Origin: Patescibacteria group bacterium
GTDB lineage: Bacteria > Patescibacteriota > WWE3 > UBA101185 > UBA10185
Assembly (NCBI GenBank): GCA_049322215.1
Contig: JBMORU010000001.1
Coordinates: 516,023 to 580,022 of the forward strand
Direction of reading: 5' to 3'
DNA: 64,000 nucleotides
In this document: positions 1 through 64,000 of the stretch, one piece after another
How the letters are laid out: each line of letters opens with the position of its first letter
How positions within the stretch are numbered: position 1 is the stretch's first letter
Notes under the pieces: model-generated
What the model was told of the DNA's origin: nothing
The model's database searches: none
The model's input: the letters and a program-made list of their open reading frames with translations, nothing else
Made by a program: the position numbers and the translations under genes

Positions 1-435
1 GAGTATCGTCCTGAAATTGAGGTCAAAGTAGAAGATAATAGTGTTGTTTGTTTAGAAAAAATAAAAACGAAAGATTCTTATGCATACTGGGGCTTAACTA
101 GAGCGCTTATTAACAATATGATTATTGGCGTAACCGAGGGCTTTACAAGAGAATTAGAATTAATTGGTGTGGGATACAGAGCAAAACCTATAAATGGAGG
201 TATTGAACTTTCTGTAGGCTATTCGCACCCAGTTGAGTACATTGCTCCTGAGGGTATAAAAATTGAAGTTGAAGATCAGAAAAAGTTAAAGGTGACTGGG
301 ATTGACAAACAGTTGGTTGGTTTAACAGCTTCTAAAATAAGAGAAATAAGAAAACCAGAGCCTTATAAAGGCAAAGGAATAAAATATATAGAAGAAGTAA
401 TTTTAAGAAAGCCGGGTAAAGCTGGTAAGGTATAA
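1..435 (+). CDS. rplF: 50S ribosomal protein L6 (5'-truncated by window edge)
   Basis: The in-frame translation from position 1 reads ...EYRPEIEVKVEDN...NMIIGVTEGFTRELELIGVGYRA..., matching the L6 C-terminal domain. It sits upstream of rplR-rpsE-rplO as in the conserved spc operon. Confidence 0.85.
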   Translation, partial: EYRPEIEVKVEDNSVVCLEKIKTKDSYAYWGLTRALINNMIIGVTEGFTRELELIGVGYRAKPINGGIELSVGYSHPVEYIAPEGIKIEVEDQKKLKVTGIDKQLVGLTASKIREIRKPEPYKGKGIKYIEEVILRKPGKAGKV

Positions 436-438
436 ACT

Positions 439-795
439 ATGTATCATGTAAAACGAAGATCAGTAAAACAAAAAAGGCAGCTAAGATCAATCAAAAATAT
501 TTTTGGTACTGCAGAGCGTCCAAGATTAACTGTTTTTAGATCAAACAAATATACTTATGCACAAATTATTGATGATGAAAAAAGAGTGTCTTTAGTTACT
601 GTATTTGATGAGGCTGCTAAGCTACATGAAAACAAAACAAAATCTGAGGCTGCTAAAGAAGTAGGAAAACTACTAGCAAAACGTGCAAAAGAGAAAAACA
701 TTGATAAAGTAGTATTTGATAGAAAAGGTTATAAGTATCATGGTAGAGTTAAAAGCTTGGCTGAAGGTGCCCGCGAGGGTGGATTGGATTTTTAA
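439..795 (+). CDS. rplR: 50S ribosomal protein L18
   Basis: It is 118 aa, basic, with ...[19 protein letters not shown]... and a [18 protein letters not shown]-terminus typical of L18. Operon position also fits. Confidence 0.9.
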
Positions 796-797
796 AA

Positions 798-1283
798 ATG
801 ACTGATGTATATAAACCACATGCAGAAGAATATAAAGAAAGAGTAATTCAAATTAAACGTGTATCTAAAAAAACAAAAGGTGGTAACAAAATAGGATTTA
901 CTGCACTTGTTTTAGTAGGAAATGGTGCTGGAAAAATAGGCGTAGCCTTAGGTAAAGCCCCTGATGTTTCATCTGCTATTCAAAAAGGTATTTCTAAAGC
1001 TAAAGTAGATATGACAGAGGTAAACCTATATGGAGAAACAATTCCGCATGAAATTACTCATAAGCATAAATCTGCAATGATTAAGCTAAGACCTGCTCCC
1101 GAGGGTAGTGGTATTATCGCAGGAGGTGCCGTTAGACATGTTATTGAACTTGTAGGTATTTCAAACGTTTCTGCCAAAGTTTTAGGTTCTACAAATAAAA
1201 TTAATAATGTACGTTGTACAATAGAGGCTTTATCAAAAATGAAGCACCCTATGGAAAAGAAAAATAAAAATTCTGAAAAATAA
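798..1283 (+). CDS. rpsE: 30S ribosomal protein S5
   Basis: It carries the S5 dsRBD and C-terminal motifs (VIQIKRVSKKTKGG...FTALVLVGNGAGKIGVALGKA). Operon position fits. Confidence 0.9.
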   Translation: MTDVYKPHAEEYKERVIQIKRVSKKTKGGNKIGFTALVLVGNGAGKIGVALGKAPDVSSAIQKGISKAKVDMTEVNLYGETIPHEITHKHKSAMIKLRPAPEGSGIIAGGAVRHVIELVGISNVSAKVLGSTNKINNVRCTIEALSKMKHPMEKKNKNSEK

Positions 1284-1285
1284 CT

Positions 1286-1744
1286 ATGGATTTAAGTAAA
1301 ATAAAAAAAATTAAAGGAAACAAAACGAAATCACTAAGAGTAGGTCGTGGTACTTCTAGTGGAAAAGGTGGTCATACTGTAGGTAAAGGTATGAAAGGTC
1401 AAAAATCTCGTTCTGGATACAATATTCCTGTTGGTTTTGAAGGTGGTCAGGTTCCTTTATATAAAAAGTTACCTACAATTGGTGGCTTTAAAAACCCTAA
1501 TTCTAAAGATATAAAAACTATAGACATTACAAAGTTAAACTTATTTGAAAATGGGACAGAAGTTACTCCTGCGTCTTTAGTGCAGAAAGGTATTATTAAC
1601 AAAATTCCCGGTTACTGTGTAAAGGTACTAGCTAAGGGTGAGGGTGTTTTAGGAAAGAAGTTAACACTAAAAGGTTTTACTGCCTCAAAAAAGGCTGCAG
1701 AACTTATAGAAAAGTCTGGAAGCACACTTTTGCCTTTAAAATGA
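1286..1744 (+). CDS. rplO: 50S ribosomal protein L15
   Basis: It has an L15 glycine-rich N-terminus (RVGRGTSSGKGGHTVGKGMKGQKSRSG) and ends with a UGA stop. Confidence 0.9.
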   Translation: MDLSKIKKIKGNKTKSLRVGRGTSSGKGGHTVGKGMKGQKSRSGYNIPVGFEGGQVPLYKKLPTIGGFKNPNSKDIKTIDITKLNLFENGTEVTPASLVQKGIINKIPGYCVKVLAKGEGVLGKKLTLKGFTASKKAAELIEKSGSTLLPLK

Positions 1745-1874
1745 AGACTACACGTACTAAAGTACTCGTATCTTCCTTCTTGGTGAGAGAAAGCTTTAGG
1801 GTCTTCTCGCTTAAGAAATAAAATCGGAGTATATTCCCATTTTATACTAAGTTTGTAACTGTATAATTAAAGTC

Positions 1875-3140
1875 ATGTTGAATAAGATATTCAGAATACC
1901 TGAATTGCGAAACAGAATACTTTTTACACTATTTATTATTTTAGTGTTTCGTTTTTTGGCTCATATTCCAGTTCCTGGAGTGGATATTGAGGCAGTTAGA
2001 AGCTATTTATCGGGTAGTCAAATATTCGGTCTTTTTGATTTATTTAGTGGTGGCGGATTTCAAAATTTTTCCATTGTAACTTTGGGTGTTGGTCCTTATA
2101 TTAATGCTTCCATAGCATTCCAACTGTTAACTTTAATGATTCCCCAGCTTGAAGAGCTATCAAAAGAGGGAGAATATGGACGTGAAAAAATTTCACAATA
2201 TACACGCATGGCAACTGTTCCTTTAGCCTTGCTGCAATCTTATGGTGTTTATTTTTTACTCCGTTCCCAAAATGTTATATCTTCGCTAGCTTCTTTTGAT
2301 TTAATTGTGCTTATTTTAACTTTAACTAGCGGTACTTTATTTCTTATGTGGATAGGGGAACAAGTCACAGAATACGGAATTGGTAACGGAATTTCTTTAT
2401 TAATTTTTGTTGGTATTATCACAAGACTTCCAAGTTCTGCATTACAATTATTTACAAACTCAAGCGGTGAACAAATATTAACTACTTTAGCATTTTTAGG
2501 CTTTTCTGCTTTAGTTGTGTATGCCATAGTTTTAGTTAACGAGGGCGTGCGCAATATTCCACTAGAGTATGGTAGAAGATCTTTTTCTGGGCCAAGATCT
2601 TCGGGAGGAAATTACTTGCCTATAAAAATTAACCAAGCAGGTGTTATTCCTATTATATTTGCTATTTCCATAGTTTTGATTCCATCTTTTGTTAGCGGCC
2701 CTTTGTTAGCAGCCAATAGTCAGCTTTTGCAAAGCATTGGAGACTTTTTAGCGCGTAATTTTCAGTCAACATCAATGGGGTACAATTTGTTATATTTTGT
2801 TTTGGTTTTTGCATTTACATTTTTTTATACCTTTTTGCAATTTAATCCGGAAAAAGTAGCTGATGATATAAGAAAACGAGGTGGTTTTATTCCTGGAGTG
2901 CGCCCTGGGAAATCTACACACGAATATATAAAAAACGTGGTTTTACGTTTAACTCTAGTAGGGGCTTTATTTTTAGGTATCGTGGCAGTTTTGCCTTTTA
3001 TTGTTCAATCTATAACGGGTTTGCAAACATTTGCTATTGGCGGTACTGGTATATTAATTGTAGTATCTGTAGTTCTTGAAACTGTAAGACAAGTTGAGGC
3101 TTTACTGGTTACAAGAAATTACGAAAGTTTTTTGGAGTAA
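1875..3140 (+). CDS. secY: preprotein translocase subunit SecY
   Basis: It is 421 aa, polytopic, with the SecY signature stretches (GVGPYINASIAFQLL, GEQVTEYGIGNGISL). It follows rplO as in the canonical operon. Confidence 0.9.
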   Translation: MLNKIFRIPELRNRILFTLFIILVFRFLAHIPVPGVDIEAVRSYLSGSQIFGLFDLFSGGGFQNFSIVTLGVGPYINASIAFQLLTLMIPQLEELSKEGEYGREKISQYTRMATVPLALLQSYGVYFLLRSQNVISSLASFDLIVLILTLTSGTLFLMWIGEQVTEYGIGNGISLLIFVGIITRLPSSALQLFTNSSGEQILTTLAFLGFSALVVYAIVLVNEGVRNIPLEYGRRSFSGPRSSGGNYLPIKINQAGVIPIIFAISIVLIPSFVSGPLLAANSQLLQSIGDFLARNFQSTSMGYNLLYFVLVFAFTFFYTFLQFNPEKVADDIRKRGGFIPGVRPGKSTHEYIKNVVLRLTLVGALFLGIVAVLPFIVQSITGLQTFAIGGTGILIVVSVVLETVRQVEALLVTRNYESFLE

Positions 3141-3143
3141 AAA

Positions 3144-3410
3144 ATGCTTGATAAATTAAAAGATTTAAATAATTTGAGAAAAATTCAAAGCGAAATGAAA
3201 AAGCAGCTTGAAGAGATTTTTGTTTCAGGGGAAAAGGGTGATTATTCGGTAGTTATAAGAGGTGATAAAAGGATTGAGCGTATAGAAGTTGATGGCGAGG
3301 AAGATAAAGAACTTAAAGACTTACTAAATAAAACAATGAAGGATGTAGATAAGAAAGTTCAGAAAAAGCTAAAGGGTCAGTTGGGTGATTTAGGTCTTCC
3401 AGGTTTTTAA
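3144..3410 (+). CDS. ybaB: YbaB/EbfC-family nucleoid-associated protein
   Basis: It is 88 aa. A Q/K-rich N-terminus (MKKQLEEI), a central V..G.KGDYSVVIRGD segment and a C-terminal DKELKDLL...LGDLGLPGF match the YbaB/EbfC architecture. Confidence 0.6.
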   Translation: MLDKLKDLNNLRKIQSEMKKQLEEIFVSGEKGDYSVVIRGDKRIERIEVDGEEDKELKDLLNKTMKDVDKKVQKKLKGQLGDLGLPGF

Positions 3411-3411
3411 A

Positions 3412-4032
3412 ATGAAAGTATTATTAATTGGTCCACAAGGATCTGGAAAAGGAACCATTGGAAAACTGCTAAGTGAGAAGACAGGTTTGCCTCACATAAG
3501 CGTTGGTGCTCTTCTTCGAGAAGCTGCTGAAACTAACAAACAAATTCGGGATACTTTAAATAATGGCGACTTAGTTTCTTATGAGACTACTGCCGGACTT
3601 ATAAAATCTCACATTGAAAAAAACAATTTAGGAAGCAATTATATACTCGATGGTTGGGTTCGTAACTTAGGACAGTTAGAGGTTTTTAATCCAAATTTTG
3701 ACAAAGTTATTTATTTAACTTTATCTGAAAATGACTCTGTACGCAGACTGAGTGGTAGACGTATCTGTTCTAGCTGTGGTTGGATGTGCAATATTTACAC
3801 TATGCCACCAAAATCTGAAGGTTCTTGTGATTTATGTGGTAGTAAACTATTACAGCGTGAAGATGATACTGAGGAAGCAGTTAAACACAGGTTAGAAATT
3901 TTTTATACTGATACTATGCAGGTGGTAGATAGATTTAGAGATGAAGGTATTTTGGTAGAGGTTGATGCAAGTCCCCTTCCAAAGGAAGTAATGGAAAATT
4001 TGTTAAATGAGGTAGTTTTGAATGAAAATTAA
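3412..4032 (+). CDS. adk: adenylate kinase (Zn-finger lid type)
   Basis: It has the P-loop GPQGSGKGT and a Cys4 lid (CSSCG...CDLCGSKL). Confidence 0.9.
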   Translation: MKVLLIGPQGSGKGTIGKLLSEKTGLPHISVGALLREAAETNKQIRDTLNNGDLVSYETTAGLIKSHIEKNNLGSNYILDGWVRNLGQLEVFNPNFDKVIYLTLSENDSVRRLSGRRICSSCGWMCNIYTMPPKSEGSCDLCGSKLLQREDDTEEAVKHRLEIFYTDTMQVVDRFRDEGILVEVDASPLPKEVMENLLNEVVLNEN

Positions 4033-4765
4033 GCTCAAAAACAGTGACGAGTTAGATTTAATGCGGGACGGTGGAAAAATAACTGCGGCAGCACTAAGAG
4101 CTGCGCTATCTGCAGTAAAGACAGGTATTACTACTATTGAACTAGATAAAATTGCAGAACAACAAATACTTGATTTAGGAGGACAGCCTTCATTTAAAAC
4201 TGTAGTAGGTTATGATTTTTCAACGTGTATTAACGTAAACGAGGGTCTAGTTCATGGATTACCAAATGATTACGTTTTAAAAAAGGGTGATATAGTTAGT
4301 ATTGATTTAGGTACTTTGTATAAAGGGTTTCATACTGATTTGTCATACACAGTTGAGGTTGATGGTTTGACTGAATCTAAGTTTTTAACAATAGGTGAAG
4401 ATGCCTTAAATGCAGGTATCAAAAATTCTGTAGCAGGAAAACATATTGGTGATATAGGTTTTGCTATGCAAAAAGTTATAGAATCAGAGGGTTGGTCAGT
4501 TTCACGTGACTTGGTAGGCCATGGTATTGGCAAAGACCTGCATGAGGATCCTTACGTTCCTGGATATGGAAAGCCTGGAGTAGGACCTGAATTAAAAGTT
4601 GGTATGGTTTTGGCAATTGAAATAATTTATCAAAAGGGAAGACCAAAAATAAAGGTTGCAGACGACGATTGGACTATTGTTACAGAAGATGGTAGTCTAG
4701 CGGGGCTATTTGAACATACAGTGGCTATAACAAAAGATGGACCCGAAGTATTAACGAGCTTGTAG
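4022..4765 (+). CDS. map: methionine aminopeptidase type I
   Basis: It has the pita-bread metal ligand context (DIVSIDLG, HTD, VGHGIG, HE..P) and follows adk as in the conserved cluster. Confidence 0.85.
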   Translation: MKIKLKNSDELDLMRDGGKITAAALRAALSAVKTGITTIELDKIAEQQILDLGGQPSFKTVVGYDFSTCINVNEGLVHGLPNDYVLKKGDIVSIDLGTLYKGFHTDLSYTVEVDGLTESKFLTIGEDALNAGIKNSVAGKHIGDIGFAMQKVIESEGWSVSRDLVGHGIGKDLHEDPYVPGYGKPGVGPELKVGMVLAIEIIYQKGRPKIKVADDDWTIVTEDGSLAGLFEHTVAITKDGPEVLTSL

Positions 4766-4867
4766 TGTAGCTGTTTGTTGCATTAGCTGACTTATTTTGA
4801 TACAATCGCACCCGGGTATTAAGCCGTAGTTAAAACATATAATAAATTTAAAATGTTTTTACATTAT

Positions 4868-4886
4868 CCGCCAAATGGCGGTTTGA
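4868..4886 (+). terminator. Hairpin ccgcc-aaat-ggcgg followed by a T-rich tract downstream of map
   Basis: A perfect 5-6 bp GC stem at 4868-4881 is followed by tttgaattt. It is a weak intrinsic-terminator candidate. Confidence 0.3.
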
Positions 4887-4931
4887 ATTTCAAGTTTAAC
4901 TAAGCTTTGATATCTAGTACTATATCAATTA

Positions 4932-5171
4932 ATGAGTAACAAAAATGTTGTAACTAAAGATGGTTTGATAACAGAAACCCTTATGGGTGGGATGTTTAAG
5001 ATTGAACTAGAAGATGGCGAATTTGCTATTGCTAGTCTATCAGGCAAAATGCGCAAGTTTAGAATACGTATACTAGCCGGAGATAGAGTAAAAATAGAGT
5101 TCTCGCCACATGACTTAACAAGAGGTAGAATTACCTACCGATATAGAGATAAAGAAAAGTCTATTGATTGA
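4932..5171 (+). CDS. infA: translation initiation factor IF-1
   Basis: It is 79 aa with the S1-like OB fold sequence (GMFKIELEDGEFAIASLSGKMRKFRIRILAGDRVKIEFSPHDLTRGRITYR). Confidence 0.9.
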   Translation: MSNKNVVTKDGLITETLMGGMFKIELEDGEFAIASLSGKMRKFRIRILAGDRVKIEFSPHDLTRGRITYRYRDKEKSID

Positions 5172-5245
5172 AGTGCTTTTGTAAGTTATTCACTAGCTTT
5201 TTTAAATGATTAGTGTTAACTTGCGTTAGTTAAAAGAAAGTTTTT

Positions 5246-5362
5246 ATGAAAGTAAGGGCATCAGTAAAAAAAATTTGTAGAGATTGCAAAATAGTACGCA
5301 GAAAAGGTGTTGTTTTAGTTATTTGTGGACGCAATCCTAAGCATAAGCAAAGACAAGGTTAA
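5246..5362 (+). CDS. rpmJ: 50S ribosomal protein L36
   Basis: This 38-aa ORF is absent from the supplied ORF track. It reads [38 protein letters not shown], the L36 zinc ribbon. It lies between infA and rpsM as expected. Confidence 0.85.
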
Positions 5363-5364
5363 TT

Positions 5365-5751
5365 ATGGCAAGAATTGCTGGTATAGATATACCTGAAAAT
5401 AAAAGAATAATTATAGCTTTAACCTACGTTAAAGGAATAGGTAAAACTAAGTCTAAAGAAATATTAGATGCCTGTGGCATTAATGAAAGCATTCGCGCGA
5501 AAGATTTATCAGACGCAGATGCAGCAAAAATAACTAAAAAAATTTCTGAGTTGGAAATTCCTGTAGAGGGTGAACTAAGAAGAATTATTAGTCAAAATAT
5601 TAGACGTTTAAAAGACATTAAAAGTTACCGTGGTTTAAGACATATGAAGGGTTTACCTGCCAGAGGTCAAAGAACCAGAAGTAACGCTAGAACAAGAAAA
5701 GGTAAAAAGAAGACAGTAGGGGGCATGAAGAAAAAGTTAACCAAGAAGTAA
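5365..5751 (+). CDS. rpsM: 30S ribosomal protein S13
   Basis: It begins [26 protein letters not shown] and has a basic C-terminal tail. Confidence 0.9.
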
Positions 5752-5774
5752 TTTATATTTAAATTGAGTAATTT

Positions 5775-6167
5775 ATGGCAAAAAAGGTAAAAAAATCAAA
5801 AAAAAGAAGTACTAAGCAAATACCTTCCACAGGTAGAGTTTATATAACTGCTGGGTTTAATAATACTATTATTACTATTACTGATGCAGAGGGTAATGCT
5901 TTATTTTCGGGAAGTTCCGGACAAGCTGGATTTAAGGGTTCAAGAAAATCAACCCCATATGCAGCTACAAAAGCTGCAGAATCGGTAGCTGGGCAAGCCG
6001 CAGATGCCGGATTAAAAGAAGTATCTGTTTTTGTTAAAGGTCCTGGTGCGGGGCGTGTAACATCTATAAAGGCACTTAAAAGCTCAGGTTTGCGTGTAAC
6101 CGCAATTTCTGATGTAACACCAATACCACATAATGGTTGTAGACCTAAGAAACGAAGGAGGGTTTAA
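5775..6167 (+). CDS. rpsK: 30S ribosomal protein S11
   Basis: It contains S11 core motifs ([22 protein letters not shown]). Confidence 0.9.
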
Positions 6168-6170
6168 TTT

Positions 6171-6773
6171 ATGGCACGATATACCGGTCCAAAATGCAGA
6201 TTATGTAGAAGAGAAGGTCAAAAGCTATACTTAAAGGGTTCACGTTGTGAAAGTGAAAAATGTGCTATAACTCGTAGAGGTCAAGCTCCTGGGCAACATG
6301 GAACATCAAGACGAAGAATGTCTCAGTACGGCCTTCAATTTAGAGAAAAACAAAAAGCCAAAAGAACTTATGGCATTTTAGAAAAACAGTTTAGAGGTTA
6401 TGTAGATCAAGCTTTGAAATCTAGAGGTGTTACAGGTACAAGATTAGTTCAACAATTAGAGTCTAGATTTGATAATATGGTTTATAGAAGTGGTTTTGCA
6501 GTGTCTCGTGCTCAGGCAAGACAATTCATTAGGTCTGGATTTTTTACTGTTAATGGTAAGGTTGTAACAATACCATCAATGCAGTTAAAAGTTGGAGACA
6601 TTATAAAGCCTGTTGACTTCGGAAGAATTCAATTAAGAGAAGGATTTATACTCCCTGAATGGCTTCAAGCCAACGTGAAGGAAAAGTTTGTAAAATTCGA
6701 AAGAATGCCTGAACTTGAGGACTTAAGTGGGGACATTAATGTTCAACTTATCGTTGAGTTCTATTCCAGGTAA
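6171..6773 (+). CDS. rpsD: 30S ribosomal protein S4
   Basis: It begins MARYTGPKCRLCRREG, a zinc-finger-type S4 N-terminus, and has an S4 domain. Confidence 0.9.
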   Translation: MARYTGPKCRLCRREGQKLYLKGSRCESEKCAITRRGQAPGQHGTSRRRMSQYGLQFREKQKAKRTYGILEKQFRGYVDQALKSRGVTGTRLVQQLESRFDNMVYRSGFAVSRAQARQFIRSGFFTVNGKVVTIPSMQLKVGDIIKPVDFGRIQLREGFILPEWLQANVKEKFVKFERMPELEDLSGDINVQLIVEFYSR

Positions 6774-6793
6774 TTTCATTTAAAGGAGGCATT

Positions 6794-7720
6794 GTGCTTT
6801 TAAGTACTGCTGATGTAAAAATAAAAAAAGAATCGGAAAAAGGTAATGTTGGAGTATTTTCTTTTGACCCATTACCAACAGGTTTTGGTCACACACTAGG
6901 AAATTCTCTAAGAAGAGTTTTGTTGACTTCTTTAGAAGGTTCGGCAATAACTCAAATTAAGTATGAAAAAGCTCTACACCAATTTACGGGTATAGAGGGA
7001 ATAAAAGAAGATTTAGTGGAAATAAATTTAAACCTTAAAGGTTTGCACTTCAAAATGCATACCGATAATCCTGTTGTAGGAAGAATTAGTGTTACCGGGC
7101 CTGGTGAAGTAACTGCTGGTGATATTGAAATTTCTTCTGAAGTTGAAGTGTTAGATAAAAAAGCACATATCGCTACTTTAGCCGATAAAAAAGCAAAATT
7201 TGAAGCTGAAATTATAGTAGAAAAAGGCGTTGGATACTTAACTGCAGAAGGTAGAGAAAGCTCAAAGTTAGGTGTAATACTTCTTGACGCTGTTTTTTCA
7301 CCTGTTTTAAGTGCTACCTACGAGGTTGTACCAACTAGATTTGGAAGTGTAACCGGTTTAGATAAATTATTATTTACAGTCGAAACTGATGGAAGTTTGA
7401 GCCCTGAAGAAGCTGTAACACAAGCCGCAACTCAATTAAGAAACTTTTTTAGCAGATTCTCCGATGGAGAAGATGAGGAAATAGTGGAAGAAGAAGTAGT
7501 AGAAACTACAGATGCACTACCAACTGCTAATGAAGATGTTTCTTTAGATGAGCTTCCATTACCAACAAGAACAATAAATGCTCTTAAGAAGCAGGATATA
7601 GAAACACTACATCAATTAAGTGAATTATCTGATGATGATTTGAGTGACATTAAAAACTTAGGTGACAAATCGATTACAGAAATTAAGAAACTACTTAAGA
7701 AAGAAGGTTTAAGACAATGA
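6794..7720 (+). CDS. rpoA: DNA-directed RNA polymerase alpha subunit
   Basis: It has the alpha NTD motifs (PLPTGFGHTLGNSLRRVLL), an acidic linker and a CTD. A GTG start follows an aaggagg RBS. Confidence 0.9.
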   Translation: MLLSTADVKIKKESEKGNVGVFSFDPLPTGFGHTLGNSLRRVLLTSLEGSAITQIKYEKALHQFTGIEGIKEDLVEINLNLKGLHFKMHTDNPVVGRISVTGPGEVTAGDIEISSEVEVLDKKAHIATLADKKAKFEAEIIVEKGVGYLTAEGRESSKLGVILLDAVFSPVLSATYEVVPTRFGSVTGLDKLLFTVETDGSLSPEEAVTQAATQLRNFFSRFSDGEDEEIVEEEVVETTDALPTANEDVSLDELPLPTRTINALKKQDIETLHQLSELSDDDLSDIKNLGDKSITEIKKLLKKEGLRQ

Positions 7721-8172
7721 GGCACCGCGTCTTTGGTAGAAGATTAAGCAGAGACATAGATCACAGAAGAGCTTTGCTAAAGAATTTGTCTGCATCGTTA
7801 CTTTTAAACGGTAAAATGGAGACTACCTTAACAAAAGCAAAGTTTGTACAGCCTTATGTAGAAAAACTAATCACTAAGGCTAAAAAAAACAAGAATCAAC
7901 ACGGTGTAAAAATGGCTAAAACAAAACTTCCTACCGAAGAGGCAGTACGTGTACTATTTGAAAAGGTTGTTCCTGACTTTGAGTCACGAAACGGGGGTTA
8001 TACACGTATAGTTAAATTAAATAGGCGCGCAGGCGATAATGCTCCGTTAGCCAGAATAGAACTAATTAAAGATAAAAAGTCTAAAAAAACTGACAAAAAA
8101 GCTGCTGTAGATGAAGAGAAAAAACCAGCTAAAAGTAAAAAAGTTACTGTAAAAAAAGAAGAAAATGAATAA
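7717..8172 (+). CDS. rplQ: 50S ribosomal protein L17 with Lys-rich C-terminal extension
   Basis: It begins MRHRVFGRRLSRDIDHRRALLKNL, the L17 N-terminus. The last roughly 35 aa are a K/E-rich low-complexity tail. Confidence 0.9.
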   Translation: MRHRVFGRRLSRDIDHRRALLKNLSASLLLNGKMETTLTKAKFVQPYVEKLITKAKKNKNQHGVKMAKTKLPTEEAVRVLFEKVVPDFESRNGGYTRIVKLNRRAGDNAPLARIELIKDKKSKKTDKKAAVDEEKKPAKSKKVTVKKEENE

Positions 8173-8596
8173 AACACATTCAGTAAGTAAAAACGATATA
8201 CAACCAAAGTGGCATTTTATAGATGCTCGTGGAAAAATATTAGGTAAGGTAGCATCAGAGGCCGCTGCCATATTGGCAGGTAAAAAAAATGTAACCTATT
8301 CACCTCACTTAGATATGATGGATAAAGTTGTAATTACCAACGCAAGTAAAATTGCTGTGACAGGAAACAAGTTAACCAAGAAAATTTATTACAGACATAC
8401 TGGGTTTCCAGGTGGAATTAAACAAGAAATTCTAGGTGACTTATTAGAAAGAAGACCAACAGAAGTTTTAAGAAAAGCAGTTAAAGGAATGTTACCTTAT
8501 AACAAACTAAGAAAAGCAAGAATTGCTAATTTATATATTTATCCGGGTGCAGAACATCCTCACACGGCTAATCTATCTACTAAAAAGGAAAGTTAA
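8165..8596 (+). CDS. rplM: 50S ribosomal protein L13
   Basis: It has the L13 N-terminal motif (KWHFIDARGKILGKVAS). It overlaps the rplQ stop by 8 nt. Confidence 0.9.
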   Translation: MNKTHSVSKNDIQPKWHFIDARGKILGKVASEAAAILAGKKNVTYSPHLDMMDKVVITNASKIAVTGNKLTKKIYYRHTGFPGGIKQEILGDLLERRPTEVLRKAVKGMLPYNKLRKARIANLYIYPGAEHPHTANLSTKKES

Positions 8597-8598
8597 AA

Positions 8599-9042
8599 AT
8601 GGCAAAAAAGCAAGAAATACAAGAAAAAACAAGTAAATCCCCAAAGAAAGGTTTTATAAGCGGAACTGGAAGAAGAAAAACTGCAGTTGCACGTGTTTTC
8701 CTATATCAAGACAAAGGTGATATAACAATAAATGATATGCCAATTGACGATTACTTTCCTACTGAAAATGAAGCACTAAAATGGAAGAAGCCATTTCACT
8801 TAGTTGGAATATCTCATCCTGAATCAAAATACTGGGCATCTATTAAAGTTCAAGGCTCTGGAAAATCCGCTCAATTAGATGCAGTAGTACATGGTATATC
8901 AAGAGCATTAGCTACTATTAACGAAGAATATCGTAAAATACTAAGTACTCAGGGCTTCTTAACTAGAGATTCTAGAATGGTTGAAAGAAAGAAATACTGG
9001 TTAAGGAAAGCTAGAAAAGCACCTCAATACTCAAAACGTTAA
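8599..9042 (+). CDS. rpsI: 30S ribosomal protein S9
   Basis: It has a ...GTGRRKTAVARV... core and the S9 C-terminal ...YSKR. Confidence 0.9.
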   Translation: MAKKQEIQEKTSKSPKKGFISGTGRRKTAVARVFLYQDKGDITINDMPIDDYFPTENEALKWKKPFHLVGISHPESKYWASIKVQGSGKSAQLDAVVHGISRALATINEEYRKILSTQGFLTRDSRMVERKKYWLRKARKAPQYSKR

Positions 9043-9335
9043 ATACTTTTTGGCGTCTCAAGCTCAGTAACAATATATTGAAGTTCACTCAAAGCAGTGG
9101 TTATTTGCTGAATTTTTTGCCGAAGCTTATTTTCGCTTGATTCAGTTAAACTTAAAAAAGAAACATTGTAAGCTTCAGCAATGCTATTTAACACCTTTAG
9201 TGGGGGAATGCACTTTCCGGTTTCGTAGGCTGAAATAGTTTTTCCTGAAACTCCAATTTTGTTGCCAAATCTTTCTTGCGACAGTTTATACTTATCTCTA
9301 ATTTCTTTAATTTTAAATCCTATATTTTTTTCCAT
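9039..9335 (-). CDS. XRE-family helix-turn-helix transcriptional regulator
   Basis: It is 98 aa with a classic HTH_3 segment (LSQERFGNKIGVSGKTISAYETGK). It converges on rpsI with a 4-nt overlap and diverges from radC. Confidence 0.75.
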   Translation of the reverse strand: MEKNIGFKIKEIRDKYKLSQERFGNKIGVSGKTISAYETGKCIPPLKVLNSIAEAYNVSFLSLTESSENKLRQKIQQITTALSELQYIVTELETPKSI

Positions 9336-9361
9336 AATCCAGCTTAATTAGAAATTAACAC

Positions 9362-9381
9362 ATTGCAATATGCATTGCAAT
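9362..9381. promoter_or_regulatory. Two copies of the 8-bp perfect palindrome ATTGCAAT separated by 4 bp (ATTGCAAT-ATGC-ATTGCAAT) in the divergent XRE/radC intergenic region
   Basis: It is read directly: 9362-9369 and 9374-9381. It is a candidate operator for the adjacent HTH repressor, or -35-like elements of the divergent promoters. Confidence 0.4.
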
Positions 9382-9389
9382 AATTTAAA

Positions 9390-10094
9390 TTGTTAAGTAT
9401 GCCAATGTCAGACACATTACTAAATGATGAGTTTCCTAGAGAAAAACTACTTAAGTTTGGTGCTGACCATTTGACTGATGCAGAATTAATCGCCGTTTTG
9501 CTTAGGGTTGGAGGTCGCGACACTTCATCAGTTTCGCTGGCAAGGTCTCTAATACGCCATTATGGAAATTTAAATGCTCTTTTAAATGTTCCGCTGCTTG
9601 AGTTGATAAATTATAAAAATATTGGTGTCGCAAAAGCTTGCACACTAAAAGCAACGTTTGAGTTGGGATTGCGTATAAATTTTAATAATACATCTCGTAA
9701 AAAGGTTAAAACTCCTAGAGATGTATTCAATGTTTTAAAGAAAGATTTTTTTTCAAAAAATCGAGAGCACTTTTTTTTATTATCAGTTGATTCGAGAAAC
9801 AGATTAATTTCTAAAGATTTATTAGCAATAGGAACTTTAAATGAAACCGTGGCACACCCAAGAGAGGTTTTTAAACGCGCGTTACAGGTAAGTGCTGTTG
9901 CCATAATAGTTGCTCACAACCACCCATCAGGAGATGTTACCCCAAGTCAGGAAGATATTGATTTAACAAATGTTCTAGCTAAGTCTGGAAAGCTTCTTGG
10001 AATACCGTTAATGGATCATGTAATTATTTCTCAAAATGAATATGTAAGTATACGGAGTTTGGGTCTTTTCACTATAGATAAAGTAGAAATTTAG
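9390..10094 (+). CDS. radC: RadC-like JAB/MPN domain protein (UPF0758)
   Basis: The N-terminus has a helix-hairpin-helix region (ELIAVLLRVGGRD...). The C-terminus has the JAMM motif HNHPSGDVTPSQEDIDLT. Confidence 0.85.
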   Translation: MLSMPMSDTLLNDEFPREKLLKFGADHLTDAELIAVLLRVGGRDTSSVSLARSLIRHYGNLNALLNVPLLELINYKNIGVAKACTLKATFELGLRINFNNTSRKKVKTPRDVFNVLKKDFFSKNREHFFLLSVDSRNRLISKDLLAIGTLNETVAHPREVFKRALQVSAVAIIVAHNHPSGDVTPSQEDIDLTNVLAKSGKLLGIPLMDHVIISQNEYVSIRSLGLFTIDKVEI

Positions 10095-10110
10095 TAAGAA
10101 AGGAGGTGTT

Positions 10111-10689
10111 ATGAAAAAATTTATTGCAAGTTATGGTTTGATACTAACCATTCTTATCACGACTTTAGGTGTTTCTGCAGCAGCTTTCACTGACTCTGCA
10201 AAAATACTTGGTGCAACTTTTAGTGTTGGTAGTTCTGATCTAAAGTTGTTAATGGACTTAGCAGGTTCTTTAGATGCTTCAAATCTTTATGACGAACTAG
10301 TCGGGCCTACATTTGAGAATATAAGTCCGAATTGGGAAACTAACTATTTGGTGAAGCTTTACAATAATTCACCTGAAGATGTGGTGCTTTTTACAGTGGC
10401 AGATTACGAAACGGCTAACGACCCTAATGAATTGCGTCAGGATATAAATGTAGAACCGTTTCTTTGGGATGACAACAATAATAATGGGGTTTTAGATGCC
10501 GGTGAGCTTGGAAATTCCTTAGGTGTAAAAACCATAGTTAAGTGGAAAACAGAGGGGTTTGATTTAGGCCTTTTGCAGTCAGGAGAGGTATTACCTATGG
10601 TTTTTAAGTTTAGTACAGGTTCTGTATCTGCTGCTAAGCAAGGGAGTACGGCAACATTTGATTTTTTAGTTGAGTCAGTTAGTTTATAA
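10111..10689 (+). CDS. TasA/camelysin-like secreted protein with SipW-cognate class signal peptide
   Basis: An N-terminal signal ends in ...TLGVSAAAFTDSA, comparable to the TasA-type AAFND cleavage region. The protein is about 190 aa and sits immediately upstream of a SipW-type signal peptidase. Confidence 0.55.
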   Translation: MKKFIASYGLILTILITTLGVSAAAFTDSAKILGATFSVGSSDLKLLMDLAGSLDASNLYDELVGPTFENISPNWETNYLVKLYNNSPEDVVLFTVADYETANDPNELRQDINVEPFLWDDNNNNGVLDAGELGNSLGVKTIVKWKTEGFDLGLLQSGEVLPMVFKFSTGSVSAAKQGSTATFDFLVESVSL

Positions 10690-10713
10690 AGTTTAATCAC
10701 ATTTCCCGGGAAT

Positions 10714-11169
10714 GTGTTAAACATAATGAAATATTTAATTATTTTTGTTTCGTTCGTTTTGTTTGCAGCTGTAGGTATTTATAAGTTTGATACTTTTGTA
10801 ATAAATGGTGCATCTATGGAGCCAACTTTGCAAAAAGGAGACTTAATAGTGACAAAAATCTATTCTACCTACGATGTTGATGATGTTGTTACATATAATC
10901 TATATTCAGGTACAAGTTTAATTACGCATCGCATTGTAAGTAAAGAAGTGTTTAAGGACAAAAATTTGTATAAAACTAAAGGTGATAACAATAATGTTGA
11001 GGATCCGTTTTATATTGCTGACTATGAAATTGTTGGTAAGGTGCTATTTGCTTTTCCATACTTGGGAGCACTAATTACGTTTATTTTCAAACCTCTAACA
11101 TTATTAGTTTTATTCTATGTTCCTTTAGGGATAATATTAGGTTATAAGTTAGCTGAAATTAAAGGCTAA
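10714..11169 (+). CDS. sipW: signal peptidase I, SipW-like (archaeal/ER type, S26B)
   Basis: It has an N-terminal TM segment, then GASMEPTL (catalytic Ser box), ..THRIV (His box) and GDNN. It lacks the bacterial LepB Lys box. Confidence 0.75.
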   Translation: MLNIMKYLIIFVSFVLFAAVGIYKFDTFVINGASMEPTLQKGDLIVTKIYSTYDVDDVVTYNLYSGTSLITHRIVSKEVFKDKNLYKTKGDNNNVEDPFYIADYEIVGKVLFAFPYLGALITFIFKPLTLLVLFYVPLGIILGYKLAEIKG

Positions 11170-11201
11170 TAATAAGGTTGTTGCTATGATATCCTATACT
11201 C

Positions 11202-13778
11202 ATGCTTACTGTGCCCAAAGAGATATATGACTTCATAAACTGGTATTTTGTTAAAGCTCCGCGTGTGCTTTTTGTGACCTTGCTTAGAATACTGCGTCAC
11301 ACAAACAATGAGGTGGCTTTTACACTTAATATTCGTCTACTTTTCACCCCTTTGTTTGGTGACTATACCAAAGTGGGTAGAATAATAGGCTTCTTTTTTA
11401 GAATTATTTGGATGTTAGTTGGTTCGGTAGCGCTTGTTTTCATATCTATTTTACTTTTTATCGCTCCAATTATATGGTTTTTAGCCCCTTTATTATTGGC
11501 TATTTATATTAAGCTGTGGATTATACCTTTAATTGTAATGCTTTTTGTTGCACGAGAGTATTTTACTTTTGGTACCCCCTTAAGGCGTGTATACCAAGTG
11601 AATCCTTCAAATCCGTTGGAGTGTTTTAGACCTGAAGTTAAGGATTATATTGAACAGTTGAAAACAGTGGGTAGTGAAGCCTTGCCTTTATTTTTAAAGC
11701 ATAAATCAAGTCAGTATATATTGAAAAGAACCGAGCTCTTAAAGCAGGATTTTCTTTTAGCTTTTGTGGAACTTTATTCAAGGTTGCAAAATGTGCCTTT
11801 AGTAGAAACATCATATGGACTGGCAAAAAAATATGAAACCAGGTATGTAGAAATGGAGCATTTACTTTTAGCAGTTTTCTTAAGTGTTCCTAATATTGAT
11901 ACTGTTCTATCTTCTTATGGGTCTTCTCTTGAGGACTTTGAAGACACAATAGAATGGGTAGTTTCAAAAAGAGAAGAGTTATCAAAGCTATATGTTTGGC
12001 AAGAAGACTATGAAATGCCTCTTATGGGAGGTACAAATCGTGGTTTAACAGGTCGGGTTACTAAATACCTTGATCAGTATTCTGATGACTACACCGAAAT
12101 GGCCAAATATGGACGTTTCAAAAAAGTAGTTGGCAGAGATGCGGAAATATCAGAAGTTGCTGAAATACTGAGTAGTTCTAATAGTAACGTATTAATTATA
12201 GGTGAACCCGGAAGCGGAAAGTCTTCTATTATGAAAGGTATTGCCGATAGAGTTATAAGAGGAACGGATTTTGAGTCTTTAAGGTTTCGTCGTATTGTTG
12301 CTCTTAATACAGGCCTTCTTATAGCGGGTGCATCTACCTCGGGTGATTTAGCAGGCAGAATGGCGAACATTATGGAAGATGTTGAAGGATCTGGTGGCAT
12401 AATTTTGTTTATTGACGAAATTCACACTTTGTTAGCAGGTTCTGGGCAAAGCAGTGCCGAAATGTCTAGTGCCTTTTCTGTTTTAGAGCCACGCTTAGCG
12501 GCAGGAAAAAATCAATTTGTTGGTGCTACTTCAAATGAAAACTACAGAAAGTATATAGAGCCTAATGGTGCTTTTGCACGCTTATTTGAAATTGTTCGTT
12601 TAGCCGAAGCATCTGAAGAAGATACCCTAGAAATTTTAAAAGTAAATGCAGATGAAATTGAAAAAGAAACAGGTGTAATAGTTTCGTACCCCGCATTAAG
12701 AAAAATTATTCAGCTGTCTAAAAAACTAATACATGAGCGGGTATTTCCCGATAAAGCTTTGGACATTTTAAATAGAAGTGTTGCTTCTTTTGGGAGAACT
12801 AAGGGTTATTTAACGGTTGATGATGTGGCCGATGAAGTATCTAAAATAACAAGTGTTCCTGTTTCGGCAATTTCTCAAGATGAATCTTCTACACTGCTAA
12901 ACATTGAAGACAAAATGAGGCAAATGGTGGTTGGACAAGACCAAGCCATAGTTCAAATAGGGCGCTCATTAAAGCGCGCACGAGTAGGTATAAGAGATGA
13001 ATCTAAGCCAATAGCCAGCTTTTTATTTGTAGGCACTACAGGTGTAGGGAAAACTCAAACTGCTAAAGCGTTGGCAAAAAACTATTTTGGTACAAATAAT
13101 ACGATGATTCGTTTAGATATGAGTGAATATCAACAACCAGATAGCATTAACCGCTTAATTGGGGATCCTTCAGGCAGTTCTAAAGGTCAGTTAACTGATG
13201 CTGTTCGTTCTAAGCCTTTTTCTCTTATTTTGCTTGATGAAATTGAGAAAGCTTATTCCAATGTTTTACTTACATTTTTACAAGTATTGGATGATGGTCG
13301 TTTAACGGATTCTGTGGGTCATGTTGTTGATTTTACCAATTCTATAATAATTGCTACCAGTAATACAGGCACGCGAGCAATACAAGAAATTTCTGATAAG
13401 GGTGGTACTTTCGAAGAAATGCAAGATGCTGCAATGCGTGAGGTTAGAGCTAAGTTTGCTCCCGAGTTTTTAAATCGTTTTACTGGAATTATTGTATTTA
13501 GGCCATTAACTATTCCAACAGTGCGTGCAATTGCAGACATACTTTTGGAAGGTGTAAGACGCTTAGCTGATGAAAAGAAAGTTAAAATTTCGTTTTCACA
13601 GCAGTTAATAGACGAGCTAGTACGTAGAGGATTTAACCCAAGCTGGGGTGCGCGTCCGTTAGCACGTGTTATAGAAGATACTGTAGAAACATACTTAGCC
13701 ACAAAAATTTTACAAGGTGAAATTAAAATGGGTGACACAGTAGAACTAGGTATGGAAGTTTTTGAAGAAAGCTATTAA
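11202..13778 (+). CDS. membrane-anchored Clp/Hsp100-family double AAA+ ATPase
   Basis: The first roughly 125 aa contain 2-3 predicted TM helices. A Clp_N-like repeat (EHLLLAVFL) and [11 protein letters not shown] follow. AAA1 has Walker A GEPGSGKS and Walker [12 protein letters not shown]2 has Walker [16 protein letters not shown] and Walker [11 protein letters not shown], then sensor TSNTG. No IGF/LGF ClpP-docking tripeptide is seen. Confidence 0.8.
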
Positions 13779-13791
13779 ACTGCTTTTTAAT

Positions 13792-14793
13792 ATGGAAGAA
13801 GCACATCAGAAATTAGCCGAACTAGGTGAAAAATTAAATATAAAGTCCAAGCGTTTGAAAATAGATGAACTTAAAAAAGAAATGAGTACTGAAGAAGTCT
13901 GGAAAAATTGGGAACAGGGGCAAAAATTGTCCCAAGACTTGGCAGCCCTAGAAAGAGAAGTAACGGATTATGAGATGCTTGAGCTGCTGCTGGATGACGA
14001 TGCTCTAGATGAATTTGAAAAAGAATTTAAGAAACTAGAGCTAAGTACATTCTTATCTGAAAGCTATGATAAAAATGCTGCGTTGCTTTCTATTCATGCG
14101 GGACAAGGCGGAACTGAAGCAATGGATTGGACAGAAATGCTAATGCGTATGTACGCACGGTATGCAGAAAAGAAAGGTTGGAAAGTTGAAGAAGTTACAC
14201 GGGTTAAAGGAGATGAAGCAGGTCTTAAATCCGTGACACTAGAGCTTAAAGGTAAGTATGCCTACGGCTATTTAAAAAATGAGGCGGGTGCTCATAGGTT
14301 GGTGCGTCAGTCACCTTTCAATTCTGATAACTTACGCCAAACATCTTTTTCCTTAGTAGAAGTTTTACCCGTTGTGTCAGATGATATCGAAATAGAAATA
14401 AAAGATGATGACATTGAATTTGAAGCACATAGGTCAGGAGGATCTGGTGGGCAGAACGTTAATAAGGTTTCCACGGCAGTACGAATTAAGCATAAACCCA
14501 CAGGTATAGTAGTAGAATGTCAGGAAGAGCGAACACAGGGAAAAAACAGAGAAAAAGCTATGGCATCACTTAAAGCTCAGTTGTTTGCACTTGAAGTTCA
14601 GCGTATAGAAGACGAAAAGAAAAAGCTTAAAGGGACATATAAGGTTCCTGGTTGGGGCAATCAAATTAGAAATTATGTACTACACCCGTATAAACTTGTT
14701 AAAGATTTACGAACACAAGTAGAAAGTGTAAATCCAGACTCGGTGCTAGATGGTAATTTGGATGAGTTTATAAGCGAAGAAATAAAGCTTTAA
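13792..14793 (+). CDS. prfB: peptide chain release factor 2
   Basis: It has SPF (RF2-specific) and GGQ motifs and is a single uninterrupted ORF. The ATG at 13792 is chosen over the in-frame upstream TTG at 13762, which overlaps the clp gene. Confidence 0.85.
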
Positions 14794-14808
14794 TTATTAG
14801 ATTAAAGA

Positions 14809-14860
14809 AGGGAAAAATGTCTCTAGTGAAATAGTAAGACATTTTTCCCTATGAATTTTT
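14809..14860. terminator. Perfect 14-bp inverted repeat hairpin between convergent prfB and a minus-strand gene, followed by T6; likely bidirectional terminator
   Basis: agggaaaaatgtct (14809-14822) pairs with agacatttttccct (14837-14850) around a 14-nt loop. It is flanked by A/T runs on both sides. Confidence 0.55.
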
Positions 14861-14877
14861 TCAGCAATATTGCAATA

Positions 14878-15267
14878 TTAGTGTTTTTCCCAGTGCGAAG
14901 TACCGTTTTTTATTTCAAACTTTCGCATTCCTGGAGGTGGTTCCACAACGATTCGTCGCGAGTTCAAATACGTTCTGCTCATTCGGGCTAACCATCCAGC
15001 TAAGCGTCCTGCCCATTCATCAAATGCTGCTGCAGATTCTGGATCTGTGGTTGTACCGAATACATGGGTTACGGCCGTTTTTTCTGCATTTTTCCATGCG
15101 GGTTGGGTTGTTAGGTATCTACCAGGTTTGTTTTTCAAACAGAGTTGAAACCCATAGCCTGTTTTAACGCCAACAACTTTTAGTGCAAAAAAACTTGAAC
15201 TTATCGATTGAAAGTCTGGGTACTGTGTTAATTCGCGATTTTCACCACTATACAACTGTGCATCCAT
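14878..15267 (-). CDS. hypothetical protein (compositionally GC-richer than neighbours)
   Basis: The 129-aa ORF has protein-like composition (W, G, T rich; ...FDEWAGRLAGWLARMSRTYLNSRRIVVEPPPG...). Local GC is roughly 43% versus about 34% in flanking genes. No family recognised. Confidence 0.4.
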   Translation of the reverse strand: MDAQLYSGENRELTQYPDFQSISSSFFALKVVGVKTGYGFQLCLKNKPGRYLTTQPAWKNAEKTAVTHVFGTTTDPESAAAFDEWAGRLAGWLARMSRTYLNSRRIVVEPPPGMRKFEIKNGTSHWEKH

Positions 15268-15367
15268 ATCATTATCTCCTTTTTGGAAAAGCTCTTATTT
15301 AAGTTTGCCCGCATTATATCACCCCATAGTATTTGTAACAAGGATCAGTTTTTATATTTAGCTTCAT

Positions 15368-15622
15368 TTATTTAAAAGCGGTTAATAAAATTAAAGCGCT
15401 CTGATAGGAAACGTCATAAATATTTAACAAAATCAAAAATGTGATTGATACTACTGCAAAGACAGCAGTTTTCTTTAAATCCCGTTTAATATTTTTTATT
15501 GGAAGTTTATGTGTTTGAAGCTCTTTAGTGGGTGCTTTATTTTCTGCACTCTTTTTAATGCTTTGAGCTTTAAGTATTTCTTTATGTTTTCTTTGCTTAT
15601 TTTTTGATTTTTTCTTTGACAT
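15368..15622 (-). CDS. hypothetical small membrane protein with highly basic N-terminus
   Basis: It is 84 aa with a KKKSKNKQRKHK... N-terminus followed by one TM helix. It diverges from the downstream + gene. Confidence 0.3.
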   Translation of the reverse strand: MSKKKSKNKQRKHKEILKAQSIKKSAENKAPTKELQTHKLPIKNIKRDLKKTAVFAVVSITFLILLNIYDVSYQSALILLTAFK

Positions 15623-15690
15623 TCCATGAGTTTATCATATTTTATAAAACATCTAGACAAAACTTGTACCCAATATATAATACAAACTAG

Positions 15691-16902
15691 ATGCACATAC
15701 CTACAAATGAACATGACGAACTAGATTTAAATAATGTTAAAATTACCCCTCCTACTTCTAATGAATCTGAGGTCAATAAAGCAAAAAGAAATGCATTTAT
15801 TATTCCAGTTGCTGTATTAGCAGGATTAGTAATTGTTTTAGGTGTAATTTATTTTTTCAATTCAAAAAAAGAGGGTGGCTTTTTTAATCCTACCGCTATA
15901 AATGATTTAATTGATGGTGGTGATAGCAAAGAGGATTTATTTGAAAATCCTTTAACTGGTGAGCTTGTACCAATGAAAAATGCGGAACCGTGGAAAGATA
16001 TACGTCCTATGGGTGTAATGGTAAACAATGCTGTTCCCGCAAGACCTCAATCAGGTTTGATTTACGCTGATGTTATTTATGAAATTGTTGCTGAGGGAGG
16101 AATTACCCGATTTTTACCGTTTTTCTTATCTAATACTCCTGAGAAAATAGGTCCTGTTAGGAGTACAAGAGAATACTATTTAGTGCTCGTAAAAGAAATG
16201 GGTGATGCAATGCTTATGCATATAGGTTGGTCTCCGCAAGCTTTAGAAGCAATAGAAACCTGGCCTGTCCGCAGTTTAGGTAGAGGTGGTGGTCAATTTT
16301 GGAGAGATCAGAATCGCTTAGACAGTGGCGTTGCCACGGAGCATACAGCTTATGTAGATGGTACTGAATTACGTGACTTAGGAAATGATTTGGGTTGGCA
16401 AGGCACCGATGAAGAGTTTAGACCTTATTTATTTAAAGATGAAGCCGATATTCCCCAAGAAACTGAAATGTGTTATGTAGGTGAATGTAATCCAATTACA
16501 ATAGATTTTTGGTACGAAGGTGATTACTCTGCAATTTGGGAATACGATAGAACGTCAAATTCATACTTAAGGTTTATGGGATATGATTCTGAAGAAAACC
16601 CTATTCCTCATAAAGATCAGGAAACTGGCGAACAAATTAAAGTAAAAAACTTTATAGTACAGTTTGCCTCCGAAACACAGGTAGTAGGAGATGAAAAAGG
16701 CCGTTTAGAATATGAATTAATTGGCAGCGGAACTGGTATTGTTTTTATTGACGGAACTGCAAATACCGTAACCTGGTCAAAAGCCGGTAGAGATGATCGT
16801 ACACTTTTTTATTATGAAAATGGCGAAGAGGTTGAGTTTAATAGAGGAAAATTTTGGATAAGTATTGTACCAGATAGAAATGTTGATCAAGTTAATTATT
16901 AA
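15691..16902 (+). CDS. membrane-anchored DUF3048-like (YerB-like) protein
   Basis: An N-terminal TM is followed by ...PMGVMVNNAVPARPQSGLIYADVIYEIVAEGGITRFLPFF..., reminiscent of the Bacillus YerB/DUF3048 N-domain. It is 403 aa. Confidence 0.45.
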   Translation: MHIPTNEHDELDLNNVKITPPTSNESEVNKAKRNAFIIPVAVLAGLVIVLGVIYFFNSKKEGGFFNPTAINDLIDGGDSKEDLFENPLTGELVPMKNAEPWKDIRPMGVMVNNAVPARPQSGLIYADVIYEIVAEGGITRFLPFFLSNTPEKIGPVRSTREYYLVLVKEMGDAMLMHIGWSPQALEAIETWPVRSLGRGGGQFWRDQNRLDSGVATEHTAYVDGTELRDLGNDLGWQGTDEEFRPYLFKDEADIPQETEMCYVGECNPITIDFWYEGDYSAIWEYDRTSNSYLRFMGYDSEENPIPHKDQETGEQIKVKNFIVQFASETQVVGDEKGRLEYELIGSGTGIVFIDGTANTVTWSKAGRDDRTLFYYENGEEVEFNRGKFWISIVPDRNVDQVNY

Positions 16903-16950
16903 AACTGTCTTTATTTTATTAAGTTATGCCATGCTGCCTCGGCGAATTTT

Positions 16951-17532
16951 ATGTTAAAGGATTTATTTGTTTCAGAAGTTAGAGTAAAAGTTTTAAAAGT
17001 TATGCTAGCTAATCCGTCGCAGTCTTATCATGTAAGAGGGTTAGTAAGAGCAGTAGGTACAGAAATTAATGCTGTCCGTAGAGAGCTTTCTAGGCTACAC
17101 AAATTAGGATTATTACGCAAACGTCCAAGTGGTAATCGTCTTTACTATAGTGTTAACACAAGTTCAATTTACTTTCCTGAGTTACTGTCGTTAATAGCTA
17201 AGGAAGAAGGTTTAGGTGCCGCAATCATTAAGGCCTTGAAAGAATTAGGTGATTTAAAGTTTGCCGTACTATCTAGATCTTTTTCAATGGGACATCAATC
17301 TAACATGCTTGATGTAGACTTGTTTGTTGTGGGCAATCCGAACATGGATGTATTAGAGAAGCTAGTAAAAGAAGATGAAGCTGATACAAAAAGAGAAATT
17401 AACTACTCTGTAATGGGTGAAGAGGAATTCATGTTTAGAAAAAGAAAGAACGATCAATTTGTAAACAAAATACTAATGCAAAGCAGAACCATGCTTGTAG
17501 GCGATGAAGAAGAGTTTACTTCTCTCACTTGA
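16951..17532 (+). CDS. winged-helix transcriptional regulator with C-terminal nucleotidyltransferase-like segment
   Basis: The N-terminus is ArsR/TrmB-like wHTH (VKVLKVMLANPSQSYHVRGLVRAVGTEINAVRRELSRLHKLGLL). The C-terminus has G(x)6DVDLFVVG, resembling the minimal nucleotidyltransferase G[SG]...DhD motif. Confidence 0.4.
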   Translation: MLKDLFVSEVRVKVLKVMLANPSQSYHVRGLVRAVGTEINAVRRELSRLHKLGLLRKRPSGNRLYYSVNTSSIYFPELLSLIAKEEGLGAAIIKALKELGDLKFAVLSRSFSMGHQSNMLDVDLFVVGNPNMDVLEKLVKEDEADTKREINYSVMGEEEFMFRKRKNDQFVNKILMQSRTMLVGDEEEFTSLT

Positions 17533-17603
17533 TGCTAGCTTCTTGATTATTGCAATCTCTCAAACTATTATAAGCTGTGTATCGTAACTGAAGTATTGTT
17601 GAT

Positions 17604-19052
17604 ATGTTTAAAAATTTATATTTTAGATTAGGATTAATAACTGCAATAGCCACAACAGCCATACTTATGGCTTTGCCAAGAATACCCATTAATATTCATA
17701 AATGGGGTATAAACCTAAACTCGTATATTGGAGGTTACTATTTGAGTTTTTTTGATGGTCGCTATACCTTAGATTTAACAGAACTAAAAAAAGGTTTAGA
17801 TTTAGAAGGCGGGGTCAAGATTGTATTACAAGCAAAAATGGATTCTATTGCAGAAGAAGATAGAGACTCTGCAATAGTGTCTGCACGAGAAGTAATTGCA
17901 CGTCGTGTTGACTTTTTAGGTGTAGCTGAAGCTTCAATAAATACCTCAAAAATTGGAGATTCTTACAGAATAAACGTAGAAATACCTGGGATAGATAATA
18001 TCTCTGAAGCAATTTCTATTATTGGTAAAACAGCACAGCTTAATTTTAAGATACTAAATGAGGATGTAGAGTGGAGCGAAGAAAGGTTTCAAGAGTTAAT
18101 TTTTGATTCAACACAATGGTCAGATTCAGGTTTAACTGGCGCAGATTTGCGTGGTGTTGATGTAGTATTCCAAAATCAAGGTTATGGAGGTTCTCAAGGT
18201 TTATCAAACTCTCCTTCAATACAATTGAGATTTACTAACGAAGGACGTGAAAAATTTTCTAAATTAGCTCAAACACAAATAGGTAAGCCTATTGCACTAT
18301 ATTTAGATGAAGACGCGTTACCCATATCCGCTCCAATTGTTAACGAATCCCTTGCTGACGATTTGTATTCTGACCCGATTATTAGTGGAAACTTTAATTT
18401 AGAAGAAGCGCAGGCACTAAGCTTGCAAATAAGAGCAGGTGCTTTACCTGTTCCTGTCGAAATTGTAGAGCAACAAAATATTGGCGCTACCTTAGGAGAT
18501 GAATCGATTAATACAAGTTTTTTTGCGGGGATAGTAGGTTTAATAATAATCATGGTTTATATGGTTTTTGCTTATGGTCGTTTAGGATTTATTGCAAACA
18601 TAGCTTTGGCAATTTATGCTTTTTTGGTTTTGGCAATATTTAAAATTGTTCCAGTAGTTTTAACACTTCCAGGAATTGCTGGTTTTATTTTGTCTATAGG
18701 TATGGCATCTGATGCTAATATTTTAATATTTGAGCGTATAAAAGAAGAAATTTCGTGGGGTAAACCTAGAGGTTTGGCAATAAAGTTTGGCTTTGAAAGA
18801 GCTTGGACATCTATAAAGGATTCTAATATTTCTTCACTTCTTACTGCATTTGTATTATTTTATTTTGGTACTGGCCCTGTTCGAGGTTTTGCTCTAACGC
18901 TAGCTATAGGTATATTAGTTTCTTTATTTACTTCTATTTTTGTAACTCATACTTTAATTCGTTTGTTCGATTCAGGTTTGCGTGGTTCTGAGGTTGAGGT
19001 CATTAAAACCAGTTCGCGTAGAAATCGCTTAAGAAGGAGAAGTTTAAAATGA
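17604..19052 (+). CDS. secD: protein translocase subunit SecD
   Basis: It is 482 aa with an N-terminal TM, a periplasmic domain (LDLEGGVKIVLQA) and a C-terminal 6-TM bundle. Confidence 0.85.
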   Translation: MFKNLYFRLGLITAIATTAILMALPRIPINIHKWGINLNSYIGGYYLSFFDGRYTLDLTELKKGLDLEGGVKIVLQAKMDSIAEEDRDSAIVSAREVIARRVDFLGVAEASINTSKIGDSYRINVEIPGIDNISEAISIIGKTAQLNFKILNEDVEWSEERFQELIFDSTQWSDSGLTGADLRGVDVVFQNQGYGGSQGLSNSPSIQLRFTNEGREKFSKLAQTQIGKPIALYLDEDALPISAPIVNESLADDLYSDPIISGNFNLEEAQALSLQIRAGALPVPVEIVEQQNIGATLGDESINTSFFAGIVGLIIIMVYMVFAYGRLGFIANIALAIYAFLVLAIFKIVPVVLTLPGIAGFILSIGMASDANILIFERIKEEISWGKPRGLAIKFGFERAWTSIKDSNISSLLTAFVLFYFGTGPVRGFALTLAIGILVSLFTSIFVTHTLIRLFDSGLRGSEVEVIKTSSRRNRLRRRSLK

Positions 19053-19942
19053 ATTTAATGCGTTTTGGAAAGTGGTACTTATTATTTTCTTTATTAATTA
19101 TGCTTCCTGGAATTATTTCTTTGGCAAAATTTGGCTTAAATTTAAGCATAGACTTTACGGGTGGTTCTGTATTTGAGTATTCTTTTACTACTGATTCCAA
19201 ACCATCTACTGAGGAAATAGTAGATCTATTTAGAAAAAATGGGCTAGATGTAAAAAAGGTTAAATATGTAACTGATTCGAGAATTCAATTACAGACTAAT
19301 TCTGTAGATACTACTACTAACGATTTAGTGACCAATGCAGTATTAAATGTTTATCCAAACACAACACAAGACTTATTTGAAACTGTAGGCCCTGCTGTTG
19401 GAAGTGAAACCCAAAGAAAATCATTTATGGCTATTTTTGTTGCAATGTTAGGTATTTTGGTTTACATAGCTTATGCATTTAGAAATATACCCAAGCCCTA
19501 TAAAAGTTACAAATTTGGTGTTTCTGCTTTAGTAGCAATGTTGCATGATGTGTTAGTTGTAGTAGGTATATTTTCAATATTAGGCGTAATTTATGGATAT
19601 GAAGTAGATTCTTTGTTTATTACTGCTTTATTAACAGTAATTGGGTTTTCTGTACATGACTCAATTGTTGTATTTGACCGCGTTAGGGAAAACCTTCTAA
19701 AGCTTTCTAAAACAAGTACATTTGAGAATGTTGTTAATTTTTCTTTAGTTGAAACTTTAAACAGGTCGCTAGCAACTTCATTTACGGTTTTAATTGTGCT
19801 ATTTTCTTTGTTCCTTTTAGGAGGTGCAAGCATAAAAGTTTTTGTTTTAGCCCTTCTCGTCGGAATACTATCTGGCACTTACTCTTCAATATTTACAGCC
19901 TGTCCTATTTTGGTATTGTGGGAACATAGAAATAAAAAATAA
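19049..19942 (+). CDS. secF: protein translocase subunit SecF
   Basis: It overlaps secD by 4 nt and has SecF topology (IDFTGGSVFEY...). Confidence 0.85.
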   Translation: MNLMRFGKWYLLFSLLIMLPGIISLAKFGLNLSIDFTGGSVFEYSFTTDSKPSTEEIVDLFRKNGLDVKKVKYVTDSRIQLQTNSVDTTTNDLVTNAVLNVYPNTTQDLFETVGPAVGSETQRKSFMAIFVAMLGILVYIAYAFRNIPKPYKSYKFGVSALVAMLHDVLVVVGIFSILGVIYGYEVDSLFITALLTVIGFSVHDSIVVFDRVRENLLKLSKTSTFENVVNFSLVETLNRSLATSFTVLIVLFSLFLLGGASIKVFVLALLVGILSGTYSSIFTACPILVLWEHRNKK

Positions 19943-19944
19943 AT

Positions 19945-21600
19945 ATGAACAACTGGAATATACTCCGTACAAAACAAGAATCAGATGAAATATTGGATCT
20001 AATTTTAAGCAACAGAGGTTTATCTGAGAAACAAGCTAGAGAAGATTTTCTAAGTCCGCCTTCTGTAAAAGAACTTCTTAAAAAATTTCCTTTTGAGTTT
20101 AAAAAAGCATTAAAAGATGCAAAAAGAATAGTTACTGAGGCTATAGAAAAGGACATACCGATAGTTATTTATGGTGACTATGATGCAGATGGTGTTTGTG
20201 CTACCGCAATAATGTACAAAACTATTAAATATGAGTTAGCTTACGATAGGTGCTTTTACTTTATACCAAATAGATTTGAGCACGGTTATGGGCTCTCTAA
20301 AAAAGCAATAGATTTAATTTTAAAAAAGGCAAAGTCTGCGTACGATACGGATAATGGCATATTAATGATTACTGTTGATACAGGTATAACAGGTGTTGAA
20401 GAAGTTGCTTATGCTAGAGAATTAAACTTTACTGTAATAGTAACAGACCACCATCAACAACCCGAAGTATTACCTCCTGCTAATTGCATTGTATGGGAAG
20501 ACCAAATAGTAGGCTCTGGCATTGCTTGGATTTTTTCTAGAGTTTTGGGTTCTTCAGATAATACCTTTTTGTCCTTAGCGGCAATAGCAACTGTCACAGA
20601 TTTGCAACCGTTGCTTGGTTTTAACAGATCTCTTGTTAAAAGAGGGCTTGAACTTTTAAACAAAGAGGCTCCTTTAGGAATAAAAGTACTGTTGGAAGAG
20701 TCGGGTACAAATGCCACTGAAATAACAACTTATCATTTGGGTTGGGTTATTGGACCTCGCTTAAATGCTAGTGGTAGATTGGTAGATGCTTCTGAATCAT
20801 TAGATTTATTAATAAGTAGAGATGCTGATAATATTAAGAGTTTGGCATCCCAACTGAATGAAATCAATAATTCCCGTCAAGAGAAAACACAAGAAATGTA
20901 CACTTTAATAGGAAGTTATCGCACTGAATCAGTTCCAAATATAATTATTTCAGATCACGATCAATTTCACGAAGGAATAATAGGTTTAGTTGCCTCAAAG
21001 CTAGTACAAAAATACTATCGACCAAGCATTGTTATAAGTACCTCAGAGGAAATTGGTAAAGGGTCTGCTCGTTCCATACCCGGGATAAACATAATTGAAA
21101 CATTAAGAAAATTTGATAACTTGTTTTTAAACTTAGGGGGACATCCCATGGCGGCTGGATTTTCGATTGAAAAAAATAATATCTTAGAGCTTAAAGAATC
21201 GCTGTTAAATTATGCTTTGATAGAGTTTACTGCGGAACAATTAATTCCAGAACTTACAGTAGATGTGGAATTACCTTTTGAAAGTATTGAGGATCATTTT
21301 TTGAACGATTTAGAGGAGCTTAAACCATATGGTATTGGAAATAAGGAACCTTTGTTTTTATCAAGAAAACTGGGAGTGTTAGATATAAGGTGGGTAGGGA
21401 AAACTGGAGCACACTTATCTTTGAAGTTGTTTTCTAAAGGCATTACCAGAAAGGCAGTTTTTTTTGGAGCTAAGGAACATAAAGTTGCTGCTTTATTGAA
21501 GGAAGGTGATTTAATAGACGCAGTGTTTAAAATTGAACGCAACGATTTTAATGGTAGAAGTTATTTAAATATTCAAATAGTTGACTTAAGATTTAATTAA
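19945..21600 (+). CDS. recJ: single-stranded-DNA-specific exonuclease RecJ
   Basis: It has DHH motifs (IVIYGDYDADGVCAT, TVDTGI, IVTDHHQ), a DHHA1 (GGHPMAAG) and a C-terminal OB region. Confidence 0.85.
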   Translation: MNNWNILRTKQESDEILDLILSNRGLSEKQAREDFLSPPSVKELLKKFPFEFKKALKDAKRIVTEAIEKDIPIVIYGDYDADGVCATAIMYKTIKYELAYDRCFYFIPNRFEHGYGLSKKAIDLILKKAKSAYDTDNGILMITVDTGITGVEEVAYARELNFTVIVTDHHQQPEVLPPANCIVWEDQIVGSGIAWIFSRVLGSSDNTFLSLAAIATVTDLQPLLGFNRSLVKRGLELLNKEAPLGIKVLLEESGTNATEITTYHLGWVIGPRLNASGRLVDASESLDLLISRDADNIKSLASQLNEINNSRQEKTQEMYTLIGSYRTESVPNIIISDHDQFHEGIIGLVASKLVQKYYRPSIVISTSEEIGKGSARSIPGINIIETLRKFDNLFLNLGGHPMAAGFSIEKNNILELKESLLNYALIEFTAEQLIPELTVDVELPFESIEDHFLNDLEELKPYGIGNKEPLFLSRKLGVLDIRWVGKTGAHLSLKLFSKGITRKAVFFGAKEHKVAALLKEGDLIDAVFKIERNDFNGRSYLNIQIVDLRFN

Positions 21601-21639
21601 CCTGACTTTTATGCTAAAATTTCACAAACAGTAAATGCA

Positions 21640-21806
21640 AAAGAGACCGCTATGCGGGGTGACGCTCTTTAAACAATGTTATGCAGTCTGCTGAAAAGGC
21701 AGAACGGGTATGCCCGTAATAGCTTAAATTAAGTAGTCCTTGTGGGCAAGAGAAGGTTGGCACCTTCCATGAAAATGGAACCTCTCGCATATGCGGGAGT
21801 TTTTTT
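21640..21806 (+). ncRNA. structured 5' leader upstream of aspS with several hairpins and an intrinsic terminator (T-box-like candidate)
   Basis: Hairpins seen are tctgc-tgaaaag-gcaga, acggg-tatg-cccgt and cttg-tggg-caag. A UGGAACC heptamer (21774-21780) matches the T-box UGGNACC consensus. The terminator is CUCUCGC-AUAU-GCGGGAG plus U7 at 21782-21806, about 50 nt before the aspS start. Confidence 0.4.
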
Positions 21807-21855
21807 GTATTAAGCTTAAAAACTTCTTGTAAAAGTACTTATTTAGAAGGAAATT

Positions 21856-23157
21856 ATGTCAAAAGAGCAAAAAAGGATAATGATTTCTGCCCTCAAAGAA
21901 AAAGTGGGCGAGCAAGTAGTTATAAAGGGTTTTGTACACGTAATACGAAATCAGGGAAAAATTAAGTTTGTGATTATACGAGATATTTCTGGTCAAGTGC
22001 AGTGTGTAGTGCTCAAGGATTCCACTGCATTTAATGTTGTGGACTCATTAAGCCATGAATATGTAGTTGAAGTGCACGGTTTAGTAAAAGAAGAAAAACA
22101 AGCTCCAGGGGGCTTTGAAATTGAAACAAAGGAAATTATTGTTTTATCCGAGGCTGACCCACAGCTTCCTATTCCCGTAATAGTTGAAAAAGGTGGTGAA
22201 GAACCAGAAACTGCAAAAAGATTTGATTATAGATGGTTAGATTTACGTAGAGAAGAAAAAAGGAAGATATTTGAAGTATGGACCTCGCTAGAAAAAGGTT
22301 TTAGGGACTTCATAAACGATAGTGGTTATATTCAGGTTTACACGCCGTCTTTAATGATGTCTCCAAGTGAGTCTGGATCCGAGGTGTTTGAAGTAAAATA
22401 TTTTGATCGTTTAGCTTATTTGGCGCAATCGCCTCAATTTTACAAGCAGCTAGGTATGGCCGCCGGATTCGAAAAAGTTTTTATGATTGGCCCTGTTTTT
22501 AGAGCTGAACCTTCATTTACAACTAGGCACATGACTGAATTTACTGGGTGGGATTTTGAATTATCTTACATAGAATCTCACCACGACGTAATGGATGAGG
22601 AAGAAAAAATGCTCATAGCAGGTTTTACTCGTTTAAAAAACGAAGCTTTAGTTGATGTCGAAATTCCTTCAAGACCTTTTCCTAGAATCACTATGAAAGA
22701 GGCTAAAGAAAAATTGAAAAAAGCAGGAATTCTCGGCGATAAAGAGCACGACTTAAGTCCGGAAGAAGAACGTGAAATAAGCAACATAGTAAAAGAAGAA
22801 ACAGGACATGATTTTGTATTTCTAATTGATTGGGATATTAGTATACGTCCTTTTTATCACATGCGTCATGAAGATAATAAATCGTTAACAAAGAGCTTTG
22901 ACTTATTGTATAAAGGATTAGAAATAACAACAGGTGCTCAACGTGAGCATAGGGCTGATGTATTAATAGCGCAGGCCAAAGAAAAAGGTATGGAATTAAG
23001 CGAAATTGATTACTATATTGAATTTTTCAGGTATGGATGTCCTCCACATGGTGGGGGTGGAATAGGCCCCGGAAGAATAATTATGCAGTTATTAGATTTG
23101 CCAAGTGTAAAAGAAGCGACTTACTTACCTAGAGATGTGAAGCGCTTAGCTCCTTAG
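21856..23157 (+). CDS. aspS: aspartyl-tRNA synthetase, archaeal/short type (class IIb; AsnRS not excluded)
   Basis: It is 433 aa with an N-terminal OB anticodon-binding domain and class II motifs (FRAE, ...GGGIG...). It is too short for a bacterial-type AspRS with GAD insertion. Confidence 0.75.
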   Translation: MSKEQKRIMISALKEKVGEQVVIKGFVHVIRNQGKIKFVIIRDISGQVQCVVLKDSTAFNVVDSLSHEYVVEVHGLVKEEKQAPGGFEIETKEIIVLSEADPQLPIPVIVEKGGEEPETAKRFDYRWLDLRREEKRKIFEVWTSLEKGFRDFINDSGYIQVYTPSLMMSPSESGSEVFEVKYFDRLAYLAQSPQFYKQLGMAAGFEKVFMIGPVFRAEPSFTTRHMTEFTGWDFELSYIESHHDVMDEEEKMLIAGFTRLKNEALVDVEIPSRPFPRITMKEAKEKLKKAGILGDKEHDLSPEEEREISNIVKEETGHDFVFLIDWDISIRPFYHMRHEDNKSLTKSFDLLYKGLEITTGAQREHRADVLIAQAKEKGMELSEIDYYIEFFRYGCPPHGGGGIGPGRIIMQLLDLPSVKEATYLPRDVKRLAP

Positions 23158-23158
23158 A

Positions 23159-23617
23159 ATGGAAGTATTAAATAAAATAAAAGCACTCTTAAGCGAATAT
23201 GAAATTCAGTATGAACTGCTTCAGCATGAAGCAGTTCATACAAGTGCTGACGCTGCAAAAATACGAGATACTGATATTTCTATGGGAGCAAAGGCGTTAA
23301 TATTTTATGCTGATGGATCAAATATTTTGCTTGTAGTTCCGGGAAATGAGCGAGTGAATACTAAAAAGTTTAAAAAACAGTTAAACGTAAAAGACATGTA
23401 TATGCTGCATCCCGATGAAGTTCACAAAATCACTGGTTTAAAGGTAGGTTCTATACCACCTTTGGGTAAAATACTAGGGCTTAAGTCATATTTTGATATT
23501 TCATTTAAAGAAAAGGACAAAGTTGCATTTAATGCAGGCTCTTTAACCCATTCAATTGTTATGCAGGCATCTGATTTACTTAAAGTTGAGAATCCTCGGA
23601 TTTTGGAGATTACATGA
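23159..23617 (+). CDS. ybaK: YbaK/ProX-family aminoacyl-tRNA deacylase (trans-editing domain)
   Basis: It is 152 aa with a YbaK fold sequence (GAKALIFYADGSNILLVVPGNERVNTKKF...KVGSIPPLG). Confidence 0.7.
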   Translation: MEVLNKIKALLSEYEIQYELLQHEAVHTSADAAKIRDTDISMGAKALIFYADGSNILLVVPGNERVNTKKFKKQLNVKDMYMLHPDEVHKITGLKVGSIPPLGKILGLKSYFDISFKEKDKVAFNAGSLTHSIVMQASDLLKVENPRILEIT

Positions 23618-24657
23618 GTTTCGGAATAAAAATACGCATTTGGTTTATTTTAGGCATGTTACGTGTTTTGTTGTTAATTGAGTACCTTGGAACTTTTCCT
23701 GAACGCTTATTATCAAGCAGTTCTCGCTTAATTGCTTATGCAATAATAGTAATTTCCTTATTTACCGGATTTTATTTAGAAACTAAAAATGCGGGTGATT
23801 TTATTTACTACTATACTCCGAAACATCACCACGGAAGCATTCAGAAGGTTTTAGGTGCTTCAAAAGTAACCTTACCTATCAAAATTAGTGAAAACAGTCT
23901 TCCTGACTTTGATGCTCAGGCAATATATGCAGTTGATATAGTAAATAATCAAGTTTTGGTAAGTAATAATATATATACCAAACTTCCACCTGCTTCAACC
24001 GCAAAGTTGTTAACAGCTTTAGTATCTTTAGATATATACAGGATAGATGAAATAATTGTAGTTCCTGAGTTGTGTACTTTAGTTGAAAGTCAAAAAGCAG
24101 GTTTATACGCATTTGAGAGCCTTTCTGTAGCTGACTTACTTGATCTATTGCTTATTGGATCTGCAGGAGATGCTGCATGTACTTTATCAGTGGGTAAAAT
24201 ATCTCAAGAAGAATTTGTTGTAAAAATGAACCAAAAAGCTCAAGTATTAGGGTTAAAAAATTCTAACTTTACCAACCCCGTAGGTTTAGATGATGAACTT
24301 GGCAACAATTATTCTACTGCCTATGATTTATATTTGCTTTCTAAAGCAGCTATTTCTGATGATTATATTAAGCAAATTGTTGTTAAAAAAGAAGTAAGCG
24401 TACTTACGAGTTTAGAACGCGCTGTTTACATGAATACCACTAACGATCTTCTCTTAGAAATTCCCCAAACTTTAGGTATAAAAACAGGACGCACTACAGG
24501 TGCTGGTGAGGTTTTATCCTACATGTATGGTGACGAAAAAAAGAAGATAATAATAATTGTTATGGGTAGTGCTAACAGAGCGCAAACTACAAAACAGATA
24601 CTTTCATGGATCCTAGAAAATTATAGTTGGGAACTGCCTACTGAAGAATCAAAATAA
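23614..24657 (+). CDS. dacA: D-alanyl-D-alanine carboxypeptidase (peptidase S11, PBP5-like)
   Basis: An N-terminal TM is followed by SxxK (PASTAK) and KTG (IKTGRT) boxes. Confidence 0.7.
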   Translation: MSFGIKIRIWFILGMLRVLLLIEYLGTFPERLLSSSSRLIAYAIIVISLFTGFYLETKNAGDFIYYYTPKHHHGSIQKVLGASKVTLPIKISENSLPDFDAQAIYAVDIVNNQVLVSNNIYTKLPPASTAKLLTALVSLDIYRIDEIIVVPELCTLVESQKAGLYAFESLSVADLLDLLLIGSAGDAACTLSVGKISQEEFVVKMNQKAQVLGLKNSNFTNPVGLDDELGNNYSTAYDLYLLSKAAISDDYIKQIVVKKEVSVLTSLERAVYMNTTNDLLLEIPQTLGIKTGRTTGAGEVLSYMYGDEKKKIIIIVMGSANRAQTTKQILSWILENYSWELPTEESK

Positions 24658-25806
24658 GGGGTCGTCGCTACCTGAGTTGTTAGTAGAATTCTCTTTAATG
24701 TAACTGCCGTCTAATGCAGGGAAATATATAACAATATCTCCCTCATCCCCACTTGAAATATAATTTCCCTCAAATACATATATAGGTTGCAAGTATTTTT
24801 GTGGTTTTTTACTGTCGTAGTAGGCTATATATATTTTGTTTATTAGTACCCTTTCTACCCTTAGGGGTTTGTATTCTTCAAATGGGCTTTTGTCATTTGA
24901 TGTAACGCTTGCAATCACTCCTTGCCCTGAAGAAACAGCATTCCATGCTTCGGTAACAGAAATAATGGGGTACGTCGCGTTTGATGTTGGGTTGATTTCC
25001 CAATAATTGGCCTTAACGTTTAAAAAATCTACATTACCTCTTCCTCGCATGCCTAAAGTAACGGTCATTAGTCCTTCTGTTGGGTCAGGTCCTAAAATAG
25101 GATATGTTTTAATCTTTCTTGTAAAATCCACTTTTGCTATTTGTGCGTCTAGTGCAGTGCTTGTTTCTAAAATTTCTCCTCTTACAAATTTGCCTAAAGT
25201 TACATTTTTAGATCCTTCAATATAAAGCTCATCTTCATATCTGTTTAGGTTAGTAACTAACTCCTCAGCCACTTTAATTGCTTCCTGTGCCGTTAAAATA
25301 CCTGTAGGGTAAAGAGTTCCTTTATTGGTGAGGTTAGTTATCTTTTCTAGTTCCCCTGTGTTTATTATTATTTCTAACTCGCTTCCAAATTGCGCATTTC
25401 TCCATGTATATACATCGCCCTCTAAGTTAGATGTCAGATCTGCATCGGTGAAGCCCAAAACACTTGCATCTCGTTGGGCATCTTTGCCTGCCGAAAAGGA
25501 AAATCCCGATTCTACGTATGTATATACTGTAAGTTTTTCAGGGATATTTCCTGGAAGCCTTCCTGACTGTGTGTTTAATTCAAATCTGATAGTTGGGTTA
25601 ACTACTCTTTTTTCAATAAATTCTAGGGGTTCTAGCAAACCAAAAATTGGTGTAGGTGGATCATCCGGAGGAAATAAACTTAAATAAATTTTTTGTAGTC
25701 CTGGCCTTGATATATAGAAGACAATAAGCAAAAGCACAAATATAATTGTGCCGGCAATAATCTTTCGTGCCACAGAAGACATTTGTACTAAATTCATAGA
25801 CATCAA
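24649..25806 (-). CDS. hypothetical membrane-anchored extracytoplasmic protein
   Basis: It is 385 aa with one N-terminal TM helix and no recognised domain. Confidence 0.4.
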   Translation of the reverse strand: MMSMNLVQMSSVARKIIAGTIIFVLLLIVFYISRPGLQKIYLSLFPPDDPPTPIFGLLEPLEFIEKRVVNPTIRFELNTQSGRLPGNIPEKLTVYTYVESGFSFSAGKDAQRDASVLGFTDADLTSNLEGDVYTWRNAQFGSELEIIINTGELEKITNLTNKGTLYPTGILTAQEAIKVAEELVTNLNRYEDELYIEGSKNVTLGKFVRGEILETSTALDAQIAKVDFTRKIKTYPILGPDPTEGLMTVTLGMRGRGNVDFLNVKANYWEINPTSNATYPIISVTEAWNAVSSGQGVIASVTSNDKSPFEEYKPLRVERVLINKIYIAYYDSKKPQKYLQPIYVFEGNYISSGDEGDIVIYFPALDGSYIKENSTNNSGSDDPLF

Positions 25807-25846
25807 AGCTATCTTACCACAGTAGTAAGTGTGTTAAAATGCCCAT

Positions 25847-27313
25847 ATGAAAGTAAGAACTAGAATGGCACCAAGCCCTACCGGTGGGTTTCATATTGGA
25901 GGTATGCGTACCTTACTGTATGATTTAGCACTTGCCCGCCATTACAATGGGAAATTTATTTTACGAATAGAAGATACAGATCAGAATAGGTATGTAGAAG
26001 GTGCCGTAGAAGAGTTATTAAATCTTTTAAAAGATATGGACATATCTTACGATGAGGGTCCTGTTGTAGGTGGCCCGCATGCGCCCTATGTTCAGTCTGA
26101 GCGTAAAGACATTTATAAAAAGTATGCCCAAAAATTAGTTGACTCCGAACATGCATATTATTGTTTTTGTACTTCTGAGCGTTTGGCTACTTTGCGAAAA
26201 GAGCAACAAGAAAATAAACAACCCACCCGATATGATAGGCATTGTTTAAGTCTATCAAAAGAGCAAGTAACTTCTAACTTGGAATCTAATATGCCCTACA
26301 CAATTAGGTTTAAAATGCCTCACGGTGAAAAAGTGTTTTTTAAAGATATGGTATATGGAGATTTAACCTTTGAGGCCGCTGAACTAGATGATCAAATTTT
26401 GCTCAAATCGGATGGTTTTCCAACTTACCATCTAGCGGTTGTTGTAGATGACCACCTTATGGATATTACTCATATACTAAGAGGCAATGACTGGTTACCT
26501 TCTACCCCTAAGCACATACTGTTATATAAAGCCTTTGGTTGGGATATTCCGGTGCATGCTCATTTACCTAATTTAAAAGAAGCTGGTGAATCCAAAAAAC
26601 TTTCTAAAAGGCATGGTGCTGTTTTAGTTGAACAATTTTTGGAAGAGGGTTATTTACCTTCGGCACTCCTTAATTTTTTAATGTTTCTAGGGTGGAACCC
26701 GGGAACAGACCGGGAAATTTACTCCCTTGAAGAGTTTTATTCAGACTTTACTGTAGAAAGACTACACAAAACAGACTTGGTTGTTTTTGATAGGCAAAAA
26801 CTTTTATGGCTAAATGGCCAGTATATTAGAAACCTTTTACCCGTAGACTTGTTTAATGAAGTCAAAAAGTGGGCAGATAGAACAAATACGCTTATATACG
26901 GGGAAAATGCTAATTCTGAGTATATTTTTGCAGCGTTAAGCTTGGTTCAAGAAAGAATGAAGCTTTTATCTGAGTACAATGAATTAACGCATTATTTTTA
27001 TAAAAAGCCTACTGTAGATAAAATGCTATTGATTAAACAAGCAAAAGATTCTAAAAGAGCAAACAATATACTAACTGAGTTGAGTAATATTCTTCAAGAA
27101 TGCAGCGATACCTGGAACATTCAGACTTTACACGATAAATGTTACGAATATGTGCAAGATTCAGATTATAAACCTAAAGAAGCATTTATGACTCTTCGTG
27201 TTGCCATTACTGGAGAAGTTGCTTCCCCTCCCATTTTCGATGTTATACACTTGTTAGGTTCTCAAGAAACTATTTCCAGGATTGGTTTAGCTCAAGAACT
27301 TCTTGAAAGTTAG
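25847..27313 (+). CDS. gltX: glutamyl-tRNA synthetase
   Basis: It has the HIGH box (PTGGFHIGG) and KMSKS (KLSKR). Confidence 0.9.
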   Translation: MKVRTRMAPSPTGGFHIGGMRTLLYDLALARHYNGKFILRIEDTDQNRYVEGAVEELLNLLKDMDISYDEGPVVGGPHAPYVQSERKDIYKKYAQKLVDSEHAYYCFCTSERLATLRKEQQENKQPTRYDRHCLSLSKEQVTSNLESNMPYTIRFKMPHGEKVFFKDMVYGDLTFEAAELDDQILLKSDGFPTYHLAVVVDDHLMDITHILRGNDWLPSTPKHILLYKAFGWDIPVHAHLPNLKEAGESKKLSKRHGAVLVEQFLEEGYLPSALLNFLMFLGWNPGTDREIYSLEEFYSDFTVERLHKTDLVVFDRQKLLWLNGQYIRNLLPVDLFNEVKKWADRTNTLIYGENANSEYIFAALSLVQERMKLLSEYNELTHYFYKKPTVDKMLLIKQAKDSKRANNILTELSNILQECSDTWNIQTLHDKCYEYVQDSDYKPKEAFMTLRVAITGEVASPPIFDVIHLLGSQETISRIGLAQELLES

Positions 27314-27361
27314 TTTGAGAACTCTTTAAATTAGTTTTATTATATTAAGTAGAAGTTAATT

Positions 27362-28918
27362 ATGGATACTACTGTGGTTACTGTTAAGAAAAATACTTTA
27401 CTCGACGCTATTACGCCCCAATATTTGGAGTTGACTCTAAAAGAATTGGGTGAGGAAGATGTGAAAAAAGTAATAAGAGGTAGATTTGTAAATTTAGGAT
27501 ACACTCAATACGGTTATGATGTTTCTAGTTTATCTTACTCTGAAAAAGTCTCACTAATATCTGTATTATTAGGTTTGAGCAAAGCCAAGTACGGTGGTGA
27601 AATTGCAAGTGTTAAGCTTCAAGATTTAATTATTGCTGTTAGAGACCGTTTAGGTGCAGATAATGACTATATTTCGTTGTTACAGGATTTACCAGCAGGT
27701 ATTTTTGAAGAACAGAAAATAAAAGTTTTATCAAGAGAAGCATTAGAAGAAACAGCACTTAAGATATTAAAAGAATTAAGAGAAACTAAGGAGTCATTGA
27801 GTAATAGTGTGCGCGAAAGCACTGTTGAACTTGCAACCAAAAAAGACACGTTAGAGGCTATTTTATACAATACAAGTGATGGAGTATTTGCTTTAGATAC
27901 AAATAACAAAATAATTACCTTTAATAAAGCAATGGAAGAAATGACGGGTTATGAAGCAGGCGAGGTAATAGGCGCTTCTGTTGATAATATTGTTCGTCTC
28001 TTTGAAGATGAAACACCAGTTACAAGTGATGTGTTTAGTCCCAAGCTCAATCGTGTAGTTGAACGAAATGTTTACGTTAACAATAGACTTACTTTGATAT
28101 CAAAAAGTGGCGTTAAGAAGTTTGTTAGACTAGTTAGTTCTGTTACAGGTGAAGCAACTTCTGTAGATTTAGGCTGCATTATAACTTTAACCGACATTAC
28201 CAAAGAACTAGAACTTGAAACAATGAAAATGGATTTTGTTTCTATTGCTGCGCATGAGTTACGCACCCCGCTTACTTCGATGCGTGGATTTTTGGCTTTA
28301 TTAAACGATGGCTTAAATGATGGTTCTATAAACGAAGAGTATTTACAGTATTTACAAAAAATTATTGTAGGGGCAGACAAGTTATATTCTCTAGTAGAAA
28401 ACTTACTTAATATTTCTAGGATAGAGCGTGGTACCTTGAAAATAGCGCGCATAGAAACAGAATGGTTACCAATTGTAGATGGTACTATTCATTTGTTTGA
28501 TGAAGCCGCTCAAAATGCAGGTGTCGATTTGTCTTTCGTAAGACCAAATAAGCAGTTGTCGAAGGTTTTAGTGGACACTACTCTTATTTCAGAAGTTGTA
28601 TCAAACTTGGTAGATAATTCTATTAAAAATACCCCAACAGGGGGACGCGTTTCAGTTTTAGTTGATGAAATAGGTGACGAAATAGTAACCTATGTTAAGG
28701 ATACAGGTATAGGAATACCCCCGGAAGCAATTCCTCATCTTTTTAAGAAATTTTACAGAGTTTCAAATGACCTTCATGAAGGCAGTAAAGGTACTGGGTT
28801 AGGTTTATTTATTTCTAAAGAAATTGTTACTATGCATGGGGGCAAAATTAAGGTAGAAAGCGAGTTAAACAAAGGTAGCACTTTTAGTTTTACATTACCT
28901 ATTAAAAAGTCTGCATAA
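27362..28918 (+). CDS. cytoplasmic PAS-domain sensor histidine kinase
   Basis: It has no TM, a PAS ([13 protein letters not shown]...), HisKA ([16 protein letters not shown]) and HATPase_c (N box, G1/G2 GTGLGL). Confidence 0.85.
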
Positions 28919-28940
28919 TTTGATATTATAATGTAAGTAT

Positions 28941-29366
28941 ATGGCAGAACAGAAAAAAATATTTTTAATTGAAGATGAAGTTTTTATAAGAGACCTTTAT
29001 AAAAAGATTCTTACCGATGCAGGGTACGCTGTAAAAACAGCAAATGATGGTGAAGAGGCTCTTGAGGTATTAAAGACTGATGAAGTTTTTGATCTTATTT
29101 TGTTGGATATTATGCTACCCAAGTTAACTGGCTTAGAAGTTTTGCGCGCTTTACGAGAAGGAGAGGCTAGTGTTGGTAACACACCAATTTATTTGCTAAC
29201 TAATTTAGGTGAAGACAATATTATAAACGAAGCTTATAGATTAGGTGCCGACGGATACTTGTTAAAGGCAAAATATTTACCTCGTCAATTAGTCGAAGAA
29301 ATTGATAAGTTTTTTGTTAAATCTACTGGGGCAGGTATTGTAGATTTAAGTGCTTCTTCTGAGTAA
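28941..29366 (+). CDS. single-domain response regulator (receiver only, CheY-like)
   Basis: It is 141 aa with acidic pocket DE, the phospho-acceptor D in ILLDIMLP, a conserved T and K. No output domain. Confidence 0.8.
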   Translation: MAEQKKIFLIEDEVFIRDLYKKILTDAGYAVKTANDGEEALEVLKTDEVFDLILLDIMLPKLTGLEVLRALREGEASVGNTPIYLLTNLGEDNIINEAYRLGADGYLLKAKYLPRQLVEEIDKFFVKSTGAGIVDLSASSE

Positions 29367-29394
29367 TTCTATTTTTAATAGAAAGAAGCCTATT

Positions 29395-29404
29395 GTTTGC
29401 AAAC
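29395..29404. promoter_or_regulatory. 10-bp perfect palindrome GTTTGCAAAC about 65 nt upstream of recA
   Basis: It is read directly. It overlaps a TTGCAA -35-like hexamer and is a possible operator. Confidence 0.3.
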
Positions 29405-29470
29405 TTTTTCTTGCTATATATTTGTAATACACTTAACTGCTCCTTGTACGTAATAAATTTTGGAGGATAA

Positions 29471-30535
29471 ATGGCAGCCAAAAACTCAAATACACCGCCC
29501 GACAAAAATAAGAAATTAGCATTAGAATCTGCTTTAAGCCAAATTGAAAAATCGTTTGGTAAGGGATCTATTATGCGTTTGGGAGATGATGCTTCTAACA
29601 AAGATATTTTAGTGATTCCTACAGGTTCTATTGCTTTAGATGTAGCATTAGGTGTTGGTGGTGTACCCAGAGGCAGAATTACAGAAATTTACGGTCCAGA
29701 ATCTTCAGGTAAAACAACAGTAATTCAACACATTATGGCTGAAGCCCAACGTATGGGAGGTACTGCAGCCCTTATAGACGCAGAGCACGCCTTTGACCCT
29801 TTGTATGCAGCAAAAACAGGTGTAAATGTTGACGAATTACTTGTTTCTCAACCCGATACAGGTGAGCAGGCTTTAGATATTGCCGAAACTTTAATAAGGT
29901 CCAATGCTGTAGATGTAGTTGCAATAGACTCTGTCGCAGCGCTTGTTCCTAGAGCAGAAATAGAGGGCGACATTGGTGATAGTTTTATTGCGCTGCAAGC
30001 ACGCTTAATGAGTCAGGCTTTAAGAAGAATTACAGGTGCAGTAAGCAGATCTAACTGTGCCGTTATATTTACTAACCAGCTTAGAATGAAAGTTGGAGTA
30101 ATGTTTGGGAATCCTGAAACAACCCCAGGTGGTCGTGCTTTAAAGTTTTATTCCTCTGTGCGAATGGAAATAAGAAAAATACAGTCACTTAAAAGCGGTG
30201 AAGAGGTAAAGGGAATTAAAGTACGCGTTCGTGTTGTGAAAAATAAAGTAGCTCCTCCCTTTAGAAATGCTGAATTCGATATAATGTTTAACGAAGGTAT
30301 TAGCAAAGAAGGTAATTTGTTAGATGTTGGTGTAGAACTCGATATTATAAAGAAAAGCGGCTCCTGGTATGAGTTTAATGGTGAAAAGTTAGGCCAAGGA
30401 CGTGATGTTGCTAAGCAATCAATAAAAGACAACCCCAAAATTTTTGAAGCAGTAACTAAGCAGGTTCAAGATAAGCTCAAGGATAATCATGCAGTTCCTC
30501 TAGAGATAGGTTCTGATGCAGATAACGAAGATTAA
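29471..30535 (+). CDS. recA: recombinase RecA
   Basis: It has Walker [10 protein letters not shown] and L1/L2 loops and is 354 aa. Confidence 0.95.
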
Positions 30536-31160
30536 CAAGCAGAAAAGTCGCAATAGATACAATGTTTTTGTTGACGGCAGCTATTCCTTTTCTGTGTCAG
30601 AGGATACTTTTTCTAAATATTCCTTAAGTAAAGGTTTAGACCTTACTTCTACCTTGTATGCAGAAGTTATTCAGGAGGAATACTATCAAAAACTTAAATT
30701 TAAACTGTTAAATTACTTGTCCAGTAAACCCCGTACAGAAAAAGAAGTGCGAGATAAAGCTATTCATTACTTGTATAAAATGGTGGCTCCTCAAGATAGC
30801 TACGAATCTTTACTTGTACGTGCTTTTCATTTTTTGAATGATCTACATCTTCTTGACGATGAATATTACACTAAAAGGTTTATAGAAGAACATCTAAATT
30901 CTAAAAAATTTCTTAGTAAAAAAGCAATTACTAATAAGCTTTATAAAAGAGGAATTGCTAGGGGTTTGGTGGAAAAGCATATTTCTGTGTATAATGCTGA
31001 CGTTGAGCAAAATAATGCTAATTTATTAGTTAGAAAAAAGCTTAAGAGTATAAAAGACACTGACGTTATGGTGCAAAAACAAAAAATTTGGAGATATATG
31101 TCAGCAAAGGGATACGATTACGATACTATCAACAAGGCAATCAATACAGAGATCAAGTAA
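30516..31160 (+). CDS. recX: RecX-like regulatory protein
   Basis: It lies immediately downstream of and overlapping recA. The N-terminus [30 protein letters not shown] resembles RecX. Confidence 0.55.
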
Positions 31161-31311
31161 AAAAATGGATTGACAGAGAAACTTTGTATGAAACCAAGTA
31201 ATAGTAAAAGAAAACTAGAATAACCTTTATTTAATCAGGCCTTTGGTCCTGGTGTCTTTGTCTCTTGTTTTAAGTGCTCAACTTTAATCTGAATTAGTTA
31301 TAAGGAGTTAT

Positions 31312-32847
31312 ATGGAACAGATATTAATAACAATAATTACTGTTTTTATGTCTGCTGTTGTTGCAGGCATAGCGATGTATTTAGTAAGTCTAAAAAGAGG
31401 TGATAAATCAGTATCTACAAGAGATTCTATTGCTGATGATAATCCTGAAGTAGTTGATGCAAAGACCAAAGCTAAAGAAATAGTTTTGGAGGCAAAAGAT
31501 TCAGCTCTGCAAATTAAGGCGGAAGCTGAAGAAGATATAAGAAAAAGTCAAAGAGATGTTGTAGAGCTTGAAAAAAAGTTGGAGTCTCGTTTATCGAAAA
31601 TAGAAGATAGAGAACGTGAAATAGATAAGAAAGCAAAAGCTTTAAGGCAAATGAAAGATAAGATTGAATCCAGGGAAGCAAATATAGATAAACTTTACAA
31701 AGAACAGCAAAATAAACTTGAAAAAATTGCTTCTCTTACAAAAAAAGAAGCTAGAGAGCAGCTTTTGATATCATTTGATAACGAACTAACGCAAGAAAAG
31801 GGTCGAAGAATACGTGAAATGGAAGACGAAATTAAGCGGGATATTGATGAAAAAGCTCGTCAAATGATAGTTGATGCTATGCGGTATGGTGCAACCGATA
31901 TTGTAGTCGAATATACTGTGTCTAAAGTAAAGCTTCCTGATGAAGATGTAAAAGGCCGTATAATAGGTAAGGAAGGTCGTAACATAAGAACTTTTGAAGA
32001 ACTTACAGGAGTTGAACTTGAGCTTGATTCTTCACCTGGTGAAGTCATTGTATCTTCCTTTGATCCTGTACGTCGTGAAATTGCAAGATTATCCTTAGAA
32101 AAGCTAATTGCAGATGGACGCATTCAGCCAAGCAGAATTGAGGAAATAGTAAACAAAACTACATCTGAGGTTGAAAGCATAATGTTTAAAGCGGGGGATA
32201 ATTTGTGCCACAGAGTTGGTGTGTATAAATTGCCTAAGGATTTGGTTCAAATGTTAGGGCGCTTTAAATATAGGTTCTCATATGGCCAAAACATGTTAGA
32301 GCATACGCTAGAAGAAACAAGAATTGGTATTGCTCTGGCTAAAGAGCTTGGCGCGGATGCAAATGTAGTTAGAATGGGCTGTTTGTTACATGATATTGGT
32401 AAAATAGTCACCGACGAAGAGGGTTCCCATGTAGACTTGGGTGTTGATTTGCTTAGAAAATACAAGTTACCTAAAAAGGTAATAGACTGTGTTGCAGAAC
32501 ATCATGAAGATCGTCCTTTTAGTTCATTAGAATCAGCTATTGTAGCTTTAGTGGATCATATTAGTGGTGCCCGCCCGGGCGCGCGTGCGGAAGACTACGA
32601 ATCCTATGTAAAGCGTATGAAAGACCTTGAGAGTGCTGCTAAATCTTTTGATGGCGTAGATAAGGCCTATGCAATATCGGCTGGAAGAGAAGTACGTGTT
32701 TTCGTAAAACCAGAAGTTGTAGATGATGCATCTACAGCATTATTAGCTCGAGAAATTGCAAGAAAAATAGAGTTAGAACAAACATATCCGGGAACGGTTA
32801 AAGTAATAGCGATACGTGAAACTAGAGTGGCTGAAACAGCCAAATAG
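31312..32847 (+). CDS. rny: ribonuclease Y
   Basis: It has an N-terminal TM, a coiled coil, KH (GRIIGKEGRNIRTFEELTGVEL) and HD (LLHDIGK) domains. Confidence 0.9.
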   Translation: MEQILITIITVFMSAVVAGIAMYLVSLKRGDKSVSTRDSIADDNPEVVDAKTKAKEIVLEAKDSALQIKAEAEEDIRKSQRDVVELEKKLESRLSKIEDREREIDKKAKALRQMKDKIESREANIDKLYKEQQNKLEKIASLTKKEAREQLLISFDNELTQEKGRRIREMEDEIKRDIDEKARQMIVDAMRYGATDIVVEYTVSKVKLPDEDVKGRIIGKEGRNIRTFEELTGVELELDSSPGEVIVSSFDPVRREIARLSLEKLIADGRIQPSRIEEIVNKTTSEVESIMFKAGDNLCHRVGVYKLPKDLVQMLGRFKYRFSYGQNMLEHTLEETRIGIALAKELGADANVVRMGCLLHDIGKIVTDEEGSHVDLGVDLLRKYKLPKKVIDCVAEHHEDRPFSSLESAIVALVDHISGARPGARAEDYESYVKRMKDLESAAKSFDGVDKAYAISAGREVRVFVKPEVVDDASTALLAREIARKIELEQTYPGTVKVIAIRETRVAETAK

Positions 32848-32863
32848 GTTACAATAATAATAT

Positions 32864-33076
32864 ATGTTTTATCTATTTGCTGCGCTGTTTTTTATACTTT
32901 TGTTCTATATAGTATCTAAAATACTAAGTTCTATTTTGAAGGGATGTTTAGTTGTGGTACTCTTGCTTGTGGTTACAGTCATAACTGCTATACTATTAAA
33001 ATCTACTAAAGAACCTGTGCGTATATTAAATGTTATGACTATAGATAATTTTAAAGTTATAAGAAACGAGAATTAA
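32864..33076 (+). CDS. hypothetical small 2-TM membrane protein
   Basis: It is a 70-aa hydrophobic ORF between rny and ymdB. Its stop overlaps the ymdB start (TAATG). Confidence 0.3.
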   Translation: MFYLFAALFFILLFYIVSKILSSILKGCLVVVLLLVVTVITAILLKSTKEPVRILNVMTIDNFKVIRNEN

Positions 33077-33858
33077 TGAAGTTATTGTTTATAGGGGATA
33101 TTGTAGCAAAACCAGGACGCCAAGTGGTGTCTGCGGTATTGCCAGATATCTTGGCTAGTGATAATATCGACTTGGTTATAGCGAATGCCGAAAACCTAGC
33201 GCATGGACGTGGTGCTACTGAAGAATTAATTATTGAGCTTAAAAATATTGGAATAGATTATTTCACAGGTGGTGATCACATATTTTGGCAAAGAGATTTT
33301 GAAACCGTTATAGATAAACTGCCTGTATTACGCCCCGCAAATTACCCAGATCCGGTTCCGGGAAAAGGGTATAACGTAATTGATTTAGACAATGGAGAAA
33401 AAGTATTGCTAATAAACGTTATGGGCAGAACATCATTTTCGTCAACTAATAGCTATTTAAATGATCCTTTTAGGACAGTAGATACTATTTTAGAAGAAAC
33501 AGCTCCCTTAGATGTGGTCTATAAAATTGTAGACTTTCATGCAGAAGCAACAAGTGAAAAACAAGCTTTAGCTTTTTACCTAGACGGTAGAGTAACAGCA
33601 GTATTTGGTACCCACACACATGTTCCAACATGTGATCAGAGAGTACTTCCAAAAGGAACTTTAGCAGTAACTGACGTAGGTATGTCAGGAAGCATTGATT
33701 CTGTGATTGGCGTTAAAAAAGACATTATTATTGATTTATGTTTATCTGCTCGAAATCAACGTTTTGAGTGGGAAACTTCGGGAGCATTAGCTTTTAGAAG
33801 TGTTTTAATAGATACTGACGGTTTGAGTATTAAAAGAATTGATAAAGAAATTAATTAA
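33076..33858 (+). CDS. ymdB: YmdB-family metallophosphoesterase (2',3'-cyclic-nucleotide phosphodiesterase)
   Basis: It begins MKLLFIGDIVAKPGR and has GDH/GTHTH metal ligands. It follows rny as in Firmicutes. Confidence 0.8.
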   Translation: MKLLFIGDIVAKPGRQVVSAVLPDILASDNIDLVIANAENLAHGRGATEELIIELKNIGIDYFTGGDHIFWQRDFETVIDKLPVLRPANYPDPVPGKGYNVIDLDNGEKVLLINVMGRTSFSSTNSYLNDPFRTVDTILEETAPLDVVYKIVDFHAEATSEKQALAFYLDGRVTAVFGTHTHVPTCDQRVLPKGTLAVTDVGMSGSIDSVIGVKKDIIIDLCLSARNQRFEWETSGALAFRSVLIDTDGLSIKRIDKEIN

Positions 33859-33886
33859 GAAACCTTGAAAGGGGGTGCATTAGTAC

Positions 33887-34162
33887 ATGACTAAGCAAGA
33901 TCTAATAAATGCCGTTGCTGATAAGGCCGGCTTAACAAAAGTTGATTCTGGTAAAGCACTAGATGCTTTAGTAGAAGTAATTTCTTCTGCATTAGCAAGA
34001 GGAGAAAAAGTAACTTGGACCGGTTTTGGTACCTTTGAAGTTAGAACAAGAGCCGCAAGAATGGGTAGAAACCCACAAACTGGTGCTCCTCTTCATATAC
34101 CCGCTGGAAAGAGACCTGCTTTCAAAGCTGGTAAAGGTCTAAGAGATGCTGTAGAAGCATAA
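33887..34162 (+). CDS. hup: DNA-binding protein HU
   Basis: It is 91 aa with the HU arm ([23 protein letters not shown]). Confidence 0.9.
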
Positions 34163-34183
34163 ATTTCTTTGACTAACAAAAAA

Positions 34184-34209
34184 GGGCTGGTTAAAACCAG
34201 CCCTTTTTT
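34184..34209. terminator. Bidirectional intrinsic terminator (gggctggt-taaa-accagccc, flanked by A5 and T6)
   Basis: A perfect 8-bp GC-rich stem lies between convergent hup (+) and the histidine kinase (-). Confidence 0.8.
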
Positions 34210-34252
34210 ATACTTATCCCCGGGGGTTAAAAAGACATTTTCACAATTCTTT

Positions 34253-35419
34253 TCAATTAGTCACTTTTTTTGTAGGTATAGTAAACCAAAAGGTGCTTCC
34301 TTTACCTTTACCTTCGGAAAACACACCAACACGTCCACCCATGGTTTCTACTATCAATTTAACTATATAAAGCCCAAGTCCTGTCCCGCCTGTTTCAGCT
34401 ACTGTTTGATAAGAGTTATCCAGTCTACCAAATTTATGGAATAGTCTTTTTATTTCGTCTGGAGTTAATCCACTTCCGGTATCTATTACAGAAACCTTAA
34501 TAAATTGATCTTCAGTTTTTTCTGCTTTTACTGTAATTCCTCCTTCAGTAGTAAATTTCAGTGAATTACCTACAAGATTTATTAATACCTCTGTTAATTT
34601 ATTTCTGTCGGAGTATCCAATGTTTACATTTTCATCAATTTCTATATTAAAAAATAATTTCTTTTCTTCTGTTTTGATTCTGAAGTCACTTAAGGCATCG
34701 TTAATTGCCTCAGGTATATTTGTAGCATCTACTTCAATCTCCATACGCCCCTGCTCAATTTTAGATATATTTAACATATCGTTTATTAAGTTCAGCATTC
34801 TTTCTGTACCTCTGGCTGCTTTTTCTATGTATCCTTCTTGTTTTTCTGTTAAAGGCCCTCCTTTTCCTGAGGAAAGCATCCAAAGATAGCTTTTAATTAT
34901 AGACATTGGAGTTCTTAACTCGTGCGATGTTATTGATATAAAATCATCTTTTGTGCGTTCAAGTTCTTTTTCTTTGGTTATGTCAACCATGGTGACTAAA
35001 CATTCTTCATCTTCTACCCCTTCTGTAATTAGTGATGTTTTAACATTTACATAAAATGATTTACCATTAGGATTTTCTAGTACAACACCATCAAGGCTTC
35101 TTTTTTCAAAGTTGTTATTAAAGCAGTACTCCTCAGGTTTTATATAGTTACCATTTTCATATTTCAGTTTTATTATGTCCTGAGCTTTTTTTGTTAAAGC
35201 GTCTGTAACGGCAACGCCAAGCATTTCTTCTATAGTGTGGTTGAATAAAGTTATATTGTAATTTTTGTCTACTGCAAACACTGCTTCGGAAATACCATAC
35301 AGTAATTGTTCTGCCCTTCTTCTTTGGGTAAGAAGTTCCAGATTTTTTTTGTAAATTTCCTCTGTAAGAGTTTGTAAATTATCATTTACAGGAGAAAGTA
35401 TAGTTTCTTTTGCACTCAT
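34253..35419 (-). CDS. cytoplasmic PAS-domain sensor histidine kinase
   Basis: It has no TM, a PAS, HisKA (FISITSHELRTPMSII) and HATPase_c (GTGLGL). Confidence 0.85.
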   Translation of the reverse strand: MSAKETILSPVNDNLQTLTEEIYKKNLELLTQRRRAEQLLYGISEAVFAVDKNYNITLFNHTIEEMLGVAVTDALTKKAQDIIKLKYENGNYIKPEEYCFNNNFEKRSLDGVVLENPNGKSFYVNVKTSLITEGVEDEECLVTMVDITKEKELERTKDDFISITSHELRTPMSIIKSYLWMLSSGKGGPLTEKQEGYIEKAARGTERMLNLINDMLNISKIEQGRMEIEVDATNIPEAINDALSDFRIKTEEKKLFFNIEIDENVNIGYSDRNKLTEVLINLVGNSLKFTTEGGITVKAEKTEDQFIKVSVIDTGSGLTPDEIKRLFHKFGRLDNSYQTVAETGGTGLGLYIVKLIVETMGGRVGVFSEGKGKGSTFWFTIPTKKVTN

Positions 35420-35730
35420 TTCTTAAGGGGTTGTATCTGAGGTTTTACGGTGTCAGGTAGGTATGGTTCTATTTCTTCGTAAGGGAATTTTCTCAGTACA
35501 CTTAAACAAACATCTACTGAAGCTTGGCCAAATATTTCTTCATAGGAAGTTAGTAGATTCTCAAGGGCTATTTTAGGTTCTTTTGTGACGTTTACTTCGT
35601 TGGAGTTTTCTTTTGGAAATTGTACGGCGCCTGAGCTAAGGGCGCGAGCGTGAGCCAATCGTTTTCCTATGATTTGGCTTTGTTCTTCTATTATTGTTTG
35701 TATTAGTTTATGTGCTTCCATTGTTACCAC
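35416..35730 (-). CDS. hypothetical protein co-transcribed with histidine kinase
   Basis: It is a 104-aa soluble protein. It overlaps the kinase start by 4 nt and the upstream membrane gene by 23 nt. Confidence 0.4.
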   Translation of the reverse strand: MVTMEAHKLIQTIIEEQSQIIGKRLAHARALSSGAVQFPKENSNEVNVTKEPKIALENLLTSYEEIFGQASVDVCLSVLRKFPYEEIEPYLPDTVKPQIQPLKK

Positions 35731-36505
35731 TACTGAACTCCTTAAACTTTATTATTCCCCATATGACACAAGAGATGGAAAGGAAAAATATAAAGTCTGC
35801 AAGTATGCCATTAGATACTAAATTCTCAAGTTCTGCTATGGAGTAAGCTATATCTCCTGAATACTGGAGCACTATTCCTAAAAAAATAGCATATATTGCT
35901 GTTCTTAGCTTTCCACCTAATTTACCAATACTTAAAAGTATGGTAAGTACAATCAATATCATAATAGCAGTACTACCAAATGTATATATCAAATCAAAAA
36001 TTACTGATGCATCTAATTCTTCAAATATAGCGGTTTCGCCAAAAAATATTTGATAGTTTAGATATATTGCGAATAGTGGGATTACAAAAAGTAAAAAATA
36101 TGAAGAAGGTTTTTTTAATTTATCAGTTACTCCAGAGTATTTCATAATGGAAAGCATACTTATTGCATAAAGTGGATCTATAAACACGAAGAAGTAATCA
36201 GGTAGTCCGGGAAAGGGAACATCTCCGGTTGTTTGTATGTAATATAGAAACGCGGTTTGACCAAGCACCCACATCAATAGACTTAGAGAAATAAACATAA
36301 TACTTTTACCCACGGCAGATCCCATACCACCCCATTCAGTTGAAGTTTTTATACCTAAGAGTAGCCCAGTCAAAGGTAGTATTGCTAGTAAATAGCCAAA
36401 AATATCAAAGTAAATTGATTCCGTAGGATTAACTATGGAAATAATTATCCAATATGCTATTGAAAATAGTATAAATATCTTTGTTAAAAGTATTAAAACC
36501 TTCAT
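35708..36505 (-). CDS. polytopic membrane protein (about 7 TM), putative sensor module
   Basis: It is 265 aa, hydrophobic throughout, and is the first gene of the three-gene minus-strand operon ending in the soluble kinase. Confidence 0.45.
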   Translation of the reverse strand: MKVLILLTKIFILFSIAYWIIISIVNPTESIYFDIFGYLLAILPLTGLLLGIKTSTEWGGMGSAVGKSIMFISLSLLMWVLGQTAFLYYIQTTGDVPFPGLPDYFFVFIDPLYAISMLSIMKYSGVTDKLKKPSSYFLLFVIPLFAIYLNYQIFFGETAIFEELDASVIFDLIYTFGSTAIMILIVLTILLSIGKLGGKLRTAIYAIFLGIVLQYSGDIAYSIAELENLVSNGILADFIFFLSISCVIWGIIKFKEFSSGNNGST

Positions 36506-36594
36506 AATCTTATACTAAAATGTTATAAGACTTTAACCCACACTGTCAACATCTATTTAGAGATGTTGTAACTGTATTGTATACTTCATGAACT

Positions 36595-37467
36595 ATGGAC
36601 TACTTAGCAATTGCAAAAAAATTTACAAATTTAGGTACTGCAAAATCAGTTATTCTTCCTATACCTTATGAAGCTACAGCAAGTTATTTATCGGGCTCCT
36701 CAAAAGGACCCAATTCTATTCTAGAGGCGTCTGCACATGTAGAATTATTTGATGAGCAATTAGGTTATAAACCTCATGTGCATGGTATACACACAGCACC
36801 CCCGTTCTCTTCTTACAGTGCTGACCATGAGATTAACTTAAATATGATTGGGGAATCTTATCTTAAGTATTTCAATATGGGGAAATTTGTGATTGCTCTT
36901 GGAGGTGAACACTCAGTTACTATAGGGATATTGAATGAGATAGCTAAGAAGCATAAGTTTTCTTTAATTCAGTTTGATGCGCATGCTGATCTGCGTAATT
37001 ATTATCAGGGGAGTTATTTTAGTCATGCGTGTGTTGCACGCCGTGCTCTTGATGTTGTTTCTTCCGTGTATCAGCTAGGAATACGTAGTATGAGTGAGCC
37101 AGAGTATAAGTTTCTAAAATCTTCTAAAGGTTCGGATAAAGTTAAGGTAACTTTTGCTCAAGATTTGCAAGAAATTGATACTACAGTTGTTTTGGAGGAA
37201 TTGGTGGATTTCACACTAGATGATGTTTATATAACTTTCGATGTGGATTATTTTTCCAACAATATTGTTTCATCTACAGGTACTCCTGAACCTGGGGGGA
37301 TTGATTGGTTTACAACTATGGAAATTCTGAATGGGATATTTAAAAATAAAAACGTTTTAGGTATAGATGTAGTTGAATTAATAGGGGATACAGATACATA
37401 CTCATCTTTTAATGTGGCATTGTTGATAAGGAAAATGTTAGGTTTTAAGTTTATGCCTAGGCAATAG
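36595..37467 (+). CDS. speB: agmatinase/ureohydrolase family protein
   Basis: It has arginase-fold Mn ligand motifs (GGEHSVT, DAHAD, FDVDYF). Confidence 0.6.
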   Translation: MDYLAIAKKFTNLGTAKSVILPIPYEATASYLSGSSKGPNSILEASAHVELFDEQLGYKPHVHGIHTAPPFSSYSADHEINLNMIGESYLKYFNMGKFVIALGGEHSVTIGILNEIAKKHKFSLIQFDAHADLRNYYQGSYFSHACVARRALDVVSSVYQLGIRSMSEPEYKFLKSSKGSDKVKVTFAQDLQEIDTTVVLEELVDFTLDDVYITFDVDYFSNNIVSSTGTPEPGGIDWFTTMEILNGIFKNKNVLGIDVVELIGDTDTYSSFNVALLIRKMLGFKFMPRQ

Positions 37468-37480
37468 ATGTTCTTAGGAT

Positions 37481-37882
37481 TTAATATATATTTTCTGCTG
37501 GGTACTTTAAGCCCCTATCCATCTTTATTACACTTACATCTTCTGGTTCAAATATTGCTCTTAAATATTCAACTATTCCTTCAGAAGGAAATTTTTTACA
37601 AGAATATAAGTCAATAGTTACAAAACCTCTTTTTTCGAATGTATGTATACTAATATGAGATTCATGTACCATTAGTATGCCACTGAATCCCCCAGGATCT
37701 TTTCCTCCTAGTGTTTCATTACCCTCTGCTTTAAGCACATAAGGTTCATGGAATTTTCTCATTTCTGCCATTTCAGCAAGCTTATTGAGGACATCAAAGC
37801 ATAACTCCATGTTACCCAGCCTATCGGGATTGCAGCCATATGCATCAAATATTAAATGTTCACCAAATTTAATTTCATTCAT
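37481..37882 (-). CDS. speH: S-adenosylmethionine decarboxylase proenzyme (class 1b, SpeH type)
   Basis: It is 133 aa with the self-processing site context ...MVHES|HISIHTFE.... Confidence 0.75.
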   Translation of the reverse strand: MNEIKFGEHLIFDAYGCNPDRLGNMELCFDVLNKLAEMAEMRKFHEPYVLKAEGNETLGGKDPGGFSGILMVHESHISIHTFEKRGFVTIDLYSCKKFPSEGIVEYLRAIFEPEDVSVIKMDRGLKYPAENIY

Positions 37883-37930
37883 AGTTGGTTAAGATTTTAA
37901 CATAAAAATCCAAATGCTATAATTTCTTCA

Positions 37931-38908
37931 ATGTCTAACATCAAAGAAAATAACGCAATAGAAAAATACCAATTCATCCATCACTTTTTACCACATCCTA
38001 AACACAAATCAAGAGCAAAGCTATTATCACACAAATCCCTCTTAACTTACATAGTAGTATTAGCAATCGTCTTCACTACTATGAGTATTATACCAGCCCA
38101 GTATCCTGGTGTCCTAGGTTATGCATCTAATATTAATGTTTCTGACTTGTTAAGAGAAACAAATGAAGTGCGTGCTCAACATGGGCTTAATCCCCTAGTT
38201 CTTAACGGACAGCTATCTACAGCTGCACAAAAAAAAGCAGAAGACATGTTTGCTGATGATTACTGGGCACATATAGCTCCTGATGGCCGTGAACCCTGGG
38301 ATTTTATTTTAGACTCCGGTTATGATTACTTATATGCAGGGGAAAATTTAGCTAAAAATTTTAACTCTTCGTCTGCCGTTGTTGATGCCTGGTTTAAATC
38401 ACCTTCACATAGGGAAAACTTGCTAAATTCAAACTATGATGACATAGGTTTTGCGGTAGTTAATGGTGTTTTAGATGGATACGAAACTACTTTAGTAGTT
38501 CAAATGTTTGGGCGTCCTCGTATTCAAGTACCAATTACCAACTCTGGGGATTCAGAGGGTCTTAGTCAAGTACGTTTAATAAATGAGGAATCGTTACCTA
38601 ACGTTATTCCTGTGGGTTCTCCCGCTTCTTTAGAAAATAACGAAACACCTTCTTACTCAGTAGTTCCAATAATGGCTTTTGATACTCAAAATGCTGCAGT
38701 TTTGCCTGCTATTGATGTTGCAATTGCGTATCGATCCATTAGCATAGCCTTTGTATTGTTTTTAATTTTTCTTTTGACTCTAGACGTTTGGTATTCAAAA
38801 AGGCATTCCATACCTAAAATTAATGGCCATACTTTGGTACACTTGACGTTCTTACTAATTACACTTATGGGGGTCTTAATAGCTATGGCTCCGGGAAGGG
38901 TTTTATAA
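37931..38908 (+). CDS. CAP (SCP/PR-1, YkwD-like) domain protein with N- and C-terminal TM segments
   Basis: It has CAP motifs (GENLAKNF, AWFKSPSHRENLLN, DDIGFAVV) and a hydrophobic C-terminus. Confidence 0.65.
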   Translation: MSNIKENNAIEKYQFIHHFLPHPKHKSRAKLLSHKSLLTYIVVLAIVFTTMSIIPAQYPGVLGYASNINVSDLLRETNEVRAQHGLNPLVLNGQLSTAAQKKAEDMFADDYWAHIAPDGREPWDFILDSGYDYLYAGENLAKNFNSSSAVVDAWFKSPSHRENLLNSNYDDIGFAVVNGVLDGYETTLVVQMFGRPRIQVPITNSGDSEGLSQVRLINEESLPNVIPVGSPASLENNETPSYSVVPIMAFDTQNAAVLPAIDVAIAYRSISIAFVLFLIFLLTLDVWYSKRHSIPKINGHTLVHLTFLLITLMGVLIAMAPGRVL

Positions 38909-39163
38909 ATGACACATAAACACTTATCTCATTATATTTTGCTTGTATTAGGCTTAGTGGTTACTATGCTTTTGTTCATTTATTTCAAATACAATCCTGC
39001 TGCACAAACAATAGTTGCTGGAGTAGGGGCTTTGTATTACATTTCATGGGGTTTAATTCATCATGGTATAGAAGGTCGTTTAGATAAAGCAGTATTGCTA
39101 GAATATGTACTATTTGGAATTATAGTGTTTGCTTTAGTGTTTGCTTCTATTTATTTTTTGTAA
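38909..39163 (+). CDS. hypothetical small membrane protein
   Basis: It is an 84-aa, 3-TM ORF immediately after the CAP-domain gene. Confidence 0.35.
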   Translation: MTHKHLSHYILLVLGLVVTMLLFIYFKYNPAAQTIVAGVGALYYISWGLIHHGIEGRLDKAVLLEYVLFGIIVFALVFASIYFL

Positions 39164-39194
39164 TTCTTTGGAATAGTAGTAATATAACTGCGGT

Positions 39195-40313
39195 ATGAAA
39201 GTTGTAATAGTAACACCCACATATAATGAACGTGAAAATATAGGCCGTATAATAGAGACGGTTGCTGGTGTTGCAAAAGAACTTAGTACACATGATTTGA
39301 TTTTACTTGTAGTAGATGGTAATTCCCCGGATGGTACAAGTGAATATGTGACTTCTCTTTCAAAAACGTATCCATTTGTACATTTATTAAGAGAAAAAGA
39401 AAAAGCGGGATTAGGCGCAGCCTATGTTCAAGGTTTTAAATATGGAATGACTGAGCTAAATGCAGATGTGTTGGTTGAAATGGATGGTGATTTTCAGCAT
39501 GATCCTAAAGATATTGTTAAATTTGTTAACGCTATTGAGCAGGGTGCCGACTATGTTATTGGTTCAAGATATGTTTCAGGGGGTCGTATACCAAAAGAAT
39601 GGGCATTTTACAGAAAGTTTCTAAGTTGGGGCGGTAGCTTATTTTCCAAAGTTGTCTTAGGCATTTTCTCAATAAATGATTTTACTTCAGGTTATAAGGC
39701 ATCAAGAGTTAAGGGTTTTGTAGATAAATTAGATTTAGATTCCATAATGTCTCAGGGCTTTGCTTATAAAATTGACCTTCTTTTTAAAATGCACAAAATT
39801 GGTGCGAAATTTGTGGAGGTACCAATAGTTTTTGGGCTTAGGGACAGAGGGGATTCAAAAATGGAAAAGGGCAATTTTATGGATTCTTTAAAGGTTGTAA
39901 TTCTATTACGCATTAGAGATAATCCCAGTTTTTTTAAATTTTTAGTAGTTGGATTAGTTGGTTTAGGTGTTGACTTAGGTTTGTTTAATGTTTTACGGGT
40001 AACGCTTTTAAGTTCGGAATATGCTAGTGCTTTTTCTGGTTTTATAGCCATGTTGACTACCTACATTCTTAACAATGCTTGGTCATTTAATGATAGAAAA
40101 ATTAATTCATTAAAGGGTAAGTTAACTTCTTTACCTTTTTACATATTAGTGTCTTATATTCCAATTTTATTAAGGAGTATACTAGTTAAATATTCTATAC
40201 TTTATTTAGGTGATACTTGGTACATATCAAATAGCGCCTTTTTCGTTGGTGTTTTATTTGGTATTGCGTGGAATTACACCATATACAATAAGGTAATATG
40301 GAGGAAAAAATAA
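39195..40313 (+). CDS. GT2 polyprenol-phosphate sugar synthase (Dpm1-like) fused to C-terminal GtrA-like domain
   Basis: It begins VIVTPTYNEREN... and has LLVVDGNSPDGT and a DxD-like motif. The C-terminal 120 aa are GtrA-like 4-TM (FLKFLVVGLVGLGVDLGLFNVL). Confidence 0.7.
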   Translation: MKVVIVTPTYNERENIGRIIETVAGVAKELSTHDLILLVVDGNSPDGTSEYVTSLSKTYPFVHLLREKEKAGLGAAYVQGFKYGMTELNADVLVEMDGDFQHDPKDIVKFVNAIEQGADYVIGSRYVSGGRIPKEWAFYRKFLSWGGSLFSKVVLGIFSINDFTSGYKASRVKGFVDKLDLDSIMSQGFAYKIDLLFKMHKIGAKFVEVPIVFGLRDRGDSKMEKGNFMDSLKVVILLRIRDNPSFFKFLVVGLVGLGVDLGLFNVLRVTLLSSEYASAFSGFIAMLTTYILNNAWSFNDRKINSLKGKLTSLPFYILVSYIPILLRSILVKYSILYLGDTWYISNSAFFVGVLFGIAWNYTIYNKVIWRKK

Positions 40314-40314
40314 A

Positions 40315-41067
40315 ATGACAGAGTTTTCTATAGTTATTCCTGCATACAATGAGGAATCAAGAATTATTAGCACTTTAACGCAAACTATTAATTTTATGAA
40401 TTCCTTTTCAGATGCTTTTGAAATAATAGTAGTCGATGATGGAAGCAGTGACTCAACAGTAGATATTGTTTCGAAATATGCAAAAGAGCGTTCCAACATA
40501 AAATTAATACAGAATTCTCATAAAGGTAAGGGCTATGCTGTGAGAACAGGGGTATTAAATGCCCTTGGGGAATATATATTGCTTTCCGATGCCGATATGG
40601 CAACTCCAATTGAAGAACTAAAGCGACTGCACGTGTGGATGAAAGATAGCGATTTTGATGTTGTTATCGCATCTAGAGAGGGTGTTGGCGCTCGAAGAAA
40701 TAAAGAACCGTTTATTCGTCACTTAATGGGTCGAATTTTTAATATGATGATTCGTTTACTATTGGTGCCTGAAATTCAAGATACCCAATGTGGGTTCAAG
40801 CTTTTTAAGAAAAAAGCTGCCTATGATATTTTTAGGCGTTTGGTTTTATACGGAGAAAATGCTAAAGAACTTAAACATCCACGCGTAACTGCTTTTGATG
40901 TAGAAGTTTTGTTTGTTGCAAGAAAACTAAACTATCGCATCAAAGAAGTTCCTGTGACATGGACATATGATGCCGGCACAAAAGTAAATAAAATAAGAGA
41001 CTCTATAGTCAATTTTATTGACATTCTCACTATAAAAGTAAATTCCTTGCAAGGCAAATACAATTAG
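40315..41067 (+). CDS. GT2 glycosyltransferase (dolichyl/polyprenyl-phosphate beta-glucosyltransferase-like)
   Basis: It has FSIVIPAYNEE, VVDDGSSDST and LSDADMATP. Confidence 0.7.
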   Translation: MTEFSIVIPAYNEESRIISTLTQTINFMNSFSDAFEIIVVDDGSSDSTVDIVSKYAKERSNIKLIQNSHKGKGYAVRTGVLNALGEYILLSDADMATPIEELKRLHVWMKDSDFDVVIASREGVGARRNKEPFIRHLMGRIFNMMIRLLLVPEIQDTQCGFKLFKKKAAYDIFRRLVLYGENAKELKHPRVTAFDVEVLFVARKLNYRIKEVPVTWTYDAGTKVNKIRDSIVNFIDILTIKVNSLQGKYN

Positions 41068-41121
41068 TAAGCTTAAGTGCTTTACTAATAGGTGGTACAT
41101 AGTTTAGAATCTAATCCCGTT

Positions 41122-42492
41122 ATGAAACTTTGTGTAATTGGTACAGGTTATGTAGGTTTAGTTGGTGCCGCGATTTTCGCGGACTGGGGTAACGAAGTAG
41201 TTGGTGTTGATATTGACGCTACCAAAATTAAAAAAATCCAGGAGGGCATTATGCCTATTTATGAGCCTGGTCTTAAATCCATAGTTTTAGACAACATAAA
41301 ATCAGGACGTTTAAAGTTTACTACAAAGCTTAAAGCAGGCATGAAAGATGCAGATATAGTTTTTATATGCGTTGGTACTCCTCAAAGCGATACCGGAGCT
41401 GCCGACTTATCTTTTGTAACTACTGTTGCCAAAGATATTGGTAAAAACTTGGTACCTGGTGAATACAAACTAGTAGTAACAAAAAGTACTGTTCCTGTTG
41501 GGACTAATGAGTACGTAAAATCTATTATTTCAAAAAATGCGCATAAAGATGCCGAATTTGATATAGCTTCCAATCCTGAATTTTTACGTGAGGGTTATTC
41601 TGTGGAGGATATGCGCAACACCGATAGAACCGTAATTGGTTTTGAAACCGAACGTGCCGGTAAATTGTTGCATAAACTATACCATCATTTGCTATCTCCA
41701 ATTGTAGACTGTGATTTGCGTTCCGCGGAGATGATTAAATATGCTTCTAATGCTTTTCTGGCGACAAAAATATCTTTTATAAATGAAATAGCACAACTTT
41801 GTGAGCGCGCGGGTGCCGATGTAGACTTAGTTTCAAAAGGTATGGGTTTAGATAGCCGAATTGGCTCAAGGTTTTTGCAAGCAAGTACTGGTTATGGAGG
41901 AAGTTGCTTTCCCAAAGATGTGGCTGCTTTATACAAAACCTCAAGTGATCAAGCATATGACTTTAAACTTTTGCGCGGTGTTATGGAGGTTAATGAACGT
42001 CAAAAAGAGTTTTTTGTACATAAAATCACCAAGTTTTTAGGTGAGAACTTGTCAGGTAAAACCATTGCATGCTTAGGGTTGGCATTTAAAGAAAATACAG
42101 ATGACACTAGAGAGTCTGTAGCAATCAGTATTGTACAGATGTTACGCGGTAAAGGGGCACACATACGAGCTTTTGATCCTGCGGCAAACGAGAACGCAAA
42201 AAAAATTCTGGGTGAAGGTCAAATTCACTATGCTACAAGTATTGGGGATGCCCTAAAAGGATCGGATGTGCTTTGCATTTTAACTCCTTGGGATGATTTT
42301 AGAGGTTTGACTACGGAAGAATTACTTCAACTAAATGATAAAGTTGTATTTGACGGTCGTAATTTACTTGATAAGGACGAAATACAGGAAGTTGGAATTA
42401 TGTACTTTGCTATAGGTAAAAGAACCAACGGAAGCGAAGAAATATCCCGAAGTGGGCCGTACGCTATTTTAAATGGTGATAAACTTAAGTAA
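41122..42492 (+). CDS. ugd: UDP-glucose 6-dehydrogenase family (nucleotide-sugar dehydrogenase)
   Basis: It has an N-terminal Rossmann (MKLCVIGTGYVGL) and the catalytic GGSCFPKD. An alternative upstream ATG lies at 41092. Confidence 0.8.
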   Translation: MKLCVIGTGYVGLVGAAIFADWGNEVVGVDIDATKIKKIQEGIMPIYEPGLKSIVLDNIKSGRLKFTTKLKAGMKDADIVFICVGTPQSDTGAADLSFVTTVAKDIGKNLVPGEYKLVVTKSTVPVGTNEYVKSIISKNAHKDAEFDIASNPEFLREGYSVEDMRNTDRTVIGFETERAGKLLHKLYHHLLSPIVDCDLRSAEMIKYASNAFLATKISFINEIAQLCERAGADVDLVSKGMGLDSRIGSRFLQASTGYGGSCFPKDVAALYKTSSDQAYDFKLLRGVMEVNERQKEFFVHKITKFLGENLSGKTIACLGLAFKENTDDTRESVAISIVQMLRGKGAHIRAFDPAANENAKKILGEGQIHYATSIGDALKGSDVLCILTPWDDFRGLTTEELLQLNDKVVFDGRNLLDKDEIQEVGIMYFAIGKRTNGSEEISRSGPYAILNGDKLK

Positions 42493-42501
42493 ACTTGTCT
42501 C

Positions 42502-43725
42502 ATGAAGACTGTTCTTTATTTTATACCTGAATTTCCCCGAATTTCTGAAACTTTCATTGAAAGAGAAGTAGCTCATTTGCTGAATAATCCTGAAATTGAT
42601 TTGCATGTGTTTTCTTTACAAAAAGCATCTGGAAGCACTAGCGCTGCTGTGCTGAAAAAAACTACCTATAAAAGACTAAAGATTAAACATTTACCTCGTT
42701 TATTTGTATTTTTTGTAAAAAATGTGCACAAGTTACCCTTACTTATAAATTTGGCATCCGGTCCTGATAGGTTATCTTACTTAAGAAGGTATTGGCATGT
42801 TATTAAGTCTTTTGGTTATGCTATGTTTTTTAGCGAATTTTCCCCAGATCATATTCATGCGCATTTCTTTTCTGAACCATCAAACATTGCAATGTTTGCA
42901 TCAAAAATTTTGAACGTGCCATTTAGTGTTTCTGCCCATGCAAGAGATATTTTTGTAGATGCAACCTTACTGCCTATAAAAGCAAAAGAAGCTAAATTTG
43001 TTGCCATTTGTAACCAAAGAGCCTGGGGTAGAGCTTTAGAACTAGTTGGAAATGAGTATAGGCATAAGTTACATATGATTTACCATGGTATAGACCATGA
43101 AAAGATATTTTCATTTCCTCCTAGCTTAGATAAACCCGCCAAACCAGTCATATTTCTTGGAGGTACGCGTTTGGTAGAAAAGAAAGGGATTAAATATGTA
43201 ATCGAAGCTTCCAAATTGTTGAAGGAACGCGGCATTGATCATGTAGTTAATTTGGTAGGTCCCGGACCATTATTTAAAGAGTTGTCAGAATTAATTACAC
43301 ACTTAGGTTTGGAAGACACCGTTATTATACATGGTGGTGGAAACGGAACCCCGTTTGCTGTAGTAGCAGATCACTACAAAATTGCCGATATATTTGTATT
43401 TCCTTCATTTGAAACTGGTGAAGGAGATATGGATGGTGTGCCAACCGTTGTAATAGAAGCATCTATGGCAAAACTTCCAATTATTACTACAAATGCAGGT
43501 AGTATTTCAGACTTAATTACCCGTGAGAATGGCATAATAATTCCTCAAAAGAATTCTCAAGCTATTGCAAATGCTATAGAGGAATTGCTTTTAAACCCTG
43601 AGTTACGTGAAAGCTTAGGTAAAAAAGCATATGAAAAAGCAGTTAAGATGTTTGACATAAATAAAAACATATCAACTCTTGCTTCCTATTTTCTTCAGAA
43701 AACAAAAGCTAAGGATTTTTGTTAA
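42502..43725 (+). CDS. GT4-family glycosyltransferase
   Basis: It has a GT-B C-terminal domain with ...EGDMDGVPTVVIEASMAKLPIITT.... Confidence 0.7.
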   Translation: MKTVLYFIPEFPRISETFIEREVAHLLNNPEIDLHVFSLQKASGSTSAAVLKKTTYKRLKIKHLPRLFVFFVKNVHKLPLLINLASGPDRLSYLRRYWHVIKSFGYAMFFSEFSPDHIHAHFFSEPSNIAMFASKILNVPFSVSAHARDIFVDATLLPIKAKEAKFVAICNQRAWGRALELVGNEYRHKLHMIYHGIDHEKIFSFPPSLDKPAKPVIFLGGTRLVEKKGIKYVIEASKLLKERGIDHVVNLVGPGPLFKELSELITHLGLEDTVIIHGGGNGTPFAVVADHYKIADIFVFPSFETGEGDMDGVPTVVIEASMAKLPIITTNAGSISDLITRENGIIIPQKNSQAIANAIEELLLNPELRESLGKKAYEKAVKMFDINKNISTLASYFLQKTKAKDFC

Positions 43726-43735
43726 AATACATACC

Positions 43736-44932
43736 ATGAGAATAGCTGTGTTTATAAAGAACACTACACTACATAGTACATATGGCGGTTTAGAGACCCA
43801 AAATAAAGTTTTATGTGAGTCTTTAGCTAAATTTGGTCACGAAGTATATGTTTTTGCTCCGAAAAAGGGTCTTTCCCTTGAAGAGAAAGTTGAAAACAAC
43901 GTTAATTATATATTTGTTCCTGCAATTTTTAAGAGATTCAGCTATTTATACTCTTTGAGTGGTGAAAGTTGGATAAATAAATCCTATTCAGTTTTTGCCC
44001 ATACTAATGCACAAAAGAAATTTGATATAGTTGTTAGTCAGAGCTCTGCGGGATTAGGAATAATTAAACATAAAAATGTACTTGAAGTTCCAATAGTTGC
44101 TATAGCACACGGATCAAAAATGGGCGAGCTTAAAACCCGGTTACGAGAACTTAGTTCTTTTAAGGAAGTTTGCCGATTAGGTATAGATATTCCACATATA
44201 TTTCGAGCATTCTTTATTACCCAGCGTGAATTTGTTTTAGGGTCAAACAAAATTGTGGCAGTATCAAATGCTGTTAAAGTGGCGCTGATTGAAGAAACAT
44301 TTATAAACGATTCTAAAGTTGAGGTTATACACAACGGATTAGATCCCGAGCTTTTCTCCTTTAAAAAGAGCAGCGCTCATAAGTTTACTCGTTTGCTTTA
44401 CGTTGGGAGGCTTGAGCAGTCAAAGGGAATTCATATTTTACTAAAAGCAATAAGCTCTAAAAAAATTGATAATGTAATTTTAACTATTATTGGGTCTGGG
44501 CCTTATGAAAAGCAACTTAAGCATTTAGTCAAAGAGTTAGACTTATATAATGTGGTGAGTTTCAAAGGTAGCCTTCCGCATGATAAGGTAATAAATGAAT
44601 ATGCTGAGGCTGACATTTTTATACTTCCTTCTTTGAGAGTAGAAGGATTTCCTATGACCTTGGTAGAAGCTATGCTTTCTGGGTTGCCGATTATTGCTTC
44701 AAATATAGGTGGGAATTCTGATGCCGTGACAAATGAGGAAACTGGTTTTTTAGTTACTCCTGGAGAAACTAAAGAGTTAAGAGATCGTATTCATGCCCTA
44801 GTTAGTTCACCTAAATTGCAGAAGCAGTTTGGTAAAAATGGTAGAATGATAGCCCGAAGTCATTTTTCAGTAAACATTATGACCAAGAAGTATTTAGATG
44901 TATTTAAGGACCTAATAAATGAAAATTCTTAG
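43736..44932 (+). CDS. GT4-family glycosyltransferase
   Basis: It has ...EGFPMTLVEAMLSGLPIIAS.... The ATG at 43736 is chosen over the upstream overlapping start. Confidence 0.7.
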   Translation: MRIAVFIKNTTLHSTYGGLETQNKVLCESLAKFGHEVYVFAPKKGLSLEEKVENNVNYIFVPAIFKRFSYLYSLSGESWINKSYSVFAHTNAQKKFDIVVSQSSAGLGIIKHKNVLEVPIVAIAHGSKMGELKTRLRELSSFKEVCRLGIDIPHIFRAFFITQREFVLGSNKIVAVSNAVKVALIEETFINDSKVEVIHNGLDPELFSFKKSSAHKFTRLLYVGRLEQSKGIHILLKAISSKKIDNVILTIIGSGPYEKQLKHLVKELDLYNVVSFKGSLPHDKVINEYAEADIFILPSLRVEGFPMTLVEAMLSGLPIIASNIGGNSDAVTNEETGFLVTPGETKELRDRIHALVSSPKLQKQFGKNGRMIARSHFSVNIMTKKYLDVFKDLINENS

Positions 44933-46127
44933 AATTATTTACGAGTGGCCCCCTCCGTGGGATGGGTTAACCGCACACCCATACGAGCTTACTGTGTCGC
45001 AAAGCAAATTGGGGCATGAAATTGAAATAATTTGTGGAAGATGGCCTCGTGCTGGTGATATAGAGCAAGTAAAAAATGTAAAACTACATCCTTTAATTAG
45101 AGAACCTTTAAATGGTTTGCTTTTAATTACGGTTGCTCCTTTGGTTTTGTTTAAATATTTATCAGTTTCCAGGCGTTTTAAACCTGATGTTGTTCACATT
45201 CACGGGCACTTTGGTTTATATGTGTACTTGTATAGAACCTTTTTAGGTAAGTTTTATAAAAAAAGCTTAGAGTTAAGTGTTCCCATAGTTTCACACTTTC
45301 ATAATACTGTCGCCGGAAGATGGGAAGCCTCTCGTGAAAATAATATCGAACTCAAGCCTTTAACTAAATTGGTACATTGGCCTTTAGCAAAAGTTTCCGA
45401 TTCATTGGCAGTTAAACATGCTTCTGCTTGTGTTTTTGTTAGCGAGGCAACTAAGCAAGAGGCAATAAAGCACTATAATGCTTCTCCCGAAAAATGTTTT
45501 GTCGTAGAAACTGGGGTAAATCCCATTTTGTTTTCGAGGGTTTCTCAAGAGGAGAAAGAAAAAACACGAAAAGACTTAGGGTTAGATAATTACGATAAGG
45601 TGATTTTAAATAATGGAGCCATGGTCGAAAGAAAAAACATACACTTGCTAGTAGAGGCGTTAAAACATCTTCCCATAGAATATAAATTACTTCTTGTTGG
45701 CCCTGGAGATCCTGACTATATGTATAAACTAGATACATTAATAGCTGACAACCAACTTAATCATCGTGTAGTAAAAGTGGGCTATACTCCGTACCCTAAT
45801 GTTCCTATTGCATTTCAAGCAGCCGATATATTTGTTTTACCATCAGGTTGGGAGGGTCTTCCAAAAGTTGTAATGCAAAGTCTTGCTTGTGCTGTTCCCA
45901 CTCTTGCATCTGGGTTTAAGTTGGCAAATCCCGTTGAGGGTTTATTTTATATACAAGAGCTTACTCCCGAAACTATTGCACGCCAAATAAAACAAATAGT
46001 TGAGGATGATCCATTTGTTGATTCAAATACAATTGCGTTGCACTATTCCTGGGATACTAAGGCACAGCAACTTGAGCAGGTTTATCAGTTTGTTCTTAAT
46101 CAAGACACCAATGTTCAACCTCAATAA
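44919..46127 (+). CDS. GT4-family glycosyltransferase
   Basis: It has ...EGLPKVVMQSLACAVPTLAS.... Confidence 0.65.
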   Translation: MKILRIIYEWPPPWDGLTAHPYELTVSQSKLGHEIEIICGRWPRAGDIEQVKNVKLHPLIREPLNGLLLITVAPLVLFKYLSVSRRFKPDVVHIHGHFGLYVYLYRTFLGKFYKKSLELSVPIVSHFHNTVAGRWEASRENNIELKPLTKLVHWPLAKVSDSLAVKHASACVFVSEATKQEAIKHYNASPEKCFVVETGVNPILFSRVSQEEKEKTRKDLGLDNYDKVILNNGAMVERKNIHLLVEALKHLPIEYKLLLVGPGDPDYMYKLDTLIADNQLNHRVVKVGYTPYPNVPIAFQAADIFVLPSGWEGLPKVVMQSLACAVPTLASGFKLANPVEGLFYIQELTPETIARQIKQIVEDDPFVDSNTIALHYSWDTKAQQLEQVYQFVLNQDTNVQPQ

Positions 46128-47691
46128 TTTATTTAAAAAGTTTCTATTTGTTTTCATACTTTTGCACTTAATTTTATTTAACATTAATGCTGCTGAGTGG
46201 GGTGATTCTTATCGAATTTTACGTGCATCTAATTATATTCGTGATTTTAGTTATCCTGCTGATGAAAAACGTCCTCCTTTATTTTCTTCAGCCTTAGCAA
46301 CTTATCCATCCTTTGTGGATCCTGTTGTTTGGGGTCGTTTTATTATGCTTATTATTAGTGTTCTGGCTTTATACTTTTCTTACAAGATCTTTAAGTACTT
46401 CAGGCCAACTTCTTCAACTTATGAAAATTTGCTTTATTTAATGTTAGTAGGATTAAATCCAGTTTATTTATACTGGTCTATAAGATTAATGGCAGATGTT
46501 CCTTTTTCTTTAATAGTACTAGTTAGTTTTTACTTGTATTTAACTTGGAGAAATGAAAACTCCGTTTTAAAACCTTTTATTGTAGGGTTGTTTGCGGCTT
46601 TATCGGTACTTACTCGTTTTGAAGGTTTTATTTTATTTGGCTCCTTAGGACTAGGGTATTTACTAAATAATGCCGATTTAAAAAACTTACTTAACAATAC
46701 AAAAAAGCGTTTTTATACTCTTTTAAGTTATGTATTTGGTTTTATTGCAGTTACATTTCCTTATTTCTTAATTCGCAATCCATTTACATCTTCTTACTTT
46801 GAAGAACCCGGACGTCGTTTATATGACATTAACACTGCTGCAATTTTTCTATTATCGTTAGTTTTCCTTTTTGGGTTTACAAGTGCTTTATTTTTTGTTT
46901 TGGCAGGATTAAATAATCACAAGTTATTAAGTCAAATTAAACAACTGTTTATTTCTATTCCTGGGTTGTTAGTTTTTATTTTAATTGAGACTACTCTTGT
47001 GCTTTTATGGCCTGCCGCAGTTCCAAGACTATTTGTTGCAATAATTCCGTTTATTGCTATTCCAATTGCTTACCTTATAAATGCTTATTTTGAAAATAGC
47101 AAAAAACCTAATTTGCGCGATCTTTTTCTTTTAGGTTTGTTACTTGGCGTATTTGTTTTGGGTCAATTTCACTATCGTTTACAGTTTTTGGTGGTAATGA
47201 AGTATGTCTTTGTTTTTGTTGTTATACTTCAACTTTTTAATATCTTCTTTATTTATTTAAAATTTTATAAAGGGTTTTTATTTACTTTATTTATGTCATT
47301 GCTTATATGGAGTTTTTCTTCTATTTGGATTCATAAGGATATATTTAGTGTAATAAAAGAAGCTAATGTGTTTGTAAACTCAAGGTTGTGTGGAACAATT
47401 GGTCATAATGATGTTAGCAGCGTTTCTGATTGGTATTTAAACCAATTGCAGCCTAATACAAACATTAGTGCCTGTAGAAAAGGTGTATATTTAGATATAA
47501 CTGATAAGTCCAATAGAGAATATGATGTTTTGTTAGAAAAGGGCATAGATTATATATTAGTAACTAATGAACATAATACGGACACAACAATAAACTTAAG
47601 CGAGTGGCCACATCTTGAAGAAATTGCAGAATTTGAAAAAACTGTGAATGGTAAAAGGTTTTTTACGAAAGTTATAAAATTTAACAGGTAA
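46111..47691 (+). CDS. GT-C-type integral membrane glycosyltransferase (ArnT/PMT-like)
   Basis: It has about 12 TM helices and a first-loop acidic motif (YPADEKRPPLF). It lies next to an ArnC-like GT2. Confidence 0.5.
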   Translation: MFNLNNLFKKFLFVFILLHLILFNINAAEWGDSYRILRASNYIRDFSYPADEKRPPLFSSALATYPSFVDPVVWGRFIMLIISVLALYFSYKIFKYFRPTSSTYENLLYLMLVGLNPVYLYWSIRLMADVPFSLIVLVSFYLYLTWRNENSVLKPFIVGLFAALSVLTRFEGFILFGSLGLGYLLNNADLKNLLNNTKKRFYTLLSYVFGFIAVTFPYFLIRNPFTSSYFEEPGRRLYDINTAAIFLLSLVFLFGFTSALFFVLAGLNNHKLLSQIKQLFISIPGLLVFILIETTLVLLWPAAVPRLFVAIIPFIAIPIAYLINAYFENSKKPNLRDLFLLGLLLGVFVLGQFHYRLQFLVVMKYVFVFVVILQLFNIFFIYLKFYKGFLFTLFMSLLIWSFSSIWIHKDIFSVIKEANVFVNSRLCGTIGHNDVSSVSDWYLNQLQPNTNISACRKGVYLDITDKSNREYDVLLEKGIDYILVTNEHNTDTTINLSEWPHLEEIAEFEKTVNGKRFFTKVIKFNR

Positions 47692-47693
47692 AA

Positions 47694-48380
47694 ATGAAAT
47701 TATCGGTAGTTATTCCCGTTTACAATGAAAAGGAGACCTTACTAAAAATATTAAAAAAAGTAGAGGCTGTTGAAGGTCTTGATAAGGAGATTATTTTAGT
47801 TGACGATGCCTCAACTGATGGAAGTACTGAACTACTAAAAAAAATACAAAAGAAAAACCCTGAGTATAAAATAGTATTTAAGGAAATTAATAGTGGAAAA
47901 GGGGCAAGCTTGCGAGAAGGTTTCAAACGCACCACAGGAGATTACGTTATAGTTCAAGATGCTGATCTTGAATACTATCCTTCTGATTATTTAGTATTAT
48001 TACGCGCTTTAAATGAGAGTGGGGCGGATGTTATTTACGGCTCCAGATTTTCGGGAAATTATGAAGACATGTCTAGTTTGCATTACTTTGGTAATAAGTT
48101 TTTAACTATCATTACAAGTATTTTATTTGGAGTACTACTAACTGATATGGAGACATGTTATAAGTTACTACCTGGTAAATTTGCCCGAAACGTAGATATT
48201 AAGTCTAATAGGTTTAACTTTGAGCCTGAAATAACTGCTAAAATAATTAGAGCAGGGCTTCGCATAAAAGAAGTTCCTATTAAGTACAGTGGTAGATCTC
48301 ATTCTGAAGGTAAAAAAATAACTTGGCGCGATGGCTTTTCGGCGATTTATACTTTACTTAAGTTTAGATTTTTTAGTTAA
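47694..48380 (+). CDS. GT2 polyprenol-phosphate glycosyltransferase (ArnC/Dpm1-like)
   Basis: It begins KLSVVIPVYNEKETL and has VDDASTDGS and DADLEY. Confidence 0.7.
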   Translation: MKLSVVIPVYNEKETLLKILKKVEAVEGLDKEIILVDDASTDGSTELLKKIQKKNPEYKIVFKEINSGKGASLREGFKRTTGDYVIVQDADLEYYPSDYLVLLRALNESGADVIYGSRFSGNYEDMSSLHYFGNKFLTIITSILFGVLLTDMETCYKLLPGKFARNVDIKSNRFNFEPEITAKIIRAGLRIKEVPIKYSGRSHSEGKKITWRDGFSAIYTLLKFRFFS

Positions 48381-48383
48381 ATT

Positions 48384-50471
48384 ATGTTTTTACGTAAATT
48401 ATTAAAACTAAGTAACAAATACATCCCATTTTTGGCGGTATTTGTTTATTCAGTCGGCATTTTTTTTATTGCACTAAGAATAAACATATTTAGATATAAC
48501 AACTTTGATTATGGAAAATTTGATTTGGGCAATATGACTCAAATGGTTTGGAATACAATGAATGGTCGTTTTATGATGCTTACTGACTTGTTTGGCACGA
48601 ATCTTCCTCGGTGGTCAATGAGTCATGTAGACCCAATTTTGGTGCTTTTTGTTCCAATTTTTGCTTTATTTCAATCACCCTTGACTTTAGTTATATCCCA
48701 ATTGATATTAGTGATATTTTCGTCGTTACTTATATATTTGATAGCAAACATAGAATTGAAATCAAAGTGGGCAGGTGCAGTTTTAGGAATATCCTTTTTG
48801 TTTTATCCAGCAGTGGGCTTTATTATTGCCTGGACCGGATTTCACGGCATATCCGCAGCAATCCCTTTTTTTCTTGGATCTTTTTACATATTAGAAAAAA
48901 TGTGCAAAGAAGAAAACTTTAGCTCACGTATGTTGGCCTTGTTTTGGATTTTAACTATTATTGCCATGTCAGGTAAAGAAGAAGTTTCTTTGTTTTATTT
49001 TGTTTTAGGCTTGTTTGTTTGGTTCATTAGAAAGAAAAAGAAATTTGGTTTGTTATTATCAGGTTTAGGCATTTTTTGGTTTTGTATGACCTTTTTCGTT
49101 ATAATTCCTCACTACGCACAACAGCGCATTGACGGATACAACGAATTTGCAAAGTCATTAGATTTGGTAGACGCAAACACGACTGACGTTGTAAACGACA
49201 ACTTCTTTTTAAGCCGTTATGAAGCGTTTGGTAGTTCTTACTCAGAAATAGCTGTAAACATGGTAAAAAGTCCTGATGAGGTGGTTCGTGTTATTTTCTC
49301 AGGAGATAAATCTGAAAATTTTAGTATGACTTTTGCACCCATGCTTTTTTTACCATTTTTATATTTACCTTTATTTGCTGTCGCATTACCTGAGCTATTT
49401 ATTAATTATTCAACTACTGCGGGTGGAATAGGGACTTCTGAAATATATAACCACAGAATTTCTCTTATAATTCCTGTTTTATTTATTGCAGCAATTTATG
49501 CAATTGGCTTACTAAGTCGTGTTTTTGGTAAAAACCAAGTAAGGAGAAAAATTATAATTCTCGCTCTTTCTTTGGGTGTTTTGGTTGGTAACGTTCAAAC
49601 TAGTTTTGCATATGAGAATCCAATATATTTATGGCTTACCCAGGCAGTGCAAAAAAGAGTTCCTGCTTTATTTGGTTCGTTAGTATTTGCTAAATCTGAT
49701 GAAATTTTAGCTAAAGAAACACTTAATATAGGCGATATAGTTAAATTATCCCCTGTAGAAGTAAAAGACAGAGAATGTGCTTTGCAAATTGTCAACTCTA
49801 TTCCAGAAGATGCTTCAGTTTCTGGGCCTGACTATTTAGGTGCTCACTTATCTATGCGTGAAACTTACGCTATTTTTCCGGCACTATATAAAGAGGCTGA
49901 TTACGTAATTGTAGACGTGTTTGCTGAGAAAATCTCTAGAATATTAGAGGTAGATAAATCATTAGTTAGAAACGTGGTTTCAGATATGATTACTAGTGGA
50001 AGATACAAGCTGACAGCTGCTTGTGGAAACTTATATGTGTTTGAGCATAAAAAAACCGAGGTGCTTGAATTACTTCCTCTTCAAGATGATTTTGATTACA
50101 CAGAAGAAGTCAACTTTGAAATGTTAAATACCTTGGCTGTTGTAGATTATTCGATTCCTGAGGAAATTATTCGTGAAGAACCAACTCATGCACAGTTTGT
50201 GTATATTAAAAGAGGGTCAGACTCACTAGATGGTTATGTGTTTTTTACCACTTTTGTTAATGAAGATACAGGAGATTTATATCAATTTGCTAATATTCCT
50301 TCGTATAGCTTAGAGCAACCTGCAGATTGGGAAGAAGAGCGTTACTATGTTGAAGATGTAGATTTAGTTTTACCTAAATACTTAAAGCCAGGTACTTATA
50401 AAGTTTTTGTAGGAATGAGTAACCGTATTAGAACACGCAGTGTTTACTTAGGAAATACTGAACTTCGGTAG
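48384..50471 (+). CDS. large polytopic membrane protein, DUF2079-like putative GT-C glycosyltransferase
   Basis: It is 695 aa with a multi-TM N-terminal half (FDLGNMTQMVWN...) and a soluble C-terminal half. Confidence 0.4.
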   Translation: MFLRKLLKLSNKYIPFLAVFVYSVGIFFIALRINIFRYNNFDYGKFDLGNMTQMVWNTMNGRFMMLTDLFGTNLPRWSMSHVDPILVLFVPIFALFQSPLTLVISQLILVIFSSLLIYLIANIELKSKWAGAVLGISFLFYPAVGFIIAWTGFHGISAAIPFFLGSFYILEKMCKEENFSSRMLALFWILTIIAMSGKEEVSLFYFVLGLFVWFIRKKKKFGLLLSGLGIFWFCMTFFVIIPHYAQQRIDGYNEFAKSLDLVDANTTDVVNDNFFLSRYEAFGSSYSEIAVNMVKSPDEVVRVIFSGDKSENFSMTFAPMLFLPFLYLPLFAVALPELFINYSTTAGGIGTSEIYNHRISLIIPVLFIAAIYAIGLLSRVFGKNQVRRKIIILALSLGVLVGNVQTSFAYENPIYLWLTQAVQKRVPALFGSLVFAKSDEILAKETLNIGDIVKLSPVEVKDRECALQIVNSIPEDASVSGPDYLGAHLSMRETYAIFPALYKEADYVIVDVFAEKISRILEVDKSLVRNVVSDMITSGRYKLTAACGNLYVFEHKKTEVLELLPLQDDFDYTEEVNFEMLNTLAVVDYSIPEEIIREEPTHAQFVYIKRGSDSLDGYVFFTTFVNEDTGDLYQFANIPSYSLEQPADWEEERYYVEDVDLVLPKYLKPGTYKVFVGMSNRIRTRSVYLGNTELR

Positions 50472-50496
50472 TGTTTGGGATTATAATGGCCAGAGT

Positions 50497-51954
50497 ATGA
50501 GTGAATTATATAAATGGCAAATTATTAGTTTTTTGTCTCGTATGGCCGCAATGGTCATTGGTATTGTCCAAACCTTTTTCATTATCAACATAATATCTAA
50601 AGCTGATTATGGTGTAGTCCAAATAGCCCTTGCAATTGGGGGTACTTATGGAATTTATCAACATTTAGGGTTGGCTTCAGGAAGCACTCGTGAAATAGCA
50701 AGCGCAAAAGATGATACTGAAGTTTTTAAAATATTCACTACCGCCACGGTTATAAGATATTTTGTTACAATACCCATAGCTATTTTCATTTATCTTAGAG
50801 CGCCTTATTGGGCGTTTGAAAGTTACAACGAGCCTCAACTTTTATTGCCACTTAGATTGTTTGCATTTGCGCTTTTATTTCAAGGAATGCAAAGTATGCT
50901 AAATTCAATAATATCTGGAACAAAACGCTTTAAACATTTGTTTTTGTACCAAGCTTTAATCTCATTCGTTAGTATTGGGCTTTATATTCCACTTGTTTAT
51001 ATATATGGACTAAACGGTTACTTTTATGCGTTTACAGCATTTAATATTATAGCTACACTTTCGCTTTCTGTAATTGCTTTAAAGCCATTAAGGGCAAGTA
51101 TTGAATTACCCTCGCGCGAAGACTTTAAGCGCTTACTAAAGCAGTTATTTTCTATTACTCTGGCAATTTATGCTGTTAAGGTTATATTAACTGTTTGGGA
51201 AAAAACGGGTCCTAGAGTTTTGCCTTTTGTGGTCTCAGCCGAATTAGTTGCAGTGTTTTCTGTAGCTTTGCTTTACGGAAAGAAATTAATGAATATTTCG
51301 GATTCAGTTACAGATGTAAATTTGCCGGTTTTTTCGGAAAAGTACGCTAGTAATTTGCAAGAGTTTAAGTCTGAATTTGTGTCTAACTTTAATAAACTAT
51401 TTGTTTTGACAATATTTACTGCGGTAGGTGCTGTATTTTGGTCACAAGAAGTGTTTCATATTGTTTTTCAAGAAGTTAACTACGACGAGGCTTTACCCTT
51501 GGTAGCACCTTTAGTTTTCACTTTCATTTTTTATTCCTTCGTTAATATTTTAAAATCAAGTATTTTAGTTCCGGCAAGGCTTGTATTTGAGTTAATAGCA
51601 GGGTTTGTAGCATTATTAGGCGTTACTTATGGGTTTTATTATTATTTTTTACACACAATAGGCCCCTTAAACGCTATGGCTTATGGAATGCTAGCCGGAG
51701 CGCTCGCAGGTTTTTTTGTAATATTAGTTGGTTCTCAGAATAAACTGTCTTTTTCATATTTTGGATTCTGGCATGCACTATTACTATTGTTTGGTGCTTT
51801 CTTTAGTTTTTACACTATTAGTACGGTATTTTTTACCAAGCTTTTAGTGTTTTTTGTGTTTTGTGCTTTGTATGTGTGCTTTGTGATTTATTCTAAGTTT
51901 GTTTCGTATTCTGATATTAAAAAGCTACTGTTATTACTTAATAAATTTAGGTAA
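50497..51954 (+). CDS. MOP-superfamily oligosaccharide flippase (Wzx-like)
   Basis: It is 485 aa with about 12-14 TM helices and polysaccharide biosynthesis protein-like topology. Confidence 0.5.
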   Translation: MSELYKWQIISFLSRMAAMVIGIVQTFFIINIISKADYGVVQIALAIGGTYGIYQHLGLASGSTREIASAKDDTEVFKIFTTATVIRYFVTIPIAIFIYLRAPYWAFESYNEPQLLLPLRLFAFALLFQGMQSMLNSIISGTKRFKHLFLYQALISFVSIGLYIPLVYIYGLNGYFYAFTAFNIIATLSLSVIALKPLRASIELPSREDFKRLLKQLFSITLAIYAVKVILTVWEKTGPRVLPFVVSAELVAVFSVALLYGKKLMNISDSVTDVNLPVFSEKYASNLQEFKSEFVSNFNKLFVLTIFTAVGAVFWSQEVFHIVFQEVNYDEALPLVAPLVFTFIFYSFVNILKSSILVPARLVFELIAGFVALLGVTYGFYYYFLHTIGPLNAMAYGMLAGALAGFFVILVGSQNKLSFSYFGFWHALLLLFGAFFSFYTISTVFFTKLLVFFVFCALYVCFVIYSKFVSYSDIKKLLLLLNKFR

Positions 51955-52006
51955 TTACGGTTTTTCTTGTAAATTAGGTATAATTTACTGTGCCTGCAAT
52001 ATTTAT

Positions 52007-52936
52007 ATGAAAAAAACAATTATAAAAATATCAATAAGTGTAATTTTGTTTGGAATAGTTTTATTTAACATAGATAAAAATTCTTTAATAACAAATATTT
52101 CCAAAATGAATATTGCATATATTCCATTACTAATAGGATTTTTAGTAACAAATTATTTAGTAAGCTCCGTAAGGTGGAAAAAGCTATTAATTCATAAAGA
52201 TAGCCATAAAGTATCTGTAAAGTATTTAGCAAAATTATATTTTGAAGGTGCGTTTTTTAATAATTTCATGCCCACAAGCGTTGGGGGAGATGTATATAAA
52301 ATATACAAATTGGGGAAAAAGCTTGGAAGTACTGCTCACGCATTTAGTTCTACTTTTATGGAACGTTTTACCGGAGTTATTGCATTAGTACTTATTTCTT
52401 ACGTAGGCTTATTTACTGCACTAGGAACTTTTATTTCACTATTTCCAACAGATATAACATCTAATGAACTTTTATTAACTATTGTAAAAGTGCTATTGTT
52501 TGCGGGGTTTTGGGTAGCTGCCTTTGCAGGATTCATTGGTTTAAAAATAATTTCATTAAGAGTAAATAAAATTAAAAAAATTTATGATGCGTTAATGGAG
52601 TATCGAGGTAGGTATGCTGTACTAGGATGGGCATTTTTAACTTCTTTTATAGTACAGTTTTTAGCTGTTTTTACTCAATATTTTATTTTTAAAGCTTTAG
52701 GGGTTGATTTACCTTTAATGTATTCGTTATTTGTGTTTCCGGTAATAACTTTAGCAAGCTTTTTTATACCTTCATTAAATGGCTTAGGTGTACAAGATAC
52801 TTTATATATACAGCTTTTTACATTAATTGGAGTTAATAAAGAATTAGCGCTTAGTGCTTCAATCTTATATCATATCTTTAGGTTACTAGTAAGTTTGATA
52901 GGCGGTGTGATCTATGCTTTCAACAAAGAAAATTAA
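52007..52936 (+). CDS. flippase-like domain protein (MprF/LPG-synthase TM region family, UPF0104)
   Basis: It has about 8 TM helices and the motif NNFMPTSVGGDVYKIYKL. Confidence 0.45.
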   Translation: MKKTIIKISISVILFGIVLFNIDKNSLITNISKMNIAYIPLLIGFLVTNYLVSSVRWKKLLIHKDSHKVSVKYLAKLYFEGAFFNNFMPTSVGGDVYKIYKLGKKLGSTAHAFSSTFMERFTGVIALVLISYVGLFTALGTFISLFPTDITSNELLLTIVKVLLFAGFWVAAFAGFIGLKIISLRVNKIKKIYDALMEYRGRYAVLGWAFLTSFIVQFLAVFTQYFIFKALGVDLPLMYSLFVFPVITLASFFIPSLNGLGVQDTLYIQLFTLIGVNKELALSASILYHIFRLLVSLIGGVIYAFNKEN

Positions 52937-54506
52937 AGCCATTTTGTTTTGTGTATTTGTTTTATCTTTTTTTGGCTCTCATATTCCTTACCTTGGTCGT
53001 GATGTTATAAATCCCGATGCCGTTAACTGGCACAATCGCTCAGAGCAATTTGTTGTAGCTTTAAAAGGAAGAAACTTTGAAAACACTTACCAGCATTATC
53101 ATCCGGGTGTTACACAAATGTGGTTAACAGGGTCAGTAGTAGAAGCAGTGAAGCAACTGAATGGGTTTTCTACATATGATAAAGATAACTACCTTTTGTT
53201 GCATACTGTTGCTAAATACGCTAACGTTGTTGTTCAGTTTGCTTTAACCTTAACTTTGTTTTTTGTTTTAAAAGCATTATTTTCAAAAACAAACTCTAAA
53301 TACACTTTTGAAAAGGCAATCCTAATAGTTACGCTTCTATCTATAGAACCGTTTTTTCTTGGAAATGCAAGATTGATACATTTAGATATTTTTCTCACAC
53401 TTTTTGTGTTTATAGGACTAAGTTTTAGCTACTTGGCGATGCTTGAAAAGAAACTTTTATTTACGTTTTTATCAGGAGCATTTCTTTCGGCAGCTTTTTT
53501 GTCAAAAAGCATAGCTATAGGAGCTTTGCCTTTTGTATTAATTGTTTTCGGTTATTTAACTTATATAAAGCAAGGTAAAGGATATTTATTAAAATCCCTT
53601 GTGCTGTTTTTAGGCACTTATATGGCAACAGCATTTTTATTCTTTCCAGCATTGTGGGTTTCTCCTGCAAAAGTTTTGATAGATATTTTTTCAGAAGGGG
53701 AACGCATTGGCGTTAGAAACGGACATACACAAATAGTTATGGGTGAATCTTCGGAGGATCCGGGTATATTCTTTTATCCGCTTATACTGTTAATGAAGAC
53801 TTCTCCTTTTGTTTTATTTGGAGTTCTAACATTTATATTTACGGCTCTAAAAAATGTAAAAAAAATACACAGGCCATTAACTCAATACTTAAATAGTACT
53901 TATGGGTATCTTTTTTACTTGGGAATATTTTATTTAGGTTATTTTAGTGTTATGACTTTTCCAACAAAAAAACTAGATCGTTATATGCTTCCGGTATTTC
54001 CTTATTTGGTTTTGTGTTCTGTATTAGGCTATTTTCTTTTTTCTTCCATTTATAGGCATGTAGTAGCTAAGTTACTAATTGTCCTTTTATTATTGGTTTT
54101 TATACTTTGCCCGTTGTTTAGGTTATACCCCTGGTATTTTACTTATACTAGCCCTTTATTTGGATCCGCCCAAAACGCAAACAGTATAGTTGCACAAAAG
54201 CCTTTTGGAGTAGGTATTCCTGATTTAAAGGAATATATTTTTAACACATATAACGAAGAGTATCCTAACATTGGGTTTATTGACACAAAACCCATGCGTG
54301 CAATTTATAAAAATTCTTCAATTTATGACATTAGGGTATCAGGAACCAGTGATTATGATATTTTAGTACTAGCTATAAACGAGGAAATGCCTGAAAAAGT
54401 AATTGAAAGTGACAATAATTTTATTTATGACCGGTCTTTATTTATTAATGGTTTAGAGTTTTGGAAAATTTATGTTAAAGAAACCTCGAGATTTTATAAA
54501 AACTAA
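52914..54506 (+). CDS. GT-C-type membrane glycosyltransferase (GT39/GT83-like), paralogue A
   Basis: It is multi-TM with YHPGVTQMW and KKLDRYMLP motifs shared with 56025..57641. Confidence 0.5.
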   Translation: MLSTKKIKAILFCVFVLSFFGSHIPYLGRDVINPDAVNWHNRSEQFVVALKGRNFENTYQHYHPGVTQMWLTGSVVEAVKQLNGFSTYDKDNYLLLHTVAKYANVVVQFALTLTLFFVLKALFSKTNSKYTFEKAILIVTLLSIEPFFLGNARLIHLDIFLTLFVFIGLSFSYLAMLEKKLLFTFLSGAFLSAAFLSKSIAIGALPFVLIVFGYLTYIKQGKGYLLKSLVLFLGTYMATAFLFFPALWVSPAKVLIDIFSEGERIGVRNGHTQIVMGESSEDPGIFFYPLILLMKTSPFVLFGVLTFIFTALKNVKKIHRPLTQYLNSTYGYLFYLGIFYLGYFSVMTFPTKKLDRYMLPVFPYLVLCSVLGYFLFSSIYRHVVAKLLIVLLLLVFILCPLFRLYPWYFTYTSPLFGSAQNANSIVAQKPFGVGIPDLKEYIFNTYNEEYPNIGFIDTKPMRAIYKNSSIYDIRVSGTSDYDILVLAINEEMPEKVIESDNNFIYDRSLFINGLEFWKIYVKETSRFYKN

Positions 54507-56028
54507 AGAAGCCAGGTACTTTTGGTTACTACTTTTTGGTGCTTTTTTAATACGTGTAATTGGTATTGGCCATGGATATCCGTTTGTATTTCATCCTGAT
54601 GAACCTTCTGTAATTCGTTCTGCATTAGGTTTAATGTTTGAACCTAATCCAAAGCACTTTGATTGGCCGCATTTTCACTTTTATTTAAACTATCATTTAT
54701 TTTGGAATTTCACGAAATTTCGTCGTATATTTACAACTAGCACAGGTGTTTTTTCTATTTTATGGAAAGAACCAATAATTTTTTATCTAGTTTCACGTGC
54801 TTTTAACTCGTTACTTGGCGCTCTAACCTTAATTCCTGTGTATCTTACAGGCAGGTCTTTATTCAACAAAAACGTTGGATTGATAGCTGCCGCGCTTTTG
54901 ACTATACTGCCGTTTCATGTGCATGCCTCTCGACTTGCTTTAATAGATGTTCCTATGACTTTTTGGTTATCTATTGGCGTATTTTTTTCTGCCAAAATAC
55001 TCACCAACCCTAACTATAGATACTATATATTTTCTGGATTCTTTATTGGATTAGCAGCTTCTACCAAGTATAACGGTGGGTTAGTTGCTTTGGCAGTCCC
55101 AACAGCTCATATACTTAGAACCATGTACTCAAAAGACGAAAAAGTTGCAAGTGTTCGTGGTGCACTATCTCTTGTTTTTTCAGGTATTTTTGCAGCTTTT
55201 GGATTTATATTAGGCACACCCTATGCGCTTCTTGATTTTAAAACGTTTTCTCGAACAGATAGCCCAAAGGGGGCACTTTGGCAATTTACTAATGTTGGTA
55301 GTGTTTCGGGAGCGGATCAATTTCATCAGTTTTTAAATGTTATAACATTTAAGTTATCCGATGATTTTGGGTTTACTATATTAGTTGCTTATTTTATGTG
55401 TGCGCTAGTTTTTATACTCGCCGCTGTTTTTTATAAAAGCGGAAGATTTACTAATTTAAATATTTTAAAAGAGAAATCAATTGAAGTTTGGTTTTTACTT
55501 ATACCATCATTGTTTATGTTTTATTACATTTCCGGGTTTGCTAAACCTCGTTCTCACTACTTTATGATGGTGTATCCGTTTGTCGTTTTATTAGCAGGCG
55601 CATTTTTACTTGAATTTTTAAAAATTTTTTCCAAATACAAAAGTGTACTTTTAATAGCTTTTTTTGTGCTCCCACTTTATATGACTAGCTTAATTACTGT
55701 GCGTGCTTTACGCGCAGACACTCGAGTTTTGCTTTACAAGTGGTTGGAGAATAATTTAACGAATGAAGATTTAATTTATTATTCCAACAAAGAAACAAAA
55801 ACTGTACTAGAACCTTTTAGTAATAAATCCAACAGTATTAAAGAAGTAAATACTCCGACCCAACATGATGTAATGATATTCACATTTTCCGATCATGAGT
55901 ACAGTAATTTTCTACATGGAAACAGTGACTATGATTTTGTGAATAAAACCGCGTCCTTAAAAGAAGAAATAAAGCCTTATTATAGAAACGGACCAAACAT
56001 ACTAATATATAGAGGCACCATAAAATGA
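54472..56028 (+). CDS. GT-C-type membrane glycosyltransferase (ArnT/PMT_2-like)
   Basis: It is multi-TM with an HPDEPS first-loop motif typical of PMT_2/ArnT-like GT-C enzymes. Confidence 0.55.
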   Translation: MLKKPRDFIKTKEARYFWLLLFGAFLIRVIGIGHGYPFVFHPDEPSVIRSALGLMFEPNPKHFDWPHFHFYLNYHLFWNFTKFRRIFTTSTGVFSILWKEPIIFYLVSRAFNSLLGALTLIPVYLTGRSLFNKNVGLIAAALLTILPFHVHASRLALIDVPMTFWLSIGVFFSAKILTNPNYRYYIFSGFFIGLAASTKYNGGLVALAVPTAHILRTMYSKDEKVASVRGALSLVFSGIFAAFGFILGTPYALLDFKTFSRTDSPKGALWQFTNVGSVSGADQFHQFLNVITFKLSDDFGFTILVAYFMCALVFILAAVFYKSGRFTNLNILKEKSIEVWFLLIPSLFMFYYISGFAKPRSHYFMMVYPFVVLLAGAFLLEFLKIFSKYKSVLLIAFFVLPLYMTSLITVRALRADTRVLLYKWLENNLTNEDLIYYSNKETKTVLEPFSNKSNSIKEVNTPTQHDVMIFTFSDHEYSNFLHGNSDYDFVNKTASLKEEIKPYYRNGPNILIYRGTIK

Positions 56029-57641
56029 AAAAAATAGCCAGTTACTATAAAAAGTACAAATACCTATTGTGTGTTCCATTTTTATTTATTCTCTTAAGAG
56101 CACCTACTCTTGGTTATGATATGTTCAACACCGATGTTTTCAAGTGGAAGGCTAGAATATTTGATTTCGGTAGTGGCATATTTTATCTAGATTTCGCAAA
56201 AACAATACAAAAATATCATCCTGGGGTATCACTAATGTGGCCTGGGGCTTTAGCTGTAAAGTTTTTTAATCTTAAGTATGACTTATTTAATGGTTTCCCT
56301 CCGCCTGACAATGACATAAACGTTGTTTTCGAACTACACGCTGTTCAAAAGTTTGCTGTTGTTTTTGTAATAGCAGTAACTTTAACATTCATTTTTTATG
56401 CTTTGGAAAAAACTATTGGTAGAAAATATGCAATATTAGCAACTTTCTTGATAGCAGTTGAGCCTTTTTATGTAGCATTAACACGTGTGATACACCTTGA
56501 AGGTATGATGACTACTTACATGCTTGCATCATTTAGTTGGTATTATTACTTTTTACAAGACAAAACACAGCGCAAGCGCTTACTGTTTTCAGGGGTATTT
56601 GGGTCATTAGCTGTTTTAACTAAAACTACCGCACTGTTTATGTTACCATTTGTCTTTTTGATTTCGTTTTTAAGTAGTTACTTAAAAACACATCAGTCAA
56701 TAAATTCTTTAAAATTTAGCTTCAAACATGGATTGCTCTGGCTAGCAATAGCTTTTTTTGGATTTGTACTATTATGGCCTGGTGTTTGGGTTGCACCTAC
56801 TGAAGTTTTTAGTGCGTTAACGCGTGGTGTAGATACAATAGGAATCGAAGGCGGTCATGGTCAGTTATTTTTAGGAAATTGGATAGAAAGCGACCCGGGT
56901 GTGATTTTTTATCCTGTAGTTTTATGGCTACGAAGTTCACTTTATCTGCTAATAGGTTTAGTTGGCTTTCTATTTATTGCAAAAAATCTTAACAAAAAAG
57001 AAAAAGAATTTGCGCTATTTGTATTTTTATTCGCAGTTTTTTATACTATTGAGCTTTCAATCCCGTCGAAGAAATTAGATAGGTATTTACTTCCATCTAT
57101 AGTTTCTCTGTTACTATTGTCTACTTTTTTTTATAAATATTTATGGGAAAAGTTAAAAGATGCTAAGAATTTAAGACTTCTATTATTTATACCCGCACTT
57201 ATTCATTTAGTTTATTTACATCCTAACTATTTTGCTTACTACAACCCTTTGGCAGGTGGTTTATCTAAAGGGATATTCATGCTTGAACCAAAATGGACAT
57301 TTGGGCAACAGGAGTTAATGCAATATTTAAATGAGCTTGTGGTATCTGAAAATCTTGAATTATTTAGCAAAGGAGAATCTTTTCATAACTCAGATAGTTT
57401 AGATAACAAGCTTACTGTTGCTTTTCCTGAGAAGTACTATACACAGCTTGAACCATTCATTAAGCTAATAGGTGGTTGGGCAGTAATTGAAAGTTTAACT
57501 GCAGAGGCAATGGAAACAAACTTTTTTATTTATCCTGTGTGGGATGACTACTCAGCAAACGAAACAAGATTTGATCTTGAAAAAATTGGCACCGTAAAAG
57601 TTCACGGTGTAGATATATACAATGTATACAGGAGATACTAA
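56025..57641 (+). CDS. GT-C-type membrane glycosyltransferase, paralogue B of 52914..54506
   Basis: It shares YHPGVSLMW and KKLDRYLLP motifs with 52914..54506 and has a soluble C-terminal domain. Confidence 0.5.
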   Translation: MKKIASYYKKYKYLLCVPFLFILLRAPTLGYDMFNTDVFKWKARIFDFGSGIFYLDFAKTIQKYHPGVSLMWPGALAVKFFNLKYDLFNGFPPPDNDINVVFELHAVQKFAVVFVIAVTLTFIFYALEKTIGRKYAILATFLIAVEPFYVALTRVIHLEGMMTTYMLASFSWYYYFLQDKTQRKRLLFSGVFGSLAVLTKTTALFMLPFVFLISFLSSYLKTHQSINSLKFSFKHGLLWLAIAFFGFVLLWPGVWVAPTEVFSALTRGVDTIGIEGGHGQLFLGNWIESDPGVIFYPVVLWLRSSLYLLIGLVGFLFIAKNLNKKEKEFALFVFLFAVFYTIELSIPSKKLDRYLLPSIVSLLLLSTFFYKYLWEKLKDAKNLRLLLFIPALIHLVYLHPNYFAYYNPLAGGLSKGIFMLEPKWTFGQQELMQYLNELVVSENLELFSKGESFHNSDSLDNKLTVAFPEKYYTQLEPFIKLIGGWAVIESLTAEAMETNFFIYPVWDDYSANETRFDLEKIGTVKVHGVDIYNVYRRY

Positions 57642-57644
57642 TTA

Positions 57645-58931
57645 GTGCCTAACGAAATAGTTGCTAAAGCAAAAAACATACTTTTTTCTGGAACAATAAT
57701 AGTTACTATTGGGTTGTTTGTTACCAACATTTTAAGCTATTTACTCCAGCTTTTTTTAGGTAGATATTTAAGCCTGACTGATTATGGCGTTTTTACCGCA
57801 CTTTTATCACTTTTTTCAATTTTAGGTATAGCTACAACAGCTTTAACTACTTCATTAATAAAACTAACTTCTGAGTTAAAAGCAAATGAAGATTACGAAA
57901 AGCTAACAAACCTTTTTTGGCAGTTTGTAAAAATATCAATTCTTGTAGTTTTTGTATTTGTCACGGTGCTTTACTTTGCACGTGACTTTTTAGGTTCTTA
58001 CTTAAATATAGAAGATCACTATATTTTTCCTGTGTTTGGTATGTACATTGGTCTTACTTTTTTAAATGCAGTGCCTTCTTCGTATCTGCAAGGTTTATTA
58101 CGTTTTAAAGCGTTTGCTTTTTTTAGTGTTTTAAGTAGCTCGCTGCGTTTAGTAATTTCAACACTTTTTGTAATTTTTGGTCTTTCTGTGGCCGGTGTTT
58201 TTTATGGAATGAGCATTGCTGTAGTTTTATCCTTTTTCGTTTCACTATTTTTGTTAAGTAAAAACTTTATAAAATACAATAACAATAACCTTAAGCCCTT
58301 TTACAAAAAAGTTTTGGTTTTTAGTACCCCTGTGTTATTTGTGAATGTTGGTATGATGATACTAAATAACATTGATGTAATTTTAGTAAAGCATTTTTTC
58401 GATTCAGAAACTGCAGGTTTGTATTCTGGTGTTGTTACAATGGGTAAAATTTTGCTTTTTGGTGCTGGGACTATAGGTATTGTTATGTTTCCTCAAATTT
58501 CCGAACTTTACACTAAAGGAGTTCCTTATTTAGCTAAATTTAAAGAATTTTTTTTGATACAACTTGTTCTAATATTAGGCGGTTTGGCTTTTTTTACCCT
58601 TTTTCCTGAGTTAATAACCAAAATCATGTTTGGGCATAAATTTTTGGAATCGGTCTCGTTAATTCCAAAGTACACTTTATTTGTAGGAATTTATGTTTTG
58701 ATAAACTTTATGATTCTGTTTTTTTTAGCTATAAACAAAACACGCGTGTTTTTACTTCAGGTTCCTATAGTGATTTTTCAATATGCATTTATTAATTTAA
58801 AGCATTCAACATTAGAAGAAATAATAAATATCAATATTTTTGTGTCAGCACTTCTTTTACTATTAGTTTTGTTGTACTTTTATTTTGTGCTTAAAGAAGA
58901 AAAACCTTCACACACTATTGTTGTAGACTAA
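57645..58931 (+). CDS. MOP-superfamily flippase (Wzx-like), GTG start
   Basis: It is 428 aa with about 12 TM helices. Confidence 0.45.
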   Translation: MPNEIVAKAKNILFSGTIIVTIGLFVTNILSYLLQLFLGRYLSLTDYGVFTALLSLFSILGIATTALTTSLIKLTSELKANEDYEKLTNLFWQFVKISILVVFVFVTVLYFARDFLGSYLNIEDHYIFPVFGMYIGLTFLNAVPSSYLQGLLRFKAFAFFSVLSSSLRLVISTLFVIFGLSVAGVFYGMSIAVVLSFFVSLFLLSKNFIKYNNNNLKPFYKKVLVFSTPVLFVNVGMMILNNIDVILVKHFFDSETAGLYSGVVTMGKILLFGAGTIGIVMFPQISELYTKGVPYLAKFKEFFLIQLVLILGGLAFFTLFPELITKIMFGHKFLESVSLIPKYTLFVGIYVLINFMILFFLAINKTRVFLLQVPIVIFQYAFINLKHSTLEEIININIFVSALLLLLVLLYFYFVLKEEKPSHTIVVD

Positions 58932-58972
58932 AAAGTGTTTTTTTAGATTAATCATGTGGTATATTTGTCCTA

Positions 58973-60874
58973 ATGTTAGTTTCCGTCATTGTTCCAGCCT
59001 ATAAAAAGGAAGAATCCATCATAGAAGATATTACAAATATCTTCAATGCAATGTCAGAAACTCGCTATGATTTTGAACTTATAGTTGTAGAAGATGGCTA
59101 CTTAGATAACACGCATGAAGTATTCTCAACTTACTTAAAAGAAAATTCAAATATTTCGTCAAAAGTAAACTTCATAGGTTATAAGAGAAACAGGGGAAAA
59201 GGTTATGCCCTTCGCTATGGTATGGCGCGGGCACGTGGTGATTATGTGGCTTTTATAGACTCAGGTATGGAGATAAATCCAAATGGGATATCGTTAATGC
59301 TTGAACACATGATTTGGTACGATGCCCATATTATTGTTGGTAGTAAAAGGCATCCTGCATCACGAACTAACATGCAACTAATGCGAAAAATATACAGTTG
59401 GGGATATTACTGGTTTGTTAAGTTGTTATTTGGTTTGCATGTGTCTGACACTCAAACCGGATTAAAAGTTTTTAGAAAAGATGTATTGCAAGATGTTTTA
59501 CCACGCTTATTGGTAAAAGAATTTGCAATAGATATAGAAATACTGGCAGTAGCTAATTACTTAGGGTACACCCGAATATACGATGCGCCAGTTGAAATTG
59601 ATTTAAAGTTTACTCAAGATTCAAAATTTTCTGCAAAAAAACCGTTATTTTTAGATAAATTTGTGCGCATGATGGTTAGGGATACTTTAGCCGTGTTTTA
59701 CAGAATGCACATTTTAGAATATTATTCGGACAAAAGTCATAGAAAATGGACGTATGACGAAGAGTTAAGGATGCGAGTAAACACAGGAGAAATGTTTTCT
59801 GAAGGAGAGTTTATTGGGATGCTCTCTGACTTAGGACAAGAAATACCCAAGGAAACAGCATTTCCAAAGTTTAGTATTATAATTCCGGTTCGTTCGGTTA
59901 ACGATTACTTAAAAGAAAATATTAAGCACTTAAAAAAGCTTGATTATGATAATTTTGAAGTTCTTATAATTTTAGATGATCAGCCAACATATAAAGTTAA
60001 AGATTCAAGATTTAGGTACATTGCGGTAGGTCCTTTAAGCCCAGGTGAAAAACGAAATTTAGGTGCAAGAAATGCCACAGGAGAAATATTAGCCTTTTTA
60101 GACGATGATGCTTATCCTAATACTAATTGGCTTAGTGAAGCTGCAAAAGTATTTAGAGATCCCGAAATATATGCCTTAGGTGCTCCTGCCATTACACCAA
60201 AAAATGCTGAATTTTTAGAAAAATGCTCGGGTAGGGTGTTGGAGTCGTTTTTAACTAGTGGAGATACAATTCACCGCCATGTTCCTCAGTCACGTAGACT
60301 TGTAAACGATTATCCAACTGTTAACTTTTTTGTTAGAAAACACGATTTTTTTGGCGTTGGTGGTTTTACAAAAGATTTTTGGCCAGGAGAAGACACCAAG
60401 CTGTGTTTAGATTTAATTAAAGAAAAACAGCGCGATTTTGTATATGATCCAAACCCTATTGTTTACCATCATAGAAGAAAGCTATTCGTACCACATTTAA
60501 AGCAGGTTTCTCGTTATGGTAGACATAGAGGACAGTTTGCTAAAGTGTTTCCCGAAAACTCACGTGTGCTTTCATACTTTGTACCCTCTTTATTTTTATT
60601 AGGTGTAATTTTTGGTCCGATAATATCTTTAATTTACCCACCTTTATTTTTGTTTTATACCTTTGTAATTTTGTGTTATTTAGGCTTAATTGTTTACGAA
60701 TCTACTCGGGTAATTTTGCATGACAAAAACTTATTAGCAGGTTTTTACGTGGCATTAGGCATTATGGCCACTCATTTTATTTACGGTTTAAACTTTATTG
60801 TTGGACTAGTAAAAAGGCCTACGTTACAATTGAGAAGCTTCGATTCAAGCACTGGAAATTATTTAGGAGGATAA
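58973..60874 (+). CDS. tandem double-GT2-domain glycosyltransferase with C-terminal TM anchor
   Basis: The first GT2 has VSVIVPAYKKE...VVEDG...DSG. The second GT2 has FSIIIPVRSVNDY...ILDD...DDDAYP. Two to three C-terminal TM helices follow. Confidence 0.65.
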   Translation: MLVSVIVPAYKKEESIIEDITNIFNAMSETRYDFELIVVEDGYLDNTHEVFSTYLKENSNISSKVNFIGYKRNRGKGYALRYGMARARGDYVAFIDSGMEINPNGISLMLEHMIWYDAHIIVGSKRHPASRTNMQLMRKIYSWGYYWFVKLLFGLHVSDTQTGLKVFRKDVLQDVLPRLLVKEFAIDIEILAVANYLGYTRIYDAPVEIDLKFTQDSKFSAKKPLFLDKFVRMMVRDTLAVFYRMHILEYYSDKSHRKWTYDEELRMRVNTGEMFSEGEFIGMLSDLGQEIPKETAFPKFSIIIPVRSVNDYLKENIKHLKKLDYDNFEVLIILDDQPTYKVKDSRFRYIAVGPLSPGEKRNLGARNATGEILAFLDDDAYPNTNWLSEAAKVFRDPEIYALGAPAITPKNAEFLEKCSGRVLESFLTSGDTIHRHVPQSRRLVNDYPTVNFFVRKHDFFGVGGFTKDFWPGEDTKLCLDLIKEKQRDFVYDPNPIVYHHRRKLFVPHLKQVSRYGRHRGQFAKVFPENSRVLSYFVPSLFLLGVIFGPIISLIYPPLFLFYTFVILCYLGLIVYESTRVILHDKNLLAGFYVALGIMATHFIYGLNFIVGLVKRPTLQLRSFDSSTGNYLGG

Positions 60875-61135
60875 ATGAAAAATGGGCAAATGGAATTTGC
60901 TTCCAATCCTGATTCAAAAGTAAAAATCAAAGTAATTAATGCGCTTTGCATTAGCGCTGCAACCTGTATTATTAATGCTCCCGAAACATTTGATTTAGAT
61001 GAAGATGGTATAGCTTATGTAAAAGAGGGCACTTGGGACGATGCGCAAGCAATTGTCGCAGCTGCAGCTTCCTGCCCTACTACTGCAATAATAATTGAAG
61101 ATCTAGAAGGTAATCAAATTTATCCCGAAGTATAA
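60875..61135 (+). CDS. small ferredoxin-like protein (3-Cys, single-cluster type)
   Basis: It is 86 aa. C-ISAAT-C...APETFDLDEDG...CPTTAII parallels mono-cluster ferredoxins (C..C..CP...CP), but only three Cys are present. Confidence 0.5.
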   Translation: MKNGQMEFASNPDSKVKIKVINALCISAATCIINAPETFDLDEDGIAYVKEGTWDDAQAIVAAAASCPTTAIIIEDLEGNQIYPEV

Positions 61136-61138
61136 TTT

Positions 61139-62149
61139 ATGCATAAATCCGCCTTTTTGTTTTTTAAAAACAGTAGAAAAGCATGTGAAAGTTTTGACAA
61201 ATATCCTTCTACAGAAGAATTAATTAATGCAGCTTCAGAATTAAATTTAGATTCCATATTTGCACAAGACTTTACATTAACAAGTGAAGTAATTAGTGAA
61301 ATTAAGCAAAAAATTCCAAATGTAAAAATTTACGGAAGTGTTACCGTTTTTGCACCAAAAAATGAAGAAGAAAATTTATTTGATGGCGAAGCAGTAGAAG
61401 TAGCGGGTTTAAAAAAACCTAACTCCGACTTTGTTGGAGTTTGCCCAACGTACAAACCTGTAATAGAAAGAGCACTAAATGATGTTAAAGACTTATTAAA
61501 AAAAGATGTAGACGGTATTTGGCTGGATGCGTTACGTTATACTACGCATTGGGAAACTGAAAGCCCAGTTGTGCTTGATACTTGCTATTGCGACAGATGC
61601 TTAAGTATGTTTGAAGACTTTATAGGAGAACCTATTGAAGGTGCTGACTTAGAAGAGAAACATTTACATATTGACGGCAGTTACTACCACGAATGGTTAA
61701 AGTTTAAAACCGAGCAAATTGTTTCATTTGTTAAAGCAGTAAAAAAAGTGATTTCTGAGTCTGGAAAACAAGTTGAGCTTGGTTATTTTGCGATTCCTTG
61801 GGAAGACAAAGATTATGGTGCTGGTATTAAAAGAATAATGGCTCAAGATTTTGAACTTCTTTCTGGTTTGACTGATATGTTTAGTCCTATGCTATACCAT
61901 AAAATGTTGGGTAAGCCTGTAAGTTGGGTTTCACATATGGTTGATTATTTTTGGCAGGTTGGTGCTCCCTTTTTGCCTTTAGTTCAAACAGAAAATATTG
62001 AAAGTAATTTTGATGCTAACGAGTTTAAAGAATCGCTAGAAGGTGCAGTACAAAAACCTTCTTCCGGTGTGTGTATTTTTTATTTAGATGACCTAATGTT
62101 GCAGCCGGATAAATTGAAGATTGCTAAAGAATTTTTTTCCTCCAATTAA
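61139..62149 (+). CDS. putative glycoside-hydrolase-like TIM-barrel protein
   Basis: It is 336 aa with GIWLDALRY and CYCDRC motifs reminiscent of GHL-type (glycosyl hydrolase-like) families. This is a weak assignment. Confidence 0.3.
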   Translation: MHKSAFLFFKNSRKACESFDKYPSTEELINAASELNLDSIFAQDFTLTSEVISEIKQKIPNVKIYGSVTVFAPKNEEENLFDGEAVEVAGLKKPNSDFVGVCPTYKPVIERALNDVKDLLKKDVDGIWLDALRYTTHWETESPVVLDTCYCDRCLSMFEDFIGEPIEGADLEEKHLHIDGSYYHEWLKFKTEQIVSFVKAVKKVISESGKQVELGYFAIPWEDKDYGAGIKRIMAQDFELLSGLTDMFSPMLYHKMLGKPVSWVSHMVDYFWQVGAPFLPLVQTENIESNFDANEFKESLEGAVQKPSSGVCIFYLDDLMLQPDKLKIAKEFFSSN

Positions 62150-62165
62150 AATAGAATACCCCAAT

Positions 62166-62193
62166 TTGACACTAAAGACCCTTAATGTATTAT
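62166..62193 (+). promoter_or_regulatory. sigma-70-like promoter (TTGACA, 16-nt spacer, TATTAT) upstream of the lipoprotein gene
   Basis: The -35 is at 62166-62171 and the -10 at 62188-62193. The RBS aaggagag is at 62232-62239. Confidence 0.5.
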
Positions 62194-62243
62194 GCCCTTA
62201 TTACAATAGTCGTTGATACAAAAATAAAATAAAGGAGAGTTAA

Positions 62244-64000
62244 ATGAATATTCGACGATTTGTTACTTTTTTGTCTCTTGTTTTGTTGCTGCTGTTACTC
62301 TTCGGATGCAGTGGTGACGAAACAAACGAGACACAACCTTTTGCTGCAACAAATGTAGTTGAAGGTAGTAATGGTGCTGAGGATGCTCCACAGAATGATC
62401 CTTCAGAAGAAACTTCTTCTGACAGTGCAGATGCTAACGCTGATGCGCAAGTTGAAAATGTAGGTCAAGGTTGGATTGGGTCAGAAAATCCAGGGTTTCC
62501 TCCTATAGATTTATCTGTGGAAAAGCTTTCAATTTTTGCACCTCCTTATGTTGCTATTGCAGAATTAAATCAGCTTCCGCCTTTTGCAGGTATTACAATT
62601 CAAACGACAAGTGTTTTTCCTGAAAACAGTTTTGAATCTTCTGCGTGTACAAGTGAAATCCCTGATGCAAATGCAGAGTTAACTGTGTTGAGCTATTTAT
62701 CGCCCGGTATGGAGTATTTAGTAAGTGAGGTTCGTTTTAAAGGTGTTAGATATCCTTACTATACATTGTTGCTAAGTGGGGGTGACTTAGCACAACCTTG
62801 TTGGAACTCAAATCAAAGCTTTGCTGTTCTGCCTTACGAATATGGGCGTTTAATGGCAGATGGCAGGTATTTGTTATACAACATAAACTACATCAACTAC
62901 ATTAAAGACCGTTTAGCAAGCGATTCCGGTTTCAGCATTGAAGATGTTCCGGGAAAATTAGAAGGTGAAGTGACTTTGGTTAGAGTTCCGCAAGATAACG
63001 AGCTAGGTATTGAGTGTACTTCGACTGCAAATTTACCTGCAAATGTTGTCAACCAAAATATGGATGAATTTTTAGTTAACAGCAGTGAATACTTACCGTT
63101 GTGTGGGCTTGCGTTTGAAACCGACATTGTGAATTTGTTGGTTAAAAGTTGTGTTCCCGAAACTGCATTGCCTGTTGAAGCGCAAACGAATCCTAACTGG
63201 TTGTTTTTGTATGGTAAACACCTTTTGCCGGTCTGTGGAGATCATTATGAAGTGGTTTTAATTGAGGACGTGATGAAACAAACTGTGCCGGGTGGAAAGT
63301 CTGTGTTTGAGGTGGTGATTGCTAATTTGGGTACAGACGTTTATGAAGGCTTAATAAGCCCACAAATTACAATGGTAGATTCAAATGGAAATGAAGTTAC
63401 ATCAGATACATGCCAATATGCAGTTTGTGCGGGTACTCAAGTAGTAGGCAGTGCGAATATTGGTAAGTTTGAAGCAGTCAAGATTACTAGCAACTACTTT
63501 TATCCCAAAGATAGTGCTTTAGGTAGGTGGCATGTAGGTAAAGTAACTTCAGGTGATTTTGTCTGGAACCTCAGTAGTGACGCTTATGCGTTTGATGTGT
63601 ATAAGGTTGCACCGTTTTTGGATATACCTGTTGCGTACAATGTTAAGTGGTGGGGTGAAGATACCCAACTAGAAAGTTCCTACTATTTAACTGGCAACTG
63701 TACCGATGCTGGCGTGTTCACTTGCCATGGTGGAGAGATTAACTCTTGGATTACACATTCACCAGATGCGGGTATTTTTACGACATTTAGGGGGATATCA
63801 GGAACAGATACAAAACTAGGATATCCTGGCGTTTATGGTCCAAGACATGACGGTATAGACTATCAGGCTTATTCGTTTGCTACATCGCCACAGCAAAATC
63901 ACCCACTTGGTATGGATTTTGGTACAGATACGACTCTTGCAAATGTGAATACATGGGATCCAATCTATGCTGCTGCCTCAGGCACCGTATGGGTCATATG
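62244..64000 (+). CDS. large lipoprotein, 3'-truncated by window edge, with M23-peptidase-like motif near the end
   Basis: This ORF is not in the ORF track because it has no stop within the window. A lipobox lies at LLLLLLFGC|SGDE. The frame is open for more than 585 codons. Near the C-terminus HDGIDY...PIYAAASGTVWV resembles M23 HxxxD...PVxAxxxGxV. Confidence 0.55.
   Translation, partial: MNIRRFVTFLSLVLLLLLLFGCSGDETNETQPFAATNVVEGSNGAEDAPQNDPSEETSSDSADANADAQVENVGQGWIGSENPGFPPIDLSVEKLSIFAPPYVAIAELNQLPPFAGITIQTTSVFPENSFESSACTSEIPDANAELTVLSYLSPGMEYLVSEVRFKGVRYPYYTLLLSGGDLAQPCWNSNQSFAVLPYEYGRLMADGRYLLYNINYINYIKDRLASDSGFSIEDVPGKLEGEVTLVRVPQDNELGIECTSTANLPANVVNQNMDEFLVNSSEYLPLCGLAFETDIVNLLVKSCVPETALPVEAQTNPNWLFLYGKHLLPVCGDHYEVVLIEDVMKQTVPGGKSVFEVVIANLGTDVYEGLISPQITMVDSNGNEVTSDTCQYAVCAGTQVVGSANIGKFEAVKITSNYFYPKDSALGRWHVGKVTSGDFVWNLSSDAYAFDVYKVAPFLDIPVAYNVKWWGEDTQLESSYYLTGNCTDAGVFTCHGGEINSWITHSPDAGIFTTFRGISGTDTKLGYPGVYGPRHDGIDYQAYSFATSPQQNHPLGMDFGTDTTLANVNTWDPIYAAASGTVWVI

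Follow-up and report, generated by a model that had tools for sequence, protein, structure and literature searches.

A two-gene locus in a WWE3 genome, which encodes a secreted acidic β-sandwich subunit and, adjacent to it, an archaeal/ER-type signal peptidase, probably constitutes a chaperone-free donor-strand fibre module stabilised or gated by calcium bound at an EF-hand-type loop. In the same explanation, and held with the same degree of confidence as the whole, the subunit family is a divergent branch of the TasA superfamily (TasA/camelysin, AbpX, AbpA and CanA) that is specific to WWE3/Patescibacteria. The locus adds a divergent member to a two-gene fibre module that is already known and is not a new type of system.

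CPR/Patescibacteria cells are thought to be attached to other cells or surfaces; to our knowledge, almost nothing is known of their surface structures other than type IV pili. We know of no characterised TasA/AbpX-type matrix fibres outside Firmicutes and hyperthermophilic archaea so far. The subunit family would put a fibre of this type into a streamlined, uncultivated lineage, and within the WWE3 lineage the gene is single-copy, strongly conserved and part of the core genome.

The gene pair and its signal peptidase

The window analysed here is a stretch of 64,000 nt on contig JBMORU010000001.1 of a Patescibacteria group bacterium (WWE3). Both open reading frames were found as the initial annotation had described them, namely a 192-aa secreted protein followed by a peptidase with SMEPTL, THRIV and GDNN boxes. 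The genes and signals at the locus are as follows.

9039-9335, minus strand: XRE-family HTH gene (Pfam HTH_3/HTH_31), divergently oriented relative to radC and the subunit gene
10101-10106, plus strand: Shine-Dalgarno sequence AGGAGG, read from the sequence, 4 nt before the subunit ATG
10111-10689, plus strand: subunit open reading frame, 192 aa, MKKFIASYGLILTILITTLGVSAAAFTDSA...
10714-11169, plus strand: archaeal/ER-type (S26B) signal peptidase I (TIGR02228, SEC11A/C alignment)
10813-10815, plus strand: catalytic Ser34 in SMEPTL (151-aa numbering, SEC11A alignment)
10927-10929, plus strand: catalytic His72 in THRIV (151-aa numbering, SEC11A alignment)
10984-10986, plus strand: catalytic Asp91 in GDNN (151-aa numbering, SEC11A alignment)

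The stop codon of radC lies 7 nt upstream of the Shine-Dalgarno sequence of the subunit gene. Read from the GTG at 10714 the peptidase has 151 aa; the ATG annotated in the assembly, at 10726, gives 147 aa and a gap of 36 nt to the subunit gene. The subunit gene has a strong Shine-Dalgarno sequence and the peptidase gene has none. The pair is embedded in a conserved housekeeping block with the order ribosomal proteins, radC, subunit-peptidase pair, clpB-like gene and prfB, and SecY and SecDF are also encoded in the window. The XRE-family HTH gene is found at the equivalent position in nearly all related loci and is possibly the regulator of the locus. Searches of the 64-kb window for paralogs, minor subunits, an anchor or a TapA-like nucleator found none.

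The assignment of the peptidase to the archaeal/ER type, made in the initial annotation, was borne out by the profile models. The protein scored 88.9 bits with TIGR02228 (sigpep_I_arch), above the cutoff of 51.85, and the match spanned positions 14-156 of the 158 in the profile. It fell short of the cutoffs of the LepB-type model TIGR02227 (37.2 of the required 47 bits, matching in the N-terminal part only) and the Bacillus SipW equivalog NF046067 (64.9 of the required 190 bits). SEC11A/C were the best PDB matches (E 1.3e-5) and the nearest solved relatives, and the SMEP, HR and GDNN boxes coincide in the alignment. The best alignment was that with human SEC11A, in which the Ser, His and Asp residues are conserved and His72 occupies the position where LepB-type enzymes carry Lys. 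By hydropathy analysis, both an N-terminal (aa ~1-30) and a C-terminal (aa ~106-149) segment are hydrophobic. As judged by profiles and alignments, the peptidase is of the same class as SipW, without an ortholog-level match to it.

Across 48 species-level genomes, an S26-type peptidase is encoded directly downstream of the homologous subunit gene in about 22 and nowhere else within ±8 kb of the subunit homologue; the pairing is not a matter of chance. About 26 of the 48 have no peptidase in the neighbourhood and keep the AAFxD motif, which leaves strict dedication unproven; the subunit may be processed by another peptidase. These genomes bear on a different explanation, possible although we doubt it, in which the peptidase is the general and perhaps sole signal peptidase I of the cell, its adjacency reflects housekeeping synteny within a streamlined genome and the subunit is one substrate among many. 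The strong conservation of the surrounding block would fit that explanation, as would the minimal size of the enzyme and the retention of the cleavage motif where the peptidase is missing. A jackhmmer search with a B. subtilis SipS sequence as homology probe also found no LepB-type gene, either in the 64-kb window or across ~650 kb from related loci, although absence from such small sampled regions is uninformative for whole genomes. However, wherever the peptidase is present it is always directly downstream of the subunit gene, and the same arrangement recurs in TasA/SipW and AbpX/TIGR02228. The TIGR04088-type N-terminus, defined in that NCBIfam model by its co-occurrence with SipW/archaeal-type peptidases, likewise speaks for a specific partnership. 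The WWE3 pair is also suited to asking if the making of a donor strand's exact N-terminus requires an ER-type signal peptidase.

The subunit and its relationship to the TasA superfamily

The subunit precursor can be divided into the following parts.

10111-10182, plus strand: signal peptide, aa 1-24 (MKK n-region, hydrophobic core, S-A-A c-region)
10183-10218, plus strand: candidate N-terminal donor strand, aa 25-36, AFTDSAKILGAT (conservation, TasA alignment)
10183-10689, plus strand: mature acidic β-sandwich domain, aa 25-192, plus stop codon (AF2, hhalign)

The hydropathy peak of the precursor spans aa 3-28, and cleavage is predicted after A24 (SAA↓AFTD). Of 81 family members, 78 have Ala at position -1 and 79 have T, A, G or S at position -3; on the other side of the predicted site, mature position 2 is F in 78 and position 4 is D in 77 of the 81. 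Conservation within the family is highest at the AFxD...TF N-terminus. The candidate strand aligns with the donor strand of TasA (residues 28-38), suggesting that aa 25-36 act as the donor strand of the mature subunit. A type IV pilin N-terminus was considered and rejected, as the hydrophobic stretch precedes the motif and no G↓F-x-x-x-E is present. The mature protein of 168 aa has a pI of 4.05 and 14.9% Asp+Glu, with no Cys and no C-terminal anchor motif. AF2 modelling gave an all-β structure with one helix (pLDDT 89.3 for the full-length protein and 86.6 for the mature protein only); in the mature-only model residues 1-9 were disordered, with pLDDT below 50.

The initial annotation had taken the protein for a TasA-like, SipW-cognate substrate. 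This was supported at the level of the family and by profile-profile comparison, whereas the window protein itself gave no match to TIGR04088 (19-bit cutoff) at E up to 10, none to PF12389 (gathering score 22.5 bits) and none to the TasA equivalog NF046066. The family comprises 109 homologs from WWE3/Patescibacteria, some of which are already named 'SipW-dependent-type signal peptide-containing protein' by NCBI and JGI. TIGR04088 was matched, below threshold, by 36 of 81 homologs at E up to 1 (best E 6.3e-6), and PF12389 (Peptidase_M73) by 21 of 81, mostly over residues 1-45; all ten homologs inspected individually for PF12389 were below threshold. An exhaustive profile search starting from the subunit family reached proteins that pass the cutoffs of both models. 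When the family was compared by hhalign with P0179 and P0184, two proteins above the PF12389 and TIGR04088 cutoffs, the alignments had probabilities of 99.1% (E 2e-18, 176 columns) and 98.5%, respectively, with match lengths of 176-177 columns. The comparison with B. subtilis TasA gave a probability of 94.4% (E 9.4e-8) over ~102 columns, within the N-terminal ~110 residues. In this alignment the cleavage sites are in register (SAA↓AFTD in the subunit and TWA↓AFND in TasA), with A25 opposite TasA A28, and the TasA donor-strand anchors F29 and F39 correspond to the conserved F26 and F37 of the subunit.

Since the family-level and profile-profile tests were positive, the failure of the direct HMM tests is not a refutation. 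Two observations had been named in the initial annotation as jointly contradicting it; the lack of an HMM match was indeed seen for the window protein, whereas a LepB-type downstream peptidase was not. Going by sequence, the subunit is a member of the TasA superfamily at the level of homology. PF12389 and TIGR04088 miss the window subunit and most of its family, and surveys that use these models therefore undercount such systems. The only description of SipW/TasA systems in CPR that we found in the literature is a single sentence of a survey (PMC9245690).

The name of PF12389, 'Camelysin metallo-endopeptidase', and its weak matches within the family could also be read as pointing to a camelysin-like (peptidase M73) metalloprotease. 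This is highly improbable. The subunit contains no HExxH or other metalloprotease motif, the sole metalloprotease match was to NF045830 with 10.5 bits against a cutoff of 175, and TasA-family proteins are structural fibre subunits. The metalloprotease reading was rejected on the absence of HExxH.

Whether queried with the single protein, with the family profile A1 or with A3, a broadened profile, the PDB sequences yielded only noise or the SdrD loop; TasA, CalY and AbpX did not appear. The initial annotation had suggested looking for a TasA-like jelly-roll fold in the mature domain; TasA (5OF1, 8AUR) was not among the top 50 Foldseek matches of either the full-length or the mature-only model. 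The Foldseek TM-scores of 0.3-0.45 represent weak, non-discriminating β-sandwich matches, which did not improve upon removal of the signal helix; they were enriched for donor-strand fibre subunits, including CfaB, FimA/G, CS20, CanA, Hyper2 and AbpA.

The EF-hand-type loop, the intergenic hairpin and a model for assembly

Two further elements, on which the initial annotation is silent, were recognised in the locus.

10471-10509, plus strand: EF-hand-type calcium-binding loop DNNNNGVLDAGEL, aa 121-133 (D121-L133), by PROSITE PS00018
10691-10722, plus strand: RNA hairpin, conserved, with the apex CCCGGG, lying between the stop codon of the subunit and the start codon of the peptidase (folding, covariation)

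The loop is an exact match to the 13-residue PS00018 pattern and is preceded by a conserved W119. Two of its residues, D121 and E132, are invariant, and a third, G126, shows conservation of at least 90%. The strict pattern was present in 44 of 103 family members, compared with 0.14% of shuffled sequences, and a loose liganding pattern was kept in 91 of the 103. The loop is predicted to bind calcium. A W-x-D-x-N-x-N-G-x-x-D-x-G-E motif is held in common with the SdrD B domain (PF17210), and the family profile picked up SdrD_B repeat proteins through the loop segment alone. The likeness extends over the loop and its flanking strands only (13.3 bits, cutoff 29.7); elsewhere the subunit is a TasA-type domain and not a CnaB-like B repeat. 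With 168 mature residues and a textbook EF-hand loop, the protein would be a compact and tractable one for studying the gating by calcium of chaperone-free donor-strand polymerisation.

Since SdrD B domains do not polymerise, their similar loop would also accord with a secreted or wall-associated calcium-binding protein that shares TasA ancestry and stays non-polymeric, be it a monomeric adhesin, a coat component or a calcium buffer. The weak fold matches to fibre subunits point the same way, as do the lack of a C-terminal extension equivalent to TasA residues 239-261 and the lack of a nucleator or anchor gene in the window. We regard such a protein as unlikely. The family is most conserved precisely in the AFxD...TF motif, the part that forms the TasA donor strand; the monomer model has a disordered N-terminus; and both AbpX and CanA form polymers with no chaperone or nucleator.

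The intergenic hairpin has a folding energy of -11.9 kcal/mol (z -2.9), and hairpins with z below -2 follow the subunit stop codon in 32 of 48 loci. In a 16-sequence alignment compensatory changes were observed in 8 of 8 pairs, and the covariation score of 0.745 exceeded that of shuffled alignments (0.348; 0 of 500). The hairpin has no match in Rfam. A consensus scan found no intrinsic terminator between the genes, and the hairpin lacks a U-tract. A generic terminator with a CCCGGG apex was rejected because none of the six further CCCGGG sites of the window forms such a hairpin; this is also contradicted by a covariance-model search, which detected no further copies in 698 kb.

In the donor-strand model that we favour, the pre-protein would be exported via Sec, and the membrane-anchored peptidase encoded 36 nt downstream would cut after Ala24 (S-A-A↓A-F-T-D), creating a new N-terminus in which the second residue is Phe and the fourth is Asp. 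The donor strand (aa ~25-36) would then enter the β-sandwich of the next subunit to give chaperone-free extracellular fibrils, and the EF-hand loop would bind calcium and stabilise or gate assembly, as in AbpX/cannulae. The strong Shine-Dalgarno sequence of the subunit gene, the absence of one from the peptidase gene and the hairpin in between would together yield the subunit in large excess over the peptidase. We infer cleavage by the adjacent peptidase, polymerisation, calcium dependence and the subunit:peptidase expression ratio, and likewise the fibre or matrix function proposed in the initial annotation, from the features of the locus.

A broader and more tentative proposal is that every WWE3/Katanobacteria-type cell carries a single-copy minimal fibre system beside the ribosomal protein operon, at a constant place in the core genome. 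This system would consist of one subunit, with or without an ER-type peptidase, and would dispense with a chaperone, usher, nucleator and anchor; the EF-hand would provide an intramolecular calcium switch that gates assembly, and a gene-specific 3' hairpin would set expression. If so, these ultra-small cells would have the fibre as their main extracellular filament or matrix, and it would be a candidate means of attaching to hosts or surfaces.

Comparison with known fibre systems

The tapA-sipW-tasA operon of B. subtilis and the WWE3 pair both encode a secreted subunit and an ER/archaeal-type signal peptidase. The WWE3 locus differs in having no TapA and in its order, subunit then peptidase. 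Mature TasA starts at A28 (PDB 8AUR) and has 234 aa, with residues 239-261 forming a second inter-subunit interface; the WWE3 subunit is shorter, has no C-terminal tail and contains the EF-hand loop that is absent from TasA.

Among fibre subunits of known structure, CanA/Hyper2 gave the best TM-scores, 0.40-0.45 across searches, and the AbpA pili gave 0.34. The CanA cannulae and Hyper2 tubes were matched at TMt 0.43-0.45 with a probability of 0.98; the PDB entries for these and the AbpA bundling pili are 9H8B, 9HDI, 9BAB and 7UEG. CanA, Hyper2 and AbpA are chaperone-free donor-strand polymers, of which CanA is calcium-dependent. They are archaeal proteins that form tubes or bundles, and their TM-scores with the WWE3 subunit are below 0.5, with no sequence similarity detected.

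The closest known system is AbpX of Pyrodictium abyssi with the TIGR02228 signal peptidase I encoded downstream of it (bioRxiv 10.64898/2026.01.04.697558), a likeness of arrangement, composition and motif pattern. Both are 'minimalistic' loci of two genes, the first encoding a TasA-superfamily subunit of ~160-170 mature residues and the second, on the same strand, a TIGR02228 peptidase. The hallmarks of the AbpX family are a pI of ~4, ~15% acidic residues, at position 2 an aromatic residue and at position 4 an acidic one (bioRxiv 10.64898/2026.01.04.697558), and the WWE3 subunit shares all of them, with its pI, acidic content, F2 and D4. Monomer predictions of both proteins have a disordered N-terminus, and calcium dependence is proposed for both. 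In AbpX the calcium ions occupy acidic sites between three protomers, whereas the putative EF-hand loop of the WWE3 protein lies within one subunit. Ten TM helices are reported for most AbpX-associated peptidases, whereas the WWE3 enzyme has its N- and C-terminal hydrophobic segments only. AbpX belongs to a hyperthermophilic archaeon, whereas the host of the WWE3 pair is a bacterium.

Genomic context of the subunit-peptidase pair

The initial annotation had described a TasA-like protein followed immediately by an S26B (archaeal/ER-type) signal peptidase with SMEPTL, THRIV and GDNN boxes. Both ORFs were found at the claimed positions, with all three boxes in the downstream one:

10111-10689, +: subunit ORF, 192 aa, N terminus MKKFIASYGLILTILITTLGVSAAAFTDSAKILGATFSVGSSDLKLL
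10101-10106, +: Shine-Dalgarno sequence AGGAGG of the subunit gene, read from the sequence
10691-10722: 14-bp RNA hairpin, apex CCCGGG at 10705-10710, -11.9 kcal/mol, z -2.9, folded from the 36-nt spacer
10714-11169, +: peptidase ORF, GTG start, 151 aa (ATG at 10726 and 147 aa in the source assembly)

The subunit is 100% identical to the database entry 'hypothetical protein ACOZAO_02860' from a Patescibacteria MAG. Its ORF lies 16 nt downstream of the radC stop codon, and a ribosomal protein/secY/rpoA/rplM-rpsI block is located directly upstream of the pair in a window of ~34% GC.

The peptidase scored 88.9 bits with TIGR02228 (archaeal-type signal peptidase I, NCBIfam), above the cutoff of 51.85; its scores with the bacterial LepB-type model (37.2 bits, cutoff 47) and the Bacillus SipW equivalog model (64.9 bits, cutoff 190) fell short. 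The closest solved structures are human SEC11A and SEC11C (E 1.3e-5), with which the Ser of SMEP, the His of 'HR' and the Asp of GDNN align in register, the His occupying the position of Lys in LepB-type enzymes. Hydropathy indicated membrane segments at both the N and C termini. Passage of TIGR02228 together with the SEC11-type Ser/His/Asp alignment assigns the enzyme, by sequence, to SipW's S26B class as initially annotated, though with no ortholog-level match to SipW. The 64-kb window contains no second S26 gene.

Strong conservation across 48 related species-level genomes was seen for the arrangement rplM - rpsI - XRE(-) - radC - subunit - [peptidase] - membrane ClpB-like - prfB, and the subunit gene is present in one copy per +/-8-kb locus in all 48 (48 different assemblies). 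An S26 peptidase gene immediately follows it in ~22 of these genomes and occurs nowhere else within +/-8 kb. Its presence tracks clades: it is found nearly always in one major clade and is mostly missing from the other, with scattered exceptions including the window. The AAFxD motif is retained in loci with and without the adjacent peptidase. Immediate adjacency, the clade pattern and the motif in both groups argue that the pairing is real and, at this location, dispensable; it is probably ancestral, and where the adjacent gene is absent, either it has moved or another peptidase suffices. The same dispensability beside the subunit gene is the main reason for considering, as a rival interpretation, that the peptidase serves the cell as a general enzyme.

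Several neighbors deserve description. Directly downstream of the pair, an 858-aa ClpB/ClpA-like double-AAA+ protein (11202-13778, +) has a long hydrophobic N-terminal region, apparently membrane-embedded, in place of the normal Clp N-domain; its gene is kept beside the pair in most related loci and is missing from about 8. A 98-aa XRE-family HTH protein (9039-9335, -), oriented away from radC and the subunit gene, is encoded in nearly all related loci and may at most be a candidate regulator. The shared intergenic region (9336-9404) contains many overlapping AT-rich inverted repeats, for example 9352-9369/9374-9391, and the arrangement resembles the one in which SinR controls tapA-sipW-tasA. 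The TasA-like gene of one related genome is interrupted (L042:1395-1544 and L042:8001-8477) by a ~6.4-kb insertion, among whose ORFs is a DNA-methyltransferase-like one (5397-6341, minus strand), so the gene is dispensable or recently inactivated there; a mobile restriction-modification element possibly caused the disruption.

The subunit family, its predicted cleavage site and its EF-hand-type loop

The proposed TasA-like, SipW-cognate identity did not hold for the 192-aa protein taken alone, for which a direct model scan gave no match to TIGR04088, the TasA equivalog or PF12389, but it gained support at the family level. WWE3 and Patescibacteria assemblies supplied 109 homologs at 42-61% identity, almost all of them 190-200 aa long, a few already named 'SipW-dependent-type signal peptide' proteins by NCBI and JGI. 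Scanned singly, 36 of 81 aligned members matched TIGR04088 (best E 6.3e-6) and 21 of 81 matched PF12389 (best E 1.6e-4), the PF12389 scores of ten members inspected singly lying under the gathering score and most spanning only residues ~1-45. When the family profile was run exhaustively with HMMER against 1.84 billion representatives, 284 hits emerged: a compact core (33 clusters, E up to 1e-30) and, outside it, proteins of 270-600 aa to which the profile aligns over the N-terminal ~120-190 residues. Several of these longer proteins (P0179, P0184, P0185, P0207, P0223 and P0231) score above the curated cutoff of PF12389 and that of TIGR04088. By hhalign, the family matched P0179 with 99.1% probability (E 2e-18, 176 columns) and P0184 with 98.5% (177 columns), indicating homology over the whole domain, beyond the signal region. 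The broadened family profile (A3) matched B. subtilis TasA, whose sequence was verified as identical to PDB 8AUR, at 94.4% (E 9.4e-8, 102 columns). We regard both the subunit's homology to the TasA superfamily and the class assigned to the peptidase as highly probable.

In the A3 alignment, subunit GVSAA|AFTD is in register with TasA GGTWA|AFND, bearing out the AAFND-type signal end noted initially and predicting that the subunit is cut after Ala24, precisely where the TasA site aligns. In the family, Ala occupies position -1 in 78/81 members and a small residue position -3 in 79/81; mature positions 2 and 4 are Phe (78/81) and Asp (77/81). The A25 N-terminus is likely produced by the adjacent peptidase. 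The mature subunit (pI 4.05, 14.9% Asp+Glu) has no Cys and no C-terminal anchor or sorting motif. The donor strand in TasA fibres comprises residues 28-38 with anchors F29, I32 and F39; hhalign places TasA F29/F39 at subunit F26/F37, each at least 90% conserved in the family.

Residues 121-133 (DNNNNGVLDAGEL), just after the conserved W119, are an exact match to the EF-hand pattern of PROSITE, a feature overlooked in the initial annotation. D121 and E132 are invariant in the family and G126 nearly so. The strict pattern occurs in 44 of 103 full-length homologs, against 0.14% of shuffled sequences, and 91 of the 103 satisfy the liganding pattern. In SdrD B domains, calcium sites are built from the same W-x-D-x-N-x-N-G-x-x-D-x-G-E motif, which accounts for weak SdrD_B, DUF7151 and EF-hand matches; many giant SdrD_B repeat proteins entered the profile search because the loop segment alone matched. 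PF12389-positive bridging proteins lack the loop, which is thus an insertion characteristic of the subunit's branch. One loop-bearing relative (P0134/P0259, with a W-x-D...GE region) falls into one cluster with a protein from Candidatus Bathyarchaeia that carries the annotation 'SipW-dependent-type signal peptide-containing protein', so the wider group occurs in both domains of life; this hints that the branch is distributed, or was transferred, across domains. Another genome, which also has the adjacent peptidase, carries two more tandem genes ~6 kb downstream (L006:15141-15797 and L006:15881-16492) with SipW-cognate-type N-termini (GVTRAVFTD..., GATGAVFSA...), indicating additional TasA-superfamily substrates in some WWE3 genomes.

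The intergenic hairpin

The hairpin directly follows the subunit stop codon and ends 3 nt ahead of the peptidase ATG. A stable hairpin (z < -2) follows the subunit stop in 32/48 loci, whether or not the peptidase gene is present, and CC[CG]GG occurs within 70 nt of the stop in 18/48 (~1 expected from base composition). Sixteen CC[CG]GG loci were aligned as 41-nt segments (A4; e.g. L001:8579-8619, L012:8582-8622, L018:818-858). Compensatory changes were observed at 8/8 stem pairs; paired cells reached 78% versus 56% in shuffles (0/500) and the covariation score 0.745 versus 0.348 (0/500), with lower values in slid registers. The covariance model found no further copy in 698 kb, and Rfam gave no match. 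The hairpin is a gene-specific RNA element; an mRNA 3' stabiliser, an attenuator and a protein-binding loop are possible roles. The subunit gene has a strong Shine-Dalgarno sequence and the peptidase gene none. Together with the hairpin, this contrast would favor a high subunit-to-peptidase ratio; 3'-end stabilisation, attenuation or an occluded peptidase start might bring it about.

No U-tract accompanies the hairpin. A textbook intrinsic terminator after an HU-like gene (34178-34209; GC-rich stem of 14 bp with a U-tract, z -3.75 for the region) shows that canonical terminators exist in this genome, against which the U-less hairpin stands out. CCCGGG occurs seven times in the window (4811, 10705, 21079, 26698, 32574, 34219 and 56894; 2.06 +/- 1.25 expected, 0/100 shuffles reaching 7), three sites being intergenic and just 3' of genes; the other sites carry no apex hairpin and were ruled out as the same type.

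Predicted structure and comparison with known systems

AF2 confidently predicted an all-beta subunit containing a single helix (pLDDT 89.3 for the full-length protein and 86.6 for the mature form alone). Residues 1-9 are disordered in the mature-only model, as likewise reported for monomer predictions of AbpX, an archaeal TasA-superfamily subunit. Foldseek searches of the PDB with both models gave weak matches (E 1e-4 to 1e-2, TM 0.25-0.45), TasA not being among the top 50. Fibre subunits that use donor-strand exchange (CfaB, FimA, FimG, CS20, CanA, Hyper2 and AbpA) are over-represented among the matches, and generic beta-sandwiches (GOLD, SUN, complement MG domains) scored similarly. The archaeal-type matches were as follows:

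P. abyssi cannulae CanA: 9H8B, TMt 0.45; 9HDI, TMq 0.40
Hyper2 tubes: 9BAB, 0.43
Bundling pilus AbpA: 7UEG, 0.34

By analogy with TasA, AbpX and CanA, it is plausible, if tentative, that the mature subunit would polymerise by donor-strand complementation made calcium-dependent by the EF-hand loop.

PF12389 homologs in Patescibacteria have been mentioned in one survey sentence (Wang et al., 2022; PMC9245690), beyond which our literature search found no characterisation of them. Among known systems, the 'minimalistic locus' of P. abyssi, made up of abpX and a TIGR02228 peptidase, comes nearest, and tapA-sipW-tasA is the classic reference. The pair described here is a divergent addition to this known type of system, not a categorically new one, and is distinguished by four traits: a position outside current curated models, an intramolecular EF-hand loop, a fixed core-genome position and a dedicated 3' hairpin.

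Follow-up and report, generated by a model that had tools for sequence, protein, structure and literature searches.

Hsp100 proteins are textbook threading machines, in which the pore-loop tyrosines, the M-domain and the ClpP loop define the role of each subfamily, and the D2 tyrosine is needed for substrate translocation by both ClpB and ClpA. ClpA of E. coli (1ksf/1r6b) is a soluble protein with an N-domain, D1, D2 and D2-small, a Walker A spacing of ~280, an IGL ClpP-docking loop and KYR and GYVG pore loops, and has no M-domain. ClpB/Hsp104 (T. thermophilus 1qvr) is cytosolic and protease-independent, and has no ClpP loop; it couples to Hsp70 through a long coiled-coil M-domain, and its pore-loop tyrosines are essential. 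ClpC/ClpC1 with MecA (B. subtilis, S. aureus, M. tuberculosis) is soluble and adaptor-regulated; its M-domain is short, its ClpP loop is of the VGF type, and the two pore-loop tyrosines are present. At membranes, FtsH and Msp1/ATAD1 hold an AAA+ ring at the cytoplasmic face by an N-terminal TM tether, placed for membrane proteins; they belong to the classical AAA clade and have a single ring, aromatic pore loops and proven threading, and FtsH also has a protease domain. HSP101 of the Plasmodium PTEX is a ClpB-type Hsp100 at a membrane and has no ClpP loop; it is soluble and, docked on a separate pore protein, threads cargo in the unfolded state, and it has both an M-domain and the pore-loop tyrosines. 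Torsins are Clp/Hsp100-related, membrane-associated ATPases without aromatic pore loops and have been judged unlikely to thread (PMC5425593). They have one AAA+ module, reside in the ER lumen of eukaryotes, and obtain their Arg finger from LAP1 or LULL1.

The 858-aa product of an open reading frame in the window (the whole 64-kb stretch of DNA analysed) was compared with these systems. It shares the domain content, the Walker A spacing and the missing M-domain with ClpA, whereas it has a predicted membrane anchor and neither the docking loop nor the pore loops. The absent ClpP loop and an equal sensor-1-to-Arg-finger length are shared with ClpB, which was the best overall sequence match (1qvr, 444 bits) and the best PDB match to D2 (~240 bits); unlike ClpB, the query is without M-domain and pore-loop tyrosines. 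The best structural match, over the whole body and the N-domain, was ClpC/ClpC1, and ClpC was also the best D1 sequence match (212 bits). The N-domains of HSP101 (4irf, 4iod) matched structurally. All NCBIfam scores fell below their cut-offs: 487 bits against 993 for TIGR02639 (ClpA), 548 against 1232 for TIGR03346 (ClpB), 443 against 885 for ClpV/TssH, 435 against 1900 for ClpG and 434 against 1900 for ClpK. With Torsins, which are attached through an N-terminal hydrophobic domain and act with small membrane-anchored cofactors, the protein has in common membrane association and the lack of aromatic pore loops, a likeness of possible working and not of family (PMC5425593). The analogy is partial, because the family described here has two rings, supplies its D2 Arg finger itself (R759, invariant) and carries an unrelated N-terminal module.

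Layout of the predicted ATPase

The product of the ORF at 11202-13778 is predicted to be a class-I Clp/Hsp100 double-AAA+ ATPase with a membrane anchor, its parts following in the order N-module, hydrophobic anchor, Clp N-domain, conserved linker, D1 and D2 (Table 1). Pfam models AAA, AAA_lid_9, AAA_2 and ClpB_D2-small were matched; the protein thus has the class-I superfamily pattern, in which AAA_lid_9 and ClpB_D2-small accompany a pair of AAA+ modules that both contain a Walker A and a Walker B motif. The full-length AF2 model had a pLDDT of 86 and a pTM of 0.75, and its D1-D2 body matched the protomers of ClpC, ClpB and ClpC1 with a TM of ~0.8, as it did those of ClpA. A scan for promoters and terminators gave nothing exceeding shuffled expectation.

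Table 1. Positions of the gene, its parts and its two upstream neighbours in the 64-kb window.
Feature	Residues	Nucleotides	Strand	Basis or remark
Upstream gene earlier called 'TasA-like'		10111-10689		SipW-type-looking signal peptide only
Upstream gene, SipW/archaeal-type signal peptidase		10714-11169		TIGR02228, 88.9 bits (cut-off 51.85)
Whole gene	1-858	11202-13778	+	ORF list; ATG start, stop codon included; predicted membrane-anchored Clp/Hsp100-like double-AAA+ ATPase
N-module, cytoplasmic part (predicted)	1-60	11202-11381	+	Two amphipathic helices, then conserved loop
Hydrophobic membrane anchor	61-119	11382-11558	+	Hydropathy; Hessa-type scale
Clp N-terminal domain, diverged	~135-262	11604-11987	+	Fold comparison; holds the EHLLLAVFL repeat motif
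EHLLLAVFL	219-227	11856-11882		
N-domain-to-D1 linker	263-300	11988-12101	+	Invariant columns W266-Q-E-D-Y...G277...G281..G284-R285-x-T287..L290...D296
AAA+ D1 and lid domain	~301-560	12102-12881	+	Pfam AAA aa 330-454, AAA_lid_9 aa 471-561
VVGRDAEI	309-316			
Walker A1, GEPGSGKS	334-341	12201-12224		
D1 pore-loop-1 position, AGASTSGD	375-382	12324-12347	+	Canonical K-Y-R replaced by S-T-S
Walker B1, ILFIDEIH	401-408	12402-12425		
AAA+ D2 and D2-small	~561-858	12882-13775	+	Pfam AAA_2 aa 602-761 (E 6.6e-49), ClpB_D2-small aa 772-848 (E 2.1e-19); FAPEFLNR at nt 13455-13478
Walker A2, GTTGVGKT	611-618	13032-13055		
D2 pore-loop-1 position	654-663	13161-13190	+	4-residue deletion takes out the G-Y-V-G aromatic paddle (YVGY)
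Walker B2	675-684	13224-13253		
Sensor-1 (SN) to FAPEFLNR	720-759	13359-13478	+	Site of the IGF/IGL/VGF loop in ClpA, ClpC and ClpX
Sensor-2, GARP	816-819	13644-13658	+	

The motifs on which the first-pass annotation had relied (EHLLLAVFL, VVGRDAEI, two Walker A/B modules and the sensor motifs) were all located by a motif scan, and the ClpA/C-like Walker A spacing, estimated there at about 280 aa, was measured as 277 residues between the two lysines. Its statement that all ClpA/ClpC/ClpB hallmarks are present holds for these motifs; it is wrong on the mechanistically most important one, because the aromatic pore-loop-1 residues are missing from both rings.

In D1, sensor-1 is T443, and FARLF (R460) stands where ClpC has ERRF in an alignment to the D1 of B. 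subtilis ClpC. The D1 Walker B reads DE[IVM]H in most of 120 family members and is degenerate in the split-lineage relatives. In D2, where sensor-1 is N721 and the Arg finger R759, the catalytic residues (G-x4-GKT, DE, N721, R759 and R818) were invariant among the 120 members and also kept in all divergent and split relatives. As judged by alignment, the residues expected to hydrolyse nucleotide are thus invariant in D2 family-wide, and D1 also appears intact in the WWE3-type clade.

The first 60 residues of the N-module consist, in the AF2 model, of amphipathic helices at aa 6-38 and 40-48, followed by the loop F48-x-P50-L-F-G-D54-Y-T-x-x-G59-R60. W14, N35, F48, P50, D54, G59 and R60 were invariant or nearly so in the family alignment, and the mean identity of this part to the query (49%) is on a par with that of D1. 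It contains on average 7.4 K/R against 2.5 D/E in the family, an excess which indicates a cytoplasmic location. The anchor starts with G63-F-x-x-R67 and continues with arm 1 (~aa 68-88), the turn P89-x-x-W92-x-x-x-P96, which is free of charged residues across the family, and arm 2 (~aa 97-119). The two hydrophobic strings quoted earlier for the N-terminal ~125 aa correspond to aa 61-88 and 89-117, and their hydrophobic character was borne out: Kyte-Doolittle 19-mers stayed at or above 1.6 without a break over aa 60-119 (maximum 2.88), and the segment and the ATPase share one ORF in 41 complete cases. TM1 (aa 68-86) scored -3.4 kcal/mol on a Hessa-type scale, on which arm 1 was below 0 in 94% of the family and arm 2 was marginal (median +1.3 kcal/mol). 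In the AF2 monomer one continuous helix spans aa 57-122, which gives the hairpin turn no support; together with the marginal arm 2, this leaves the topology uncertain between a TM hairpin and a monotopic arrangement.

A Clp N-terminal domain (double repeat) is predicted by fold and falls below threshold by sequence, the Pfam Clp_N score being 15 bits against a cut-off of 20.7. In a Foldseek search with a model of aa 1-300, all matches were N-domains of Clp, Hsp104 or HSP101 (~140 aligned columns, probability ~1, target-normalised TM 0.55-0.6, E ~0.1); the anchor part had no PDB fold match, and the module matched no transporter-like fold. The alignment to ClpC 3pxg begins at query aa 201. The linker to D1 is better conserved than the N-domain (mean identity 55% vs 32%) and is non-helical yet confident in the full-length model (pLDDT 82-89); residues 281-300 had a pLDDT below 50 in the isolated N-terminal model.

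Pore loops, M-domain and ClpP docking site

In D1, a HMMER alignment paired the B. subtilis ClpC segment 'vvagtkyrgefedr' with a 14-residue query segment holding the S-T-S replacement. An aromatic residue was absent from this loop in 116 of the 120 family members, and neither K-Y-R nor Tyr occupied the canonical position in any of 23 more divergent representatives. In D2, 19 query residues aligned with 23 of ClpB, and the 15-residue region had no aromatic in 109 of the 120 members. Nine of the 11 exceptions carry theirs in a non-canonical G[YF]LT, where the Tyr or Phe is displaced downstream by two or three residues, and two elsewhere in the region. GYVG was absent in all 23 divergent fused representatives, and both KYR and GYVG in the four split-system ATPases (4/4). 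These alignments indicate that the aromatic pore-loop-1 residue has been lost in both rings, family-wide. Such a loss is no strict proof that translocation is lost, and non-canonical loops could still grip.

The M-domain-less spacing reported earlier was confirmed by alignment to ClpA, ClpC and ClpB. The query aligned with ClpA (1ksf) in one unbroken stretch (query 289-851 to ClpA 168-735) and with ClpB and ClpC in two pieces, from which the M-domain is concluded to be absent; only ~12 residues lie between 'DILNRS' and 'VDDVADEV'. The family is therefore without ClpB-style Hsp70 coupling and without ClpC-style regulation through the M-domain. Descent from ClpA is an unlikely source of this feature: ClpB and ClpC match better in sequence and ClpA least well, so that the M-domain seems to have been lost secondarily.

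The absence of a ClpP-docking tripeptide was likewise upheld. The segment from sensor-1 to FAPEFLNR is exactly 40 aa long in 117 of the 120 members and aligns without gaps to that of T. thermophilus ClpB, which has the same length, and a motif scan found [ILVM]G[FLM] between these points in none of the 120; a hidden ClpP loop is ruled out by these two results. Only two such tripeptides occur elsewhere in the protein, LGM at aa 849 and an IGF within the helix of the N-module (aa 62-64). The window and ~770 kb of related loci, scanned with an approximate E. coli ClpP probe, yielded nothing resembling ClpP. The anchor and the absent docking tripeptide support the earlier description of a membrane-tethered, ClpP-independent protein.

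Distribution, partner module and gene neighbourhood

The identical protein (P0001) was present on two independent assemblies, a 1.11-Mb NCBI MAG contig and a Logan contig. More than 120 full-length homologues share the layout, with an identity of 48-57% over the full length, and 54 species-representative loci contained 41 complete fused ORFs, including one in the complete genome CP006914.1. Such conservation, together with the identical protein on both assemblies, lies far outside chance expectation. The fusion of the anchor to the ATPase thus recurs in related genomes, and a frameshift or assembly artefact was rejected, because each of the 41 complete copies, drawn from different species, is a single uninterrupted frame, as is the gene on both assemblies. 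A profile of the N-module, with the query as first sequence, recovered 490 representative clusters (E<=1e-3), and lengths of 105-135 aa prevailed among its top matches; at 50% identity, the family comprises hundreds of clusters. The N-terminal ~130 aa, also in stand-alone homologues, were matched by no model of Pfam or NCBIfam. All named members of the module or the family are Patescibacteria (CPR). As a definition of the family we propose F-x-P-L-[FY]-G-D-x-[ST]-x-x-G-R-x-x-G-F-x-x-R together with a hydrophobic anchor, fused to or beside a Clp-like ATPase.

In Kazan, Parcubacteria and Minisyncoccia the module is a separate ~110-aa gene beside a membrane-anchored Clp-like ATPase (5/5 cases); four of these genes lie 2-16 nt upstream of the ATPase gene, and the fifth directly adjoins it. 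These ATPases contain no second copy of the module, and their N-termini have only generic hydrophobic segments. The anchor is a distinct conserved module and not a generic TM fusion. Since the module is either fused to the ATPase or encoded next to it, the two appear to be obligate partners.

Genome features of WWE3 have been described (PMC3812714), and the RAAC2 WWE3 genome paper makes no mention of Clp. A literature search found no paper on the family and none combining WWE3 with Clp, and this widespread CPR family has no earlier description in the literature searched. Matches for Patescibacteria with ClpB, ClpC or ClpP were incidental.

Upstream of the gene, the first-pass annotation had placed a TasA-like/SipW pair. 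The SipW-type peptidase was supported by TIGR02228; the TasA-like label was not, no Pfam or NCBIfam HMM matching 10111-10689 even at E<=10. In the WWE3-like clade the gene lies in a syntenic block of ribosomal proteins, HTH, RadC, a secreted protein, (SipW), the ATPase gene and prfB. The secreted-protein gene is upstream, with tight gene spacing, in 40 of 47 WWE3-type loci, and SipW intervenes in only 13 of the 47; the block is absent from the more distant fused members and from the five split systems. The TasA-like/SipW link is a lineage-specific synteny, and the presence of unrelated genes (RadC, prfB) in the block makes it no specific sign of a functional connection. Coupling of the ATPase to the secreted-protein/SipW pair had no support past this clade-level synteny, and neither a client nor a conserved third partner emerged from the gene context. 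SecA or SecY was found near the ATPase gene in some loci.

Candidate function and rival explanations

The reading preferred here, with a probability of about 0.5, is a non-threading, Torsin-like membrane ATPase that works with the small membrane module. We infer that the protein forms a hexamer, inserts into the membrane and has ATPase activity; an Hsp100-type ring would lie at the cytoplasmic face with both anchor ends inside. With no aromatic paddle in either ring, processive polypeptide threading is most likely absent. The ring probably changes conformation as ATP is turned over, mainly in D2, and the rigid conserved linker and the Clp N-domain would relay these changes to the membrane module. 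By this route membrane-embedded or membrane-proximal clients, or the oligomeric state of the module itself, might be remodelled, held or released, without ClpP and without Hsp70.

The retained Clp N-domain and the overall Hsp100 body would also fit classical protein handling, and the first-pass annotation had called the protein an unfoldase. A membrane-tethered, protease-independent Hsp100 unfoldase or extractase that threads through its pore as Msp1 or FtsH does, without proteolysis, and possibly serves the secreted-protein/SipW pair, would agree with the complete body, the intact D2 (and D1 in the WWE3-type clade), the anchor, the missing ClpP loop, the secreted protein upstream in most WWE3-type loci and the occasional SecA or SecY nearby. 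The name is nevertheless doubtful, because the aromatics that drive threading in ClpA/B/C/X are absent from both rings throughout the family, and the genomic side of the proposal is countered by the infrequency of SipW at these loci, by RadC and prfB in the same block, and by the loss of the secreted-protein neighbour from divergent fused members and all split systems; we consider it about half as probable as the Torsin-like ATPase. Improbable, and purely speculative, is a ring acting as motor or gate for a non-polypeptide, such as a nucleic acid, a lipid-linked intermediate or another polymer, with ATP hydrolysis coupled to a channel that the modules would form from at least 12 helices per hexamer; it would be a new type of AAA+-driven membrane transporter. 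Compatible with it are the loops in place of the paddles, which are small, polar or Lys-containing, the obligate dedicated membrane module, and the retention of the gene in CPR, whose very small genomes go with a dependence on uptake from hosts; against it, no basic loop residue is conserved across the whole family, the module has no transporter-like fold match, and the gene context lends nothing.

Two further proposals fare far worse. Docking to ClpP by a non-canonical element, for example the IGF at aa 62-64, could draw on the occurrence of this tripeptide in 76 of 120 N-modules and of [IMVL]G[FLV] in most of the others; yet it sits inside a predicted membrane-interface helix on the face opposite D2 and not in a flexible loop under D2, the canonical site is ClpB-length and tripeptide-free in 120/120, and the approximate probe detected no clpP in the window or the 770 kb of related loci, so that this proposal is close to refuted. 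Least probable of all is an artefact, in which a separate TM ORF was joined by a frameshift or assembly error, or a decaying pseudo-chaperone under relaxed selection. The module is truly a separate gene in some CPR lineages, where D1 is degenerate, but the single ORF in the complete cases and on both assemblies, the full-length identity, the invariant ATPase residues, the conserved N-module and linker, and the breadth of a family in which neither frequent gene disruptions nor a dN/dS near 1 was seen all speak against it.

Beyond the Torsin-like ATPase itself, we tentatively suggest, as a possibility and at appreciably lower confidence, a lineage-wide two-component CPR membrane machine, in which a module of ~110-130 aa, so far met only in CPR, and a non-threading Hsp100 ring would act together, powered by ATP, to remodel or gate some membrane constituent, as a bacterial counterpart of Torsin and its cofactor or as a new transporter motor, possibly with an essential CPR-specific function. 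A large conserved family in ~1-Mb genomes has dropped the pore-loop tyrosines, the M-domain and the ClpP loop and kept the ATPase, and the combination of this stripped Hsp100 ring with a dedicated membrane module points to a different use of the ring at the membrane. As a prokaryotic system, the family may help to show how Clp-like ATPases without pore loops, Torsins among them, perform work. Public annotation pipelines name its members 'ClpC'; this label is misleading because ClpC has an M-domain, a ClpP loop and the tyrosines and is soluble, as is 'Clp protease ATP-binding subunit' for these CPR proteins, and CPR reconstructions of metabolism or proteostasis are probably in error where they treat these proteins as parts of a Clp protease.

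The Clp-like ORF, its family and its ATPase body

According to the ORF listing of the window, 11202..13778 (+) is a single ORF with an ATG start, encoding 858 aa (hereafter the query). The identical protein was recovered by protein search from an NCBI Patescibacteria MAG (contig of 1.11 Mb) and also on an independent Logan assembly, together with over 100 homologues some 850 aa long (48-57% identity, 95-100% coverage), mostly labelled candidate division WWE3 and named 'ClpC', 'ClpA' or 'AAA family ATPase' by annotation pipelines. A locus scan using one genome per species gave 54 loci, including the complete genome CP006914.1, and these comprised 41 complete fused ORFs (834-897 aa), 10 cut by contig ends, 1 read-through and 2 stand-alone modules. 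The gene is also carried by MEWB01000001.1. A frameshift joining two ORFs was ruled out by the 41 complete fused ORFs and the identical protein on the independent assembly; the hydrophobic N-terminal region, which the first-pass annotation had placed in the same ORF as the ATPase, is fused to it across species. In one MAG (locus L012, CAYOCN010000001.1, 5998-9636) the Clp-like reading frame stays open into prfB, and the resulting 1212-aa ORF may reflect either a sequencing error or a genuine fusion. Several MAGs labelled 'uncultured Candidatus Saccharibacteria' carry WWE3-type synteny and may be mislabelled.

Every motif quoted in the first-pass annotation was located in the query at its reported position, and 277 residues separate the two Walker A lysines. 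Residues 289-851 of the query were aligned with residues 168-735 of E. coli ClpA without interruption, and two pieces were needed for ClpB and for ClpC; thus the spacing is strictly ClpA-like (ClpA/C-like in the first-pass annotation), and the M-domain is wholly absent (that of B. subtilis ClpC has no counterpart in the query). The query scored far below all NCBIfam curated cut-offs for ClpA, ClpB, ClpV, ClpG and ClpK. D2, the second AAA+ module, shows no variation at Walker A, Walker B, sensor-1 N721, Arg finger R759 or sensor-2 R818, and D1 in the WWE3-type clade is catalytically intact by motif (DE[IVM]H in most members). An [ILVM]G[FLM] tripeptide between sensor-1 and the Arg finger was present in none of 120 members, and this segment is of ClpB length; the ClpP-docking loop is therefore missing, in agreement with the earlier claim.

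The statement that all ClpA/ClpC/ClpB hallmarks are present does not hold for the pore loops, the aromatic residues of which are gone from both D1 and D2. By HMMER alignment to T. thermophilus ClpB, the D2 of the query is four residues short, and the missing four are the GYVG paddle; in D1, the B. subtilis ClpC stretch 'AGTKYRGEFEDR' is paired with a query stretch lacking KYR. An aromatic is absent from the D1 loop in 116/120 family members and from the 15-residue D2 region in 109/120, and in 9 of the 11 D2 exceptions it falls within G[YF]LT, off the canonical position. Neither KYR nor GYVG was found in 23 more divergent cluster representatives or in four ATPases of the two-gene (split) systems.

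Coordinates of the features (aa, residues of the query; nt, positions in the window or in the related locus named)
Feature	Location	Position	Strand	Remark
N-terminal helices	query	aa 6-38 and 40-48		AlphaFold2
Conserved loop F48-x-P50-L-F-G-D54-Y-T-x-x-G59-R60	query	after helix aa 40-48
Long hydrophobic helix region	query	aa 57-122		AlphaFold2
Helical domain (Clp N-domain fold)	query	aa 138-260		AlphaFold2
Non-helical linker, N-domain to D1	query	aa 261-287; nt 11982-12062		WQEDY...GG-x-G-[KR]-G-[ML]-T-G-R-V-T-P
Pfam AAA	query	aa 330-454
Pfam AAA_lid_9	query	aa 471-561
Pfam AAA_2	query	aa 602-761		E 6.6e-49
Pfam ClpB_D2-small	query	aa 772-848
XRE-type HTH gene	window	nt 9039-9335	-
RadC	window	nt 9390-10094	+
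192-aa protein, SipW-type-looking signal peptide	window	nt 10111-10689	+	MKKFIASYGLILTILITTLGVSAAAFTDSA...; …GVSAAAFTDSA…
SipW-type peptidase	window	nt 10714-11169
Glycosyltransferase and polysaccharide-synthesis genes	window	nt ~39200-61000	+	GT2, GT4, UDP-glucose dehydrogenase, two PMT-family, two polysaccharide-synthase flippase-like, DUF2079, LPG-synthase-like membrane protein
Split-system ATPase	L005	nt 6353-8806
Split-system ATPase	L007	nt 6344-8950
Split-system ATPase	L062	nt 5336-7831
Split-system ATPase	L063	nt 4154-6640

The N-terminal module, fused and as a separate gene

AlphaFold2 models were obtained for aa 1-300 (pLDDT 85.7, pTM 0.76) and for the full length (pLDDT 86, pTM 0.75). 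The PDB fold matches of the helical domain were only Clp, Hsp104 and HSP101 N-domains (~140 columns, probability ~1, target-normalised TM 0.55-0.6), and the D1-D2 body was superposed on ClpC, ClpB, ClpC1 and ClpA protomers at TM ~0.8. The linker had a pLDDT of 82-89 in the full-length model, and residues 281-300 fell below 50 in the isolated N-terminal model; because it is ordered only in the full-length model, the linker is suggested to pack on D1. Its conservation is unusually high for an Hsp100. Mean identity was 55% for the linker, 51% for D1 and 49% for the cytoplasmic part of the N-terminal module, placing the module part and linker on a par with D1; the Clp N-domain, at 32%, is far more variable, as are the hydrophobic arms, at 30%.

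The hydrophobic N-terminus noted earlier was borne out by an unbroken Kyte-Doolittle stretch over aa 60-119 (all 19-mers at least 1.6, maximum 2.88), flanked by Lys/Arg (7.4 in aa 1-60 and 5.3 in aa 120-145). Its centre, P89-x2-W92-x3-P96, contains no charged residue in any family member. On an approximate Hessa-type scale, insertion was predicted for arm 1 in 94% of members, and arm 2 was marginal. Since the ATPase has to be cytoplasmic, both ends of the anchor would face inward in a putative hairpin (N-in/C-in), whether transmembrane or monotopic; the turn finds no support in the AlphaFold2 monomers, in which aa 57-122 form one helix. The sole IGF of the query (window 11385-11393, aa 62-64) lies within the conserved module (GR-x-IGF-x-x-R), is present in 76/120 members and is predicted to be helical, at the membrane interface; judging from the model, it is probably unconnected with ClpP docking, and it may mislead motif scans.

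Searching 1.84 billion cluster representatives with a profile of aa 1-132 gave 490 matching clusters at E<=1e-3, of which 95 pass E<=1e-10. Besides the family's own representative, the top 149 matches included 23 full-length fused proteins and 98 proteins of <=160 aa, the rest being of intermediate length and possibly fragments. No Pfam/NCBIfam model was found for the small proteins. Those with names belong to candidate division Kazan, Parcubacteria, Minisyncoccia or 'Patescibacteria group', and the named fused representatives to Patescibacteria, save one labelled 'bacterium' only. In four cases (Kazan L005/L006, Parcubacteria L007, Minisyncoccia L062 and JGI contig L063) the stand-alone module lies 2-16 nt upstream of a Clp-like double-AAA gene (817-868 aa), and in a fifth (L060) the Clp-like gene directly follows the small gene. 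The split-system ATPases gave no match to the module profile, their N-termini being generic hydrophobic segments. By these comparisons, module and ATPase appear in a fused-versus-split (Rosetta-stone) relationship, as dedicated partners.

In the Kazan, Parcubacteria and Minisyncoccia ATPases D1 is degenerate (Walker B = GN, PH, ED or QD; no Arg finger; Walker A Lys replaced by Arg in Parcubacteria) and D2 is wholly intact; hence D2 is, by motif, the motor that the family as a whole has conserved. At the Kazan locus L005, two LAGLIDADG homing-endonuclease ORFs (3053-5237) immediately precede the gene for the small module.

Class, proposed working and alternatives

Domain content and fold place the query in the Clp/Hsp100 class-I superfamily. 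It is closest to ClpA in layout, to ClpC in D1 sequence, to ClpB in D2 sequence and to FtsH/Msp1 in cellular placement. It does not pass the tests that define ClpA/ClpC (ClpP loop, curated score) or ClpB (M-domain, curated score), and it lacks the pore-loop tyrosines that define all threading Hsp100s. The database name 'ClpC' is unjustified. The nearest functional precedent is the Torsins, which are Clp/Hsp100-related, membrane-associated through an N-terminal hydrophobic domain and devoid of aromatic pore loops, for which threading is considered unlikely and small membrane cofactors serve as partners (PMC5425593); the likeness is one of presumed working logic.

All readings of the query were drawn from its sequence and predicted structure. 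The comparisons showed an Hsp100 with a predicted membrane anchor, intact by motif as an ATPase, lacking ClpP loop, M-domain and aromatic pore loops, and in every case accompanied by a membrane module specific to CPR. A membrane-anchored, non-threading Hsp100 acting with this module is given a probability of about 0.5; its description is close to certain, its mechanism tentative. The hexamer would sit on the cytoplasmic side of the membrane, where ATP turnover, chiefly in D2, would drive ring motions; these would be relayed via the conserved ordered linker and N-domain to the module, so that membrane-embedded or membrane-proximal clients might be remodelled, held or gated without processive threading.

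Of the membrane-tethered, ClpP-independent unfoldase proposed in the first-pass annotation, the anchor and the missing ClpP loop stand, and unfolding is doubtful with the pore-loop aromatics missing; a non-canonical yet threading extractase or unfoldase has a rather low probability. That the ring serves as motor or gate for a substrate other than protein is unlikely. ClpP docking by a non-canonical element is highly improbable; neither the window nor 770 kb of related loci contained a ClpP-like sequence (approximate E. coli ClpP probe) or a second Clp-like gene. Artefact or decay is the least probable reading, set beside the recurrent fused ORFs and the invariant D2 residues.

The family sequences are public, but their annotation is automatic only. 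In the library searched, no paper connected a protein of this kind with WWE3 or with Patescibacteria, and Clp is not mentioned in the WWE3 genome paper (PMC3812714). What is new is an obligate membrane module on a known ATPase superfamily, with loss of function-defining elements.

Gene neighbourhood

The WWE3-type block consists of S13-S11-S4-rpoA-L17-L13-S9, an HTH gene on the opposite strand, RadC, a ~195-aa secreted protein, (SipW), the Clp-like gene and prfB. The secreted protein precedes the Clp-like gene in 40/47 loci, with a SipW-type peptidase between them in 13/47; RadC is in the neighbourhood in 36/47, and prfB directly downstream in 36/42. In the window, the prfB ATG is at 13792, 13 nt past the Clp-like stop codon, with no terminator-like site on the + strand. 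More distant fused members have different neighbours (e.g. endonuclease IV, SecA, RelA), and the split systems have none of these.

The TasA-like/SipW pair noted earlier does lie upstream in the window, but neither the TasA identity nor a functional link was upheld. The 192-aa protein had no Pfam/NCBIfam match even at E<=10, TasA and camelysin models included. Because the block includes unrelated housekeeping genes and is absent from the split systems, the link appears from gene order to be clade-level synteny, with no evidence for a functional unit.

The divergent HTH/RadC pair directly follows the L13-S9 operon, and 36 of the 47 related loci have kept it. Just before radC, at 9355-9384, lies a promoter-like site that has an extended -10; the scan that gave it was, overall, not above shuffled expectation. 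The remainder of the window holds housekeeping genes and a probable cell-surface glycan cluster, namely the long same-strand series of glycosyltransferase and polysaccharide-synthesis genes.
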